DNA of 64,000 nucleotides. It comes from an uncultured Chlamydiae bacterium (lineage in GTDB: Bacteria; Chlamydiota; Chlamydiia; Chlamydiales; SM23-39). The notes under the pieces are model-generated. The model saw nothing but the letters and a program-made list of their open reading frames with translations, had not been told where the DNA came from and made no database searches. The translations under genes were made by a program, and so were the position numbers. Location of the stretch: NCBI GenBank assembly GCA_963828125.1, contig CAWHDP010000001.1, positions 192,001 to 256,000 of the forward strand. The letters are read 5' to 3'. Position 1 is the stretch's first letter; each line of letters starts with the position of its first letter. Positions 1 through 64,000 of this stretch are shown here, piece by piece.

Positions 1-688
1 CGCCGCTCGCGAGCGCTCCGATCGCCAAATTCCAAATGATAGCGGGGAGAGGGCGATTTTTCTCGAGTTGAGCACTCGTACCGGCAGAGAGGGCGATCAC
101 CACAGCAGCGCAAACGGGAGATCCCCAATTCGGCAAGAAAAAAAGACCCAACGACATCACGAAGGCCGATCCGACCACTCCGACGAAAGAACCCGAGGCT
201 TGTTTGAGGGGGTGCTCATGCGATTCGAGATGGAGACCGAGCTCCTCTTCCAGCATCACTTGGAGAAGTCGGTTGTCATCGGCCATCAACACCTCGACCG
301 CCTCATCGAGGAGTTTGCCGGAAAAGCCTTTGGCGGCATACAAGGCGCGGAGCTCCTCTTTTTCCTGCGGCCGGTGGTGTTCGATTTCATAGCGCTCCTC
401 CTCGATGACTCGATGGAGCCGCTCGAGCCGCGACCAGCCTAAAATGGCGCTCCGCCCCACCTTCCAAATCAGCCAGCCCGAAAGAAAAACGAGCATGAAA
501 AGATCCGTTCCATTGGGGAGCAATGTCCACAAAATAAAAAGGATGAAGGCGGTCTCTTTCGCTGAATCGGCGGCAGCGCTGACATGGCCCGCCATCTCTG
601 TCCCATGAATTTCGGCGGAAGCCACTTTCCCCTTGAGCCGCGCATCGATCACGTGCTGCAGCGGTTCTTTTCCTTTGAAATGACTCAT
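1..688 (-). CDS. VIT1/CCC1-like membrane protein (chlamydial CT728-like), 3' end runs off the window
   Basis: Not in the ORF track. My translation from ATG at 688 (ATGA overlap with the upstream stop) gives MSHFKGKEPLQHVIDARLKG...EEERYEIEHHRPQEKEELRALYAAKGFSGKLLDEAVEVLMADDNRLLQVMLEEELGL, the VIT1 cytosolic signature, flanked by hydrophobic helices. Confidence 0.8.
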   Translation of the reverse strand, partial: MSHFKGKEPLQHVIDARLKGKVASAEIHGTEMAGHVSAAADSAKETAFILFILWTLLPNGTDLFMLVFLSGWLIWKVGRSAILGWSRLERLHRVIEEERYEIEHHRPQEKEELRALYAAKGFSGKLLDEAVEVLMADDNRLLQVMLEEELGLHLESHEHPLKQASGSFVGVVGSAFVMSLGLFFLPNWGSPVCAAVVIALSAGTSAQLEKNRPLPAIIWNLAIGALASG

Positions 689-1962
689 AGCTCCTCGGGA
701 TGGAACAGAGGCTCTTCAAGAGCGGCTTTCATTAAATCGTAAAGCCAAATTTGATCTCGCGCGGCAATCGTTTCGCGTACTGAATGCATGGCCCAGCAGG
801 CAATGCCGAGATCGACTGTGGGGAGCCCTGGATTGGCCCCCATCATTGCCCCGACGGTTCCTCCCCCCGAAAGATCGGATCGATTTGCGGTCAGTTGGAT
901 AGGGATTTTATGTTTTTGGGCGAGCCGCACGATCGGGGCGGCAGTGGCCCCGCTCGTTGCATACCGGGCGCTGAACTTGACGATCGGCCCCTTTCCCATC
1001 CATGGAGAATTTTGCGGATCATTTTTATCGGCGAAATTTGGATGGAAGGCATGGCCGACGTCGGCAGAGAGGCAGAGCGAAGCGCTCTTCATCCGGTAGT
1101 AATCTTCCCGATCCATTTTGCAGTGCATGCAGATCCGCTCGAAGAGCTCGTTGACAAACAGGGAGTCTGCACCGGCGTAGGTCTGCGAGCCGATCTCCTC
1201 GTGATCCCAAAAAATAGCCATCTGGATCGATTCTTTGCGGGGGCGAGCTTGAAGAAGCGCCTCAAGGCTAGCAAAGGCCGAGGTGAGATTATCGAGCCGG
1301 TAGGAAGAGATCATCTCATCATCGAACCCGTTGAATCCCGCTTTTTCGATGGGAACTAAAAAGAGATCGAAACTGAGGAGCGTTTTAAACGGGTGCTGTT
1401 TTCGGAGCGTCTCTTCGAGATATTTCTCTTGGCTCGTCAAACTGTAAACAGCCCTCAAATGATCCTGCTTATGGACAATCAGCCCCTTGTCGTTCACATC
1501 TCGGTTGAGGTGAATCGCAAGGCTCGGGATGATGACTGGAAAATCGTCGAGATAGACCCTTTTCGAAGCGCACTGTTCATATTGATCGAGAACGACGATT
1601 CGCCCTGCGACGGAAAGATCTCGGTCCAGCCAAGTGTGAAGGAGCGGGCCCCCGTACAATTCGGTTCCGAGCTGCCCGATTCCGTTTGAGGCGATTTCAG
1701 GGAGAGGTTTGATTTTAAGGGCGGGGCTATCGATGTGGCTTGCGAGGAGAGTGGCCGAAATAGGCGCTCTCATCGGCATCCGGAAGGCGGCGACGAGTGT
1801 ATCTTCCCGCGTCACAAAATAGCCCTTTCCCGGTTCGAGGATCCACTTCTCTCTTTCGGTGAGCGGCGTGAAATCGGCCTCTGCTAAACGAACCCCAATC
1901 TCACTTGCGGCGTGATAAACGGTTGGAGAACGGTTTAGAAAACGGACAAATCTCTCCAACAT
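685..1962 (-). CDS. M18 family aminopeptidase (aspartyl aminopeptidase-like)
   Basis: Motifs SPTVYHA, SHIDSP, ELYGG..WLDRDLSVAGR, RLDNL, DHEEIGS, ADVGHAFHPN, MHSVRE. Confidence 0.92.
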   Translation of the reverse strand: MLERFVRFLNRSPTVYHAASEIGVRLAEADFTPLTEREKWILEPGKGYFVTREDTLVAAFRMPMRAPISATLLASHIDSPALKIKPLPEIASNGIGQLGTELYGGPLLHTWLDRDLSVAGRIVVLDQYEQCASKRVYLDDFPVIIPSLAIHLNRDVNDKGLIVHKQDHLRAVYSLTSQEKYLEETLRKQHPFKTLLSFDLFLVPIEKAGFNGFDDEMISSYRLDNLTSAFASLEALLQARPRKESIQMAIFWDHEEIGSQTYAGADSLFVNELFERICMHCKMDREDYYRMKSASLCLSADVGHAFHPNFADKNDPQNSPWMGKGPIVKFSARYATSGATAAPIVRLAQKHKIPIQLTANRSDLSGGGTVGAMMGANPGLPTVDLGIACWAMHSVRETIAARDQIWLYDLMKAALEEPLFHPEEL

Positions 1963-1965
1963 GTT

Positions 1966-3246
1966 TTACCTCGGTTCAATAGAGACAATCTCTTCTTCTA
2001 AATACCTATGGAGAGCTTTTGGCACAAGGACAGAACCGTCTTCCCGCTGATTATTTTCGAGTAGCGCAACCATGAGCCTCGATGTCGCAAGGCCCGAACC
2101 ATTCAACGTATGAACCAGCTGAGGCTTCTCATTTTTGCGTCGGTAGCGAATCTGAGATCTACGCGATTGAAAATCGGTGCAGTTTGAGACGGAAGAGACC
2201 TCATAGTATCTATTTTGGCCCGGCAACCACACCTCAATATCGATCGTCTTTGCGGCGGCAAAAGACATATCGCCCGTCGTTAAAAGCATATTTCGGTAGT
2301 GAACGCCCAACCCTTGTAGAATTTCCTCTGCGCTTGCAAGCATCTGCTCAAACATCTGCGAGCTCTCTTCGGGCGTGGTGAGGCAGAACATCTCCACTTT
2401 GTTGAATTGGTGCATCCGGATCAGGCCCCGCTCTTGCGAACCTGCCGCCCCAGCCTCCCTTCGAAAACAGGGGGTGTAGGCCGTATATTTGAGGGGGAGA
2501 TTTTCTTCATCGAGGATCTCATCGAAATGCATTCCGTTGATCGAGACTTCAGAGGTCGGAATCAAATACAAGTTGTAATCGGCGTCCTTGATCTTGAAGA
2601 GCTGCTGCTCGAATTTCGGCAATTGGCCTGAACCATACATGATCTCGGGGCGGACGAGAAGGGGAGGGATCACTTGAGTAAATCCATTCTTCCGATGCGT
2701 ATCGAGCATATAGTTCAATAGAGCCCATTCGAGCCTGGCCCCCATTCCGACATAGAGAGGCCAACCGGAACCCGATGTTTTGGCTCCGCGGGAAAAATCA
2801 AATAGTTTTAGCTTTTCGTTCAATTCCACATGGTTTTTAAACGGAAAAGCAAATTCTCTTTGAACCCCCCAACTTTTAATGCAGACATTGTCCTTAGGAC
2901 TGGGCGAAACGGGCACATCGTCCATGGGAATATTCGGCAAAACAGCAACCGCATGGTTTAAATCTTCTTCGACTTTAGCAATTTCCGCATCGCGCACGGA
3001 GATTTGTTCTCCCAGGCCGGTCATCTCCTCCATGAATTTGGAGATATCCTCGCCCTTCTGCTTGCGCATCCCAATCTCTTTAGAGGCCTGATTTTTTTTT
3101 GATTTAAATTCCTCCGTCTCTGTCTTGAGGGCGCGGAGCCTCTCGTCGAGGGCCATAATAGGAGCCAGCGAGATCTCGGGCACTTTATTTTTGAGCTTTG
3201 CCTCCAGGCCGCGGGGGTCTTTTCGAAGTTCTTTTAAATCGAGCAT
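1966..3246 (-). CDS. serS: serine--tRNA ligase
   Basis: N-terminal coiled coil; LIPTSEV, CFRREAG, RMHQFNKVE, EVSSVSNCTDFQSRR, HTLNGSGLA. Confidence 0.98.
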   Translation of the reverse strand: MLDLKELRKDPRGLEAKLKNKVPEISLAPIMALDERLRALKTETEEFKSKKNQASKEIGMRKQKGEDISKFMEEMTGLGEQISVRDAEIAKVEEDLNHAVAVLPNIPMDDVPVSPSPKDNVCIKSWGVQREFAFPFKNHVELNEKLKLFDFSRGAKTSGSGWPLYVGMGARLEWALLNYMLDTHRKNGFTQVIPPLLVRPEIMYGSGQLPKFEQQLFKIKDADYNLYLIPTSEVSINGMHFDEILDEENLPLKYTAYTPCFRREAGAAGSQERGLIRMHQFNKVEMFCLTTPEESSQMFEQMLASAEEILQGLGVHYRNMLLTTGDMSFAAAKTIDIEVWLPGQNRYYEVSSVSNCTDFQSRRSQIRYRRKNEKPQLVHTLNGSGLATSRLMVALLENNQREDGSVLVPKALHRYLEEEIVSIEPR

Positions 3247-3501
3247 ATCAACACCTCAATAGACATAAAAATATAAATCGTTCTGTGGCTTTTAGTACAG
3301 GATTTTTTGAGGTAAAAATATTTATTGACAAAAAGACATCGATTTGGCACAAGTCCTCCTTTTCTTGTCACCAGTATCAATGTGGTTTGTTTGGATCGTC
3401 CTTATGGGGCCCTGCTTCCTAACGATGTCAAGAGCATCGGTATAGCTTTCTTCATGAATCGTAAAATGTTTGCCAACATAGGTTCAAGAACGGCTAACAA
3501 T

Positions 3502-5514
3502 TTAGTATATTTCATAACATCCAATGGCTTCCGTTTTTATTATCTCTGAAACCGCGTCCTGATAATCACCTTGAATAAAATAGTGTCCACCCAGAAAAGG
3601 CTGAGTGTCATTCTGAGGAATCGGTAGAATCCTAGCGCCTCTTTTCTTGGCAGACTGAATCCCAGCATCCCCCCCATTACAAATCTTGGAGGGCCAATCT
3701 TTATCTCCGATTATATTTACCACCTTACAGGCTAAATGATTTTCAATAATGGCCGTGGTTCCTGTGGTTATGACAACGATGGTATCCCGGCATTCGGGAG
3801 AGAGTTGCTTCAGAGCCTCCTTAAACACGTACCCTCCGTTGCTAAACGTAACATGCAACTGCTTCAGACGGGGATTTCCCGTTTTGATGATATTTTCAGC
3901 TATTTGAGAAAGGGGTGCAACCTCATAATCGATCGACGTCTGTATTTTGGTGTCATGCAAAAGAGCCCCAGGCAACTCAAGGCCCTGAAGGAACTCACTA
4001 TCAATGCCAGAAGTCAATATCGGCTCAAAGGAAGAAGCCAGCTTGCCCAACCCTACCACAGCCAGCCCTTTCACCAGGCTGCTGGAGTGGATCTGATGGG
4101 GTTGAACAGCGAACTGTTTATCTAAACTCTCGTTTAATCTGAGGCCCCCTTCAACTACCGAGCCAAACGTATTGTTGATTCCGCAATGGAAATGTACCGT
4201 ACGCTGGTCAGCATACCCAAGTAGGGGAATTTCACGGAAAGGCGCCGCTGGTTTTTGAGTAGCCAGAGTAGAGGCATAATTATTTCGTAGAGTCCGTCCT
4301 TCCTCAGGCTTGAACAATCTCTCGATTGTGGCCCTAGCTATTTTGTAATCGGGTTCATAAATCTGTTCCTGCAGAACCTGGCTCATGTATTCTGCAAACG
4401 ACTTGTTGTAAAGAGAGGGCAGTTCTCTCTCGGCGAGTTGTTCTTTGTAGTCTGGCGCATGAACAGTTTCCAGGCATTTTTCTATATGCTGAACGAATTC
4501 CTCACCATAATTCGGCCTTCTTCTCGTCAGTAAATCGTCGATGTAGTTGGGCTGACGCGCCTCATTGATTTGAGTAACAAGCATCTCCACAAGTTGCTGA
4601 TTAGCAGATTTTGTAACAGAATCGCTTGGTTCTGCATTCTGAGGCGCTGAATGTGGATCTCGGAGACCAAACTCTGAGTAAGCACGTGCAAAATATTCCT
4701 GACCATATACAGATTCAGGGTTCACTCTGCCAGAAAATTGAAAAGGGGGCGCTTCAGGAACCACCGTCGGTTGTAGCAATGACTCACCAGCCGTTAACGG
4801 CGCAATTGGATCACGAGTTGGAATAGCTGAGTGAATGTTCGTAAGAATCTCTGATTGCGACAAGATAGGAGACGATTCTCCATTTAGGGCCACGCTCTGA
4901 GGAGGTACTTGAGGCTTGAGGACGGTAGAAGTCGGAGGCTGAGCCTTTTTATCACCTTTGTCCGCAAAAGACTGAATCAACGCAATGCTACCAGCGGCAG
5001 CCGCTTCCGTCCCTGTTCCACCAGTGGCAATAGTGACCGCCACTACGACAGTTGTCGCAGCTAAAATCGCGGTTCCAATGATGATTTCAGTTTTGTACTC
5101 TTCCCAAACTTCCTTAACAGCCTCACAAGTTTTTTCGGCTATCTCACAGGTTTCATGCCAAGCATTGGACGCGACTTTTTTAGTTTTTTTCCAGCCTTTG
5201 GATACCGCTTTTCCGAAACTTACCTCCTCGATTTCCCAACCATCTGAAGTTCGAATCAGATGGGCAAAGGATTTCTTAACGAGGGGGCGTTGTTCAGGCC
5301 GGCTCCCAATCCAAGCCAATTTAAACGCGAGGAGATCGCTCTTCGAATCGCCAACCGCAAGCATTTCCATGATTCGGCGGACTACGGCCGATTCCATTTC
5401 CGGAATATCGCTCCATAACAAGTCGCGCCCATTCCACTTTCTCGTCTCATTCTCATAATCATCCTGGCCATAAGAAGATTCCCCAACTGGCTCGAGTGAC
5501 AATTCGATACTCAT
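3502..5514 (-). CDS. hypothetical protein with one TM segment and a C-terminal alpha/beta-hydrolase-like (DUF687-like) domain
   Basis: About 670-aa ORF; hydrophobic IIIGTAILAATTVVVAVTIA; C-terminal GINNT, TFSNGG, GDKD, GGHYF. ATG at 5514 follows a GGGGG SD-like tract. Confidence 0.6.
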   Translation of the reverse strand: MSIELSLEPVGESSYGQDDYENETRKWNGRDLLWSDIPEMESAVVRRIMEMLAVGDSKSDLLAFKLAWIGSRPEQRPLVKKSFAHLIRTSDGWEIEEVSFGKAVSKGWKKTKKVASNAWHETCEIAEKTCEAVKEVWEEYKTEIIIGTAILAATTVVVAVTIATGGTGTEAAAAGSIALIQSFADKGDKKAQPPTSTVLKPQVPPQSVALNGESSPILSQSEILTNIHSAIPTRDPIAPLTAGESLLQPTVVPEAPPFQFSGRVNPESVYGQEYFARAYSEFGLRDPHSAPQNAEPSDSVTKSANQQLVEMLVTQINEARQPNYIDDLLTRRRPNYGEEFVQHIEKCLETVHAPDYKEQLAERELPSLYNKSFAEYMSQVLQEQIYEPDYKIARATIERLFKPEEGRTLRNNYASTLATQKPAAPFREIPLLGYADQRTVHFHCGINNTFGSVVEGGLRLNESLDKQFAVQPHQIHSSSLVKGLAVVGLGKLASSFEPILTSGIDSEFLQGLELPGALLHDTKIQTSIDYEVAPLSQIAENIIKTGNPRLKQLHVTFSNGGYVFKEALKQLSPECRDTIVVITTGTTAIIENHLACKVVNIIGDKDWPSKICNGGDAGIQSAKKRGARILPIPQNDTQPFLGGHYFIQGDYQDAVSEIIKTEAIGCYEIY

Positions 5515-5582
5515 ATCAACCCCCAAATTTTTGAGCGCCGAGTGTAAGTATTTTTTTTATTTATATAAAGATTTTTTTACAG

Positions 5583-5635
5583 TACTGGACATTGGCCGTT
5601 TCTCAGCGCTTGGCGCCTCGGATATTTGCCCCGCA
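5583..5635 (+). repeat. MITE/palindromic repeat family A, partial (left arm TACTGGACATTGGCC)
   Basis: 38/48 nt identical by eye to the element at 16715; the arm is the near reverse complement of GGCCCATGTCCAGT at 16775-16788. Confidence 0.65.
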
Positions 5636-5783
5636 GCGAAGGAGCTTTCGCGCGCCCCAAATGCTTTACTTTATTGTTGGATAGCCCCTCAGGGCCTGCC
5701 TGTGCTTCTCTCGCCCGGATTCCAAAAAGAGCGCTCTACGTAAAGGTATGATTCGCAATTAATTCTTCACTTGTGGTACGCTC

Positions 5784-6929
5784 ATGACCATGAAGTCAAG
5801 TTACCCTCAACCCAAAAATCCTCTCGTACTCCGCTATCATCGTTTGATGGACGCATTTGCCAAGTCGGATGATGAGCGCGATTTTTACCTCGATAAGGTC
5901 GAAGGATTCCTCCTCTACGTGGATCTCGATAAAGGGATCGAAGAGCTCGAGGCTTTAGAAAAAGAGATCGCTGAACATCCCGATCGTTTTGCCCTCCTCC
6001 CCAAAATGACTTTTTATGAGGTAAAAAAATTCATGGAGGGGTTTGTCCATGAAAAAGTCTACGATATTGATACGAAGGAGAAACTTCTCGATCTGATCGG
6101 CGCTAAGGAAGCCCGCGAAAATTTCCTCGAATTCATCTATGACCACCTCTCCGAACTGGAAAAATGGCAGCTCTATTACCAAGAGCGCTCCAGAATCCGG
6201 ATCATCGAATGGCTCCGGCAATATAATATCCAATTCGTTTTTGAAGAAGATCTTGAGCTGACCAAAAACGTGGTAGAAAAGCTAAAACGGGCCCTTTTCG
6301 ATTCGAAGGTGCCGAAGGATGTCGCTCAAGCCCGCGAGGTTCTCTCTGCCAAGGCTAAAACCTACTACTCCAACGAGGCGCTCAATCCCCGTCCCAAAAG
6401 GGGCCGTCCTCCCAAACAGGTGGCGAAAGTTGAACTCGAACCGCAAATGACGGTCGATATTTATACTCAGGTTCCTGCCGCTTGCCGCCTGTTCCTCTAT
6501 ATCCCTGATATCGCTTCTGCTGCATCTGTCACATTCTCGTCGAAATTCGAGACCGAAGAACACCTTCTGGCCTCTCTTCGCGGCAGCCCAAGATACAAAG
6601 TGGATGAAAAACTCCAAGCTCTCTCGGAAAGGCTCGAGTCTCTCCGCCATCTGAGCAATCGGCTCGCCGGAGCTGAAAAAATGTTTGGCGAGGATGGGGG
6701 TAAAAAACCGTTTGTCCCATTCATCAAACCTAAATTTAAAGACAGCAAGTCGGTTGAGCGGATGCAAGAGGAAGAGGCTCCGAAGGTCGAGTCGGCCACT
6801 TTTGGCATATTGCCTAAAAAGAGAGGACGCCCCCGTAAAGATGAGCAGGCTGAGGAGTTTGCCCCTCAAAAACGGCGCCGCTTTGCCATCAAAAAAGTCT
6901 CTCAAATTAAAACGAAGAAAGAAAAATAA
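5784..6929 (+). CDS. UPF0158 family protein (CT429-like) with AT-hook motifs
   Basis: NPLVLRYHRLMDAFAKSDDERDFYLD chlamydial signature; RPKRGRPPK and PKKRGRPRK. Confidence 0.85.
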   Translation: MTMKSSYPQPKNPLVLRYHRLMDAFAKSDDERDFYLDKVEGFLLYVDLDKGIEELEALEKEIAEHPDRFALLPKMTFYEVKKFMEGFVHEKVYDIDTKEKLLDLIGAKEARENFLEFIYDHLSELEKWQLYYQERSRIRIIEWLRQYNIQFVFEEDLELTKNVVEKLKRALFDSKVPKDVAQAREVLSAKAKTYYSNEALNPRPKRGRPPKQVAKVELEPQMTVDIYTQVPAACRLFLYIPDIASAASVTFSSKFETEEHLLASLRGSPRYKVDEKLQALSERLESLRHLSNRLAGAEKMFGEDGGKKPFVPFIKPKFKDSKSVERMQEEEAPKVESATFGILPKKRGRPRKDEQAEEFAPQKRRRFAIKKVSQIKTKKEK

Positions 6930-6953
6930 GGGCGCCTACGGTATAGTACTTGC

Positions 6954-8978
6954 ATGTCTTATTGCAACACAGCGCGTAGTATAGAAAAAATTCACTTGCT
7001 AAAGACCCTCGAGGTGATGCATCTCACCCGTTTTATGGACGATAAAATGTCGAAACTCGTCCGGCAAAATAAGGGGGCTACTTTTCATCTCCCTGTTGCG
7101 GGCCATGAAATGATCGGAGCCCTCAGCGCCCTCTCCCTCATCCCCGGCACTGACTGGGCCTATCCCTACTACCGAGACAGGGCCTTTGCCATCGGCCTCG
7201 GCTGCAGTATCGAGGATCTCCTTGCCTCTTTTTTAGCTCGCGAAATCCCGCACCACTCTGGCGGCCGGATGATGCCGGAACATTTTTCGCAAAAAAATCT
7301 CCGCATCCCATGCCAGTCAAGCGTGGTCGGCTCTCAGTTTCTACAGGCGGTCGGAACAGCCAAATCGGCCCTCTTACGCGGAACGAACGAGGTGGTCTAT
7401 GTCTCTGGCGGCGACGGATCTACTTCTCAGGGCGACTTTCACGAAGCTCTCAATTTTTCCTGCATCCACAATCTCCCTATCCTGTTCGTCATTCAGGACA
7501 ACGGCTGGGCGATCTCGGTTCCTATTGCAGAGCAGACGGCTGGCGGCGCCATCGCCAAGATGGCCCGCGGCTATGAAGGGCTTGCCGTTTTCGAATGCGA
7601 CGGGTGCGATTATCTTGAGACTACGGAGGCGCTCAGCGCCGCTGTACAAAAAGCCCGCTTGGGCAACGGCCCTAGCCTCATTGCCGCACATGTCCCCCGT
7701 ATCGGTCCGCATAGCAGCAGCGACGATCCCAAAAAATACAAAGATGCAGAGTCTCTTGCCGTAGAGAAAAGCCGCGATCCGATCGCCCAATTTGAACGGT
7801 GGCTTTTGACAGATGGACTGCTCACATTGGGAGAGCTTGAGGATCTCCGTCAACTCCACTTTGATCGCATTGAAGCTGCTGCGCTCGCCGCCGATCAAAT
7901 TCCATTTCCGTCCCGTGCCTCGGCGGCTGATAAAGTGTTTGCCCCTTTCGATGCGCCTTTTTGCCAATCTGCTGAAGCCTCTGGCGAGTCGATTGTCCTC
8001 ATGGACGCTCTCAATCACGCCCTTGTGGAAGAGATGGAGCGCGATCCGGGTGTTGTCGTATTCGGCCAGGATGTCGCCCATGGAAAGGGGGGTGTTTTTG
8101 GCATCACCCGCTCGCTCACCGACCGTTTTGGCAAAGACCGTTGCTTCAATACTCCTCTTGCCGAATCGACCATCGTCGGCCTGGCGATCGGACTTTCGCA
8201 GGATGGCTATCACAAACCTGTTGCCGAGATCCAATTCGCCGATTACGCGTGGACTGGAATGAATCAGATCTTCAATGAACTCTCGAGCATTTATTACCGC
8301 TCGAACGGCCTTTGGAATTGCCCTGTCGTTATCCGGATGCCTTATGGCGGCTATATTCAAGGAGGCCCTTATCACTCACAGAGTCCTGAGGCGTATCTCA
8401 GCCATTGCCCCGGTCTCAAAGTTGTGATCCCGAGCAATGCCGCCGACGCTAAACGGCTCCTCAAAACGGCGATCCGCGATCCAAATCCGGTCCTTTTTCT
8501 CGAACATAAGGCCCTCTATCGGCAGCGCCTCTTCTCGGCTCGCCCTGAAACGGGGGCCGATGAATTCCTCCCCTTCGGTCTGGCGAACATTGTCCGCCCT
8601 GGCTCTGACGTCACTATCGTCTCATGGGGAATGACTGTCCTGATGGCGGTCGAATCGGCCGAAGTCCTTTTAAAAGAGGGTATTTCTGTTGAGGTGATCG
8701 ATCTTCGGACTATTGTGCCGCTCGATTTTGCCACCGTCCTCGCCTCGGTCAAGAAGACCGGCAAACTTCTCATTGCTCACGAAGCTGCCCGTAATTGCGG
8801 CTTTGGCGCCGAGCTAGCCGCTCGCGCTGCGGAAGAGGCGTTTCTTTATCTCGACGCCCCTATCCAGAGAGTGGCTGGCAAAGACTGCCCTGTCCCTTAT
8901 TGCAAAGATCTCGAGGAGGAGGTTTTGCCTCAAAAAAAAGAGATCGAGACGGCCCTGCGAAACTTGGCTCTATTCTAG
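6954..8978 (+). CDS. 2-oxoacid (branched-chain) dehydrogenase E1, fused alpha/beta subunits
   Basis: ThDP motif GDGSTSQGDFHEALN...DNGWAIS; HSSSDD; beta-subunit motifs TPLAESTI, EIQFADY, GGPYHSQ, VIDLRTI. Confidence 0.95.
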   Translation: MSYCNTARSIEKIHLLKTLEVMHLTRFMDDKMSKLVRQNKGATFHLPVAGHEMIGALSALSLIPGTDWAYPYYRDRAFAIGLGCSIEDLLASFLAREIPHHSGGRMMPEHFSQKNLRIPCQSSVVGSQFLQAVGTAKSALLRGTNEVVYVSGGDGSTSQGDFHEALNFSCIHNLPILFVIQDNGWAISVPIAEQTAGGAIAKMARGYEGLAVFECDGCDYLETTEALSAAVQKARLGNGPSLIAAHVPRIGPHSSSDDPKKYKDAESLAVEKSRDPIAQFERWLLTDGLLTLGELEDLRQLHFDRIEAAALAADQIPFPSRASAADKVFAPFDAPFCQSAEASGESIVLMDALNHALVEEMERDPGVVVFGQDVAHGKGGVFGITRSLTDRFGKDRCFNTPLAESTIVGLAIGLSQDGYHKPVAEIQFADYAWTGMNQIFNELSSIYYRSNGLWNCPVVIRMPYGGYIQGGPYHSQSPEAYLSHCPGLKVVIPSNAADAKRLLKTAIRDPNPVLFLEHKALYRQRLFSARPETGADEFLPFGLANIVRPGSDVTIVSWGMTVLMAVESAEVLLKEGISVEVIDLRTIVPLDFATVLASVKKTGKLLIAHEAARNCGFGAELAARAAEEAFLYLDAPIQRVAGKDCPVPYCKDLEEEVLPQKKEIETALRNLALF

Positions 8979-9752
8979 CCTTGCTAGCCCTTTTGCCCGC
9001 GTCTTTTCGAACATCCATTTAAAAATCGAAAGCGCCGCTGCGAGATACAGAATGTTGAGCCCCATGCTGACCCAAAAGAAATAGGAGGGGAACGTTCCTG
9101 TGGCAATGATCGAGCGCATCCCCTCAAAGATATAAGTAGTTGGAAGACAAAGGGAGATCATTTGCGCCCACTCAGGAAGGACATGAAGCGGATAAAAGAC
9201 CGCGCTGAACGGGGCGAAGAGAAAGGCGATCATCCAGGCGAACATCTCCACTTTGTGGCCATAATAAATGATCAAACTCGACGAGAGGAAGGAGAGGCTC
9301 CAGCCGAAGATGAGGAGTGAGGCGGCAAAGGGGAGGAAGGTCCATCCGACCGTAAAGACGTTGAGCGAAAAAAGGATAAAGACCGCAAGCCCCCCAAAGG
9401 CAATTGTGATCACCAACTTGCAAAGGCACAAAAGGATCATCCCTGCAATCCATTCTGTGATTTTGAGGGGCGTCGAGAAAAGGTTCACGAGGTTCCGGTG
9501 CCAAAATTCCTGCAAGAGGCTGACCGAAATATCGATCGAGCCGCGCCAGGTAATTTGCCAGAAAATGAGGGCCGTCATCAAAATGAGGGGAAGATTATCT
9601 ACATGGCTTTGGCTCTTGATCCAAAAAGAGGTGAGCCCCCAGATCAAAATGTCGACGAGGGGCCAGTAGAAAAGATCAGATAGCTGATGGAGCCCCTTCT
9701 TTGCGACGAAGAAATAGCGGAAAAATACGCCTTTGACGCGGAGCCATTTCAT
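8970..9752 (-). CDS. ABC-2 type transporter permease
   Basis: About 6 TM segments, NLVNLFSTPL and AVFYPLHVLPEW motifs; coupled to the ABC ATPase. Confidence 0.9.
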   Translation of the reverse strand: MKWLRVKGVFFRYFFVAKKGLHQLSDLFYWPLVDILIWGLTSFWIKSQSHVDNLPLILMTALIFWQITWRGSIDISVSLLQEFWHRNLVNLFSTPLKITEWIAGMILLCLCKLVITIAFGGLAVFILFSLNVFTVGWTFLPFAASLLIFGWSLSFLSSSLIIYYGHKVEMFAWMIAFLFAPFSAVFYPLHVLPEWAQMISLCLPTTYIFEGMRSIIATGTFPSYFFWVSMGLNILYLAAALSIFKWMFEKTRAKGLARLE

Positions 9753-10669
9753 GTTGTTTTCTCCGTAATTTTAAGGAAATAGTCTTCAAGGGACGGCTCT
9801 TTAATTTGAATGCTGGCATAGGAAACGCCCGCTTGCATGACGCTATTCAAGAACGAGGGGATCTCTTTTTCATCCAAAGAGAGGGAAATCACCCGGTGTT
9901 CCACCTGATGGATCACTTTCAGTTTTTCGGCCAAAGCAATCGTCCTCTTCATCCCGTCGACGATCGTGAGTCTGAGTTGATACAGAGAGACGCTCTTCGC
10001 TAGATTTTCTGGGAGATCGTCCGCAATGATGACGCCGTTCTTTAGAAAAATGGTTCGGTCGCATAGTTCGGCGACCTCCTCCATCTTATGAGAGGTGAAG
10101 AGGATCGATAGCCCTGTCCTCTCCCTCTCTTCTAAAAGAAACTTGCACACCTCCAAGGAGACGTCCGGATCAAGAGAGGCGGTCGGCTCATCGAGAAGGA
10201 CGATCTTCGGCCCTGTGAAAAACGCCTTGACGATCATCAGCCGCGTGATCTGCCCAGCGGAGAGCGAGGAAATAGGCGCATATTTTTTGTCGAGAATGCC
10301 GAATCGCTCCAGTAGGGGATCGGCCCGTTTTTCGTAGTCCTCAATCTGGTAATAAAGGCCGAAGCACTTCAAGTTTTCCGCAATGGTCAAGATATAGGGG
10401 AGGCTTGTATAGGTGCTCGCAAATGAGACCCATTGCAGAACCTCAGACCGGCGCTTGCCAAAATCTTGGCCGAAATAAATGATTGAACCCGACGTTGGGG
10501 TCAGAGTGCCGAGGAGCATCTGGATCGTCGTCGTCTTTCCCGATCCATTGGGACCGAGAAGACCGAGAATTTCCCCCTCTTTTAATTCGAAAGAGAGCTC
10601 ATCAACGGCAGTGAACGGTTTTTTCTTGCCGTACACTTTTTTTAGTTTTTTTACACTTAAAGGAACCAC
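9749..10669 (-). CDS. ABC transporter ATP-binding protein (exporter type)
   Basis: Walker A GPNGSGKTT, signature LSAGQ, Walker B LLDEPT, H-loop TSH. Confidence 0.95.
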   Translation of the reverse strand: MVPLSVKKLKKVYGKKKPFTAVDELSFELKEGEILGLLGPNGSGKTTTIQMLLGTLTPTSGSIIYFGQDFGKRRSEVLQWVSFASTYTSLPYILTIAENLKCFGLYYQIEDYEKRADPLLERFGILDKKYAPISSLSAGQITRLMIVKAFFTGPKIVLLDEPTASLDPDVSLEVCKFLLEERERTGLSILFTSHKMEEVAELCDRTIFLKNGVIIADDLPENLAKSVSLYQLRLTIVDGMKRTIALAEKLKVIHQVEHRVISLSLDEKEIPSFLNSVMQAGVSYASIQIKEPSLEDYFLKITEKTT

Positions 10670-10738
10670 AATCGTCTCAAAATTATCAACCTATTGGAAG
10701 AGGCTGAAGGCGAAAAATAAAGGATTTAGATTTTCATG

Positions 10739-10767
10739 TTGGACTCTAAAATCTAAACCAGTATAAT
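10739..10767 (+). promoter_or_regulatory. sigma70/sigma66-type promoter
   Basis: TTGGAC-17 nt-TATAAT, 30 nt upstream of ATG 10798. Confidence 0.5.
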
Positions 10768-10797
10768 CGGGCACCGAACTCAAAGTCAACACTTTTT

Positions 10798-11604
10798 ATG
10801 AAATGGACTGATATCGAAAAGGCGTTTTCAAGGGCGATGCTCCTTTCCTTTTCAAGGAAAAAGATGATGCTCACCTTTCCCGTACTCGTTTTGTGCGGCG
10901 TCTTGGCTGTTTTTTGCAGAGCTGTCGCCTATGAAGCTGGCGACTGGATCGCCATGAGCCTTGGCTTTCTTCCCATTCTCCTCTCCTCTGGAGTCTTGCT
11001 AGCGCTGGGGGTTCTCCTCATCCGAATCCATATCCACGAGGTGAAGCATCTGCAGCTCAGTTTTCGAAGGCTGATTACCGGTTCACTCGATTTGATTATG
11101 GGAACCTCATATCTCTCGATTCCGCCGATTCTTGCCTACCTGTTTCTGTGGGTGGCCCTCGGCCTTTTTTATCTTCTCAGGGAAATTCCCGCCGTTGGCG
11201 ATTTTTTTAGCGTTGTGTTCGCCTTTGGTCCGTTTCTCCTTGTTTTTGGTTCACTCCTCCTTTGCCTGTTCAATCTGGGACTCCTCTTTTTTGTCGCTCC
11301 GGCCGCTGCCTTCCAGCCATATAAGAGACTCTCTCTTGCTAAACGGGTGTTGACCCTTTTTCAGGGCCGCATCCTCAGCAGCATCGCCCTTTTTCTCCTC
11401 GCCCTTCTTCCAATTATCTCCGTTTCGGGGCTCCTTGTTTTATCGGCTCTTCTGACGAATTCTGCGCCTGACAAACCCCTTTCGGTGGCCCTCGAATGGT
11501 TTTTTGTTATGATCCCATTCTCGGCAGTCCTAACGCCAGCCATTATCTTTTTTTTTAATTTTGCGGCTGAAAGCTATCAGTTGCTGCAGCCTAGAACTTC
11601 ATGA
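10798..11604 (+). CDS. conserved hypothetical multi-pass membrane protein
   Basis: 268 aa, about 6 hydrophobic segments, ATGA-coupled to the next gene. Confidence 0.8.
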   Translation: MKWTDIEKAFSRAMLLSFSRKKMMLTFPVLVLCGVLAVFCRAVAYEAGDWIAMSLGFLPILLSSGVLLALGVLLIRIHIHEVKHLQLSFRRLITGSLDLIMGTSYLSIPPILAYLFLWVALGLFYLLREIPAVGDFFSVVFAFGPFLLVFGSLLLCLFNLGLLFFVAPAAAFQPYKRLSLAKRVLTLFQGRILSSIALFLLALLPIISVSGLLVLSALLTNSAPDKPLSVALEWFFVMIPFSAVLTPAIIFFFNFAAESYQLLQPRTS

Positions 11605-12473
11605 AAATAGCTATTGTTGGCGCCGGCTATGCGGGAGTGGCTGTTGCTTGGCACTTATTGCGGCAGAATATGGAAGTGACCCTTTTTGATGGAGGGGAGG
11701 GAGCTTCCCACAATTCGACAGGACTGCTCCATTCGGCCCCTGGAAAGGGGGCTCTCCCCACTTGGCGTGCTGAAGAGGGGATTGCGGCGGCAGTGAAACT
11801 TCTCAATGCAGCCAGCATCGAGCGCCCTGTATACGTCAAAAACGGCATTCTCCGGATCGCTGTAAACGATGAGCAGAGAGCCCTTTTTGGGGGAGAGACC
11901 TTGTGGGTGGCTGACGGGATCACTGTCTATTCAAGGCTCTATTTGGCCGGGCTGAAAAAGGCTTGCGGTCAGGCCCATTTTGAAAAGCGATGGATTGACG
12001 ATCTAGGGGAACTTGACGCATTTGATGCGATTGTGCTGACCGTAGGATCTGGGATCTCCCATTTTCTCGACTGGCCGCTTAAAAAAACGGTGGGCCAATG
12101 CCTCATCTGCAGATGGCCTGAACCTCTGGCCTACAGCCTGCTATCGCAGGGCCACATTACCCCCACCGAGAACCCCGAATTTTGTCTGGTCGGATCCACT
12201 TACGAACACACCGAACGGCCCGATCCCAAAAAAGCCCTTGAGCTTCTCGATCGGGCGGCCCTTTTTTATCCTCCTGCCAAAAAATTCAAGATCGTTGAGA
12301 TCTGTTCTGCCGTCCGGATGGCCCCCAAAGTCGGATACCGGCCGATCGCTGCTCGCATTGGTCCTAAAATCTGGACTCTTACCGGCTTAGGATCTAGAGG
12401 ACTCATCTATCACGCTCTGCTTGCGAAGGAGTTGGTAGACGAGATGGCCGATTGTCTGGCTCATAGCGTTTGA
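11601..12473 (+). CDS. FAD-dependent oxidoreductase (DAO family)
   Basis: Rossmann motif IAIVGAGYAG, GASHNSTGLLH, C-terminal GLGSRGL. Confidence 0.9.
   Translation: MKIAIVGAGYAGVAVAWHLLRQNMEVTLFDGGEGASHNSTGLLHSAPGKGALPTWRAEEGIAAAVKLLNAASIERPVYVKNGILRIAVNDEQRALFGGETLWVADGITVYSRLYLAGLKKACGQAHFEKRWIDDLGELDAFDAIVLTVGSGISHFLDWPLKKTVGQCLICRWPEPLAYSLLSQGHITPTENPEFCLVGSTYEHTERPDPKKALELLDRAALFYPPAKKFKIVEICSAVRMAPKVGYRPIAARIGPKIWTLTGLGSRGLIYHALLAKELVDEMADCLAHSV
12445..12472 (+). repeat. direct repeat copy 1 (3' end of oxidoreductase gene); copy 2 at 14204-14231
   Basis: TGGCCGATTGTCTGGCTCATAGCGTTTG vs TGGCCGATTGTCTGGTTCATGGTTTTTG, 24/28 identical. Confidence 0.7.
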
Positions 12474-12497
12474 AGGGATATTGCAGCCCCTCCATTT

Positions 12498-12563
12498 ATA
12501 CCGCCATCAGTCAATGACTTGGATTTGGACCGCGCCAAAGCTCCTGCGGATCGATGGCGGTAT
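12498..12563. repeat. short palindromic element (MITE-like, family C)
   Basis: Perfect 11-bp terminal inverted repeat ATACCGCCATC...GATGGCGGTAT with TA at both ends. Confidence 0.6.
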
Positions 12564-12723
12564 CATTGCCTTTACCGTAAAATCCCGAAAAAGTTCCCCC
12601 CATATGCCTCTCCGCGATGCCGGATGAACCGTTTTATTATTATAGTTCCGTGCGCGTGTTTATTTAAAAGTTGTATGCAATATTTTTATATTATATAATG
12701 TAACTTTAAAATAAAGGTACAAA

Positions 12724-14169
12724 ATGAATATGTTTATTGAGATGGAGCCAAATTCTTTAAAATATTACCAAATGTCTCTTGCTGTAAGGTCTAAAGCATC
12801 AGTTTTGGAAAAAAATGGAAACAGTGTCTCCGAGGTAGCGTGCCAAGCCATTGCTTCCAACATAGATCGCTCTGCACTCCCTTGTAGCGTCCGTGGCCTC
12901 GTTCAACAAGTCGATCCAGGCAGTAGCATCACGCAAAAACTTAAAGCACAACTTTTTAAAAGAATCTCCTTAGATTGGAAACAAAAACTCATAAACATGT
13001 CTTTGGCCGGCCCTATCCCCAAAATACAATTGTTGCTAGATAGAAAAGCTCAACCAACCTCAGAGGAAATATTTTTAACAATACAGGCTGCGATCAATTT
13101 GGATATCTCTGAAGACCATTTGATTTCTCAATTCGTTCATTGGATGGTCGCTGATTTTGCAAATATACATAATTTGACATATTCAGTTGTAGATCCTAAA
13201 ACTAATCATGCACTCGATGAGTGGATAATAAAAATTGCTAAGACACAAACGGAGCTTGGGCATAAAGATATCACGGACGAGTTACGTCAAAAATTCTTCG
13301 ATCCGCAGATCTCACACATCTTCAAAATCTTTTATATTGTGGAACATGTCAATTTGGTTGTTATAAAAAACCAATTTGCTGAAAAATCAGAAATCTTTAT
13401 GGTAGGCTATCCTTTCAAAACTGGGCCTAAGAATGATCAAAGTTATATTGTTTTTCATCCGGCCATGTTGAAGGAAATTCTCGCTCTTCTGTTCCCAGAC
13501 ACATATCTCAATCCAATTCCTGTGTTAGGGCAAAGAAACATCGAGACTTTTTCAAATGATAATGAACGGATTGTCTCCTTGGTGATGAACCCCTCCCTCC
13601 CGCCCCCAAATCCAGGAAAAATATTACCGCTCCCATTTTATCTTCATGATGGAATCCATTGTATATTCGATTCATCCAATCCGTTTCGTTCTTTTTATAA
13701 TGCGTTAGGAAAGAAACTGAGAGTTGCAGCAAATAATCAAAATAATTCCTCAGAGTTAAAGTTTGCTTTAGAATTTGCCTCGGCGCAAGCAATTGATAAA
13801 ATCTCATCGCAATACTTCTATCTAAAAAATATATACCAACCATTCCCTCGCCGTGGTCTTCAATCCTTTTTGAACGAGCTCATCACGGAATCCTATTTTC
13901 AAATCGATCCAGCAACTGACCACAGTGCAATCGCAATCCATTCGAAGGACCCGAATTTTCGCAATACACTGGAAACGATAATCACGAGACAGATTATTGA
14001 CTGCATACACACGAGCAAAGGCAATGAAAGGCTTTTGGATACTTTAGCAGAAACAGACTTTTCAGAAGACGAATCATGGTACAGAGCGAGTGTAGTCCCC
14101 ATGAGGGAAATTATTCAAGCTGTCAAATCTGTAAAATCCGGTGATGCATCAATTATTCAACCTACTTGA
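12724..14169 (+). CDS. AT-rich hypothetical protein with HDxxH motif (candidate effector)
   Basis: 481-aa ORF, visibly lower GC than its neighbours, AT-rich upstream region, FYLHDGIH motif. Confidence 0.75.
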   Translation: MNMFIEMEPNSLKYYQMSLAVRSKASVLEKNGNSVSEVACQAIASNIDRSALPCSVRGLVQQVDPGSSITQKLKAQLFKRISLDWKQKLINMSLAGPIPKIQLLLDRKAQPTSEEIFLTIQAAINLDISEDHLISQFVHWMVADFANIHNLTYSVVDPKTNHALDEWIIKIAKTQTELGHKDITDELRQKFFDPQISHIFKIFYIVEHVNLVVIKNQFAEKSEIFMVGYPFKTGPKNDQSYIVFHPAMLKEILALLFPDTYLNPIPVLGQRNIETFSNDNERIVSLVMNPSLPPPNPGKILPLPFYLHDGIHCIFDSSNPFRSFYNALGKKLRVAANNQNNSSELKFALEFASAQAIDKISSQYFYLKNIYQPFPRRGLQSFLNELITESYFQIDPATDHSAIAIHSKDPNFRNTLETIITRQIIDCIHTSKGNERLLDTLAETDFSEDESWYRASVVPMREIIQAVKSVKSGDASIIQPT

Positions 14170-14203
14170 GGCGCGTCTCTATACATCATTTGTGGCCGAG
14201 CTT

Positions 14204-14231
14204 TGGCCGATTGTCTGGTTCATGGTTTTTG
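14204..14231 (+). repeat. direct repeat copy 2
   Basis: Matches 12445-12472; ends immediately next to the stop codon of the 375-aa gene. Confidence 0.7.
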
Positions 14232-15359
14232 TTAATTGTCCTTTTTTTCCAAGGAAGGAGATGGCTTCGATGCGGGTAAAGAGTCCACAGTGGATAAAAA
14301 AGCATGTAACTCTCTCCATGTATTGAATTCCGGCAGCGGCATCAATTCAACCATATGTCTCAGGCGCGAAAACTGAATGGTTCCGGTTTGTTTCAACGAA
14401 TCGTATGTGTCGGTACTAGTAGTATCGTATCCGTATGCGGCTCGAACGTCTATCTTGCGGAACCAGAGGTCATGTTGAGGTTGAACGGATGAAGGAGGGT
14501 CGAACAACTCTCCAATCTGAGTGTCTATATCTTCACAAATCGATTGAAAATCTTCCTTAGTTATCTGAGATATTTCAATGGACATTCTGAACAGATGCCC
14601 ATAGTCTTTCCTTAGAAATCGTCGTATTGGTCCATTTTTGAAAGCAGATACTATTTGCTTAGCAGCGTCTCGCCCTACCAAATGCCATGTCGGGGCTTTG
14701 TAGAAATTGATTTTGAGAGTGTCTCTCATTGATAAAATGGTATTGGGCTGGTCTCGAATAATTGTATTTAACAAATCATCCAACTCTTTCGGTCGTATAC
14801 TTGTTTCGGAGTCCACATTCGTTTCCACTAAGGCAACCATGAGCCTCAAGTGAGGGAAAACAATCGTTCCAGTTGTTGCTTGTGGATCGTAGATTGGGTT
14901 CTCATAGCTGGTATCGTATTGATATCGGGTATCGAGCGGTATTTTCGATTTTCCAAGGTGGTGTCCGATTTGAGGGGCGGGAGGCAGGTCCGATATGTCG
15001 TCGATCTTGCGCACTAATTTTTGCAAAAGCTGGTCAAAATCTTCTTTTCGAATTTCAAGGACTTTAATTTCAAAACGGAATATGTGTCCATAATCTTTCT
15101 GTAAGAATGGTCTTAGTTGCCTATTAAACGTATCCATTATTTTTTGAACCCCAGAATCCAATATGGGGGCTGAAAGCTGCGATAATTGGAATGGCGCAAA
15201 TGATAATGATAATGATGCAAATGATAATGATAATGATGCAACTGCGACATTGATGTCGAGATTTTCCCTAATTGACAAAGGACTGGCGGGTTGGTTTTCA
15301 ACAATGTTGTCTAGCATCCGTCGCGTGTCTAAGGGCTTTGCTTGTGGAATTGGGTTCAT
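14232..15359 (-). CDS. hypothetical protein with two tandem copies of an unrecognised 'DYxH...YxYxT/S...GxIxF' domain
   Basis: RPFLQKDYGHIFRFEIKVLEIRKEDF...RYQYDTS...TGTIVFPHLRLMVAL and RRFLRKDYGHLFRMSIEISQITKEDF...AYGYDTT...TGTIQFSRLRHMVEL. Confidence 0.8.
   Translation of the reverse strand: MNPIPQAKPLDTRRMLDNIVENQPASPLSIRENLDINVAVASLSLSFASLSLSFAPFQLSQLSAPILDSGVQKIMDTFNRQLRPFLQKDYGHIFRFEIKVLEIRKEDFDQLLQKLVRKIDDISDLPPAPQIGHHLGKSKIPLDTRYQYDTSYENPIYDPQATTGTIVFPHLRLMVALVETNVDSETSIRPKELDDLLNTIIRDQPNTILSMRDTLKINFYKAPTWHLVGRDAAKQIVSAFKNGPIRRFLRKDYGHLFRMSIEISQITKEDFQSICEDIDTQIGELFDPPSSVQPQHDLWFRKIDVRAAYGYDTTSTDTYDSLKQTGTIQFSRLRHMVELMPLPEFNTWRELHAFLSTVDSLPASKPSPSLEKKDN
15196..15241 (+). repeat. 21-bp in-frame tandem duplication with nested AATGAT units
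   Basis: GCAAATGATAATGATAATGAT x2 + GCAA; encodes ASLSLSF-ASLSLSF on the minus strand. Confidence 0.9.
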
Positions 15360-15411
15360 CGCTCGCTCTTTGATTCTCTTTTTTCTATTTGATTTATTTC
15401 ACTGGGGCAAG

Positions 15412-15441
15412 ATTTTACGACCCGCATGTGTATGAAGTCAA
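15412..15441 (-). promoter_or_regulatory. sigma66-type promoter of the 375-aa gene
   Basis: TTGACT-18 nt-TAAAAT; spacer nearly identical to the promoters at 17668-17696 and 18865-18893. Confidence 0.7.
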
Positions 15442-15528
15442 GCAAATACCAAACCCGAATTTTGTTGGCCGCAGTATATTCAGTTCATTTTTCAATGGAT
15501 GTAAAAACAGGAAAAGATTACGCTCTCT

Positions 15529-15689
15529 GAGCCTATTCGCAATGCGGGACAAAAAATTTGGGGGATCTTTTGGGCGCTTTTCGTCCTTTTTTTCTCGAGA
15601 ATATTCAAGAATATCCTCGCGTCAAAAATCAAGAAAATCATTCCGACGCCTCCTCCCCTCTTTTTTGTGCCGACATTGCGGATAGGCTC
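15529..15689. mobile_element. MITE family B, complete copy (161 bp)
   Basis: About 29-bp imperfect terminal inverted repeats GAGCCTATTCGCAATGCGGGACAAAAAA / TTTTTTGTGCCGACATTGCGGATAGGCTC; related copies at 17503-17642 and 18700-18839. Confidence 0.75.
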
Positions 15690-15716
15690 TTGCAATTCAA
15701 AAAAAAAGGATAATCT

Positions 15717-16688
15717 ATGAATCTTCAGCCTGTATCACCGTTTCCTGTATCGATCAGACGAGCAGAAGCCATACTGCCAGCGGAGAATCCTCAGCAAATA
15801 CCGGACAGTCCCCAACAATACCCATTCAATGTCCTGGAGATATGTCAGCTGATTCAGCAAAAACACCCGGCAAGCGCTTTATTTGCTAACGGCTGCGACT
15901 TTGTTTCGCATGAGGAGGTAATAGACGAATGGCGCTGGGAGGCGGCACCGGACGCTACGTCAAAGGTATTCGATGCGATACGAGGACAGTTTGCCTGGAT
16001 AAAACAATTCTTATGTCACAATTGGGGGAGACTGCTCATTTGGAATACTAAAGTAGGTAGTGTAACATGGCTTCTGTAAATTCAAACCGTAGGTTTGAAT
16101 TTACAGAAGCCATGTTACACTACCGAGCGATCCGGAGGCTTCATTTTTCCTCATATGAGACTGAAGGTGGAACCCCAACTATCGATGCGGGACAACATGC
16201 CGGAGGATCATGTCCCGGCCCCGTCTATCCTAGCCGTATGTAGGCAAGAGATTCGCAGCCGACAGCCCCGTAGTGCTTTGTTTGCTTCCGGCTGCTTCAC
16301 GATTGAGCAAAAAGGGCTGCTATTAGGCTTCAATTGTAATTTGAAAGATTTCGCAGTAGAGGAGATAATTAATGAGGTAATGAATACATTTAATGAAACT
16401 ATAAGACCGGTGATATCTAAAGATTGTGGAAATATGTGCAGGTACGAGATTACAGTGCGGAAAAAATCTTGCGAGGATTGGGTAAAGATCTGTGAGGGGG
16501 TGAAGAAAAAAATCGGTGAGTTATCGGACAAGCTTGCAGAGGTTTCGTATCCATACGATACGACCTGTTCCTCGACGTTTCAGTCAAAAAAGCAGTTAGG
16601 GAATTTGGTTTTTTCTTCCTTAAGACTGATGGTTGACGAGGCCCCGCCTGTGTTGTCTTCGCCGCAACTGGCAGAGGCGACGTCATAA
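15717..16688 (+). pseudogene. two-domain paralog of the unrecognised family, interrupted at about 16060-16100
   Basis: ORF 15717-16079 holds the first half of domain 1 (QKHPASALFANGC...IKQFLCHNWG). ORF 16095-16688 starts with the tail of domain 1 (GGFIFPHMRLKVE) followed by a complete domain 2 (RQPRSALFASGC...IRPVISKDCGNM...YPYDTT...GNLVFSSLRLMV). The middle of domain 1 is missing and a TAA stop intervenes. Confidence 0.7.
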
Positions 16689-16714
16689 GCCATCATGCAT
16701 GGTTATGGACGCCC

Positions 16715-16788
16715 GACATTGGCCATTTATGGGCGCTGCGCGCTTCGGATATCTGCTCAGCACCCCCGATCAATGGCCCATGTCCAGT
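16715..16788. repeat. MITE/palindromic repeat family A
   Basis: GACATTGGCCATTTAT...ATCAATGGCCCATGTC(CAGT) inverted repeat (14/16), between convergent genes. Confidence 0.7.
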
Positions 16789-16789
16789 G

Positions 16790-17410
16790 TTAGTGATCTT
16801 TTTGTTCTCCTTGCAAAGAAGGCTCCGCCGTCAAGTCCATGGTTGCCGTCAGCGCAGTCAAATCGGCCACCGACGTGGGCGCTAACTCAACTTTGTGTAG
16901 GATGAACTCAAACAAAATTTGTCCCTCGTTCGTTGTTGGATTATGGAGCACTTGGTAACTGCTAGCGTATCCATATTTGGTACTCCTGTTTATTTTATCG
17001 TCTGTAGAGTTTGGTCCTCGTGGGATCTGGGACATTTCCGATACAGAATGTTTCAACTGTGCGAACAGGCCTAGCACAGCCTCAGAAAGTTTCTTAAAAT
17101 CATCTCGAGAGATCGGATTTACTTGAATTGCCCAATGGGACATGTGTCGATAGTCTTCACATAAGTATGGTGCTATATCCCGCACAAAATATGCTATGAA
17201 CTTTTGAGCTAATTGCTTAATCTCCAAGACGTTAAGCTGTTCAGAGGAAGGGGATGAATTATTGAACGTCAAGACATCAGTACGGAAAGAGATCTGTTCT
17301 CGTGCGTTCTTCAAAGGATGGTGAGGGAGGCACTCTTCAATGGCCCCTTCTGCCCAGCTTAGAGCGCGGTGGCTATCAAACAGGGGCTGGTTGCTTGTCG
17401 TTTTGTTCAT
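16790..17410 (-). CDS. hypothetical protein, single-domain member of the unrecognised family (copy A)
   Basis: 206 aa; IAPYLCEDYRHMSHWAIQVNPISRDDF...KYGYASS...EGQILFEFILHKVEL. Confidence 0.85.
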   Translation of the reverse strand: MNKTTSNQPLFDSHRALSWAEGAIEECLPHHPLKNAREQISFRTDVLTFNNSSPSSEQLNVLEIKQLAQKFIAYFVRDIAPYLCEDYRHMSHWAIQVNPISRDDFKKLSEAVLGLFAQLKHSVSEMSQIPRGPNSTDDKINRSTKYGYASSYQVLHNPTTNEGQILFEFILHKVELAPTSVADLTALTATMDLTAEPSLQGEQKDH

Positions 17411-17502
17411 ATCTTACCAATTTACGTAGTGGACGGTGTTTAATTTTTTTTGTTTTCTACGGGGTTATTCATTGCTGAATTGGCTGGCTCCAATTCAACC
17501 AT

Positions 17503-17642
17503 GAGTCTCATGCGAGAAAAAACAAGGGCGCTTTTCGTCCTTTTTTCTTCGAGAAGATTCAAGAATATTCTCTCGTCAAAAATCAAGAAAATCATCCCGA
17601 AACCCCCTCCCATCTTTTTCTCCCGACATTGCGGATTGGCTC
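17503..17642. mobile_element. MITE family B, degenerate copy in the 5' leader of copy A
   Basis: About 117-nt block closely matching 15572-15689; right arm retained, left arm eroded. Confidence 0.7.
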
Positions 17643-17667
17643 GCGTACCGTTAAAGATGTGGAGAAA

Positions 17668-17696
17668 ATTCTACGACTCGCATGTGTATAAGTCAA
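17668..17696 (-). promoter_or_regulatory. sigma66-type promoter for copy A (duplicated at 18865-18893 for copy B)
   Basis: TTGACT-17 nt-TAGAAT on the minus strand. Confidence 0.7.
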
Positions 17697-17750
17697 GCGA
17701 ACACTTATCGAATTGCAATTTCAGCGCGCATCGGATATGATCGCTCCGTT

Positions 17751-17990
17751 ATGATAGGGACATTTTTATTTTTGGGCACTGGCGCATCGGCGGGCGTCCC
17801 GATCATCGGCTGCAAGTGTGCTGTTTGCATCTCCACTTCGCGAAAAAACAAGCGTTTCCGCCCCTCGGGGTTGATTCAGCTCGAAGGGAAATCGATCTTG
17901 ATCGACATCGGTATTGGCCATTTATGGGCGCTGCGCGCTTCGGATATCTGCTCAGCACCCCCGATAAATGGCCCATGTCCAGTGTGTTAG
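17751..17990 (+). pseudogene. truncated duplicate of the MBL-fold hydrolase 5' end (54 codons), reading through into repeat family A
   Basis: 17751-17911 matches 18948-19108 (1 mismatch), then breaks at IDIG, before the THTHYDH metal motif. Confidence 0.9.
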
Positions 17991-18607
17991 TGATCTTTTT
18001 GTTCTCCTTGCAAAGAAGGCTCCGCCGTCAAGTCCATGGTTGCCGTCATCGCAGTCAAAGCGGTCACCGACGTGGGCGCTAACTCAACTTTGTGTAGGAT
18101 GAACTCAAACAAAATTTGTCCCTCGTTCGTTTCTGGATTATGGAACCGTTGGTGACTGCTAGCGTATCCATATTGGGTACTCCTGTTTATTTTATCGTCT
18201 GTAGAGTTTGGTCCTCGTAGGCTCTCGGACATTTTCGATACAGAATGTTTCAACTGTGCGAACAGGCCTAGCACAGCATCAGAAAGTGTCTTAAAATCAT
18301 CTAGAGAGATCGGCGTTACTTTAATTGCCCAATGGGCCATGTGTTGATAGTCTTCACATAAGTATGGTGCTATACTCTCCACAAAATGTTGTATGCACTG
18401 TCCAGCTAATAGACCAACCTGCAAGACGTTAGTCTGTTTAGAGGAAGCGGATAAAATCTCGAGCGTAAAGAAATCAGTACAGAAAGAGACCTGTGCCTTT
18501 GCGTTCTTCAAAGGATGGTTAGGGAGGTGCTTTTGAATGAACGCTCCTGCCCTGCTTAGAGCGCGGTTGCTATCAAACGGGGACGGGTTGCTTGTCGTTG
18601 TGTTCAT
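17987..18607 (-). CDS. hypothetical protein, single-domain member of the unrecognised family (copy B)
   Basis: 206 aa, colinear with copy A, 150/206 identical by hand alignment. Confidence 0.85.
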   Translation of the reverse strand: MNTTTSNPSPFDSNRALSRAGAFIQKHLPNHPLKNAKAQVSFCTDFFTLEILSASSKQTNVLQVGLLAGQCIQHFVESIAPYLCEDYQHMAHWAIKVTPISLDDFKTLSDAVLGLFAQLKHSVSKMSESLRGPNSTDDKINRSTQYGYASSHQRFHNPETNEGQILFEFILHKVELAPTSVTALTAMTATMDLTAEPSLQGEQKDH

Positions 18608-18699
18608 ATCTTACCAATTTACGTAGTGGACGGTGTTTAATTTTTTTTGTTTTCTACGGGGTTATTCATTGCTGAATTGGCTGGCTCCAATTCAACCAT

Positions 18700-18839
18700 G
18701 AGTCTCATGCGAGAAAAAACAAGGGCGCTTTTCGTCCTTTTTTCTTCGAGAAGATTCAAGAATATTCTCTCGTCAAAAATCAAGAAAATCATCCCGAAAC
18801 CCCCTCCCATCTTTTTCTCCCGACATTGCGGATTGGCTC
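18700..18839. mobile_element. MITE family B, degenerate copy (duplicate of 17503-17642)
   Basis: Identical to 17503-17642. Confidence 0.7.
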
Positions 18840-18909
18840 GCGTACCGTTAAAGATGTGGAGAAAATTCTACGACTCGCATGTGTATAAGTCAAGCGAACA
18901 CTTATCGAA

Positions 18910-18938
18910 TTGCAATTTCAGCGCGCATCGGATATGAT
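18910..18938 (+). promoter_or_regulatory. promoter of the phnP-like/hflX/radC operon (duplicated at 17713-17741)
   Basis: TTGCAA-17 nt-TATGAT, 9 nt before ATG 18948. Confidence 0.65.
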
Positions 18939-18947
18939 CGCTCCGTT

Positions 18948-19724
18948 ATGATAGGAACATTTTTATTTTTGGGCACTGGCGCATCGGCGGGCGTCCCGAT
19001 CATCGGCTGCAAGTGTGCTGTTTGCATCTCCACTTCGCGAAAAAACAAGCGTTTCCGCCCCTCGGGGTTGATTCAGCTCGAAGGGAAATCGATCTTGATC
19101 GACATCGGGCCCGATTTTAGGAGCCAGGCGATCCAATTCGGAGTCGAATCGATCGACGGGCTTCTGCTGACTCATACCCACTACGACCATATAGCAGGTA
19201 TTGACGAGGTCCGAATTTTCAATGTGCGGCAAAAAAAACCGCTCCCCTGTCTTCTCTCCAAGGAGAGTTATGAAGAGCTCCAGAGAAGGTATTATTATTT
19301 TTTCGATGTGAAGGGGCAGAGTGCAAAGTTGGACTGTATCCCGTTGGACGGCCAGAGGGGGGAGGTCGAATTTTTGGGGTTGAAAATCGGTTTTTGCAGT
19401 TATTTCCAAAGCGTGATGAAGGTCACTGGCTTTCGGATCGGCGAGTTTGCCTATATTTCCGATATTCACAAAATGGACGACGCCATCATTCAGTCTCTCA
19501 GGGGAGTGCGTAAGCTCGTGGTGAGTGCGTTGGGGGTTGAAGATTCTCCTTTCCACTTCTCTTTTCGGCAGGCTGTTGATTTTGCTGAAAACGTGGGAGC
19601 GGAGGAGACTTGGCTCACTCATGCGGGGCATTTCCTCGATCACGACGCGATCGACGCCCTTTTGCCCGTTAACGTGAGAATGGGGTATGATGGACTCAGG
19701 TGGGAGTTCACATGCACGAATTGA
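18948..19724 (+). CDS. MBL-fold metallo-hydrolase, PhnP-like
   Basis: FLGTGASAGVPIIGCKCAVC, IDIGPDFR, THTHYDH, AYISD, GYDG. Confidence 0.92.
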   Translation: MIGTFLFLGTGASAGVPIIGCKCAVCISTSRKNKRFRPSGLIQLEGKSILIDIGPDFRSQAIQFGVESIDGLLLTHTHYDHIAGIDEVRIFNVRQKKPLPCLLSKESYEELQRRYYYFFDVKGQSAKLDCIPLDGQRGEVEFLGLKIGFCSYFQSVMKVTGFRIGEFAYISDIHKMDDAIIQSLRGVRKLVVSALGVEDSPFHFSFRQAVDFAENVGAEETWLTHAGHFLDHDAIDALLPVNVRMGYDGLRWEFTCTN

Positions 19725-21025
19725 CGGCGCAGCCAAATATAGGCGGAGGGCGTCTTCAGGATCTGGGCCAAGAGGAGAAAAAGGCTCTTCTCGTCGGCAC
19801 GTACACGAGGGATAAAGAGACGTGTGTTGAGCAACTGAACGAATTAGAGAGCTTAGGCAACACCTATGGACTTCAGACGGTACTCAAAATTGCGTGTCCC
19901 ATCCGCGCCTACGATGCGGGGACGTTCATCGGCAGCGGCAAGGTTGAGGAGATCCAGAGTTTGGCGATCCAACACGGCTGCTCGCTGGTTGTTTTTGACG
20001 ATGAGATCTCTCCTCAGCAGCAGAGGAATTTGGAAAAGCTTTTGGAGAGGGTCGTCATTGACCGGACCGAGTTGATTTTGGGAGTCTTTGCCCAGAGGGC
20101 TCAGACCCGCGAGGCGAAAATCCAGATTGAACTGGCTACTTTTCAATACCAAATGCCTCGTTTGAGAAGACTGTGGACCCATTTGCATCGGCAGCGCTCC
20201 GGCGGCGCGGGCGGCGGCGCGGTGAAAGGAGAAGGGGAGAAGCAAATCGAGATCGACCGGCGGATCATCCGGAAACAGATCGATAAGCTCCAAAATGAAC
20301 TCGACGCCGTAAAAAAACAGCGGCAGACCCAAAGGCGGCTCCGCGAGAGAACCCGCATCCCGACATTTGCGATCATCGGCTATACGAATGTTGGCAAATC
20401 GACCTTGCTGAAGGCCTTGACCGACGCCGACGTCCTTGTCGAAGATAAGCTGTTTGCTACCTTAGATCCGACGACAAGGAAATTCGTCCTCCCGAATAAA
20501 CAGGCGATCTTGCTCATCGATACAGTCGGTTTCATTCGGAAAATTCCCCATCAGTTAGTGGCTTCGTTCAAAAGCACTCTCGAGGAGGCGGTGCAGGCCG
20601 ATATCCTCCTCCATTTGATCGACGTCAGTCATCCGGACGCCGAGATGCAGGCGGAGGCGACCATCGAGGTTTTGAAGGAATTGGGGGCAGTGAAGCATCC
20701 AATCGTGACGGTTCTGAATAAAATCGATCAGGCGGAAAATCGGACGATTGTCCAAAAATTGAAAATCAAATACCCAAAAACGGTGGAGCTTTCAGCGCTC
20801 CAAAAAATAGGGTTCGATGCGCTGATGGATCAGATGATTTTGGAGATTTCTCGCCTCCGGAAAGTCGTCAAGCTTCGCGTGCCACAGAGTCACTATGCCT
20901 TAGTGAGCGAGATGATGAGAGAGGGGAAAGTACTCTCTTGTGAATATGAAGAAAACGACATTTTACTCGAGCTGGAAATTCCCCACCATCTCGAGCGGAA
21001 AGCGTCCCATTTTATTGTTTCATGA
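19712..21025 (+). CDS. hflX: ribosome rescue GTPase HflX
   Basis: GYTNVGKST, DKLFATLDPT, DTVGF, NKID, and the GEGEKQIEIDRR linker. Confidence 0.97.
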   Translation: MHELTAQPNIGGGRLQDLGQEEKKALLVGTYTRDKETCVEQLNELESLGNTYGLQTVLKIACPIRAYDAGTFIGSGKVEEIQSLAIQHGCSLVVFDDEISPQQQRNLEKLLERVVIDRTELILGVFAQRAQTREAKIQIELATFQYQMPRLRRLWTHLHRQRSGGAGGGAVKGEGEKQIEIDRRIIRKQIDKLQNELDAVKKQRQTQRRLRERTRIPTFAIIGYTNVGKSTLLKALTDADVLVEDKLFATLDPTTRKFVLPNKQAILLIDTVGFIRKIPHQLVASFKSTLEEAVQADILLHLIDVSHPDAEMQAEATIEVLKELGAVKHPIVTVLNKIDQAENRTIVQKLKIKYPKTVELSALQKIGFDALMDQMILEISRLRKVVKLRVPQSHYALVSEMMREGKVLSCEYEENDILLELEIPHHLERKASHFIVS

Positions 21026-21705
21026 ATTTGAAGAGTCTGCCAGTTGAGGAGCGGCCGAGAGAGCGGATGGCCCGTTATGGGTCCGAGGGGCTCTCGTCGG
21101 TCGAACTGCTGGCCATTCTTTTGGGAAGCGGCACGCAAAACAGATCCGTTCTGGAGCTTGCTGCCGATTTACTGGGCCATTTTGGCTCAGTGAGCGCCCT
21201 TGCTGAGGCGACCCTCCCTGAACTCATGGAAGTGAAAGGGATCGGCGAGGCGAAGGCGATCCAAGTCAAGGCGGCCTTCGGCCTCTTGGGCCGGATCGAA
21301 AAGAGAGTAGAACGGGCTCTCCTCGATGGGCCAGATAGGGTCTACGAGCTGATCCGGGGCGAATTAGAAGGGCAAAAGATCGAAATGCTGATGGTGGTTT
21401 TGCGCGATGTGAAAAGGGGGTATTTGCATCGGGAAGTGATCTCAAAGGGGACGCTCACTGAGCTCCTGCTCCATCCGCGAGAGGTGTTCCATTTGGCGAT
21501 CCGGCATCGGGCTCACAGTCTCATTTTGGCCCACAACCACCCTTCCGGAGATCCCGTTCCATCCACCCGCGATCTCGAGATGACTCAAGTCCTCGTCGCT
21601 GTCGGACAAATGGTGGGGATTGAACTGGCCGATCATCTCATCATCGGATGGGGGCGTTTCACTTCCCTGTTCAACAAGGGGCTTCTCGCCAGATCCTGCT
21701 ACTGA
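21022..21705 (+). CDS. radC: RadC/UPF0758 JAB-domain protein
   Basis: ERPRER..LS..ELLAILLGSG, HhH motif GIGEAKA, HPREVF, HNHPSGD, DHLIIG. Confidence 0.95.
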   Translation: MNLKSLPVEERPRERMARYGSEGLSSVELLAILLGSGTQNRSVLELAADLLGHFGSVSALAEATLPELMEVKGIGEAKAIQVKAAFGLLGRIEKRVERALLDGPDRVYELIRGELEGQKIEMLMVVLRDVKRGYLHREVISKGTLTELLLHPREVFHLAIRHRAHSLILAHNHPSGDPVPSTRDLEMTQVLVAVGQMVGIELADHLIIGWGRFTSLFNKGLLARSCY

Positions 21706-21833
21706 GAGCCCTTCTCGCGGAAAATCCACATCGGGAAATACTGGCCGAATAAAAAAAAATATTTACAAATTGGCGTCCCCTGGTATTATATAAAAATTTT
21801 AGATCCAATCCGTTTGCTGACGTAAGGCGGCAA

Positions 21834-24800
21834 ATGGGGAGAACCACTGTGGAGATTTTCGTGAAAAGTAAGGTCGTTCTGTTTCTTATGTCAAGCGTTG
21901 CGATGCAGCTGCTCGCTACCTCTTATACTTGGAATATATCGAGCAATGGAACTTGGAGCACCGATGCAGATTGGACGCCCAATACCGGATTTCCAAATGG
22001 GACGAGCGATACGGCGGCGTTTCCAGCATTTGCCGCGTCGACAATCGCTGTGAGCGGGATCAATTCCTATACAGTCAATGCACTTACATTTAGCGGAAAT
22101 ACCACAGCCTACACACTGAGCGGAAGCGGCCTCACGATTGGAGGCTCAACGCCCACGATTACCGCAACAGGAACGAAAAATCATGCGATCTCAGTCCCTA
22201 TCACACTCGATACAGCCCTGACGGTCAATGTGGGCTCAGGGGGAACCGTCACTTCATCCGGGGGCATTTCGGGAAGTTTTGGAGTCACTCAATCTGGCGG
22301 GACGGGGGGTTTTATCCTTTCTAACACCAACTCATTCACAGGTGCGATTCTGGTGTCCGCAGGGACTCTTGTGACAGGGACTTCAAATACATTCCCCACG
22401 GCCAGCACGAACACGGTGACTGTCAATTCGCCTGGAGTCATCGATTTATTCAACAATAACAACGCGATGTATTCTCTCGGGGGTTCAGGGACAGTGACGG
22501 CTAGCTATGCGTCAGCGACGCTCACGATTGATAGCTCAAGCACCTTTGGCGGCAGCTTGACGAACCATTTAGGGGTGACGTTAGGGAGTGGAGTGACCCT
22601 CACTCTTTCAGGTTCAGGGAATAGCTACACAGGAGCTACTTCGGTTCCTTCCGGAACGGTTCTTGAAGCAGGGGCGTCTAATTCCCTCCCTTCGGCCTCC
22701 GCGATCACTGTAGGGGGAACGCTCGCTTTGGAAAATTATGCCAATAATGCCATCGGCTCTCTTTTCGGCTCCGGCTCCGTAACGACAAGCGGTTCGGGCG
22801 TGACGCTGCAAATCAACAACGGGGGTATTTTTTCTGGAACATTGCCAAGCAACTTGACCGCTCTGTATCTAAACGGGGGGAGCTTGCAGCTTCTCACTGG
22901 CGCCACTTACCCGTACCCATTCACTGGCGGTTCTGGGGGGCTCGAGATCGGCTCGTTTTCTATGCCTACCGACGATATCACTGTGATCTTTAGTAGCGCG
23001 GGATCTTCCTTTTCAAATACGAGCAGCACGTACTCAGGCGGCACCACGGTTTCTGAGGGGAGCACTTTGGAAGCAGACGCTCAATTTACCTTTTCTAACA
23101 ATTCCGCTGTGACAGTATACGGAACCCTCCAGTTAAATAATTTTTCCAACAGCATCGGCGGTTTAGAGGGAGACGGGACGATCGGGGCTTCCTATAATGT
23201 GATGACGGAGTCGCCTCCGACATTGACCATCTATGGCGGGGGTAATTTCATCGGAAATGGCTGGCCCGTTGTCAGCGGCAATCAATTAGCGGCGCTGAAT
23301 CTAGAAGGCGGCGGAACGTTGCAGTTTATCGATAACACGCAAACATTTCCTTATCCTTTTACCGGGGGATCCGGAGGCATTGAGTTGAGCGATGATTCCA
23401 ATATGACCCTTGAGACGGCCAACACCTATACCGGAGGGACAGCCATTGACGAGCTCAGCACATTGACAGTTCTCTATTCGGGGAATTTTTCCTCGTCAGG
23501 CAATTTTGTTGTGAACGGAACGTTCAATATGAACGATTCGACTACAATGGCTGACAACACGGTGATTACTGTCGGACCTTTGAGTGGGACTGGCACCATT
23601 AATTTGGGAAATCACGCGATTCAAGTTTCCCCAGTCTTCGGCGACTCGTCTAATAATTTTGGCGGCATCCTTACTGGGACTACGCTCAGTGGATATTCCG
23701 GCAATCTCATTATCAATGGCGAGTCTAACGGTACTTTAATCTTATCGGGCTCTGCAAACACTTACCCAGGCGCTACGACGATCACGAGCGGGATTCTCCA
23801 GGCTGGAGAGAACAATACCCTCCCCGCCAATACAGATGTTTTCGTGGCAACCAATGGAACTCTTGCAGTCTCTGACTACTCGATCCAAATCTATAGCCTT
23901 TCCGGATCAGGGGCCGTCACGACGGGTACTTCTCCTACAGCCCTCCTGACCATCACCAATGGATCGACTCCCCATACTGGTTCGGGCACCTTCTCAGGCG
24001 CTATAGTAGATGGAGGATCGGGCGGCGTGGTGATCAATGGAGGGACTTTTACCTGCAGCAATGGGACTCAATTCGCAAACACCTATAGCGGCCCTACAAG
24101 TGTCAATGGGATCGCCGTTTTACAAGCGAATGGAACGAATTCGCTCCCCTATCAATCTCCAATCACTTTAAATGATGCGGCTGTATTGGATATTTCAACA
24201 AATCCATCTAATAACCAGATCGCCGGACTTTACGGCAGTAGCGATTCTACTGTGTTATTGGGGTCGGGCACTCAGCTCACCGTTACAGGTGGAGGGACTT
24301 ATCTTGGCGTGATGAGCGGGGTGGGTCAGTTGATCAATACCACCGAACTTTTAACTCTGGAAGGGGAAAATACTTTCCAAGGGGGGACTACGGTCTCTTC
24401 GGGAACCTTGGCTTTAGCCGGCAACGGTTATCTCTTATCGACAGGCGCCGTATCGGTAACGGGTACTTTCGATGTGAGCGCCATTTCCTCGAATTTTACT
24501 AATATCGGCACTCTGACCGGTTCTGGGATTGTCAACCTCGGAGATAAAGAACTCAGATTGAACCCTACAACCTCTTCTTCTACGTTCAACGGGACGATTC
24601 AAGGTACGGAAGGATCTTTGACTTTAGTGGGAAATGGGAGCGGAAATACCGTGATCCTTACGGGAATCAATAATACTTATACCGGGACGACCTTAGTCAC
24701 CGGTAGCTCTGGCTCACTCGGAACCCTTGAAATCGGAGCGAGCGGGGCTCTTTCTCCTCAAACCAACGTAGTGGTAGAAAACTATGGGGTGTTTCAATTA

Positions 24801-27800
24801 AATCCAGGAACCACGAATACCGCTCTGACCCTCACAAGCTCGGGTGTGGTCAATAACATGTCAGACCCCAGCACGTTTACGGACATTTCAGTGACAGGCG
24901 GGACATTTAATAATACAGGGAATACAGTTCTCACTTTTGACTCCTTCGACATGACTGGCGGACTCTTGATTAACGGAAGTTCTTCGTTAGTGGATACAAG
25001 TTCGATGGGGAGCCTCACTCCCGCTGACCAAGGGCCCTTCATGATCACAGGCGGAACCATTGATAACTACAGCGTATTCAACCTAACCACGTATACCCAA
25101 GGTTCAGAAGCGACTCTCAACATGGAATTTAGCCTGGTTAGTCCTGCGAATGCGCCGCCGCTGATCAGTTGCAGCGGTGACGCCACTCTCGATGGAACCC
25201 TCAACGTCATTTACAACGGGACAGCTCCCGGATCCTTCGCGAGCGCTTATCCATTGATAGAGTCAAACCATAACATTGGCAGCTTTGCGACTACCTCCAT
25301 CAGTGGATTCGGCACTACGCCGCCGCCTGTACTCATCCCCACCTATTCTACTCTTTACCTCTTTTTCGCCTCGACCAACGCCGCTTGGGGACTCAATGGG
25401 AGCGGATCGTGGGATATCGGAAGCGGCGACTATGTGAACTGGCATCCCACTGGAATTCCAGGCGTCGTTGCGGGAAATACGACGATTGTGAACTTTAATG
25501 ACACTCCGATGGGAAGCGCCCCTGATATCACGGTCTCCTTATCAGATGCAGCTGGGACTGGCCCGCTTGCTGTGACTGTATATCAGATGAATTTTGATTC
25601 GTCTATCCATTCCTATACAATTGAACAGTACAACTCTTCCAGTTCCATCACCTTTGCCACATCGAGCGATTCATTAAATACGCAAATCAACGTAATCCTC
25701 GGTTCGCATGAGATTGACGCTCCGATCCTTATCGACACCGGTTTTGCAAACACGGGCGGAGATCTTTATCTAACAGACGGAACTCAATTGACCCTTGGAT
25801 CTAATACAACGATGACGAGCGGATCTACGGACGGCGACTATCTGGAAATTTTTCAAGGCGGCGCAGGCCATCTTGGAACAGGTGAATTGGCGAACAATGG
25901 AAACTTAACGCCGACCGCAATCTATCAATATGGGGCAACTATCTCAAACAGCGGGACGATCAACCCCGACGTATACGGCATTTATCCTGAAGAGGGAGAT
26001 AAGGCCTTTTTCTATAACAGCGGAACGGGTGCTGTCTTGGGTTCCACTGAAGCAGGTTATGATGGAACTACATACATCGGATACTACGGAGGGACTGTCG
26101 AAATTGTGAACAGCGGCACCAACGCTACATTCGGATCCTCCGCAAATGATAATATAATGTTGATTGGGAGCGATGGGTATGGCGGCAGCACAACGATCAC
26201 GAATAGCGGATACAACTCATCCTTTGGTCCCACCGGCCCCAATGGTTATTTCTACACATATGGAGATGGGACCTTGAGTATAACGAATACAGGACTTGGC
26301 AATCTCATGGGAGCTTTCGGAAATGGTGCGATTGTCGAGGCCACCTACGGCACTATTTACAATAGCTCGGGAGCTATTTTCCGCGCGGGGCCAGGGGGAA
26401 GCCTCAACATTGAAGGGGCTCGAATCATCAATGATCTTCGCAGTGTCGTCGGCGGCACGGATCAAGACGTGGTACTCACTTCCGGTCTTCTCAATACGAG
26501 CGGATCCGTTTTGGCCTTTGACTATGAACAAAGCGGTTCGGGTCTGTTGCAAATGAACTTGACCACCTTGCCCAATGTCCTTGGACAAGTGACAGCTGAC
26601 GCTGCCGCGAGTTTGGGTGGCAATTTAGTTGTGAACGCATTACCGGGTTGTAATTTCCCTGCGGGCGATGTAGTGGATCTCATTACAGCTCAATTGGGCG
26701 TGAACGGCACCTTTACATCGGTTGAGTACACAGGGTTTCCCGATACGATCAACCCCTCGATCACGTATCTTCTAAACGCCGTCGTCCTCGATGTGAACCC
26801 CACGGTGAGCGCCTCAACCTCTGCGGGCTCCATTCCCGCTTTTTCGTTCATTTCGACAAACCAAAACAATTTTCAGGTAGGAAGATATATCTCGCAACTG
26901 CATGGGCGTTTAGCTCGCAAAACTCAAAATCAGCAAACGGTTGCTCGCGATGCGATGGAAACCAATCTGCTCGCATCGAACAGCGAGGGTGCAATCGTGG
27001 CGGCAAAGGGAGCTCCTCTCGGCAGCCGAGAGACCCTAAGGAAAGAGACAACGGAGATTCACAACAAGGTCGTTAACCGGATCCCTTCTCGTCCTTGGAA
27101 TTTCTACATGGGGCCCATTGATTCTGTGGGAACCATCGGCGCCAAGAGTTCTACGCAAGCGGGCGTCAGCTATAACTCGATCGGCGCATTGGCCGGTTTT
27201 GATTATGCATTGAGTCGATATGGACTGGGATTTTCCGCCTCTTACGCCAACACAGCGGGGAGAGTCGATCATGGAGGTCGCCTCTCGCTCAATGGCATAC
27301 ATGGGAGCGCATACGGAATCTGGACGCCTGAGAATTTAGATCAGTTAGGGATCAGCGCCATTCTCGGCGGGGGATACGAGTGGATCTCGGTGGATCGAAA
27401 AGCGGGACCTAGCCCTGCCCTTACAGCTCACGGCAGTCCGAATGGAGCGGAGTTCGATGCGCTGCTCGGCGTAGAATATATCTTCTCAAACAGGCAGTTC
27501 TCCGCATTTCCGCAACACTTGCAGTTAACCCCCCTTGCAAACCTCCAGTACATCGGCGCCTGGATTGATTCGTACAATGAGACAAATGGAGGGCAGTTCG
27601 CTCTCAATGTGAAGAACCAGTCCCCCAATTCCCTCAGATCGCTTCTTGGCGCTAGACTCGATTACACCTATGTAACGAGCCAGATGACCTTTAAGCAAGA
27701 GTTCGATATCGGCTGGCAATACGAGTATTTAGATGATGCCCGGCAGTTGAATTTTGCGACGGTCAACCTAGCTTCAACCAAAGTTGTCGGTACACAAGTG

Positions 27801-27950
27801 ATTGGCGCTCACGGAAGTATGCTCTGGGCTGGCGTTGACTTTTTGCTCACCGTGAGAGAGGTGTTCGAATTCGAAGCGAGCTATGATTTACAGTGGAATT
27901 CATCTTATTTGAATAACGGGTTCTATCTGGGATTTGGGGGCAATTTCTAG
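21834..27950 (+). CDS. large type Va autotransporter/adhesin with passenger-associated (PATR-like) repeats
   Basis: 2038 aa, G/S/T/N-rich; repeated LTLSG.NTYTG.T.V..G.L; C-terminal beta-barrel with terminal Phe (YLGFGGNF); N-terminal signal peptide (start may be 21861). Confidence 0.9.
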   Translation: MGRTTVEIFVKSKVVLFLMSSVAMQLLATSYTWNISSNGTWSTDADWTPNTGFPNGTSDTAAFPAFAASTIAVSGINSYTVNALTFSGNTTAYTLSGSGLTIGGSTPTITATGTKNHAISVPITLDTALTVNVGSGGTVTSSGGISGSFGVTQSGGTGGFILSNTNSFTGAILVSAGTLVTGTSNTFPTASTNTVTVNSPGVIDLFNNNNAMYSLGGSGTVTASYASATLTIDSSSTFGGSLTNHLGVTLGSGVTLTLSGSGNSYTGATSVPSGTVLEAGASNSLPSASAITVGGTLALENYANNAIGSLFGSGSVTTSGSGVTLQINNGGIFSGTLPSNLTALYLNGGSLQLLTGATYPYPFTGGSGGLEIGSFSMPTDDITVIFSSAGSSFSNTSSTYSGGTTVSEGSTLEADAQFTFSNNSAVTVYGTLQLNNFSNSIGGLEGDGTIGASYNVMTESPPTLTIYGGGNFIGNGWPVVSGNQLAALNLEGGGTLQFIDNTQTFPYPFTGGSGGIELSDDSNMTLETANTYTGGTAIDELSTLTVLYSGNFSSSGNFVVNGTFNMNDSTTMADNTVITVGPLSGTGTINLGNHAIQVSPVFGDSSNNFGGILTGTTLSGYSGNLIINGESNGTLILSGSANTYPGATTITSGILQAGENNTLPANTDVFVATNGTLAVSDYSIQIYSLSGSGAVTTGTSPTALLTITNGSTPHTGSGTFSGAIVDGGSGGVVINGGTFTCSNGTQFANTYSGPTSVNGIAVLQANGTNSLPYQSPITLNDAAVLDISTNPSNNQIAGLYGSSDSTVLLGSGTQLTVTGGGTYLGVMSGVGQLINTTELLTLEGENTFQGGTTVSSGTLALAGNGYLLSTGAVSVTGTFDVSAISSNFTNIGTLTGSGIVNLGDKELRLNPTTSSSTFNGTIQGTEGSLTLVGNGSGNTVILTGINNTYTGTTLVTGSSGSLGTLEIGASGALSPQTNVVVENYGVFQLNPGTTNTALTLTSSGVVNNMSDPSTFTDISVTGGTFNNTGNTVLTFDSFDMTGGLLINGSSSLVDTSSMGSLTPADQGPFMITGGTIDNYSVFNLTTYTQGSEATLNMEFSLVSPANAPPLISCSGDATLDGTLNVIYNGTAPGSFASAYPLIESNHNIGSFATTSISGFGTTPPPVLIPTYSTLYLFFASTNAAWGLNGSGSWDIGSGDYVNWHPTGIPGVVAGNTTIVNFNDTPMGSAPDITVSLSDAAGTGPLAVTVYQMNFDSSIHSYTIEQYNSSSSITFATSSDSLNTQINVILGSHEIDAPILIDTGFANTGGDLYLTDGTQLTLGSNTTMTSGSTDGDYLEIFQGGAGHLGTGELANNGNLTPTAIYQYGATISNSGTINPDVYGIYPEEGDKAFFYNSGTGAVLGSTEAGYDGTTYIGYYGGTVEIVNSGTNATFGSSANDNIMLIGSDGYGGSTTITNSGYNSSFGPTGPNGYFYTYGDGTLSITNTGLGNLMGAFGNGAIVEATYGTIYNSSGAIFRAGPGGSLNIEGARIINDLRSVVGGTDQDVVLTSGLLNTSGSVLAFDYEQSGSGLLQMNLTTLPNVLGQVTADAAASLGGNLVVNALPGCNFPAGDVVDLITAQLGVNGTFTSVEYTGFPDTINPSITYLLNAVVLDVNPTVSASTSAGSIPAFSFISTNQNNFQVGRYISQLHGRLARKTQNQQTVARDAMETNLLASNSEGAIVAAKGAPLGSRETLRKETTEIHNKVVNRIPSRPWNFYMGPIDSVGTIGAKSSTQAGVSYNSIGALAGFDYALSRYGLGFSASYANTAGRVDHGGRLSLNGIHGSAYGIWTPENLDQLGISAILGGGYEWISVDRKAGPSPALTAHGSPNGAEFDALLGVEYIFSNRQFSAFPQHLQLTPLANLQYIGAWIDSYNETNGGQFALNVKNQSPNSLRSLLGARLDYTYVTSQMTFKQEFDIGWQYEYLDDARQLNFATVNLASTKVVGTQVIGAHGSMLWAGVDFLLTVREVFEFEASYDLQWNSSYLNNGFYLGFGGNF

Positions 27951-28006
27951 CCTAGCGAATTTTTGAGCGATTGTGGTATAACTCTTGAACTCTACGTTCA
28001 GGAGGG

Positions 28007-30265
28007 GTGATGCAGAAGTGGTACGGAGCCTTAGCGGCTCATCTGGCGGGCTGGATAGCCGTGGCAATGGTCGCGCTGAGCGGGCCTTTGCGCGGGGGAA
28101 CGCTCGGCCTAGTCGCGGGTTATAACGACAACACCACTGCCGCTGGCCTGGCCCTTGTGATCCCGTCAGGGAACACCCTGGCAGTGTACGATTTTTCCTC
28201 CTCGCTTCTCTGGGGCAACAGCGGCTCTGTCAACGCTTCGAGCTGTGCGCTCAATGGTGCAGGGACGATCGGCCTGGTCGCGGGCTACGACGACAACGTG
28301 GCGGCCGCTGGCCTGGCCCTTGTGATCCCATCAGGCAACGCTCTGAGAGTATACGATTTTTCCTCCTCGCTCTCCTGGGACGGCGGCGACGCCTTAGGCT
28401 GCGCGCTCAATGGCGGAGGGACGCTCGGTCTGGTCGCGGGTTACAATACTGACAGCACCACTGGCCTGGCTCTTGTGGTTCCGTCAGGGAACACCCTGGC
28501 AGTGTACGATTTTTCTTCTTCTCTCTCTTCTTGGGGCGACGGCGGCGCCTCTGGCTGCGCGCTCAATGGTGCTGGAACGTTCGGCCTAGTCGCGGGCCAA
28601 ACGGCCGGCAGGACGGCGGGGCTGGCCGTTGTGATGCCATCGGGAGACACCCTTGCAGTACACGATGCTTCTAGCTTGCTCTCTTCTTGGGGCGCTGGCG
28701 GCGTGACCTATGGCTGCGCGCTCAATGGCGGAGGGACGTTTGGCCTTGTCGTGGGCGAAAACCACAGCTCGGGCTTTGCCGCCGCCGGCTTGGCCCTTGT
28801 GACCCGATCTGGCGACAGCTTCACGCTCTACGATTTTTCTTCTTCGCTCCCCTGGGGCGTCGGCAGCGGCGCCAGCGCCTCAGGCTGCGCGCTCAATGAT
28901 GCCGGAACGTTGGGCCTTGTCGCAGGTTACAACTACAACATGGGTATCGCAGGTCTTGCTGTCGTGATCCCGTCAGGGGGTACCCTTGCAGTGTACGATT
29001 TTTCCACTTCGCTCCCCTGGGGCAACGGCAACGCCTCGAGCTGCGCGCTCAATGGCGCAGGTACGCTTGGCCTTGTCGCGGGCTATAACCGCAACACAGA
29101 TACCCCCGGCCTTGCCGTTGTGATCCCATCCAGCCATACCCTGACTGTTTACGATTTTTCCACCTCGCTTCCTTGGGGCAGCGGCAGCGTCTCCGGCTGC
29201 GCCCTTGGCGGCCTGGCTCAGGCGCTGACTCCCACTGCGATAGGATCTCCTGCATCTAGCGTGAGCTACACTGTGCTGAGTGAATCCGCTGCCCTGTCTG
29301 CACATGGGGCGCAAAAAAAAATCGGAGCCATGTTCCGGGGAGTTCTCGGGAATCAAGCAGTGAGTCTCATCGCCGATGCTTCAAAAGCGGTGCGCTCAAC
29401 ACGGACGGGCTCATTACATTACCCGCCATTGTCCTCCAAGGATCGGTATTCTGTGTGGATGATGCCCTTCGCCGATTTGTTGTATCAGGCGTCGCAGGGC
29501 GATAACCCTGCTTTTTCCAATGAAATCATAGGCGCTCTGCTGGGTTTTGATGCGCAGTGCGGCCGGGAAGCTTTTGTGGGCGTCGGGGCTGCTTATGCGT
29601 TTAATTATGTCGATTATGGGAAGGCGTTAGGACACGCTACCATCAATCAAGAAACAGCAGTTGCATACGGTTCTTGGAACGGGGATACGATGTTTGTCAA
29701 CGCCTCTCTTTGGGGGGGATTTTATCAATTGCACAACATACGCCATCACATACTGACAGCGACGTCTCATTTCGACGGGTACATCTTTTCGCCCCATATA
29801 GAGACCGGAGCCGTCATTTGCGCGCAAACAGATTTCTTCTTCCTTGAACCGTTCGGCGCGCTCGATTGGGCAAATGACTGGCAGAGCCATTTTACCGAAA
29901 AAGGACCTACTGGACTCTTTGTCCCTGAACACTACTCTTCCCTTTTGCGCAGCGAGGCAGGTTTCCGTTTCTATGAAACATTCACGAAAGATTGGGGATG
30001 GCTGTATTTGGTGGAAAAATTAAGCTATATCAACCAAACGCCTTTTGGTCTGGGCAGCGCATCGGTTTCATTCGCAAGCTCCAACATTGTGTTTCCTGTG
30101 GCTATAGGCAGTGTACAGACGCAAAATTTGGGAGGGGTCGAACTCCATTGTATCTTCGTCCCTCGGCGCGAAAATGCGTTCTACGGAGCTATCGATCTAC
30201 AAGGTGAATTCGGCGCATCCTTCCAATCTTATTTTGCAACCGCCGCTGTGGGCAAAACTTTCTGA
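28007..30265 (+). CDS. autotransporter with seven 51-57 aa Cys-containing repeats (probable beta-propeller passenger)
   Basis: Seven copies of GT(L/I/F)GLV.G...GLA(L/V)V..S..(L/F)..(Y/H)D.S..L.W....CAL; C-terminal barrel ending VGKTF; AGGAGG SD. Confidence 0.85.
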   Translation: MMQKWYGALAAHLAGWIAVAMVALSGPLRGGTLGLVAGYNDNTTAAGLALVIPSGNTLAVYDFSSSLLWGNSGSVNASSCALNGAGTIGLVAGYDDNVAAAGLALVIPSGNALRVYDFSSSLSWDGGDALGCALNGGGTLGLVAGYNTDSTTGLALVVPSGNTLAVYDFSSSLSSWGDGGASGCALNGAGTFGLVAGQTAGRTAGLAVVMPSGDTLAVHDASSLLSSWGAGGVTYGCALNGGGTFGLVVGENHSSGFAAAGLALVTRSGDSFTLYDFSSSLPWGVGSGASASGCALNDAGTLGLVAGYNYNMGIAGLAVVIPSGGTLAVYDFSTSLPWGNGNASSCALNGAGTLGLVAGYNRNTDTPGLAVVIPSSHTLTVYDFSTSLPWGSGSVSGCALGGLAQALTPTAIGSPASSVSYTVLSESAALSAHGAQKKIGAMFRGVLGNQAVSLIADASKAVRSTRTGSLHYPPLSSKDRYSVWMMPFADLLYQASQGDNPAFSNEIIGALLGFDAQCGREAFVGVGAAYAFNYVDYGKALGHATINQETAVAYGSWNGDTMFVNASLWGGFYQLHNIRHHILTATSHFDGYIFSPHIETGAVICAQTDFFFLEPFGALDWANDWQSHFTEKGPTGLFVPEHYSSLLRSEAGFRFYETFTKDWGWLYLVEKLSYINQTPFGLGSASVSFASSNIVFPVAIGSVQTQNLGGVELHCIFVPRRENAFYGAIDLQGEFGASFQSYFATAAVGKTF

Positions 30266-30316
30266 GCTAAAAAAACCTTGCATGTCAATATGTTTTTTTA
30301 ATATAATTCTGCCCCT

Positions 30317-30697
30317 ATGAATGGGGATCTATCAAGAAAGATCATTGACGCCGCGGTGGAGGTTCATCATCTCCTTGGCGGCCCGGGGCTTTTGGAGAGC
30401 GTCTACGAATCGGCCCTTTGCCACGAGCTAGGGCTTCGCGGATTGGAGAGTAAGCGGCAGATGCCGATCCCTGTACTCTATAAAAATGTCCCGGTTCGAG
30501 AGCCCCTTTTCCTCGATATTTTGGTCGAAAATCGGGTGATCATTGAGGTGAAGGCAAATGGGATTGACTATCCCTACTATCAAGTCCAGCTATCGACCTA
30601 TATGCGCTTGACCGGTAAAAAATCGGGACTCCTCATCAATTTTGGGAAAGTGAACATCCACGACGGGATACGATCTGTGGAGAGTGCTGTAAAATAG
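30317..30697 (+). CDS. GxxExxY family protein (PD-(D/E)xK fold)
   Basis: GPGLLESVYE, DILVE..VIIEVK, QLSTYM, GLLINFG. Confidence 0.92.
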   Translation: MNGDLSRKIIDAAVEVHHLLGGPGLLESVYESALCHELGLRGLESKRQMPIPVLYKNVPVREPLFLDILVENRVIIEVKANGIDYPYYQVQLSTYMRLTGKKSGLLINFGKVNIHDGIRSVESAVK

Positions 30698-30706
30698 GAG
30701 ATCTCT

Positions 30707-31348
30707 ATGTTTGAGAAAAAATGGTTTTGCGCCACGTTTTGCGCGGTTTGTTCAATTGTCTATCCGGAGACGCTTCCTCTCCCTTATAGCACCTTAAAGG
30801 AGGTGCGCCCTTTTGTCGATTTTGGGTTTTATGGCAATGCAGAGCCGCTCCATGAGTTGATTGCTAAGCATTCCGTCAAGAGCGTGATTGAGGTGGGTGT
30901 GTTTATCGGCAAATCGGCCATGGATATGGCGGCGCAGCTTCCTGAGGACGGGGTATTGTATGCGGTCGACCATTTTTTGGGTTCTGTTGAACATCAGCCG
31001 GGCCAAGGAGCTTGGCATCCCTGCCAGCCTTACCTTTATGAACAGTTTTTATCGAACGTGATCCATGCCAAACTCACCCACAAAATGATCCCGGTTCGGA
31101 TGGCGAGTCTTGAAGCGGCTCGAGTGCTGGAGACGACGCAGCCCGATCTCATCTACATAGATGCATCTCATGACACCGAGTCGGTCTACAAAGATCTTTG
31201 CGCCTGGTTCCCTTTAGTGGATGGAAGGGGAATTTTATGCGGGGACGACTGGTTGTGGGATTCGGTTCGGGCAGCTGTAGAGCGGTTTGCTAAGGAAGAA
31301 AAACTAAAGATCCACACCGCCGATTCTTTCTGGTGGTTAGAGGAATAG
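30707..31348 (+). CDS. class I SAM-dependent methyltransferase (Methyltransf_24-like) with N-terminal signal/anchor
   Basis: IEVGVFIGKS, AVDHFLGS, DLIYIDASHD, GILCGDDW. Confidence 0.88.
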   Translation: MFEKKWFCATFCAVCSIVYPETLPLPYSTLKEVRPFVDFGFYGNAEPLHELIAKHSVKSVIEVGVFIGKSAMDMAAQLPEDGVLYAVDHFLGSVEHQPGQGAWHPCQPYLYEQFLSNVIHAKLTHKMIPVRMASLEAARVLETTQPDLIYIDASHDTESVYKDLCAWFPLVDGRGILCGDDWLWDSVRAAVERFAKEEKLKIHTADSFWWLEE

Positions 31349-31355
31349 GGAGCTG

Positions 31356-32441
31356 CTAAAATTTCAAACTCAGCGTCGCGTAGGGTCCGTTGACAGAGAA
31401 GTCGCTCTGAACGTGCTTCATGCTGCCGGTGGAGAGCGATCCCAATTCGAGGGGGAGAATATTTTCATTCGTCTCGTAGCCGCTGAGCGCGTTCAGATAA
31501 ATAGCCCCCATGTAGCCGACCTCGAGTGTGAGGATATAGCCTCTGCAAAAATGGTAGGAGCCGTCTAGCCCCAGCGAGCCTTCTAAAGAGGGGACGACTT
31601 GAGAGACGCTTTTGCTCTGGACGCTTTCCCGGTTCGAGCTGACGCCTACCGCTTCAAGCGATGCTGAGGAACCGGTAAATTTGTACTCGGCAGGTTGCAT
31701 GCTGCCGAATAAAAGGCCTGCTGCAAATTCTCCTATGAAACGGAAAGTGGAGTAGAGAGTGTAGACGTTGACGAGGCCGAGTCGCGGGCCCATGCCGAGA
31801 TAGGTGGAGGTGTTCTCGAGAAGGAGGGAAGGGGGTGGGGCGGGGTGTTGGAAAGTGGAAGTGAGCCGTTCTTTAATTCGTATCCCGCTTAAGCCTGAGA
31901 ACAGGCGTATCTGCATATGGGGGCCGATATTGACGTTCGTCCCCACATCGAGATTGACTACATCGTAGTGAAAATCGACTTTCGCTTTGGCCTCGGTCAA
32001 TTCGCCTACTCCTGTCGGATCATACGTAGTATCTCCGGTGCCCGGTCCAGTTTGGGAAAACGGGGAGATCCATTGCTGGATGGGGGTGACGCTGACCGAA
32101 TCGGAATCGGAAGTGCGCAAATGGGTCCAATTCAACTGCGTGTCGATGCCTGTATGGGCAAAGACGTACCGGATTCCAATGTTGAAGGCAGGCTGATAAG
32201 AGGGGTGAATCGCCTTAATGCTCCAATGGGGAGTGATCAACGGGAGAAAATAGGTCTGCACCCCCCATCCCAAATTGTCGGCGGCTGGTCTCAGAAAAAG
32301 GAGGCTCCCCTCGATCTCAAAACCGGGAGCCATGTTCGGCACAAAGACCTCGAAAGGGGTGTGTCCTTTTTTAGGCTCCTCTTGAGCCATAGCTACAGAA
32401 GAGAGTCCCAAGACTAGAAATATATTTCGCAACATGCCCAT
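31356..32441 (-). CDS. outer membrane beta-barrel, Legionella MOMP/Lpg1974-like porin
   Basis: Signal peptide; FEVFVPNMAPGFEIEGSLLFLRP, PSYQPAFNIGIRY, GMGPRLG, terminal GPYATLSLKF. Confidence 0.75.
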   Translation of the reverse strand: MGMLRNIFLVLGLSSVAMAQEEPKKGHTPFEVFVPNMAPGFEIEGSLLFLRPAADNLGWGVQTYFLPLITPHWSIKAIHPSYQPAFNIGIRYVFAHTGIDTQLNWTHLRTSDSDSVSVTPIQQWISPFSQTGPGTGDTTYDPTGVGELTEAKAKVDFHYDVVNLDVGTNVNIGPHMQIRLFSGLSGIRIKERLTSTFQHPAPPPSLLLENTSTYLGMGPRLGLVNVYTLYSTFRFIGEFAAGLLFGSMQPAEYKFTGSSASLEAVGVSSNRESVQSKSVSQVVPSLEGSLGLDGSYHFCRGYILTLEVGYMGAIYLNALSGYETNENILPLELGSLSTGSMKHVQSDFSVNGPYATLSLKF

Positions 32442-32487
32442 TTTACCTGCCGATTTGCAACTCTTCCGTATGTTCGCCGATGGCAAC

Positions 32488-35400
32488 TTAATTTTCAACC
32501 ACATCGGCCCCCTGGGCGATCATGGGAAGGACGTCTGCAATAGTGGGGTTCCAGTCGAGTCCTCTTTTGTAGACGATGTGTGAGGCCAGATAGCAGGAGA
32601 TGACCGCTTTTTTGTGGATCTCGGGCATGGATAAAATCTCCTTTTTATACTCCTTTTGGAGAACAGGGGGGCAGTAGTGGATGAGACATTGGATGAGGGA
32701 GGGATCATTCAAGTCCGTTGTCTCCAAATGGTCGAGCAGTTGATATTTGAATAGGTTGATTTTATCGGAGATCTGATTCGACAGTTCAGTGAAAAATTGC
32801 CCTGTCTTCTGATGTGTTTCTACAATGAGCCGCGCTTCGTTCAAAGCGGCCTTGCCGATCAGATCGAGGATCTCCTTTACGTATTGAGTTTTTCCAGCGA
32901 CAAATGCCCCCTCGCTCATACAAAGGCTTGCCAGAACCTCGAAGGAGGAGCAAATCACCCCCCCTTTATTGCATGAGCTATCGATGAAAATGAACACGCC
33001 CAGTTTTTCCAGGGCGCGTCGAGCGGCGGGGGTGAGATAGAGGTTGGCTCCTTCGACGATCCCTCGTGCCGTGGGTTTGCCGGTTTCATCGAGGAAACTC
33101 AGATAATTCGTCTCATTGAGCGTCCGCGGTCTTCCCCCTGCGGGTAGGAATACATCCGTCTTGACTTGGTGGATATTATTTCGATAGAGCTGATGCATTT
33201 CGTTGCCGGAGATCCAATCTTGGACCGCTTTTCCTTTGATCATTCGCCAAATCAAGGTTTGTTGCGCATAGGAGGTCTCTTCTCTTCGAGTCCGTAAATC
33301 AAGGAGAAAGCCCCCTTCGTGCAACTTCTCGGCAGGGTAGTTGCGGATTGGCAAGCTTTTATGGAATAGGTTTGCCATCTCTTGTAAATCGAGCCCTTTC
33401 GGATCGAAAATCGTCCCGGAGACATCGGTCAATGCAAGCAACTGCGCCGTGTTTGGATAGTATTTCAATAGATTCAAAATTTCGTTCCCAGCGACATCCC
33501 CATCGGGCCCGCCCGAAATTTTGATGGTGAACCGATCCGTTTTTGGATCGATGCCAAGAAAATGGAGCATCTGTTCTAAATAGACATTCACGCCAAAGGA
33601 GGTGACTCCGTATTCTTTGTGATTGATTCCGGCCCCAGGCTTGCCGCTGATAAACGATCGTCCCGGCTTGTAATCGTGTCTCATCGCAAAGTCGGCAATC
33701 CAGACGATCATCTCGTTAAACATGTTTTCATCGGGGCCCAAATAGATATATTCGGGCCTTTTCCAGTAATCGACGATCGATTTGGCTCGTAAGATCCCCT
33801 CTTCATTGCAGTTGACGAGGGTCACCAAACCGTCGATGAATGAGCGCTGCGAGGCAAACAGATAGTCGAGCTTGTGATCGCGCCGGTAGATTTTGAGCTT
33901 TTCGTCCCACAGAACCGGATCGATCCCGTCGGCCCTCATCTCTTTTTTATAGATCTCTTCCTCTTCGGCAAAGACCTCGAACGGTTCGAGCAAAATGGCC
34001 GTTTTTGCCCCTCCTTCGGGAATGTCCTTATTTTTTTTCTGCTGTGTATAGGCGAGGTTATAGGCTTCGGAGAAAATATTGTTCCGCTCTTGTAAATAGG
34101 CCTCCATCCGTTCTGGGATGACCGTCCGAACCCCGCCTCTGGCCAAATCTTTAAACCGGATATTGAACCCGATAAAATGCATGCCTCGAATGAAAAAAAT
34201 CCCATAAGGGAGTTCTGGAAATTTCTCTGCCCGATCGTAAGGGACATGATCCATGTATTTCGGATCGAGCCGAAAGGCAAAGGAGCTTTTGTTACGGCGG
34301 TAAAAATTGGTTTTGAGCGTGTGGTCGATCAGGTTCACCGCCTGCTTTAAGATGTTTTTTCGCCGCATATCATTGATTGCCTGGCCTGTGTCCAATTGAT
34401 CGACTGCCTCTAAAAATTTTTGCTTCAGCGTGTCATAGCGCTGCAATTCGCTCTTCTCCGGGTCGAACTTCGCCTCAAACAATTTGCAAAGCTGCACCGT
34501 CAACTCGGGATGGCGGCAAAGCCCTTCGCTGACATGATCATACGAATATAAATTGGGATCGCCATAGACCAAGACTTGATGGCTGAAACTGATTAAATTT
34601 CTCACCAAATGGGCCTCATTGCCCGTCAATAAGTAGTTGTCGGTAAAAATGGCCCCCACTTTGTCGTCGGTCTCGAAATATTTAATCAGCACAAACTCCC
34701 GCAAGAAATCATCGATGTCGGCCTCTTCCCACGCCGCCTTCCCCGTTTTCCCGTGGAGGCCTAATGAGAGGATCAAAATGGTCTCAGTGTTCGATAAGTC
34801 GATGTAGGTTCCAACTACCTTTTTGAGCGCCAGATGGTGGGAGCTGATGATTTTAGCCAGGGTGTAGAGGAATCCCGCTTTCGGCACATTCCTCCACGCC
34901 ATCACGAGTTGCAAAGAGGGGGCCTCTTTCTCTTCCCACCGCTCATTTTTCCTCACCTCGTATTGGCATTGGTCTCTGTTTTTGGCCCGGAAAAACATCT
35001 CCAACGCCAAAGAGAGCCTCTCGCCTGCCATTGAGTGGAGAAAATTTGGCGTAATTCCATGCGTCAGCGACTCGATTTCCTCATCTTTTAAATTCGGATT
35101 GTGCTCTCGCGCATGGGCAAAAAGGGCCTCTTTTTGATCGTGTTTCAGTTTCTGAAGTTTAGATAGATCGTAAAAATAGAGGAAGGCGATCCTGAGCTGT
35201 CCCGATGCATCGCCGGGCGGCGCTCCCCTAGATACAAACGCGCGATAGTAGCGAATCACATAGTTTTTAAATTTTTTAAAGATTCGCAAATCGGCGTCGG
35301 GTCCGTCCTGGCAGAGGACGATGATTTTGTGTTTGAAATAGATCGGAGTGAACCGGTCTTGCAGAGAAAAACTCATCAGGTTGCGGGCGATCAGGATTTT

Positions 35401-35547
35401 GGTCTCTTGATCGAGCGTTTCAAGAAAGCTTCTCGGCATCTGGTCGTCTAGCCATAAATAGGCATGCTCAAAGGCCTTTGTCTCAATGTCGATCGCTTTC
35501 TTCAACTCTTCCGGAGACAAAGGGGAAGGTTCTTCATTCGGGCGCAT
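32488..35547 (-). CDS. NAD-specific glutamate dehydrogenase, large (about 1000 aa, GDH2-like)
   Basis: KTNFY, FKDLARGGVR, QQKKNKDIPEGGAK, LGPDEN, INHKEYGVTS, GGPDGDVAGN, EGANLY, NKGGVICSSFE. Confidence 0.92.
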   Translation of the reverse strand: MRPNEEPSPLSPEELKKAIDIETKAFEHAYLWLDDQMPRSFLETLDQETKILIARNLMSFSLQDRFTPIYFKHKIIVLCQDGPDADLRIFKKFKNYVIRYYRAFVSRGAPPGDASGQLRIAFLYFYDLSKLQKLKHDQKEALFAHAREHNPNLKDEEIESLTHGITPNFLHSMAGERLSLALEMFFRAKNRDQCQYEVRKNERWEEKEAPSLQLVMAWRNVPKAGFLYTLAKIISSHHLALKKVVGTYIDLSNTETILILSLGLHGKTGKAAWEEADIDDFLREFVLIKYFETDDKVGAIFTDNYLLTGNEAHLVRNLISFSHQVLVYGDPNLYSYDHVSEGLCRHPELTVQLCKLFEAKFDPEKSELQRYDTLKQKFLEAVDQLDTGQAINDMRRKNILKQAVNLIDHTLKTNFYRRNKSSFAFRLDPKYMDHVPYDRAEKFPELPYGIFFIRGMHFIGFNIRFKDLARGGVRTVIPERMEAYLQERNNIFSEAYNLAYTQQKKNKDIPEGGAKTAILLEPFEVFAEEEEIYKKEMRADGIDPVLWDEKLKIYRRDHKLDYLFASQRSFIDGLVTLVNCNEEGILRAKSIVDYWKRPEYIYLGPDENMFNEMIVWIADFAMRHDYKPGRSFISGKPGAGINHKEYGVTSFGVNVYLEQMLHFLGIDPKTDRFTIKISGGPDGDVAGNEILNLLKYYPNTAQLLALTDVSGTIFDPKGLDLQEMANLFHKSLPIRNYPAEKLHEGGFLLDLRTRREETSYAQQTLIWRMIKGKAVQDWISGNEMHQLYRNNIHQVKTDVFLPAGGRPRTLNETNYLSFLDETGKPTARGIVEGANLYLTPAARRALEKLGVFIFIDSSCNKGGVICSSFEVLASLCMSEGAFVAGKTQYVKEILDLIGKAALNEARLIVETHQKTGQFFTELSNQISDKINLFKYQLLDHLETTDLNDPSLIQCLIHYCPPVLQKEYKKEILSMPEIHKKAVISCYLASHIVYKRGLDWNPTIADVLPMIAQGADVVEN

Positions 35548-35588
35548 AGGCCCCTTTTATCGAAGAGGCCTATTATTTGAAAGATGAA

Positions 35589-36677
35589 TCAGTTGTGGAA
35601 GAACAGGATGACGTCGCCGTCTTTGACGATATACTCGCGCCCCTCAGAGGGGGCTTTGCCGGCCTCCCGGGCGCCGACTCTCCCTTTGTAGCGGATCATG
35701 TCGTTGAACGAGACGACCTCAGCGCGGATGAACCCTTTTTCGATGTCTGAGTGGATTTTGCCGGCAGCTTCAGCGGCAGGGGTCCCTTTTTTGATCGTCC
35801 ATGCGCGGGTTTCGATTTCACCTGTGGTGATATAGGTGATGAGGTCGAGGAGCGAAAAGGCCTCGCGGATCAGCCGGTCGAGTCCCGATTCCTTGAGCCC
35901 GAGGCTCTCCAAAAATTCTTGCGCGTCCCTTTCATCAAGCCGCGAAATCTCCTCCTCAATCCGGGCGCAGATCGGGACGATGCGCGAGCCTTCTTTAGCG
36001 GCATATTCACGAACCATTTGGACGAGGGGATTATCGAGAGCGGGCACGTCACTTTCTCCGACGTTGCAGACATACAAAACTTTCTTTTTGGTGAGAAAAT
36101 TATACTGGCGAAGGATGATTTCCTCCTCTGGATTGAGGCTCATAGCGCGCATGGGGAGGTTTTCGTTTAAATGGGCAATCGCTCTCTTCAAGAAATCGAT
36201 GGAGGGCTGCAACTCTTTTTTCCCCTTGGCCTGTTTTTCAAGACGGCCCAATGTGTTTTCGGCCATCTGGAGGTCGGCGAGGATCAATTCAAGACTAATG
36301 ACTTCGATATCGTCCAGCGGATTGACCCGGCCGGAGACATGAATCACGTTGGGATCCTCAAAACATCTGACCACTTGGACGATGGCGTCTGTCTCCCTGA
36401 TGTGGGACAAAAATTGATTGCCGAGCCCCTCGCCTTGCGAGGCCCCTTTCACGAGTCCTGCGATGTCGACAAAGCCGACCGTAGCGGGGATGATCTTTTT
36501 GCTGTGGGACTGCTCGGAGAGGGCACGTAGGCGGGGATCGTTGAGGTTGACGATACCGATATTCGGATCGATGGTGCAAAATGGGTAGTTCTCGGAGGGG
36601 ATCTGTTTGCGGGTGAGCGCGTTGAATAGGGTCGATTTACCGACATTCGGGAGCCCGACAATGGCTAATTGGGTCAT
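35589..36677 (-). CDS. ychF: redox-regulated ATPase YchF
   Basis: GLPNVGKST, NYPFCTIDPN, DIAGLVKGASQGEGLGNQFL, TGS domain. Confidence 0.98.
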   Translation of the reverse strand: MTQLAIVGLPNVGKSTLFNALTRKQIPSENYPFCTIDPNIGIVNLNDPRLRALSEQSHSKKIIPATVGFVDIAGLVKGASQGEGLGNQFLSHIRETDAIVQVVRCFEDPNVIHVSGRVNPLDDIEVISLELILADLQMAENTLGRLEKQAKGKKELQPSIDFLKRAIAHLNENLPMRAMSLNPEEEIILRQYNFLTKKKVLYVCNVGESDVPALDNPLVQMVREYAAKEGSRIVPICARIEEEISRLDERDAQEFLESLGLKESGLDRLIREAFSLLDLITYITTGEIETRAWTIKKGTPAAEAAGKIHSDIEKGFIRAEVVSFNDMIRYKGRVGAREAGKAPSEGREYIVKDGDVILFFHN

Positions 36678-37162
36678 GGTTTTCTGCCTAAAAGTTGTTG
36701 TGCTAGGGTGAGATTTCCAGCGGCGAGCGCCTGCCGGATGCGAGAGGAGGAGATAGGTTCATTTTGAAAGAGGAGTTTGGGGATATATTCGACGAGGATC
36801 TTCCGCTCCTCCCCGTATTTACGGACAGCGGCCTCATTGCCTCCTTGGTGCTTTCCAAAAAGGGCGCCAGCGCCGAAAATGAGGTGGGTGAGATCGAACC
36901 GCGAGAGGAGTTCGTCATAGGGCGTCGAGGCGAGCGCAGGGGTGAAGGGGAAAACGATCACTTCATCGGCGTATGACTCTAAGAGAGCGAGCTTTTCATC
37001 CAAGGGGATGAGTAAATCGGGAGCGGGGGGGTGAAGGATCGCGCGGGGGTGATTTGAAAAGGTGAGGATCGTTGAATGGGGGAGTTCGGAGAGTCTCTGT
37101 AAGATTTTTTGGTGGCCGAGATGGACTCCGTCGAAAAAACCGATTGTGAGAGCGGTCTTCAT
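36674..37162 (-). CDS. ribF: FAD synthetase (FMN adenylyltransferase) domain only; short RibF
   Basis: GFFDGVHLGH and ISSSRIR; ends at LLGRKP* with no GFPTAN riboflavin kinase domain; occupies the ribF position between truB and ychF. Confidence 0.85.
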   Translation of the reverse strand: MKTALTIGFFDGVHLGHQKILQRLSELPHSTILTFSNHPRAILHPPAPDLLIPLDEKLALLESYADEVIVFPFTPALASTPYDELLSRFDLTHLIFGAGALFGKHQGGNEAAVRKYGEERKILVEYIPKLLFQNEPISSSRIRQALAAGNLTLAQQLLGRKP

Positions 37163-37836
37163 AGCCTCCTCAAGTAGGGACTCAAATCGAACTCTTTGGC
37201 GTGGAGCTGTTTCTGAGAGATACACTCCTCCAATTTAAAAGGGCCTGAACGGATCCTCGATAATTCGAATAAATGGGCGCCGCAGCCTAAAAATTGGCCG
37301 ATGTCGTGGGCGAGGCTCCGGATGTAGGTCCCTTTTGAGCAGACGACGTTGACTTCAAGCATCGGATAGTGATTAGAAAGGAGCGCGATCTCGACGTTCA
37401 CCAGCGCGGGCTGTCTCTCGATCACGATCCCTTTGCGAGCCAAATCGCATAATTTCTTCCCGTTCACTTTTTTAGCCGAGTACATCGGGGGGATCTGGGC
37501 TATTTGGCCGCTAAATGCGGCTAAGGCGGCCCTTATTTCTTCCGCTGTCGGTATTTTCTCGCTCCGCGATACGACGCTCCCTTCGACGTCGTAGGTGTCG
37601 GTCGCTATCCCGAGGTGCATCGTTGCGCGGTATTCCTTATCGCAGCCAAGAAATTCGTTGCTCCGGCGGGTGTAGTCTTTCCCTATGAGCATCACCATCA
37701 CGCCGGTTGCCAATGGATCGAGGGTGCCGGCATGGCCGATTTTTTCGACGCCCGTCAACCTGCGAAGGAGGGAGACCAAATGGAACGAGGTCGAGCCGGA
37801 CGCTTTGTCTACCAGGAGGATCCCTTTATTGCTCAC
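37159..37836 (-). CDS. truB: tRNA pseudouridine(55) synthase
   Basis: GHAGTLDPLATG, QIPPMYSAKK, CSKGTYIRSL; GTG start at 37836 preferred. Confidence 0.96.
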   Translation of the reverse strand: MSNKGILLVDKASGSTSFHLVSLLRRLTGVEKIGHAGTLDPLATGVMVMLIGKDYTRRSNEFLGCDKEYRATMHLGIATDTYDVEGSVVSRSEKIPTAEEIRAALAAFSGQIAQIPPMYSAKKVNGKKLCDLARKGIVIERQPALVNVEIALLSNHYPMLEVNVVCSKGTYIRSLAHDIGQFLGCGAHLFELSRIRSGPFKLEECISQKQLHAKEFDLSPYLRRL

Positions 37837-38191
37837 GGGCTTGGCGCTCTTTTTCAATGTCGCCGATCATTGTCTGGATTTTCATCAGCTCCTCAATAGA
37901 GGTGTCAAGCTTAAAGGTGAGGGCCGGAAAGTAGCGGAGCTGCACTTTTTTCGCGGCATGGACGGCGATAAATCCAGCCGCAGAATTGAGGGCGGAGATC
38001 ACCCTCGATTTCTCCTCCTCAGAGCAGATCAGACTCACAGAAACTTTGGCATGATGCAGATCGGCAGAGGCGTCCACATTCGTGACTGAAACAAAGGTCG
38101 TCACATTCGGATTGCGCACCTCTTTTTGGATCACTTCAAAAATGACCTCTTTGAGGAGGGAATTCACTCTTGCGAGCCGGTTTTTTTTCAT
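37826..38191 (-). CDS. rbfA: 30S ribosome-binding factor A
   Basis: Lies between infB and tru[10 protein letters not shown] and LRYFPALTF motifs. Confidence 0.95.
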
Positions 38192-40614
38192 AGATCCTGC
38201 TCGAGGTAAGTGATTTCGTAGGCCTGCAAAATATCTCCCTCTTTAAGATCGCTCTGTCCATCGAGAAGAATGCCGCATTCGAACCCTTTTTGGGCCTCTT
38301 TAATGTCTTCTTTGACTCTCTTCAGCGAGGCGATCTTCCCTTTCCAAATGACCTCTTTGCCGCGGATTTGCCGGATCAAATGTTGCCGCTTAATGGTCCC
38401 TTCCGTCACCTGGCAGCCGGCGATGGTGCCGAACTGAGAAGATTTAAAGACCGCTTTGACAATCGCTGCGCCGGTATCGGTCTCTTGTTCGAGTTTATCG
38501 AGCAGCTGCCGCATCCGATTTTTCACCTCGTCAATCAGGTGATAAATGACGTCTTGGGTGTAAACAAGGACCTTGGTCTGCTTGATCAAATCATCGGCGT
38601 GGCTCTCGACGCTTGTATGGAAGCCGACGATAGTCGCCTTCGATGCGGCGGCAAGCGCAATATCCGATTCGGAGATCTCTCCCACATCGGCGCTGACAAT
38701 CTCAAGACGCACCTTACTCGAATGAATTTTCGAAAGGGAGGTCCTAAGAGCTTCCAAAGAGCCTTGTACGTCGGCCCGAAGGATGAGGGGAAGAATTTTT
38801 TTCTCTCCGCTCTCCTTCTTCGCCATCATTTTTTCAAGGCTGCCCAGTTTCGGTTTGGCGGCAGTCTCCCTTTCGGCCCCTTCTGCACGGGCGGAGGCGA
38901 GTTCGCGAGCCTCTTTTTCGTTTTTCACAACGACAAATTCTTGGCCGGCTAACGCAAGCTCAGAGAGCCCCGTAATTTTCACCGGAGTCGAGGGTCCGGC
39001 TACATCGACCGACATCCCAAATTCGTCCTGCATGGTCTTGATCCGGCCTGAATAGTGGCCGAATACGATCGCATCGCCTTTGCGCAAGGTGCCGTTTTGC
39101 ACCAGCACAGTGGCCACAGCGCCGAGCCCTTTATGCATCTCCGATTCGAGGATGGTGCCGCGGGCGCGGGAGGCTGGATTAGCGCGCAGTTCGAGGATTT
39201 CAGCTTGCAGGGCAATCATTTCGAGCAGTTCCGTGATCCCTTGACCTGTGACGGCTGAACAATTCACTGTGATCGTCGTCCCTCCCCAGGCTTCCGGCAA
39301 TAGGCCCCTATCGGAGAGCTCCCGGTAAACCTTCTGCGCATCGAAATTGGGCTTATCTGCTTTGTTCAACGCGACAAGAATGGGGACTTTGGCCTCCTGA
39401 GCTTGCCGGATCGCCTCGTCGGTTTGCGCCCGGATCCCCTCATCGCCGGCGATCACGAGAATGATCATGTCGGTGACATGGGCGCCCCGAGAGCGCATTT
39501 CGAAAAAAGCTTCGTGGCCAGGGGTGTCGAGAATCGCGACGTCGCCCGCGTTGGTCTTCACTTTGAAAGCGCCAATATGCTGGGTGATCGCCCCCGCCTC
39601 GCCAGCGGCCCTGTTCGATTTCCGGATGAAATCGATGAGAGACGTTTTGCCGTGGTCGACATGACCCATAAAGGCAACGACAGGGGAGCGGAGAACGAGA
39701 GCGTCTGGAGAAGAACTCTCGATCTCTTTGCGGATCGTCTGACCGGTGATCCGGATCCGTTCTTGCTCGGAAGTATCGATTTTGATTTGACAATCGAAAT
39801 CGTGCCCGAGGAGTTGAACGATCGTCTCATCGTCGAGATAGTCGTTCAATGTGAGAGTGATCCCTTGCATGAAGAGTTTGGCGATGAGCTGAGAGGCTTT
39901 TAGCTTCATCTCTTGAGCCAAATCTTTAATGGTGATGGGCAAACGGAGCGTTAGATTTTTAGGGCGGACGACCTCTTCTTGAACAAACTTGCGCGGTTTA
40001 TGGGCGCGCCGTTTGCGCCACGCTTCGTTATCGATGTCCCGAAGTCCCTGCTTATCGCGAGAATCAAAGCGAATCTCCTCTTTTTTCTTGCCGAGCTTGA
40101 GTTCTTTGGGGGGCTCTTTTCTCGGCGCCATTGGAGGTATTGAAGGTTTTGAGGCAATCAATGGTTTGGGGGCGGGTCTTGCCTCTACAGGCTTCGGGGG
40201 CTCTGGCTTGTTCAAATCTGCGGGCTGAGAAGAGACCTCTTGCGGCGGTTGTACGTGATCGCTTTCCGCAGACGGCTCAACAGCAGCAGGCGTCGCCGGA
40301 GCCTCTTCTTCTACAGGTTCTAGCTCCTCCTTCGGAGCTTCCCCAGGATGCGCGATGATGCGGGCCCTTTTCTTCTTGGGTAAATCGGCCTCTTTCTCTT
40401 TTGAGGCAAGGGTTTTTTCCGCCTGCTTCAGCGCGGAAGAGATCGTCGAGTCCTCTCTGAGGCGGGTGAGTTTTTTCTTAGACTCCCCCTCAGCAGGCGG
40501 CGCCGGCTCGTCTTTTTTCTTAGGCTCAACATTTCCAGACTCAGGCTCTTTCTTCAACTTAAAAGCTTCAGCGAGCTGGGTGTTTTTAATATTTAGTTTT
40601 AGATGTTTACCCAA
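38188..40614 (-). CDS. infB: translation initiation factor IF-2
   Basis: [31 protein letters not shown]. Confidence 0.98.
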
Positions 40615-40617
40615 CGC

Positions 40618-41892
40618 TTAACCCTTTTTTTTGCGTATTTGTTCCAAAATCTTGTCGGCGAGATCGTAGTAGTTCACGCCAGGGACTTTGGTAGGAATAT
40701 CAGCGGGCGCGGCTTGCATGAATTTCCGCATCGTATCGTATCCTGCACTGACAAGACTCTCAATGATCAGACCGCTGACCCCTTCAATTTTCAACCGATC
40801 GTCATAGGCAGGATCTGCCGTGTCGGCAAGCTCGGCCATTTGGATCGTGAGAAGCTTCTGATATTCGCTTAATTTTTGTACGTCGATCTCTTTGCCAATC
40901 ATCTGGCCAATGAGACGGGCGTTCATCCCTTTTTTTCCAATCACTGTCGGATAATCTTCGTCCATCACGACCATCCAAACGCGATCGTCGTAGGGTCTCA
41001 TCTTGCGGACGTCTGCAGGAGAGAGGAGATTTTGCAAAAGCTGGATGGAGTCGTCGGAAAAGGGGACGACGTCGATTTTCTCGTTGTTCAATTCACGGAT
41101 AATGTTTTTAATCCGAGAGCCTCGGACGCCGACGCAAGTCCCCACCGGGTCGACTTTAGGGTCGTACGAGCGGACAGCGAGTTTCGTCCGATAGCCTGGA
41201 TCGCGGACGATTTTCTCGATGACGATGGTTTTATCGTGCAACTCGGGCACCTCTTGCTCAAACAGCTGCTTGACGAATTCCGGGTGGCTGCGAGTTAAAA
41301 TAACCTCAGCGCCGCCGTTGTCGGTGTCCCGCACTTCGAGAAGAAGGGCTTGCACCTTTTCGCCTGGATTGTACCGTTCGAGTTTCGGGTAATTCCGTTC
41401 GGGCAAGATCGCCTCGACTTTCCCCAAATCGACCACAATGGTTCGGCCGCGGATGAACCGTTTCACAGTTCCGGAGATCAGCTCTCCGGCTCTGTGGCGG
41501 TATTCTTCATAGATCACATCCCGCTCAGCTCCCTTGAGTTTTTGGGTGATGACTTGCCGCGCCGCTTGAGCTGCAATTCGTCCAAAATCTTGGGGAGTGA
41601 TGGAAATCTCCAGCCATTGGCCCACCTGGCACTCAGATTCCATAGCGCGGGCCTCTTCCAGGGAAATTTCATCAGTCGGACTCACGACTTTTTCGACGAT
41701 TTTTTTCTGCGTGAAGACCTCTATTTCACCCGTTTTCGAGTTGATTTCCACGCTGACTTTTTCGCCTAAACCCTTCACGCTTCTGCGGGCGGCAGCCTTT
41801 AGAGACTCTGCGATCGCATTGATCACAATCTCGCGCTTGATCCCCTTTTCGCGCTCTAGGTATTCAAAAATCGCAATGAGATCTTTATTCAT
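40618..41892 (-). CDS. nusA: transcription termination/antitermination factor NusA
   Basis: [14 protein letters not shown]1 and KH domains ([24 protein letters not shown]). Confidence 0.98.
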
Positions 41893-43633
41893 CCGTAAAA
41901 TCCTCGTCTTCTCTAGAAGATTTCTTTTTCTTCTTTTTAGATTTTTGGCCGACTACAATGTCGTCTCGATTCATTTGGTTCTTTTCAATCAAATATTCCT
42001 TGATTGAGAGGGCAATTTTTTTATGTTCTGGATCGAGCTTGATCACTTTTGCGGTGACTTTGTCCTCTTTCTGGATGACGTCTTCCACTTTTGCAAAAGG
42101 CTGATCGGAGAGCTCTGTCACGTGGATCAAAGCCTCGATGCCGTTATCGAGCTGCACGAATGCGCCGAAAGCGGTCGTTTTTGTGACTTTACCATGTACC
42201 AGCGAACCCACAGGGAGGGTCTTTTCGATCGTTTCCCAAGGATTTATACTCAACTGCTTGACGCCGAGGGTGATTTTTTTGCTCTCTTTATCGACAGACA
42301 AGATCACCGCCTCGACTTTATCCCCTTTTTTGAGTACCTCTGAAGGGTGGGAGACTTTTTTAATCCAGCTCAAATCAGAGATATGGATGAGACCGTCGAC
42401 TCCCGGCTCCAATTCGACGAAAGCGCCGTAATTGGTCAGGTTGCGGATCTCGGCCACTACGCTGCTGCTCACTGGGTATTTTTTCTCGATGTCCTCCCAC
42501 GGATTGCGCTCTGTCTGCTTGATCCCCAGAGAAATTTTCCCCTCTTCTTTCTGCACGGAGAGGACAATCGCCTCGACCTCATCTCCCACATGAACCATTT
42601 CGCTCGGTTCCGTGATGTTTTTGGTCCAGGACATTTCAGAGACGTGGATGAGCCCCTCGATACCTGGCTCGATTTCAATGAATGCGCCGTAGGAGACGAG
42701 ATTGACGATTTTGCCGCGGACGCGAGTGCCTGGAGGGTATTTTTGCTCGATCTCTTCCCAGGGATTCTCCTCTTTTTGTTTGAGGCCCAAAGCGACCCTC
42801 CCTTTGTCCCGGTCGACATGGAGGATGACCACATCCAATTCCTGTCCCATATGGACGAGTTCGGAAGGGTGCTTGATCCGTTTCCAAGTCATGTCGGTGA
42901 TGTGCAAAAGCCCATCGATCCCGTCAAGATCGAGGAAGACGCCGAAATCGGTCACGTTTTTCACGATCCCTTTGCGGGAAGTTCCCTCTTGGATATTTTC
43001 TAGCAATTCTGCTTTTTTGGAGACCCTCTCTTCTTCGAGGAGCTCTCTTCGAGAGACGACGATATTTTTTCGTTCGATGTTGATTTTGAGTATTTTGAAA
43101 TCGTACGTCTTGCCGACAAAGTCATCGAGGTTTTTGATCCGCTTGTTGTCGATCTGGGAACCGGGGAGGAACGCCTCCATGCCGATATCGACCATAAGGC
43201 CGCCCTTGACCTTGCGCATGACCTTGCCCTTGACGATCGAGCCCTCTTTACAGTGGTTGACGATGTGTTCCCACTGTCTATATTTGCGGGCCTTTTCTTT
43301 AGAGAGGACGATTTGGCCGTCGTCGCCTTCAGCTGCGTCTAAATAGACCTCTGTCTCGCCGCCGAGATTTAATTCTTCCGGTTCATAAAATTCGGAGATG
43401 GGGATGAGTCCTTCCGACTTCAGGCCCACATCGACCACGACGTAGTCTTTGGTGATTTCGACGATCCGCCCTTTAAGGATCTCTCCTACGTTCAGTAGAG
43501 AGAAGGTCCCCTCTGATTCGGGTTTTTCTTTTCCGTATAGTAAGTCGCGAAACTGTCGAGCTTCGTTTTCTTGAAATTCGACGTCGTCGAGAATGTTGCT
43601 GCTATTCCAATCGTGGGTGGGGCTTTTAGACAT
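41885..43633 (-). CDS. rpsA: 30S ribosomal protein S1
   Basis: Six S1 repeats (GAFVEL..G..GL.H.S); ATG at 43633 preferred. Confidence 0.97.
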
Positions 43634-43702
43634 GGGTTTTGGGTTTCTCCTGTTTATAAAAATGGCACGGCCGTCCCGCAAATGGCTTGACCGGAGACGG
43701 CT

Positions 43703-44611
43703 CTACCTGGTTAAAGGAAAGAGATTACCAATGGGGATGAATAAAAGCAAGGAGATCGATTTTAGGGGGTGCGGAATGGGTGATTCAAATATTTTTATCT
43801 GTTCGTTCAGATAGGGGAGATATTCAGGGGTATTTTTGCTCAGCCAGAGTGCAAATCTTTTTAGATAGTTTTCGATCTCAGCGCGTTGCAGCTGAGGGTC
43901 GGATAGAGCTTTTCGATAATTGCCGAAATCGATCTCTACGGCCTCTCCGTTGAGAAAGCCGAAATTGGGGGCGAGGTTGGGGTCGGAATTGCGGATGCCG
44001 AGGGCCGATCGGTTATGGATGAGCGCCACAAAGGAGTGGATGAGTCGATGCATTTGCTCTGGATCCTTTCTTGCCCCGAGGAGGGCCTCTTTGAAGGGTT
44101 GTACCCTTTTTTGGAGGACGAAGCGATAGCGGTCGAGCGGCACTACATAGTTTCCCAGTTGGATGCTGGGGAGTTGATCGTCTCTGAGATTTAGATGGCA
44201 GTAAACGAGCTGAGTAAAGGCCTTGGCCTCGGTGTAGGCGATATGGGCGGCGGTCATTGTTTTATTGAGTTTTGTGAACAGGCGATCTTTGGGTCTTTTT
44301 CCCACCGCCTTAGCGCACCCTTCTTTTATACTCTGAATGAATGGGAAGCGGGGACGCGTAGAGCGAAATAATTTTAATACATACCGGCCGTCAACGCTTG
44401 CAAAGACAGTCGATTGATTTCCGCGGGCAAGGTACGTAAAAGGTTGGTTCAGAGCGGCCCGCACCTCATCATTTGGCGGGGGAACCTCCCAATCAGGCGA
44501 ACTGATTTGAGGGTAGATGGGCGGAATACGAAAATCCCGTTTGATCGCCTGCGGCAAAAACAGCAACAGAGAGAGGAGAAGGAGTAAGATACACTTTTTC
44601 ATCCTAGCCAC
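43703..44611 (-). CDS. hypothetical protein with N-terminal signal/TM and a protein-kinase-like fold
   Basis: YLARGNQSTVF (G-loop-like), YVLKLF (VAIK-like), NSDPNLAPNFGF (catalytic D..N), IDFG. Confidence 0.65.
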   Translation of the reverse strand: MARMKKCILLLLLSLLLFLPQAIKRDFRIPPIYPQISSPDWEVPPPNDEVRAALNQPFTYLARGNQSTVFASVDGRYVLKLFRSTRPRFPFIQSIKEGCAKAVGKRPKDRLFTKLNKTMTAAHIAYTEAKAFTQLVYCHLNLRDDQLPSIQLGNYVVPLDRYRFVLQKRVQPFKEALLGARKDPEQMHRLIHSFVALIHNRSALGIRNSDPNLAPNFGFLNGEAVEIDFGNYRKALSDPQLQRAEIENYLKRFALWLSKNTPEYLPYLNEQIKIFESPIPHPLKSISLLLFIPIGNLFPLTR

Positions 44612-44665
44612 TGAAAATTTTTACTGGTTTTGGTCATGGCGCCGTCACAAAAGTCGCATATGCCG

Positions 44666-46468
44666 TTATTTCGAGAATTTGCCGATTTTCGGTTCGACGA
44701 GGGCTAAGAGATCCTTCGATTTCATGACGATCGATTCTGTAGCCAGTCCGCAATTAAAAGCGGCGGCTTCCCGTTGAAGGATTTCTTCATCATAGTAATT
44801 ATCGAGGTTCAGCAAATGGCCGAATGGGGGGACGCCGCCTACTTGGAGTCCATACCTCTCCTGAATGACGGCTGGATCTTCAAATTCGCATTTTTCGCCG
44901 ACGATTTCAGCGACCGCTTTCATATCGACTTTTAGATGCGAGGGGATATTGAATTGGTAGTTCTTTTTTGTATTCTTTCCCCTCAAAATCAGCGCTTTGA
45001 CCCCCTCTTCCATCCTCGTTTTCCGGACGCGGGCTGAATCTTCTGAGGTGGGGGTCGGTTCGTGAACTTGGTGGTCGAACTCGATTTTTTTCCGATGGAG
45101 CTGACGGATAATCTCATTCCGGATATTTTCTCCTCCAAAAAAGATCTTTGCTTTGATCCGATTTCCAGCGATCCTCTTTGTATCCGAGGGGAAGAGGGAG
45201 GCTTCGCGGATGTTTTTCAGTTTGAGGAGGGTCATGGTGAGCCGTTCGAGGCCCATCCCAAAGCCGCCGTGGGGGGGCATTCCGTATTTAAAAATGCTGA
45301 GATAGTCGGTAAAATTCGAGGGGTCCATCGATTTCATCAATATCCCTTCAACCATTGAGTCATACGTATGGCGCCTTTGTCCGCCTGAGGTGATCTCTGT
45401 GCCGGCGCAAAGGAGATCGAAAGTGTTCGTCAATTCGGGGTTGTGGTCTTTTGGATAGGCGTAGAAGGGCCTTTTCACAGCCTTCCAATCGGTCACAAAG
45501 ACAAGATCTGTGCCGAATTTCTCGCTCGCCCAGGCGGAGAGCTCCCTCTCGGCGGCTGGACTCAGATCGGGTTCTTGCCGTTCATCAATGTGGGTTCTTT
45601 GAAAGTAGATCTCTTGCGCCTCGGCAAAAGAGATCCGGGGAAAGGGGACATGTTCGGGGGCTTGGATCACCTGGTTCCCCAACGCTTCGAGTTCGGGTTT
45701 GCAATGCTGATGGACATATTTGAGGATGAATTTGACGCACCCTTCTTGGACGTCCATGATCTCTTCCCATTTTTCGAAAAATCCCATCTCAAACTCGAAC
45801 TGTTTTCCTTCAGAGAGGTGGCGAGAGGTTTGGGAGGGTTCCGCGCGGAAAAAAGGCATGAGGGCGAAGACCCGCTCATTGACGCCGACCATGATCTGCT
45901 TATAGAGCTGGCTGCTTTGGGCCAAAGTGGCTGTGTAGCCAAAATAATCGACGTTGAAGAATTCGGCTCCCCCTTCGGAAGAGGCTCCGATGATGTTCGG
46001 CGCAAAATACTCGGCGGCTCCAACCGTATCGTGCATGTAAAGCCGGTAGGCGTGCGCAATTTCAGCTTGGATTTTGAAGACGGCGGCGATCTGCCGATTG
46101 CGGAGCGCGACGGGTCTATGGTCGAGAATGAACTCGAGGTCGGTGTGGAGTTCGGGTTTGTAGTACTCGACGGGGGGGATCTCCCGGATCGGGTTCTCAA
46201 TGTCGATTCTCGGGTCGACGATTTCGGCTTTGTAGACAGAATTGGAGGCGGCGACTCGTCCATGAATCGTCAAAATAGAGCCGGGTTGGAGGTTTGAAAG
46301 GGCCTCCAGTTCGGCTTTATTTTCAATGACCACTTGGGCCAAACCCGACCGGTCGCGGATGAGGAGAAAGGCGAGCTTCCCCATCGCGCGGAGGTTGTTT
46401 AACCACCCGCGCAAAACAACGTGCTCTCCGATCGATCGGGAGAGCTCCCCGGCTAATGTCCGCTGCAT
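44666..46468 (-). CDS. aspS: archaeal/eukaryal-type (probably non-discriminating) aspartate--tRNA ligase with C-terminal YbaK/ProX editing domain
   Basis: LAQSSQLYKQ, FRAE, EITSGGQR, YGMPPHGGFGMGLERL, no GAD insertion; C-terminal about 150 aa with VKALIL and GGVPPFG. Confidence 0.92.
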   Translation of the reverse strand: MQRTLAGELSRSIGEHVVLRGWLNNLRAMGKLAFLLIRDRSGLAQVVIENKAELEALSNLQPGSILTIHGRVAASNSVYKAEIVDPRIDIENPIREIPPVEYYKPELHTDLEFILDHRPVALRNRQIAAVFKIQAEIAHAYRLYMHDTVGAAEYFAPNIIGASSEGGAEFFNVDYFGYTATLAQSSQLYKQIMVGVNERVFALMPFFRAEPSQTSRHLSEGKQFEFEMGFFEKWEEIMDVQEGCVKFILKYVHQHCKPELEALGNQVIQAPEHVPFPRISFAEAQEIYFQRTHIDERQEPDLSPAAERELSAWASEKFGTDLVFVTDWKAVKRPFYAYPKDHNPELTNTFDLLCAGTEITSGGQRRHTYDSMVEGILMKSMDPSNFTDYLSIFKYGMPPHGGFGMGLERLTMTLLKLKNIREASLFPSDTKRIAGNRIKAKIFFGGENIRNEIIRQLHRKKIEFDHQVHEPTPTSEDSARVRKTRMEEGVKALILRGKNTKKNYQFNIPSHLKVDMKAVAEIVGEKCEFEDPAVIQERYGLQVGGVPPFGHLLNLDNYYDEEILQREAAAFNCGLATESIVMKSKDLLALVEPKIGKFSK

Positions 46469-46479
46469 AGCAACCCTCG

Positions 46480-48606
46480 TTATCTCAATACAGATTTTTC
46501 TTCGAGAACCGCTTTATGGCTGAGCCTAATTTTCCCTTGGTCGCCCACATCGAGTACTTTTACGTCGATTTTATCGCCCTCGCGGAATGGGGTGTCGTGG
46601 ATGTTCTGAACTCTCGTATGGGAGATTTCAGAAATGTGGCAAAGCCCTTCCTTGCCCGGGAAAATTTCGACAAAAAATCCGAACTGCATCACCGAAGTGA
46701 TCCGCCCGTTGTAAATTTTCCCGATCTCCGCCTCAGCGGTGAGGCCGTGGATGATCTCCTTGGCCCGGTTCATCGCATCGGGATTGTTTGAGGCGATACT
46801 TACGAGGCCGGCGTCGTCAATGTCGATCTGAACGCCCGTCTCTTCGATGATCGAGCGGATCATTTTACCGCCTGGGCCGATCACAATGCCGATTTTGCTC
46901 GGTTTGATTTGTATCGTTTCGATCCGGGGGGCGTAAATGGACATCTCCTCTTTGGCTTTCGGGCAGACGGCGAGCATCTTTTGTAGAATATGCTGGCGCC
47001 CCTCTTTGGCTTGATGGAGGGCCTCTTTCATAATGTGGTGGGTGATCCCCTCGACCTTAATGTCCATTTGAAAGGCGGTAATCCCTTTCTCATCGCCGGT
47101 TACTTTAAAATCCATATCGCCGAGGGCGTCTTCAGCGCCGAGAATATCGGAGAGAATGACATGTTCTTTCCCTTCGAGAATGAGTCCCATCGCGATCCCC
47201 GATACAGGGCGCTTCACGGGGACGCCTGCATCCATCAGTGCGAGACAACCTCCGCAGACAGAGGCCATCGAGGAGGAACCGTTCGATTCGGTGATGTTCG
47301 ACTCGAGGCGGATGACGTAGGGGAATTCGTCTTGTTGAGGGAGAATGGCGGCGAGAGCCCTCTCTGCCAACTTGCCGTGGCCCACTTCGCGCCGTCCTGG
47401 CGCGCCGATCCGGCCCACTTCGCCGACTGAAAAGGGGGGGAAGAAGTATTGGAGATAGAACCGCTGGGATCCTTCGCCGTGGAGATCTTCAAAGCGTTGG
47501 GCCGTATTTTCGCCGCCGAGGGTGCAAACGGCGAGCGCCTGGGTCTCGCCGCGGGTGAACAGGGAGCTGCCGTGAGTCCGGGGCAGGATAGATTGCTCTA
47601 TGTCGATGGCGCGGATCTCTTTGAGACCCCGTCCATCGATCCGCTTTTTCTCGGTGAGGATCATTTTACGCATGAGCGAAGATTGTAGGTTTTTATAAGA
47701 CAGAAGGACGTCCGCTTTCGAGTGTTTCGCCTCTTCCCCCTCTGGGATTAATGTCTTGACAACTGTCTCTTTGATTTCGTTCAGAGCTTTTTCCCGCTCT
47801 TGTTTCGAGGAGATCCGGAGGACTGAGTCGAGGAGGGCGGCGGCTGAGTTGTGAACCAAAGCGTTGAGCTCATGGGGAATTTTCCTTAATGTGTCGAGTT
47901 TTTTTGGCTTACCCACTTTTTCTCGCCAGCCGTTCAATTGATGGCAGATCCCCCGAATGGCTTTTTGGCCGAGCTCGATCGATTCAATCACCTGATCTTC
48001 CGTGAGAAAGTCGCAAAATCCTTCGATCATCAAGATGGCGTCTTCAGTTCCGGCCAAGACAAGGTCGAGTTTTGAGGTTTTCATCTCTTCGATGGTCGGA
48101 TTGACGACGAACTGGCCGTTGATGAACCCCATCCGGACGGCGCCGATCGGCTTGACGAGAGGGATGTCGGAGATCACGAGGGCGGCCGAGCTGGCGCAGA
48201 TGGCTAGGACGTCAGGCTGGTGGAGGCCGTCGTAGGAGAAGACATACGAGAGGAGTTGCACCTCGTTGTAATACCCCTCCTCAAACATAGGGCGTAAGGG
48301 GCGGTCGATGAGGCGGCAGGTGAGGATTTCTCTTTCTGAGGGGCGCCCTTCCCGTTTGATGAATCCGCTCGCGGTTTTGCCGACGGACGAATATTTTTCC
48401 TGATAGTCGACGCGGAGCGGAAAGAAATCGATTTCAGCGCTGGCTGTCTCTGCAGCGCAGGCCGAGGCGAAGACGACCGTATCGCCGCAATGGAGCATGA
48501 CCGATCCGTTAGCTTGGCGAGCGATTTTACCGGTTTCGAATTTAAGGGTTTTTTCCCCGACTTGAATTGTGAGAGTTTCACGCTTGATCATTTCTTTCTT
48601 CTCCAT
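46480..48606 (-). CDS. pnp: polyribonucleotide nucleotidyltransferase
   Basis: FFPLRVDY, RLIDRPLRP, RREVGHG, SNGSSSMAS, DMDFKV, KH and S1 domains. Confidence 0.98.
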   Translation of the reverse strand: MEKKEMIKRETLTIQVGEKTLKFETGKIARQANGSVMLHCGDTVVFASACAAETASAEIDFFPLRVDYQEKYSSVGKTASGFIKREGRPSEREILTCRLIDRPLRPMFEEGYYNEVQLLSYVFSYDGLHQPDVLAICASSAALVISDIPLVKPIGAVRMGFINGQFVVNPTIEEMKTSKLDLVLAGTEDAILMIEGFCDFLTEDQVIESIELGQKAIRGICHQLNGWREKVGKPKKLDTLRKIPHELNALVHNSAAALLDSVLRISSKQEREKALNEIKETVVKTLIPEGEEAKHSKADVLLSYKNLQSSLMRKMILTEKKRIDGRGLKEIRAIDIEQSILPRTHGSSLFTRGETQALAVCTLGGENTAQRFEDLHGEGSQRFYLQYFFPPFSVGEVGRIGAPGRREVGHGKLAERALAAILPQQDEFPYVIRLESNITESNGSSSMASVCGGCLALMDAGVPVKRPVSGIAMGLILEGKEHVILSDILGAEDALGDMDFKVTGDEKGITAFQMDIKVEGITHHIMKEALHQAKEGRQHILQKMLAVCPKAKEEMSIYAPRIETIQIKPSKIGIVIGPGGKMIRSIIEETGVQIDIDDAGLVSIASNNPDAMNRAKEIIHGLTAEAEIGKIYNGRITSVMQFGFFVEIFPGKEGLCHISEISHTRVQNIHDTPFREGDKIDVKVLDVGDQGKIRLSHKAVLEEKSVLR

Positions 48607-48640
48607 ATACGTAAGGATGAGAGTGTAAAGAAAAAGCGGT

Positions 48641-48678
48641 TAAAAGACAAGAGCCCCCCACAAAACGTCTGAGGGCTC
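48641..48678 (-). terminator. Rho-independent terminator/attenuator between rpsO and pnp
   Basis: Minus strand hairpin GAGCCCTCA...TGGGGGCTC followed by TTGTCTTTT. Confidence 0.65.
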
Positions 48679-48690
48679 CCGTTTAAAAAA

Positions 48691-48960
48691 TTATTTTCTC
48701 AGGTTCAATCGGACGATCAAGTTTTGATAGCGCTTGGTGTCGGTTGAATTGAGATAGTCGAGAAGCTTGCGCCTTTGGCCCACGAGCTTCAAAAGGGCTA
48801 ACCGCGAACTGTGGTCTTTGGGAGCTAGCTTCAAATGTTCTGTCAACTCAGCAATTCTTTCAGTTAAGATCGCGATCTGGACGTCGGCAGAGCCTGTGTC
48901 TTTTTCGTGCAACTGAAATTTTTTGGTGATCTCTTCCTTGGTACCTTTATCTAAAGACAT
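48691..48960 (-). CDS. rpsO: 30S ribosomal protein S15
   Basis: 89 aa, [13 protein letters not shown]...[12 protein letters not shown]. Confidence 0.98.
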
Positions 48961-49109
48961 GGAGCAACGTTCTCCGATTCAAATTTATTTAGGCGTTTTA
49001 AGTTAACCCCATTGTACCGGATTTTGCATAATCGGGCAACTCCGTCGATTTTTCTCCATTGAAAATAGCCCTGTTTGCTATGCTCTCAAATCAAATTTAA
49101 GAGAGGCAA

Positions 49110-49751
49110 ATGGACAATCAATTTCAAGCTTTACAAAACTGGACCTTCGAGGTTCTGAGTGCGATTAAAAAAGATATTAAGAGCGATCGTCTTCATACGG
49201 ATCCAATTTTTTACCGGGCCAATTTCGGCAACCGGCCTCAAAACCGGCTGACGGCGGAAGAAATTTTTGCCGCTTATGAAAAGGAGCTCTTAAAAGGGAA
49301 CAACGAGCTGGCTGAATGGGTCGTGAGCCGGTGGATTTTTAAACATGGCGATCTTTATAACCACTTTGCTGAGCGGCTGAGCGAGGTCAATCCCGACTTC
49401 AATGAGATCAAACAGCTGACCGAGGAAGAGAGTCGCCGGATCCTCGACGGCGCCGCGGAGAGCTTTGGCGCGATTCCGACGTTTATTTTTTCCCTTCTCA
49501 ACGGGGTTGTTTTTCCTCAATCGATCCTCGATGAGCTCCAGAAAGGGGCTGAAGCGGAGAGGGCGCTTCTTGAAAGACGGGCTGAATCTAACATTGAACA
49601 GCAGAGCTTGGAAAAGGTGATTGCCTCCCACCAGAGGGAAGTGGGCCGATTGAACGACAAAATTTTGGGAGTCCAAAAGAAGTATGAGAGGGACACCGAG
49701 GCGCTAAAAAAACAAATTAAAGGTTTGCAGCAGAAGCTCAATGCAAGATGA
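49110..49751 (+). CDS. conserved hypothetical protein with C-terminal coiled coil
   Basis: 213 aa, GAGG SD, coupled to tadA. Confidence 0.8.
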   Translation: MDNQFQALQNWTFEVLSAIKKDIKSDRLHTDPIFYRANFGNRPQNRLTAEEIFAAYEKELLKGNNELAEWVVSRWIFKHGDLYNHFAERLSEVNPDFNEIKQLTEEESRRILDGAAESFGAIPTFIFSLLNGVVFPQSILDELQKGAEAERALLERRAESNIEQQSLEKVIASHQREVGRLNDKILGVQKKYERDTEALKKQIKGLQQKLNAR

Positions 49752-50214
49752 GTTGTTCATGCGCGAGGCGCTGAAGGAGGCTCAAAAGGCCTGGAGACAA
49801 GATGAGGTTCCCGTGGGCGCCGTGTTGGTTTGCGGCAACCGGGTCATCGCCCGCGGCCACAACCAAGTGGAGCTGCTCCAAGATGCGACGGCCCATGCGG
49901 AGATGATCTGTCTTTCCGCAGGGGCGGGCGCGCTTCAGAATTGGCGGCTCTCCGATACGACTCTCTATTGCACCCTCGAACCATGCTGCATGTGCGCGGG
50001 GGCCCTCCTTGCAGCCCGCGTTCAGCGGCTTGTCTGGGGTGCGCCAGACCTTCGGGTTGGCGCCAATGGGAGTTGGATCGATCTATTCAAAAAAGAACAC
50101 CCGATGCATACTCTCGAAATCACGCCGCGTGTTTTAGAGGCCGAGGCGGCGGAGCTTATGAGGAGCTTTTTTCAAAAGCAGAGGAGCAAAAAAAATGGTC
50201 GATCTGATGGATGA
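49741..50214 (+). CDS. tadA: tRNA-specific adenosine deaminase
   Basis: EVPVGAV, HAE, TLEPCCMC. Confidence 0.95.
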   Translation: MQDELFMREALKEAQKAWRQDEVPVGAVLVCGNRVIARGHNQVELLQDATAHAEMICLSAGAGALQNWRLSDTTLYCTLEPCCMCAGALLAARVQRLVWGAPDLRVGANGSWIDLFKKEHPMHTLEITPRVLEAEAAELMRSFFQKQRSKKNGRSDG

Positions 50215-50407
50215 ACTCATCGAAGGGCAGAGGAAGAAGGTCTTTGCCGTAGCGCGCCGGATCGTTCCTCGAATGACGGAGGAAGATCTCTTGCAGCCGA
50301 ACGATTTTCCTGAACTCGAACTCCACCCCCATTTTCGGTTTGAAGAGGGGATTCTCGACGGACTCCGGATGGCCAGAATGGCTATTTTGGCAGCTCTTCC
50401 ACGTTAA
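50195..50407 (+). CDS. small conserved chlamydial hypothetical protein
   Basis: DLLQPNDFPELE.HP.FRFEEG motif; located after tadA as I recall for Chlamydia. Confidence 0.75.
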   Translation: MVDLMDELIEGQRKKVFAVARRIVPRMTEEDLLQPNDFPELELHPHFRFEEGILDGLRMARMAILAALPR

Positions 50408-51146
50408 TCTGGTGCCGAATCACCGTCTTGCCGTGGTTGCCATGCCAGTGCAAGATGAGCGCCTCTCTGTTTTCTTCTCGCATGCGGCTCCAGTTGTAGA
50501 GGGGAGAGATCTCTGAAACGGGGATCTTTTTTTCGTTGATTTGGTGAGAGAAAACCTCTTGATCGCCAATGAAAAGATGGCTCTCTTGGATGCAGCGGTT
50601 TGCCCACTCGATGATCGCCTCGGCCCCGCGCCGAAAGGCGACGACTCCGGTGTTAAACATCGGATAAGAGACGCCGGGGGGCCATTCGTGCTGGTCGAGC
50701 GCGATGCCGATGCCGGAGGGGTTATCTGCATGGCAGAGGAGCGGATCTACGGAACCCCGTATTTCGCAGTCGAGATCGAGCCAGAGGGTGGTCTGAAAAG
50801 GGGTCTGTAGGAAGGCGAGCGGCTTTTTAAACCAGGCGGCTCTGCAGCCCCAAATATGGGTCCCGCACTCCCTCTCCCAAGCGCGGAGCGTATCTGGATC
50901 GATTTCGGAGGCCTCTTTGACAAAATCTGCAAAGACCCGGAGCGGAATGAGCTCTCCCCTCTCCTTGCACCACGCTTTTTTCTGAAAAGACATCCCAAAA
51001 TCGACGAAGGCGACGGGCATGCTGTTGTGTTGGGCATACCGCGTCCACCACCAGGGAAGGAGCCATTCCTGCGAAATATCCGCTCCGACGATGATCCCAT
51101 TCTCATTTTTAAGCCCCGAAGAGCGCCACTTTAGAAAGGTTTCCAT
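50382..51146 (-). CDS. GT-A fold glycosyltransferase-like protein
   Basis: WFKKP, TLWLDLDCE (DxD), FNTGVV, GDQE, YNW, ILHWHG. Confidence 0.75.
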   Translation of the reverse strand: METFLKWRSSGLKNENGIIVGADISQEWLLPWWWTRYAQHNSMPVAFVDFGMSFQKKAWCKERGELIPLRVFADFVKEASEIDPDTLRAWERECGTHIWGCRAAWFKKPLAFLQTPFQTTLWLDLDCEIRGSVDPLLCHADNPSGIGIALDQHEWPPGVSYPMFNTGVVAFRRGAEAIIEWANRCIQESHLFIGDQEVFSHQINEKKIPVSEISPLYNWSRMREENREALILHWHGNHGKTVIRHQINVEELPK

Positions 51147-51200
51147 GGTATGGAGTCTATTTCTTTTGACAAAAAAAATCCGCTAAAATACTAAGAAGAT

Positions 51201-53084
51201 ATGTCTCCTTGCTACGATCCCTTCGATCAATGGAATCGGATGGATAATTATTTTAAGGATTTTTTTTTACAAAACAGCGGTCTTGATTGTAAAATCAAAC
51301 ACAAAATCAAACGTTTTTTGTTTCAATATTTGACCAAAGTGGCAAATATTGATCGGAGAGACGCGGCCCGTTGGGGCAGAGATATCTCCCCTTGGCGCTC
51401 CCAAGGGCGGAATGATTATCACCGGGATTATAGAAACGATAACCCTCTTTTAAAAATCGTCGAATTTGAGATTTTACGGATCATGGGGCTGAATCGACGG
51501 GAGATCCTTTTACTGAATGATCAGGAGTTGCCCGAAGAATACAAAAAATATGAGGGAGTGTGCCGGGGACAGAGATATTTGGCCATTCCGGCAAGCGGGG
51601 ACTATGAACAGTTTTTGGATTTTGTGACTCAGAGAGGGTATACCCCGTCGCTGCATGAGGCTTTGGACTCCGCGATTTGCCTGGAGCTCGACATGCCCAA
51701 TACAGGCTATCGATTTCCGGAAAAAGAGCCTTTTCTGGGGACGTTCGATCTATTCCTCCGCCATTCGACTTTCTCTGCCTTGAAACAATTTGCCAAATCG
51801 GATTTTTCTGTCTCTGTCGTGGTCGATTTGTTGGAAGGGTTTTCTTCGATAGATCTCGATCTGGCTTTCCGTGAAAAAGGGATTACCGCGCTACTACAAG
51901 ATTCTATCGGGAGAGTTCTCTATTATTCCAACAAATTAATGCGGCTTAGCTTTGCAGCCTATTCAGACGTCCATCCGTTTGAAAACTGCCTAGAGCTCAT
52001 TTACGAAGAGATGATTTTTTGGTTGATGATGGCCGAATCCTACGTGCCAGGCGAACTAGAAAAATCCATTCAGCAAACCCTTCTTCAACCTGCTTTTTTC
52101 CGGACGACGAAGACCGGAATGACTGCGTTTTCGGAAATCCTCTCGTGCTTGCTCAAGGAGGACAGTACGATCCTTTATTACGACGATTATTATAGGGAGT
52201 GCGTCGCCCTGCTAAAAAAACGGCCCTCCTATCCGATCGAATTTCCCGATTATGGTCAGTCTTTGAAAAAGACCCTTGAAAAGCTCCAAGGGAAAAAAAT
52301 CGACTGTTTATTTGTCAGTTTTCGGAACAATTTTCTCCCTGGTAAATTGAAAACAGCAAGGCACGACGTCCGATCGATTCTGACAGAGCTGAAGCGGCAC
52401 ATTTCCTCCGATTTTACCCTCGTGATGGACAACACGATCGGTTTTCTCCGCTCCGATGAGACGAACGAGGTGATCAACCTCTTTCCCGAACTTAATATCG
52501 TCATTTTTTGGAGCCACCAAAAATTCGATCTCTTCGGGATCGATAAATTCAGCGGCGGCAGTTACGCAGTGTATAGCAGAAGCGAGCCTCTCCTTGCCTG
52601 TTTTCGGGGGGTGCGGGGAGGGGAGATCGATTCTCTGAGCCGGCAAGGGTTGAGCCACTTCTTCAAATACGGCGTGGACAAACTCGAGGAGCGGAGGCGG
52701 CAGATTTTCTCGAATACCCTCTATGTTTATGAGCGGATTGATCCCCAGATAGAAGGGCTCGTCGAAAAGGGGGATCCGATCGATTTTAGCGTAGATATTC
52801 TTCGGCCGACTGACAACGATCAAGAGATCGCCGTCCATCGGGAGTTTGAGAAATTAGGCGTTCCCCTGATCGCCCGCCCCAGTTTCGGATTCAACATCAC
52901 AACTTCCAGCCATTTTGGCCACCACGGACTCCGTTTTTCTATTGGGATCGAAGATCGGAGGTTTTTAGATCTATTTATCCGCGCTTTCAATGCGATCTTT
53001 TCGGTAAAGCCAGTAGCATCTGAACGGATTGGCGAAGTGATCGATGTACACTTGGATCGAACCCGAATCGATATGGGTCAATAG
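51201..53084 (+). CDS. hypothetical protein with a C-terminal PLP-dependent Cys/Met-metabolism (trans-sulfuration-like) domain
   Basis: TGMTAF, VMDNT, WSHQKF (PLP Lys), SFGF, LRFSIGIED occur in the order expected for the CGS/CBL/MGL family. Confidence 0.65.
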   Translation: MSPCYDPFDQWNRMDNYFKDFFLQNSGLDCKIKHKIKRFLFQYLTKVANIDRRDAARWGRDISPWRSQGRNDYHRDYRNDNPLLKIVEFEILRIMGLNRREILLLNDQELPEEYKKYEGVCRGQRYLAIPASGDYEQFLDFVTQRGYTPSLHEALDSAICLELDMPNTGYRFPEKEPFLGTFDLFLRHSTFSALKQFAKSDFSVSVVVDLLEGFSSIDLDLAFREKGITALLQDSIGRVLYYSNKLMRLSFAAYSDVHPFENCLELIYEEMIFWLMMAESYVPGELEKSIQQTLLQPAFFRTTKTGMTAFSEILSCLLKEDSTILYYDDYYRECVALLKKRPSYPIEFPDYGQSLKKTLEKLQGKKIDCLFVSFRNNFLPGKLKTARHDVRSILTELKRHISSDFTLVMDNTIGFLRSDETNEVINLFPELNIVIFWSHQKFDLFGIDKFSGGSYAVYSRSEPLLACFRGVRGGEIDSLSRQGLSHFFKYGVDKLEERRRQIFSNTLYVYERIDPQIEGLVEKGDPIDFSVDILRPTDNDQEIAVHREFEKLGVPLIARPSFGFNITTSSHFGHHGLRFSIGIEDRRFLDLFIRAFNAIFSVKPVASERIGEVIDVHLDRTRIDMGQ

Positions 53085-53615
53085 GGGATCCATTAATTTG
53101 TGGTAATGGTAGATCGATCTCCGGTAGGAGTACTGTTCAAAGACTGTTTGGGAATGGGGGGAGCAACAATCCCGAAAAAATAGATGCCCCCCTATTTTGA
53201 GCCAATTTGAAATTTTATGGGCTATCCTGGCAAACTCTCCATCGTCTAAATACATGAAAAATCCACTGACAAAAATAAGGTCAAAACAGTTTTTTGGGAA
53301 ATCGACCGTTTTGGCGTCCGCGCAGAGGTAGACAATGTTCGAAAATTGGGCATTATGTTTTTTGTTGCACTCGATGAATTGTGGAACGAAATCCAGGGCC
53401 GTTACGGAGCCTGCTTTCTTCGCGAATTCTGTGGTGAAGCGGCCTATTCCTGCCCCGAGGTCCAATACATTCATCCCAATAAAGGGGGGGATGCGGCTCA
53501 TCACCTCCGGGCGCTCTAGACGGTCGATCTCGACAGCCCCCTCTCTGAGGAGCATGTTCTCTATGACCGGGTCTCTCCCTTTCCAAAAATCCTCAATTTG
53601 GCCCATATTCCGCAT
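52971..53615 (-). CDS. SAM-dependent methyltransferase resembling domain 1 of eukaryotic phosphoethanolamine N-methyltransferase
   Basis: ERPEVMSRIPP..G..VLDLGAGIGRFT.EFAKKAG.V.ALDF; DLIF...FMYL.D; W.K.GG..FFRDCC. Confidence 0.75.
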   Translation of the reverse strand: MRNMGQIEDFWKGRDPVIENMLLREGAVEIDRLERPEVMSRIPPFIGMNVLDLGAGIGRFTTEFAKKAGSVTALDFVPQFIECNKKHNAQFSNIVYLCADAKTVDFPKNCFDLIFVSGFFMYLDDGEFARIAHKISNWLKIGGHLFFRDCCSPHSQTVFEQYSYRRSIYHYHKLMDPLLTHIDSGSIQVYIDHFANPFRCYWLYRKDRIESADK

Positions 53616-53772
53616 CTTAGCGGTTATCCCATTTTTTCTGTTAAACTGGACGTTTGCAATTTAAATTGTTGATATACAGCATATTACGATTTAAAAGCTT
53701 ATTTTATTATTTACTTTTTAAATTTTTTGTGTTAAAATTATGTATATAATAATATAAAATTTGAGGTTTGCA

Positions 53773-54606
53773 ATGTGTTCAGGTGTGAATACTTATTATT
53801 ATCAATTAGGATCTGGGAATGTGGGGGATAACCCATACGACAACAATCCAACTTTTGAACAGATTGCCGACGCAGCTTATGAAGCCGCATATGTCTTCAA
53901 CAACCATCCGAACGCGTCCAGCGCCCTCTCTTATATGCAGGCTCTGACTGCTTTAGATAAATATTTAACGGCTAATCCTCCGCCCGCAGGATCTATAGGA
54001 GCTGCTTTACTCAATGACTTGAACACAGTGACGCCGAACCAAGGACAAACGTTGGCTCAAATGTGTGCAAATCCGTATGTGAATGGCAATATTCAGTATT
54101 TAGTCGATCATTCAAACATTTCTGCCGTATCTAATTTCTTTCAAGATGTGTATAATGTAAATAATTCATATGTAGACAAGAACAAGCCTGGGTTTGATAG
54201 AATACAACAAGATATTTTGGATATCATATCCTACATTAAAATCTATAATCAGGACGCTAGTGCAAAAACTCCAGATCCAGAACGTCTACAAACCTGCGCG
54301 ATCGCGATCTCGCGGGCGTTGTTTGAATTCAATTATCATGTGGCGGAATTTGGCGGAGTTCAAGATGGGTTTTTAACTATTTTATTAACGCAATTGGGTT
54401 GCGGCGCTTCGACAGATCCTCAGTCGCCTTCTCTATTTTCTTTAGCTTCAGCGGAAGCCCAGAATCCTTTGGATCCCACTGCGACGGCCAATTTTCTAGC
54501 TGCGTTGAACTCGATGGGTGAAAATAGCGCTAGCGGCGGATCGCTGTTAGAGCTCTTCGAAAAGAGCTATACGGAAGAATGGGGCTCTCTTCCTAACTCT
54601 GCATAG
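53773..54606 (+). CDS. AT-rich hypothetical protein (N/A/S-rich)
   Basis: About 277-aa ORF, GAGGT SD, very AT-rich upstream region. Confidence 0.7.
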   Translation: MCSGVNTYYYQLGSGNVGDNPYDNNPTFEQIADAAYEAAYVFNNHPNASSALSYMQALTALDKYLTANPPPAGSIGAALLNDLNTVTPNQGQTLAQMCANPYVNGNIQYLVDHSNISAVSNFFQDVYNVNNSYVDKNKPGFDRIQQDILDIISYIKIYNQDASAKTPDPERLQTCAIAISRALFEFNYHVAEFGGVQDGFLTILLTQLGCGASTDPQSPSLFSLASAEAQNPLDPTATANFLAALNSMGENSASGGSLLELFEKSYTEEWGSLPNSA

Positions 54607-56536
54607 TGTATCTGAGATTTCTCTTTCCGATCGAGGCGTTCGTGATCAGCGGGCAGTCGCAAAGGGAGAGGATCATCAGATCCGGGTTGGCCTCAATGAC
54701 CGTTTGAAGTCCATGGTCTGTGACCCTGTGAAGTCCTGACAACGCCAGGGTATTTAAGTTTTTCTGCCCTTTTGCAAGGCATGCCAAATCGTCGTCGGAC
54801 GTCTCGGTAGAGCCGAGATGCAATATCTGCAGTGAGGGTAATTTTGCGATCCACTCCATCTTCAATTTCGGGCAATCTATCACATTTAAATGAATGAGGT
54901 GTGCCGCGTTTTCCCATCCAGCTCCGGTGATCTCGTCGATCCCATTTAAAAACAGTTTTTCTATTCTTGGGCAATGGCGAAAAACGGATCCGACTCCCCG
55001 ATCTGTGACTAATAAACAATGCGATAAGGAGAGTGCTGAAAGGTCGGGGTTGTTTTTACAAATCTCATCTAGTCCAGCATCGTCGATTTTCAACGAATGG
55101 CTCAAATTCAATTCGAGCGGGGCCCCTTTTTTTTCAACGGGCCGCTCCGAATAAAACCTCTCTAAATCGGCAAAAAAGGACTCTGTCTTCTCTCTCAGAT
55201 TCGTCCCTTCTCCGATCCGGTTGACCTTTTCCTCTGGGTCGGCGTCCAAGTCATACAACTCCTCGCCGCTTGTCTGAACCAAATATTTCCAATTCCCATC
55301 GCGGCACCCCCGAATGGGAGTATCGAAGGGATGGCTGAAAAAAATGGGAGCGCTGGAGGGTCTGAGGAGGCTTTTGCCGAGACTAGGATGGGGATCGGAA
55401 ATCCCCAATAGATCGGCTACTGTGGGCAAGAGATCGATCTGGGACGAGATGGTGTCCACTCTTCGGGCTCTTTGCATTCTTCCCTCAGCATAGATCAAAA
55501 GGGGGACATGGACATTGTCCTGGAAGAGGTGCCGGTTGATCTCGAAATGGGGATCCCTGTCTTCGAGTTCTTGGCCGTGGTCTCCAAAGATGAACAAAAT
55601 GCTTTTTCCCAGAAGACGCCGTTTTTTCAGCTCTTCGATGAGCAATCCGAGAGCCCAGTCAGTGTAGGCGAAGGTGTTAAGAAAACCCCGTTGCTGGTTG
55701 GGGGTTGTCCATGGGTGGTGGTTGGTGATGGTATAGAGGTTTAAAAAAGTGGGCTCCGTCTGTTTGTTCAGCCAACCGGCGGCAAACGGCATGAGATGTT
55801 CGTCGTGAGCTCCCCAGCTGGTCCCGTGCTGGGGGAGATCCCGTTTGCCCAAGATAGTTGTGAACCCCTGTTTTCCAAAGAATTCGGCCTCATTGTCAAA
55901 GGCGGTCGATCCCCCTTGAATGAGCGCTGAGCGGTAGCCGCGGCGGCTGAGTAGCTGAGGGAGGCCGGTGAGGGATAGGTTGGCGTAGTGGCGTAAGTGA
56001 CAGGGCTCATGGGCGGGCGGTACGCCGAAGAGCGAAGCGATGATGGCCCGGTTGGTCAGATTGCCGGTCGAGTGGAAATTTGTAAAGAGGATCCCTTTTT
56101 CAGCGAGGGCGTCGAAGTGGGGGCTTAAGGGGAGTTTTGCGCCGAGACAGCCGACGTTTTTAGCGCGGAAGGATTCAAGGACGATGAAGAGGATATGGGG
56201 GTTGTCCTCTGCGGGAATATGGAATAAGGGGGGGCTGCGGCTATGGCGGCTGGATAGGGGGAACGAGGCGGCAATTGGGTTTTTGCGGCGGATTTCCCGG
56301 TAGGCTGTCAGGAAGGGATGGGGCCATGGGGCGAAAAAGATGAGGGCGAGGGCTGCCCAAGGGAAAAACAAGAGGAGGGCGGTCGCGAGGGCAAAGGGGG
56401 GGATGAGCCATTTTCCTGAGCTGAAAAAACTGGCTGGATGGCGAAGGAGGGAAAAATGGGACGGTTTGAGACGAATGCGAAAACGGAGCCATAGGAGGAG
56501 ATCGGTGAGGCAGTAGAGAGAGAGGAAAAAAATCAT
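54593..56536 (-). CDS. LTA-synthase/sulfatase-family protein fused to C-terminal F-box-type (LRR_CC) leucine-rich repeats
   Basis: HILFIVLESFR, GNLTNRA, NHHPW, GDHG, SQIDLLPT; repeats such as LSALSLSHCLLVTDRGV, LALSGLHRVTDHGL, LSLCDCPLITNASI. Confidence 0.8.
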   Translation of the reverse strand: MIFFLSLYCLTDLLLWLRFRIRLKPSHFSLLRHPASFFSSGKWLIPPFALATALLLFFPWAALALIFFAPWPHPFLTAYREIRRKNPIAASFPLSSRHSRSPPLFHIPAEDNPHILFIVLESFRAKNVGCLGAKLPLSPHFDALAEKGILFTNFHSTGNLTNRAIIASLFGVPPAHEPCHLRHYANLSLTGLPQLLSRRGYRSALIQGGSTAFDNEAEFFGKQGFTTILGKRDLPQHGTSWGAHDEHLMPFAAGWLNKQTEPTFLNLYTITNHHPWTTPNQQRGFLNTFAYTDWALGLLIEELKKRRLLGKSILFIFGDHGQELEDRDPHFEINRHLFQDNVHVPLLIYAEGRMQRARRVDTISSQIDLLPTVADLLGISDPHPSLGKSLLRPSSAPIFFSHPFDTPIRGCRDGNWKYLVQTSGEELYDLDADPEEKVNRIGEGTNLREKTESFFADLERFYSERPVEKKGAPLELNLSHSLKIDDAGLDEICKNNPDLSALSLSHCLLVTDRGVGSVFRHCPRIEKLFLNGIDEITGAGWENAAHLIHLNVIDCPKLKMEWIAKLPSLQILHLGSTETSDDDLACLAKGQKNLNTLALSGLHRVTDHGLQTVIEANPDLMILSLCDCPLITNASIGKRNLRYTMQS

Positions 56537-58572
56537 GGAGGTATTTTACTCATCTCGATGGAGTCGTCAATGATAACCATTTTGAGATTCGGGTTGGCTG
56601 CAAGGAAAGTTTTGAGCGCGGAGTCGGTGATCGATTTCCTATTTTCTAGATAGAGATATTGGAGTTGATGGAGGCACTTTCCGAGAGAGGTCAAATGGGA
56701 GTCAGCGGAATGTTCTAGAGAGGCGGCAAGGTAAATGAGGCGGGGGCAATGGGATGCTATATGCACCAGGGCGTCTCCTCCGATTTGAGGGCAGTTTTTG
56801 AGGTGGAGCGCCTCTAGAACGCTCTCCTTTGTGATCGGGATTGTCCCCATTTCCCGGTTTCCTTCCAAGCTCAAAGAGCGCAAAGAGGGGCATCCGCGGA
56901 AAATAGCGCTCATTCCCTTCTCAGTGATCATCGGACAGCCGTTCATGTTGAGGATCGAAAGATTCGGGCAATGGGCCCCGATCCATTCGAGGGCCTCATC
57001 GGAAATGAGCGGCGCGTTGGAGAAGTTGCATTCGTGCAATTTCAGAGCTCGGTTTTTGTCTAGCTCAAAGATGGCAGAGTCTGTAGCGAGCGACATGGAT
57101 AGATCGAGAATCGCCGAAGGGGGATTTCCGCTTGCAGGGGCCCAAGCCGACTGGGCAAAGAGTTCTTCAACGGTTTTAAAATAGGACTTGGCGTTGTTTC
57201 CGTTGATGCAAATCATCTGCGATTCATCCGATGGGATGGAGGCAAAAACAGGCGCGGAGCCCTCTCTGATTAAGCTTCGCCCCACGCTATGGTGAGCCGC
57301 TTGAATAGACAATAGGTCGAGGAGAGTGGGGAGGAGATCGACTTGGCTCGCCGGCTCATCGATCACGACTTTTTGATCTCCTAAAATCAATAAAGGGATA
57401 TGGATATTGTCCTCTGACAAACGATGGCCGCAGGGCGTCTGTATTTCTTGCCCATGGTCGGCCAGGACGAAGACGAGAGAGCGCTCTAAAATGCCCGCAT
57501 GGCGTAGCCCGTCTACAAATTGGCCGAGGCACCGGTCCGTATAAGCAAACGTCTGGAGATACCGTTCCTGGAGGCTCTCCGTTTTGGGAGCTGGAAAAGG
57601 CAATTCCCAAGGGTGGTGGTTCGAAATAGTGAAAATCGATAAAAAGGTCGGTTGATCCTGTTTTTTAAGCCAATCGCCAGCCTCTCGGAACAAGGCCTCA
57701 TCGGTAATTCCCCAGCTCGTCTTCTCTTCAAGAGGAAAATGTTCTTTCCCTAAAATTGTTTCGAATCCAGTTTTGTCTAAGAACGGGTGCATCCAATCGA
57801 AGGTCGTCGGGCTTCCTTGAAAAAGCGCTGTTCGATAGCCGTTTTCCTTCAAAATTTGGGGCAGGCCGATGAGAGGAATCGAGCAGAAAGGCTCAAGACT
57901 TGCTGTCTTTAAATGGGCCGGAATGCCGAAAAAGGAGGAGATCATCGCACGGTACGTTTGGAGGCCGTTCGCATAGAATTGAGTAAATAATATCCCCTTC
58001 TCAGCCAATCGGTCGAAATGGGGCGACACAGCGGGACTCCCTCCGAGACATCCGACGTTTTTAGCGCGGAAAGACTCAAGAAAAATAAACAGTACATGGG
58101 GTTTTTCCCCGCGGATCAGTTCGAACCGCTTTTTCCCCTGAAAGCGATCGGTGTGGCGAAGAAGCGGATATTTGGGATCGAGATAGCGAGACTGTTCTGA
58201 GGGGAAGATCCACCGGTAAGGGGGAATGCGGCTTTGGTTTTTCCGGAGGGAGATTTGAGATGCCGCCGTAAGGATCCAGAGGGGGAGCCAAAGAGCGATC
58301 GAGGGGCGCACGATGAGAAAGGAGAGGGCAAACAAGGGGATCGAGAACAAAATTGTCCGCTCTATTCTCAGCGCGCGGATGGAGTCGGCAAACGCCTTTC
58401 GATCGGGAAAAAAGCGGAAAAGGGCAAAAGAAAAAGGGACTCCGATTTTTTCTTTGAAAAACCATCTGAGCCAGCACCAGACGAAAACGGCGGGCCAGAG
58501 GAGAAGGGCCGCCGTTTTATAGGCGGGGAAAAAAGAATAGAGAAGTAGCGCCGAGGCGGCAATGAACCCCAC
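56533..58572 (-). CDS. LTA-synthase/sulfatase-family protein fused to C-terminal F-box-type LRRs (paralog)
   Basis: HVLFIFLESFR, GLQTYRA, NHHPW, ADHG, SQVDLLPT; repeats such as CPNLSILNMNGCPMITEKGM and LHLKNCPQIG. Confidence 0.8.
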   Translation of the reverse strand: MGFIAASALLLYSFFPAYKTAALLLWPAVFVWCWLRWFFKEKIGVPFSFALFRFFPDRKAFADSIRALRIERTILFSIPLFALSFLIVRPSIALWLPLWILTAASQISLRKNQSRIPPYRWIFPSEQSRYLDPKYPLLRHTDRFQGKKRFELIRGEKPHVLFIFLESFRAKNVGCLGGSPAVSPHFDRLAEKGILFTQFYANGLQTYRAMISSFFGIPAHLKTASLEPFCSIPLIGLPQILKENGYRTALFQGSPTTFDWMHPFLDKTGFETILGKEHFPLEEKTSWGITDEALFREAGDWLKKQDQPTFLSIFTISNHHPWELPFPAPKTESLQERYLQTFAYTDRCLGQFVDGLRHAGILERSLVFVLADHGQEIQTPCGHRLSEDNIHIPLLILGDQKVVIDEPASQVDLLPTLLDLLSIQAAHHSVGRSLIREGSAPVFASIPSDESQMICINGNNAKSYFKTVEELFAQSAWAPASGNPPSAILDLSMSLATDSAIFELDKNRALKLHECNFSNAPLISDEALEWIGAHCPNLSILNMNGCPMITEKGMSAIFRGCPSLRSLSLEGNREMGTIPITKESVLEALHLKNCPQIGGDALVHIASHCPRLIYLAASLEHSADSHLTSLGKCLHQLQYLYLENRKSITDSALKTFLAANPNLKMVIIDDSIEMSKIPP

Positions 58573-58580
58573 TTCACCAA

Positions 58581-59393
58581 TTATTTTTTGCTTTCCGATA
58601 TTCGCTTCATCCTTTTTTTCTCGGAGGGAGTCAATGATTCTGCTCCATGCCGAGAAATTCGGTCAAGCATCGCATCCATGAACTGGTCGTCGTCCAAAAT
58701 CCGCTCCCCCGATTGGATGTCGTAAATTTTTGAGGTGTTTGGGGCCTCCCCCTGTTTCTTTTCGAAGAGTCGCAAAATCATTTTTTCAAAGCGGCGGAAG
58801 GGAGAGAGGGGGCTTGGCTGGCGGAAAACGAAGAGAGTGAAGAAATATCCGTAAAGGGAGGCGGCGGCAAGAGAGGCGGCAGCCGCCCATTGACCAGAGA
58901 CGAGATCGGTAAAGAGGGTGAATCCGATCAGGCCGAGAATCAACCACCCAGCTTTGAAGGGAATAGCAAAGAAAAGGAGGAGTTTGGATTCAGGGTTGCG
59001 GAGCATCCAGGCGACAAGCGTTGCAAAAACGGCGTTGGTGCTGCCGACGAGGAAAAAATGGGGGAAGGGGAGGACGGCCAGAGCGCCCGCTAGGCTCGCC
59101 CCGAAATAGAGGGCAAAGAATGTCCGAGGACTCCGCTGTTCTAGAAGCGCGGCGCCGAACATCCAAAGGACATACATGTTGAAGCCGAGCTGGATAAAAA
59201 AGCTGAGGGAAACGGGCCTTTGCTCTAAAAAAATATAGGTGATGAGCTGCCAGAAATAAAACCGCTCGATCCCCACCCAAGATAGGGCAAGCCAGTTGTA
59301 GAGTTGCGGAAAGAAGCCGGCGGCTAGGCTAGCCCCAAGGGTCGTAAAAATCAGAATTCGGAGGGAATTTCGCATAACATTTTTTTTTATCAT
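58581..59393 (-). CDS. rhomboid-family membrane protein with C-terminal DUF6576-like domain
   Basis: WQLITYIF, FNMYVLW.FG..LE, VGST; tail MDAMLDRISRHGAESLTPSEK. Confidence 0.8.
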   Translation of the reverse strand: MIKKNVMRNSLRILIFTTLGASLAAGFFPQLYNWLALSWVGIERFYFWQLITYIFLEQRPVSLSFFIQLGFNMYVLWMFGAALLEQRSPRTFFALYFGASLAGALAVLPFPHFFLVGSTNAVFATLVAWMLRNPESKLLLFFAIPFKAGWLILGLIGFTLFTDLVSGQWAAAASLAAASLYGYFFTLFVFRQPSPLSPFRRFEKMILRLFEKKQGEAPNTSKIYDIQSGERILDDDQFMDAMLDRISRHGAESLTPSEKKRMKRISESKK

Positions 59394-59456
59394 AAACTCT
59401 TGAATTTTTCTAGCTCGGTCGCTATGATCAGAGGGAAAATCCTAAAGGATCGCTTT

Positions 59457-59771
59457 ATGAAACAGAAGACACACCCGCCCTACCAGGAAGTTTTATTCGA
59501 AGATTCTTCGACTGGTTCCAAGTTTATTATCGGCAGCACATTGCAGCCCAAAGAAAAGACCGCCTACGAAGGAAAAGAGTATCCTCTCTACCGCGTTCCG
59601 GTCTCTTCCGCTTCCCACCCCTTCTTCACGAAGGCTACGCAATTTACCGATTCTGAAGGACGGATCGGCAAATTCACTAAAAAATATCAGCGAAAGACAG
59701 CTGAGGTGAAACAATCTCAGGAGAAACAGGAAGAGGCGAAAAAAGAGAAAGATAAAAAGAAGAAAAAGTAA
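59457..59771 (+). CDS. rpmE2: 50S ribosomal protein L31 type B
   Basis: [28 protein letters not shown], no Zn-binding cysteines, Lys-rich tail. Confidence 0.93.
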
Positions 59772-60835
59772 TGAAGGACAAGGTGCAGCGCCTCTTAGCC
59801 CGATTGCAAGAGGTTGAGGAGTTGCTGGGCCATCCAGAGACCCTTTCCGACCAGAAGCGTTACCGCGAGCTCACTCAGGAACATTCGCAGCTCTCCGAAC
59901 TCAAAGACGTCTGGGATCGCCTTCAGTCTTCCGAGCGGCAGCTCGTCGAAAATCGGGTTCTTCTCTCTTCTGAACAAGATCCTGAGATGGTCGTCCTTCT
60001 CAGGGATGAAATCGTTCGCCTTGAAGTGGAGTTTGCCGCTTCGCAAAAACGGATTGAGACGCTCCTTGTCCCTCCAGATCCCCGCGATAGCCGGAGCATC
60101 ATCTTGGAGCTGCGCGCCGGTACGGGAGGCGATGAGGCGGCCCTCTTTGTCGGCGACTGCATCCGGATGTATCAATATTATGCTGGGAAAAAAGGGTGGA
60201 AGTTCGAGATTCTCTCCTCTTCTGAATCAGAGGTGGGCGGCTATAAGGAATATATCATGAGCCTGGCCGGCTCTAACGTATTTCGCCTCATGCAATACGA
60301 AGCGGGGACCCATCGGGTTCAGCGGGTGCCCGATACTGAGACGCAAGGGAGGGTGCACACCTCTGCGATCACTGTCGCAGTCCTGATGGAGCCCGATGAA
60401 GACGAGAAGATCGAGATTGATGAAAAAGACCTCAAGATCGATACCTACCGCGCCTCTGGAGCTGGCGGTCAGCACGTCAACCGGACCGATTCGGCTGTCC
60501 GGATCACCCACCTCCCGACTGGCACTGTTGTCGCTTGCCAAGAAGAGCGGAGCCAGCATAAGAACAAAGACAAAGCGATGCGCCTTTTGTCGAGCCGGAT
60601 TGCCGAAGAGCTCCGGAGGAAAAACCAGAAAGAGGTCTCCGCATTACGGCAAGCTCAGGTGGGCAGCGGCGATCGGTCTGAGCGGATCCGGACGTACAAT
60701 TTCCCTCAAAATCGGGTGACTGATCATCGGATTGATCTCACTTTGTATAAATTGGATCGAGTCATGGAGGGGGATCTCGACGATTTGACGATCCCGCTGG
60801 TCAACTATTTCTATAATGAGCAATTACAGGCGTGA
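59771..60835 (+). CDS. prfA: peptide chain release factor 1
   Basis: GTGGDEA, PDT (PxT) motif, GAGGQHVN. Confidence 0.98.
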
Positions 60836-61644
60836 AAAGCATCCTTGAGATTGTCAAACTTTCCACCGCATTTTTGGCTGAACGGAAGATGGAACGGCCG
60901 AGAAGAACGGCTGAAGAGGTGGTCGCTTTTGTCCTCGGTTTAAAAAAAATGGATCTTTATCTTCGGTTCGATCAGCCGATTGTCGAGGCGGAGCTGGGGC
61001 GCATTCGGGAGCTGTTGAAGCGGTGCGGGAAAGGGGAGCCGTTGGAGTATGTTTTGGGCGAGGTAGAGTTTTTGGGCTGTCGGATCCACCTCGATCGGAG
61101 GGTGCTGATTCCTCGGCCTGAGACGGAGATTCTGGCTGAAATGGTGGCTAAGCGGGTAGAGAGCGGCGTACTTTGGGATGTGTGCTCCGGTTCTGGATGT
61201 TTGGGGATTGCGCTGAAAAAGGCCCGGCCAGATCTGGAGGTGGTTCTTTCCGATATTTCGGCAGATGCGCTCGCCCTTGCTGAAGAGAATGCGAAGTTGA
61301 ATGGGGCCTTTGTGGAGATTTTACAGGGGGACTTGTTGGCGCCGTTTGAGGGGAGGAGAGCCGATTGGATTGTCTGCAACCCGCCCTATATCTCTGAGGC
61401 TGAGTATTGGAACCTAGATCCTTCCGTGAAGGATTTTGAACCGAAACTGGCTCTTGTGGGGGGCGCCAAGGGGACCGAAATGTATGAGAGGTTCAAAGAG
61501 TCCCTTTCCCGATTTTTAAAGCCCGGAGGCAGGGTGTTTTTTGAAATCGGCGCCAGTCAAGGGGGGGCTTTAAAGAAGTTGTTCCCTGAAGGGGAGCTCG
61601 GTTTAGACTGGGCTGGGCATTCTCGATTTTTTACTTGTCAATGA
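60832..61644 (+). CDS. prmC: release factor glutamine methyltransferase
   Basis: [18 protein letters not shown]; follows prfA. Confidence 0.97.
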
Positions 61645-61677
61645 ACCTAAGTTTTTTGCGGCGCATCCACATTTCCC

Positions 61678-61706
61678 TTGAAAAGCGAATGGTTCTTTAG
61701 TATCCT
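61678..61706 (+). promoter_or_regulatory. sigma66-type promoter upstream of ffh
   Basis: TTGAAA-17 nt-TATCCT, 11 nt before ATG. Confidence 0.5.
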
Positions 61707-61717
61707 ATTTCCTAATT

Positions 61718-63085
61718 ATGTTTGGCGCATTAACAGATAAATTCCAAAAACTCTTCTCTGGCCTCTCGGGGAAGAAGTCGCTCACTGAGGACAACATCGC
61801 TGATGCGGTTCGCGAAGTGCGGCTCGCTTTGCTTGAGGCGGACGTGAACTATGCAGTGGTGAGCGGCTTTGTGAAGCGGGTGAAAGAGAAGGCGATCGGC
61901 GATGCGGTGATGAAGTCAGTGACGCCGGGCCAACAGTTTACCAAACTCGTGCACGATGAATTGATCGCCCTGATGGGGAGTGACGAAGCGCCTCTGGATC
62001 TGAAAGGGAAAATTTCGGTCATCATGCTCTGCGGCCTACAAGGTTCGGGGAAAACGACGAGTTCTGCGAAATTGGCTCACTATATAGGCAAGACGGCCAA
62101 GGGGAAAAAGATCTTGCTCGCCGCGTGCGATTTGCAGCGGCCCGCTGCGATCGATCAATTGAAAAAATTGGGAGAGAGTCTCGGCATTCCAGTCTTCCAT
62201 CTGGAGGGGGAAAAAAGTCCTCTGAGGACGGCCAAAAGGGCCTACGAAAAGGCGGAGGCGGAAGGGTTCGATGTGTTAATCGTCGATACGGCGGGGCGTC
62301 TCCATATTGATGAAGAGCTCATGAAAGAGCTTGAAGAGATGAAGCAGTTTTTAGAGCCGCGCGAGATCCTATTTGTCGCGAATGCGACAACAGGGCAAGA
62401 TGCGGTCAAGACGGCAGCCGAGTTCGATCGGCGAATTCAGATTACGGGCACGATCCTGACGATGTTGGATGGCAATGCCCGCGCAGGGGCTGCGATTTCG
62501 ATCCGCGAGGTGACGAATAAACCGCTTAAATTTGAAGGGACCGGCGAAAAGGTCGGCGACTGGCAAGTCTTTAATCCCCGCTCAATGGCCGATCGGATTC
62601 TCGGCATGGGCGATGTGATCAATTTGGTGAAAAAAGCCAAAGAAAACTTCTCGGAGGAGGAGAGCGCTGAGCTCGAGAAGAAGTTGAAAAAAGCGAGCTT
62701 CACCTATGAGGACTATCTGAAGCAGATGGGCCGAATGAAGAAGATGGGATCCTTTAAAAGCCTCCTCCAAATGCTCCCTGGTTTTGGCGGGATGGGCGAT
62801 TTCGATTTATCCGATTCCGAATTTAAAAAGACCGAGGCGATCATCTATTCGATGACCCCGAAAGAACGGGAAGAAAAGGTGGAACTTGACCACGAACGGC
62901 GAAAGCGGATTGCCAAAGGGAGCGGCGTTCCCCTCGATGACGTCAATAAGATGGTCAAAGGGTTTAAGCGAATTAAGCAATTATTTAAAAATATGCCCGA
63001 CATGAAAGCCCACGCGAAGAAAATGGGCGGCATGCCGGATTTGAATGAAATGAAGAAACAATTCGAAGGTAAAAAATGGCACTAA
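61718..63085 (+). CDS. ffh: signal recognition particle protein
   Basis: GLQGSGKTT, DTAGR, RILGMGD, Met-rich M domain. Confidence 0.98.
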   Translation: MFGALTDKFQKLFSGLSGKKSLTEDNIADAVREVRLALLEADVNYAVVSGFVKRVKEKAIGDAVMKSVTPGQQFTKLVHDELIALMGSDEAPLDLKGKISVIMLCGLQGSGKTTSSAKLAHYIGKTAKGKKILLAACDLQRPAAIDQLKKLGESLGIPVFHLEGEKSPLRTAKRAYEKAEAEGFDVLIVDTAGRLHIDEELMKELEEMKQFLEPREILFVANATTGQDAVKTAAEFDRRIQITGTILTMLDGNARAGAAISIREVTNKPLKFEGTGEKVGDWQVFNPRSMADRILGMGDVINLVKKAKENFSEEESAELEKKLKKASFTYEDYLKQMGRMKKMGSFKSLLQMLPGFGGMGDFDLSDSEFKKTEAIIYSMTPKEREEKVELDHERRKRIAKGSGVPLDDVNKMVKGFKRIKQLFKNMPDMKAHAKKMGGMPDLNEMKKQFEGKKWH

Positions 63086-63390
63086 CGATTCGCATGAGAC
63101 AACAAGGGGCCAACAGCCGGCAGAGATTCCGCCTCGTTGTCACCGATTCTAGAAATCCCCGCGACGGCAAATATCTCGAGATGATTGGCTGGTATAATCC
63201 GTTTGGGGCAGACGATAAAAATTATTTTATCGATGTGCCGCGCGTTCAGTACTGGTTAGACAATGGCGCTGAGATCAGCGATCGGGTGAAATCTCTCGTA
63301 AAACGGTTTGCTCCAGAGGTGGTGCAGAAGCTGACTCAAAAAAAAGTCGCCAAAATGGCGAAAAGAAGAGCCCAGAGAAATAAAGAATAG
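63076..63390 (+). CDS. rpsP: 30S ribosomal protein S16
   Basis: IRMRQQG, DSRNPRDGK, YWLDNGA. Confidence 0.97.
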   Translation: MALTIRMRQQGANSRQRFRLVVTDSRNPRDGKYLEMIGWYNPFGADDKNYFIDVPRVQYWLDNGAEISDRVKSLVKRFAPEVVQKLTQKKVAKMAKRRAQRNKE

Positions 63391-64000
63391 ATGGAGATAG
63401 ATCTTCTGTCGCTCTTCCCCGAATATTTTCAGGGTCCCTTCGACGTCAGCATGTTAAGAAGGGCCAGGGATCGGGGTTTTCTCGAGATCAGGCATACCAA
63501 CATCCGCGACTTTGCGGAGAATAAGCATGGCCGGGTCGATGATCGCCCTTTTGGGGGAGGGCCCGGGATGGTTCTTTGCCCTGGGCCAGTGGTTAGGGCG
63601 ATCCGGAGCGTTCGGAGGGAGGGATCCCGCGTCGTCTGTTTATCCCCGCAGGGGAGCCTTCTCACCGCTGCCAAAAGCCAAGAGTTGGCTGGATATCCCC
63701 ACCTCGTCCTCCTTTGCGGGCATTACGAAGGAGTGGATGAGCGGGCGCTCAAAGAGGTCGATGAGGAGATCAGCATCGGCGATTACGTGCTGACCAGTGG
63801 GTGTGCTGCGGCAATCGTTTTGATTGATGCGATGGCCCGGTTCATACCTGGCGTCATCGGTCATCCGGATGCTGTGCGCGAGGACTCGTTTCAAGAGGGG
63901 ATATTTGATTCGCCCCACTACACGAGACCCGAGAGTTTTGAAGGGATAGAGGTTCCTGCGGTTTTGCTTGGTGGAAACCATGCAGAGATTCGCAAATGGC
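63391..64000 (+). CDS. trmD: tRNA (guanine-N1)-methyltransferase TrmD, partial (runs off the window)
   Basis: Not in the ORF track. My translation gives MEIDLLSLFPEYF...VDDRPFGGGPGM...LSPQG...CGHYEGVDER...SIGDYVLTSG. Confidence 0.97.
   Translation, partial: MEIDLLSLFPEYFQGPFDVSMLRRARDRGFLEIRHTNIRDFAENKHGRVDDRPFGGGPGMVLCPGPVVRAIRSVRREGSRVVCLSPQGSLLTAAKSQELAGYPHLVLLCGHYEGVDERALKEVDEEISIGDYVLTSGCAAAIVLIDAMARFIPGVIGHPDAVREDSFQEGIFDSPHYTRPESFEGIEVPAVLLGGNHAEIRKW

Follow-up and report, generated by a model that had tools for sequence, protein, structure and literature searches.

How can two adjacent genes come to differ at more than a quarter of their amino acids without a single silent codon difference, in DNA that has otherwise hardly changed? 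This question is raised by a tandem gene pair of an uncultured chlamydia-like bacterium. The window analyzed here comprises 64,000 nucleotides (positions 192,001 to 256,000 of contig CAWHDP010000001.1, GenBank assembly GCA_963828125.1); plain coordinates are those of the window, and the prefixes C1 and C2 denote contigs of the genome. The pair and the repeat units that contain it are the following.

16714..17910, no strand: tandem unit A, 1,197 bp (repeat spacing of 1197, unit alignment, blastn against the own genome)
17911..19107, no strand: tandem unit B, 1,197 bp, on the same basis; the intact MBL-fold hydrolase gene continues beyond its end
16790..17410, minus strand: gene A (haplotype A), 206 codons (ORF list, codon comparison, AF2 model with pLDDT 65)
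17987..18607, minus strand: gene B (haplotype B), 206 codons, 72.8% protein identity to A (AF2 model with pLDDT 60)
17177..17404, minus strand: N-terminal hypervariable region of gene A with 37 changed codons, spanning codons 3-78 (codon comparison, Fisher p=7e-7); counterpart in gene B at 18374-18601

Each gene spans 621 nt, i.e., 206 codons plus a stop, and the two align colinearly without indels. They differ at 71 nucleotides in 56 codons, all 56 of which replace the residue, with 0 silent-only codons. The differences are distributed 37/28/6 over codon positions 1/2/3, and the binomial probability of six or fewer at third positions is 8.5e-7. When 71 changes were placed at random in 20,000 simulation runs, silent codons numbered 13.5 on average and never fewer than 2, against the 0 observed. 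Residues 1-78 hold 37 of the 56 changed codons (Fisher p=7e-7). Two or three bases are changed in 13 of the 56 codons (including AAG/GGT, CGA/AAG and GCC/TTC) and a single base in 43; the mutation spectrum is symmetric, and base composition is equal in both copies. Nei-Gojobori estimates are dN 0.158 and dS 0.017, the latter arising only from paths through multi-hit codons. At codon 37 (CGA/AAG) any mutational path includes at least one silent step, so that the absence of silent change is true of whole codons and not of each mutational step.

The codon-position bias shows, as far as sequence can, that the ORF is read as protein. Another true frame or an antisense gene was ruled out as the source of this periodicity, since the remaining five frames contain 6-17 stops each. 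Strong codon bias was likewise ruled out as a suppressor of silent change by the varied synonymous codon use among the 150 shared codons, where each multi-codon amino acid occurring more than once is encoded by several synonyms (excepted are the single Cys as well as Met and Trp). Overall, the differences look like ordinary point mutations filtered at the protein level, and by our own arithmetic hits at the three codon positions stand in the proportions expected if only replacements survive.

Outside the genes, the units differ solely at 16771 (C/A), by a GT indel (16786 / 17982-3), at 17759 G / 18956 A and in the junction letters, which amounts to two substitutions and one 2-bp indel over ~576 bp. 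From this flank divergence 0.2-0.7 silent differences are predicted within the gene, and the zero observed fits. The flanks contain the following features.

17411..17910, no strand: common 5' flank of gene A with leader, MITE-like element, promoter-like sites and MBL 5' fragment (unit alignment); it differs from 18608-19107 only at 17759 G / 18956 A
17668..17696, minus strand: promoter-like site TTGACT-17-TAGAAT upstream of gene A (consensus match only); the identical site upstream of gene B is at 18865-18893
17526..17619, no strand: MITE-like palindromic element (also at 18723-18816, at 15572-15665 and elsewhere in the genome)
17479..17525, minus strand: 3'-end relic of a further family member, in the leader, reading ...SRMRLMVELEP..., which resembles the family C-terminal motif; second copy at 18676-18722
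16718..16789, no strand: small palindromic 3' element right after the stop codon of gene A; copy after gene B at 17913-17986
17745..17910, plus strand: duplicated 5' fragment of the MBL-fold hydrolase gene, first 57 residues, cut at the duplication junction
18942..19724, plus strand: intact MBL-fold (PhnP-like) hydrolase gene, conserved right-hand neighbour (Pfam PF12706 at 2e-25)

The search for promoter consensus sites returned four, compared with 3.1 expected by chance. Direct-repeat families D4 and D6 of the relic match 14817-14863 and 14338-14372 within a 375-aa paralogue, and the palindromic 3' element has further copies in the genome at 78-83%. The MBL fragment is 98% identical over residues 1-57 (C1:209745-209915); the intact gene, whose NCBIfam matches fall under the curated cut-offs, is present in 13/13 other genomes of the genus (14/14 with the own genome).

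These recounts bear out what a preliminary description had taken from a hand alignment, namely a colinear 206-codon pair with about 71 differing nucleotides in 56 codons, a replacement in each differing codon (now with the stepwise qualification at codon 37), 37 of 56 changes within the first 78 residues, many multi-base codons, and a 5' flank of ~500 bp with one differing base. Its conclusion of near-zero neutral divergence beside ~27% protein divergence is upheld by the codon, dN/dS and unit comparisons alike; in the pairwise dN/dS estimate that it had proposed as a check, silent divergence was not comparable to replacement.

The tandem arrangement would be false if two strain alleles had been co-assembled, a concern that arises from the assembly of environmental DNA and from the coexistence of several allele mosaics in public data. 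We regard this as very unlikely. Unitigs of 61 nt over 17882-17942 carry the junction-specific letters in metagenome runs X2 and X4, with 29-30 letters per side, which is 1-2 under the 31-letter bridging rule. In run X1 both gene versions were recovered as exact contigs, and depth over the shared flank is roughly double that over the unique flanks; in addition, the truncated MBL fragment and the intact MBL gene lie on one contig. As the metagenome runs may include the source sample, the junction evidence is not independent support. The allelic pattern itself would survive even a false duplication.

Genes A and B belong to a family located in a ~6-kb island that is absent from the syntenic site of six relatives. 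The family was found in 0/40 other genomes searched, 13 of those in the same genus, scans of genome contigs and viral contigs gave nothing, and a profile search of 1.84 billion representatives returned four matches, all from this species' own family. No Pfam, NCBIfam or PADLOC family matches A/B; PADLOC reported KwaA at E=0.036 alone, which was disregarded. Matches in JGI metagenomes (L006-L008; 41% identity over 29-34 residues) were rejected as chance, with no comparable ORF in L006 and L008, which were inspected for one (L007 was not). The open-access papers searched yielded no description of such a gene pair in Chlamydiae. Two paralogues are neighbours of the pair.

14232..15359, minus strand: paralogue with two family-domain copies, 375 aa, 25-31% identity to A/B (tblastn, genome search, alignment)
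16095..16688, plus strand: single-domain paralogue, ~20% identity (family alignment)

The hmmsearch value of 16095-16688 against the family profile (6e-63) is circular, since this ORF is a row of the profile's alignment, and the likeness of the 120-aa ORF at 15717-16079 to the family is not significant. In a check for toxin and immunity genes, the neighbours 12724-14169, 14232-15359, 15717-16079 and 16095-16688 had no Pfam, NCBIfam or PADLOC match, a blank that is still compatible with a novel toxin type. Polarizing the changes by the paralogues gave matches to the A state at 18/56 sites and to the B state at 11/56, too weak for use.

Alleles were available from six proteins in total and from metagenome runs X1, X2 and X3 (two studies), of which X1 matches the reference. 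All four other database proteins combine A with B states as mosaics, with two singletons in addition, and 20/20 alternative letters listed for the metagenome contigs are the letter of the other copy. Apart from these singletons, each variable site has at most two states across the six proteins and three runs. All four A/B combinations of patches 152-159 and 182-187 are represented among the six proteins, which requires recombination, and a 712-nt mosaic unitig of A/B states was found in run X2. Codons 3-110, with 44 of the changed codons, form an N-terminal block that stays undivided in 6/6 proteins, none of which has an intermediate haplotype inside it. Two further readings of the runs were rejected, since neither uncovered parts nor contig depths can bear them, namely a single-copy strain in X3, where the junction and the N-terminal part of copy B had no contig, and two identical copies in X2, where no contig matched copy A and the mosaic unitig reached ~1.5x single-copy depth.

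The pattern recurs elsewhere in the genome. A second tandem pair (C1:339475-341253 / 341873-343651; 592 codons) has 36 replacement codons vs 1 silent codon (P=0.0003), and its alleles are also mosaics. In an Rhs-like control pair, silent codons (22) outnumber replacement codons (17), indicating that silent changes do build up elsewhere in this genome. A third apparent locus with 0 silent codons (C2:1818406-1822430, minus strand) was discarded, as its ORFs are spurious frames antisense to a tandem array on the plus strand, whose ORFs of ~290-314 aa are presumably Rpn/PD-(D/E)XK-like genes.

Active conversion or recombination, evident from the four patch combinations, the mosaic unitig and the mosaics at the second locus, could indicate old duplicates under concerted evolution, in which conversion erases neutral differences and selection for two functions shields the replacements. 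The tandem pilus genes trwL/trwJ of Bartonella combine diversification and recombination, as summarized in PMC2883598 citing Nystedt 2008. However, the N-terminal block is inherited whole and still contains no silent difference, and silent sites 1-6 bp from protected sites cannot be converted without converting those too. With the family absent from 40/40 other genomes searched and from the syntenic site in six relatives, nothing points to long-standing A and B lineages. An old origin of the two copies is, in our view, rather unlikely.

A mechanism that writes replacements directly was considered in two forms. In a DGR, A and B would be variable repeats that adenine-specific, mutagenic reverse transcription of a template repeat has rewritten. 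DGR templates have their adenines at codon positions 1 and 2, so that silent changes and stops are avoided. The preliminary description had dismissed a classical DGR on the ground that the changes are not adenine-restricted. This argument is insufficient alone, since variable repeats compared pairwise need not appear adenine-restricted, but the verdict stands on three defining features, i.e., no intact reverse transcriptase, no template repeat and no adenine restriction. The sole RVT_1 match (PF00078) in the whole genome, whose completeness of 95.4% bounds this negative result, is a 93-aa fragment covering profile positions 112-186 (C1:137578-137808), 71 kb from A/B and inside an Rhs-like region; judging from its motifs we take it to be a group-II-intron-type relic. 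Blastn at word size 7 returned the two units and MITE fragments only, with no template or third copy, and the 16-mers shared outside the locus came down to one 17-nt chance match (two overlapping 16-mers). The genome search for donor cassettes or a reverse transcriptase proposed earlier thus ended with no donor, by blastn and 16-mers, and with the relic. Adenine is present in either copy at 38/71 variable sites, where chance predicts 50%, 36 adenines at positions 1-2 of codons 1-78 are invariant, and the variable tract is ~560 nt long with only two states per site. We consider a DGR extremely unlikely.

The second form would be an unrecognised non-DGR process that strikes codon positions 1/2 or whole codons of certain tandem genes, be it codon-aware rewriting independent of reverse transcription or locus-targeted mutagenesis with an immediate protein-level filter, acting at no fewer than two loci and faster than selection could. 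The like signature at two unlinked tandem loci of one genome, an effect size that is hard to reach through selection alone, and three codons (CGA/AAG, AAG/GGT and AAT/ACG) changed beyond what replacement required would all fit such a process. It is opposed by the two states per site across three metagenome runs and six database proteins, by the absence of within-sample variation at contig level in X1, and by the lack of any reverse transcriptase beyond the 93-aa relic, donor cassette or third copy. The 43/56 one-base codons and the symmetric spectrum resemble ordinary mutation, and the position ratio is the one predicted if only replacements survive. The locus does not look like one undergoing hypermutation, and the suggestion of ongoing targeted diversification found no support, all other alleles being mosaics of the same two states. 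We therefore consider this process quite improbable; due to the unexplained effect size, it is still a candidate.

The placement of the replacements was judged from AF2 models and hydropathy. Helices and strands follow one another identically in the models of A (pLDDT 65) and B (pLDDT 60). Variable residues have a mean Kyte-Doolittle value of -1.0 vs +0.43 for invariant residues, and are hence the more hydrophilic (p=0.01), and in our reading of helix 61-83 the unchanged L67, A68, I72, F75, V76, I79 and A80 appear spaced like one buried amphipathic face. Going by models of only pLDDT 60-65 and by hydropathy, the variable residues may be mainly solvent-exposed. Foldseek against PDB gave no match at E<=0.001 and the ESM Atlas no usable match for A/B; the best result of a wide VIA search (Z 5.5) was a generic two-layer alpha/beta fold of the IF3-C / Alba kind, under the noise level of the tool. 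A type III (injectisome-type) secretion system is encoded in the genome, with SctV (C2:1014946-1016931) adjoining SctW (C2:1017234-1017644), and is a possible secretion route for the A/B proteins. The A/B protein is probably secreted and would then engage a host or competitor factor.

The explanation that we prefer, with a probability of about 0.5, is that A and B are two haplotypes of a lineage-specific, fast-evolving and probably secreted, host-interacting protein of this chlamydia-like bacterium. A very young 1,197-bp tandem duplication would either have diverged afterwards or have captured two pre-existing population alleles. Strong positive (diversifying) selection would have fixed the replacements, mainly at solvent-exposed residues of an N-terminal helix-strand-helix, with the hydrophobic core and fold kept, and homologous recombination or gene conversion between copies and strains would reshuffle haplotype blocks. 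The short elapsed time would leave almost no neutral change at silent sites or flanks. What is observed directly comprises the replacement-only pattern with its statistical support, flanks of young age, mosaics built of two states, recombination and a family with no known relatives; selection as the cause is our inference. Strong positive or diversifying selection, which the preliminary description had put forward as very strong, is retained as the best available reading, whereas the host-effector or phage-defence role proposed with it is not backed by any family, fold or defence-model match.

The demands on selection would be considerable. Arithmetic on site counts indicates that omega of ~6.5 or more is needed for zero silent codons to be likely, omega relative to the flanks is ~45 (0.158 / 0.0035), and we know of no precedent for an effect size of 56:0. 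For an intracellular bacterium the effective population size should be small, and dozens of sweeps within such a brief period are then difficult to envisage. If selection alone is responsible, few recorded cases of adaptive protein evolution would be as extreme as this pair, with ~27% of residues replaced as the neutral clock barely moved, and lineage-specific orphan genes of intracellular bacteria could shed all detectable homology fast via duplication and positive selection; in the search for host-specificity factors of this uncultured chlamydia-like symbiont, A/B and the second pair would be candidates of first choice. If selection alone is insufficient, the locus would indicate an undescribed diversification mechanism.

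Several known systems share parts of this pattern. Cassette-based antigenic variation of the pilE/pilS and vlsE types generates mosaic alleles from gene-converted blocks; the genome carrying A/B differs in having no silent donors, two complete copies and identical upstream regions. Accelerated evolution is also a property of venom toxin genes (snake PLA2, conopeptides) and of colicin immunity regions. As in A/B, divergence there is much higher in coding sequence than in untranslated flanks, and dN is above dS once a gene has been duplicated, but silent substitutions are present, the duplications are much older, and none known to us reaches 56:0. With DGRs, A/B share changes at codon positions 1/2, the avoidance of stops and a folded scaffold that is kept, and differ from them by the missing reverse transcriptase, template repeat and adenine bias and by having two states only.

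For AVR-Pik of the rice blast fungus, four replacements and no silent polymorphism are read as the result of selection by a host receptor in the account of bioRxiv 10.1101/171223. The likeness lies in replacement-only alleles, with a significant replacement excess (56:0) in the present pair. AVR-Pik differs in its four replacements, compared with 56 in 206 codons here, and has no sequence or fold relationship to A/B, which are bacterial, carry both alleles in tandem and encode no more than a candidate effector. AvrL567 and ATR13 are reportedly also arms-race effectors whose alleles show replacement-only polymorphism.

The trwL/trwJ genes of the Bartonella Trw type IV system occur as tandem copies with raised dN/dS and recombination among copies, according to PMC2883598 citing Nystedt et al. 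2008. They are parts of a known secretion machine and have silent divergence, whereas A/B are orphans with silent divergence close to nil, and searches of Pfam, NCBIfam, PADLOC and the 1.84 billion representatives by profile revealed no homology of A/B to a secretion-system surface component. Common to both cases are the intracellular bacterium, the head-to-tail copies (at a spacing of 1197 bp here) and the recombination between them.

The region contains a tandemly duplicated 1,197-bp unit whose two head-to-tail copies span 16714–19107 of the window (unit A, 16714–17910; unit B, 17911–19107), as established from repeat spacing, unit alignment and blastn against the organism's own genome. Each unit carries one 206-codon gene on the minus strand (gene A, 16790–17410; gene B, 17987–18607), and the elements of the units are listed in the order in which they are read on that strand, followed by the adjoining gene.

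Elements of the tandem units and of the adjoining gene
First 57 codons of the MBL-fold hydrolase gene, in each unit, recognized by match to the neighbouring gene
Promoter-like site TTGACT-17-TAGAAT, in each unit, a consensus match only
Palindromic MITE-like element, in each unit, with further copies elsewhere in the genome
Leader with a relic of another family member's 3' end, in each unit, from repeat families D4 and D6 and translation
206-codon open reading frame, in each unit
72-bp palindromic element, in each unit, directly 3' of the stop codon
18942–19724, intact hydrolase gene, continuing the right-hand unit

A decayed copy of the family C-terminal motif (SRMRLMVELEP) lies in both gene leaders (17479–17525 and 18676–18722), and this relic suggests that the array formerly had one more head-to-tail member. 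Outside the reading frames, the unit differences are 16771 (C/A), a 2-bp indel beside the stop codon, and 17759 G versus 18956 A.

Codon-by-codon comparison of the two genes exactly reproduced the hand count of the preliminary description: 71 bases differ in 56 codons, with no indels and no silently different codon. The difference is a single base in 43 of the 56 changed codons and two or three bases in the other 13; codon positions 1/2/3 account for 37/28/6 of the changes, and 37 of the changed codons lie within residues 1–78 (Fisher p = 7e-7). Nei–Gojobori counting gives dN 0.158 and dS 0.017, the 2.3 'silent' steps in dS being averaged paths through multi-hit codons only; at codon 37 (CGA/AAG) at least one silent step is unavoidable. 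When 71 random changes were simulated at the observed transition/transversion ratio (31:40), the 20,000 runs gave a mean of 13.5 silent codons and a minimum of 2, compared with none observed. Since 6–17 stops fill each of the remaining five frames in both copies, the three-base periodicity belongs to the 206-codon frame. A gene at flank divergence would be expected to show 0.2–0.7 silent and 1–3 total differences, against the 71 found. The replacement-only pattern is real and far beyond chance.

The simplest explanation is selection, to which we assign a probability of about one half. Ordinary point mutation would supply the changes, strong positive selection for change on putatively exposed residues would filter them within too brief a period for neutral sites to change appreciably, and blocks would then be reshuffled by recombination among copies and strains. 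Point mutation filtered in this way is suggested by the many single-base codons, by an unremarkable, symmetric spectrum (A>G 10 / G>A 9, A>C 8 / C>A 8, etc., with both copies alike in base composition) and by a codon-position split close to the ~29/30/12 that our own arithmetic predicts if only replacements survive. Divergence may have followed the duplication, or the duplication may have captured two alleles.

Other alleles point to two states per site and to their reshuffling. A collection of 5.8 billion proteins holds six sequences of this protein, two of them the window's own; the remaining four are block mosaics of the A and B residues (blocks 3–110, 125–130, 145, 152–159 and 182–187), with new states limited to the singletons F11V and P99T. 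All four combinations of patches 152–159 and 182–187 occur among the six, so recombination is required. Alleles beyond the window's copies are known mostly as protein rather than DNA. Logan contigs of four public metagenome runs (X1–X4, two studies) were also aligned to the region. Run X2 holds a 712-nt unitig with a B-like N-terminal part, A-like codons 125–159, B-like 182–187 and an A-type 3' flank, and X3, from the other study, a contig linking the unique left flank to a B-state C-terminus. All 20 listed alternative letters within the gene in these contigs are the other copy's letter. The contigs of the four runs, which possibly include the source sample and can show presence but not the absence of rare variants, gave no indication that sites have many states; the preliminary description had allowed for a diversification process, and an ongoing random one is, within the limits of contig data, not supported. 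Co-assembly of two alleles into an artificial tandem is very improbable: X1 has exact contigs for both gene versions, where covered, and both X2 and X4 yielded 61-nt unitigs that include the letters specific to the junction, their 29–30 letters per side falling just under the bridging rule. Old duplicates homogenized by conversion, their differences protected by selection, would fit the active recombination; however, this account fails on the N-terminal block, which was inherited whole yet has no silent differences, and equally on the lack of old lineages, and we consider it unlikely. A 375-aa two-domain paralogue (14232–15359, minus strand) is 97% identical to an allele from another assembly (protein P0007), in which the linker patch VDSETSI is replaced by VAPKQVL; this paralogue thus also varies patchwise between strains.

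The preliminary description was right to set aside a diversity-generating retroelement (DGR), but its reason, the lack of an adenine restriction among the changes, is insufficient alone, because adenines need not stand out between two variable repeats written from a single template. The defining features (reverse transcriptase, template copy and adenine-restricted variation) were therefore tested directly in the genome (2.37 Mb, 2 contigs, here C1 and C2; 95.4% complete). Its sole RVT_1 match is a 93-aa fragment 71 kb away (C1:137578–137808; L001:1483–1764), sitting between Rhs/YD-repeat-like genes inside an Rhs-like region and, judged by its motifs, presumably a group-II-intron-type relic. 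Neither a third copy of the gene (blastn, word size 7) nor, save for one shared 17-mer, any 16-mer of gene A or B was found elsewhere in the genome. Adenine is present at 38 of the 71 variable sites, compared with a chance expectation of ~50%, and 36 adenines at codon positions 1–2 of the first 78 codons are invariant. A DGR is rejected on all three features, and as the origin of the variation it is exceedingly improbable.

The same signature recurs elsewhere in the genome. An all-against-all scan of the 3,930 open reading frames of at least 100 aa retained 300 pairs (proteins 60–99.9% identical across 80% or more of the shorter frame), among which the A/B pair ranks first. Second is a tandem pair of 592-codon orphan genes outside the window (C1:339475–341253 and 341873–343651, 2,398-bp spacing; duplication C1:338936–343731, L010:1437–6232), with 36 replacement codons and one silent codon (simulated probability of at most one, 0.0003), 40 differing bases (12/20/8 by codon position) and flanks with 8 differences over 584 bases. 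The alleles of this second pair in the databases, too, are two-state mosaics. In an Rhs-like control pair of 2,825 codons, 22 codons differ silently and 17 by replacement, so silent changes accumulate normally in this genome. An apparent third replacement-only case was rejected as spurious antisense frames of a tandem array (C2:1817863–1822415, L009), whose five ~290–314-aa genes, which we take to be Rpn/PD-(D/E)XK-like, differ in (E/A)EGR repeat length. A codon-aware or locus-targeted process of an undescribed kind is kept alive by the effect size and by the second locus; the two-state pattern and the absence of any machinery speak against it, and it seems to us improbable, slightly more so than the old-duplicate account. 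The second-pair protein (L010:1976–3754) and an otherwise unrelated 481-aa orphan protein of the island that holds genes A and B (12724–14169, plus strand) have in common only their first 35 residues (54% identity), a module of the form M..I..EPNS.KYYQMSLA.RS that could be a targeting or secretion signal. Genes for an injectisome-type secretion system are present in the genome, with SctV adjoining SctW.

For the A/B protein, Pfam, NCBIfam and PADLOC gave no family and the ESM Atlas no usable neighbour; all 40 further genomes screened, 13 from the same genus, lacked a match. A profile of five domain copies from the island matched four of 1.84 billion representatives: one identical to gene A, one identical to a window frame, the 97%-identical counterpart of the 375-aa paralogue, and a 62-aa fragment that in its own initial part matches that paralogue. 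AlphaFold models of middling confidence (pLDDT 65 for A, 60 for B) have the same element order (H13–27, E41–50, H61–83, E89–98, H102–118, E145–157, E162–175); with them, Foldseek returned nothing at E ≤ 0.001 and the highest score in an all-against-all VIA search, Z 5.5, lay under that search's noise level. Hydrophilicity is greater at variable than at invariant residues (p = 0.01), and in the modelled helix 61–83 the unchanged residues are spaced as expected for a buried face.

The orphan-gene island (12700–18940) is flanked by a DAO-like oxidoreductase gene (11601–12473) and the hydrolase gene. These two directly adjoin each other, without the island, in the four relatives of the genus for which the retrieved sequence covers the site (the hydrolase of the closest being 74% identical), whereas in a fifth (L030) other genes lie between them, and the profile had no match in the 8–11 kb upstream in six relatives; the 12.7–18.9 kb island is thus lineage-specific. 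A ~77-bp near-perfect palindrome (16052–16128), between frames 15717–16079 and 16095–16688, may be another small inserted element; its sub-threshold Rfam matches to microRNA-precursor models arise because the sequence is a hairpin.

The main argument against selection alone is the scale of replacement: zero silent codons needs an omega of at least ~6.5 (our own arithmetic on Nei–Gojobori site counts), and omega measured against the flanks is ~45. Further points against it are that an intracellular bacterium should have small populations and that the N-terminal block lacks intermediates. Replacement-only change is nevertheless of a kind already known, as in effector genes such as AVR-Pik, reported to carry replacements but no silent polymorphism at all (bioRxiv 10.1101/171223). 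Likewise, the tandem trw genes of Bartonella are described as combining diversification with recombination (PMC2883598). What is unusual in the A/B pair is the scale, with ~27% of residues replaced.
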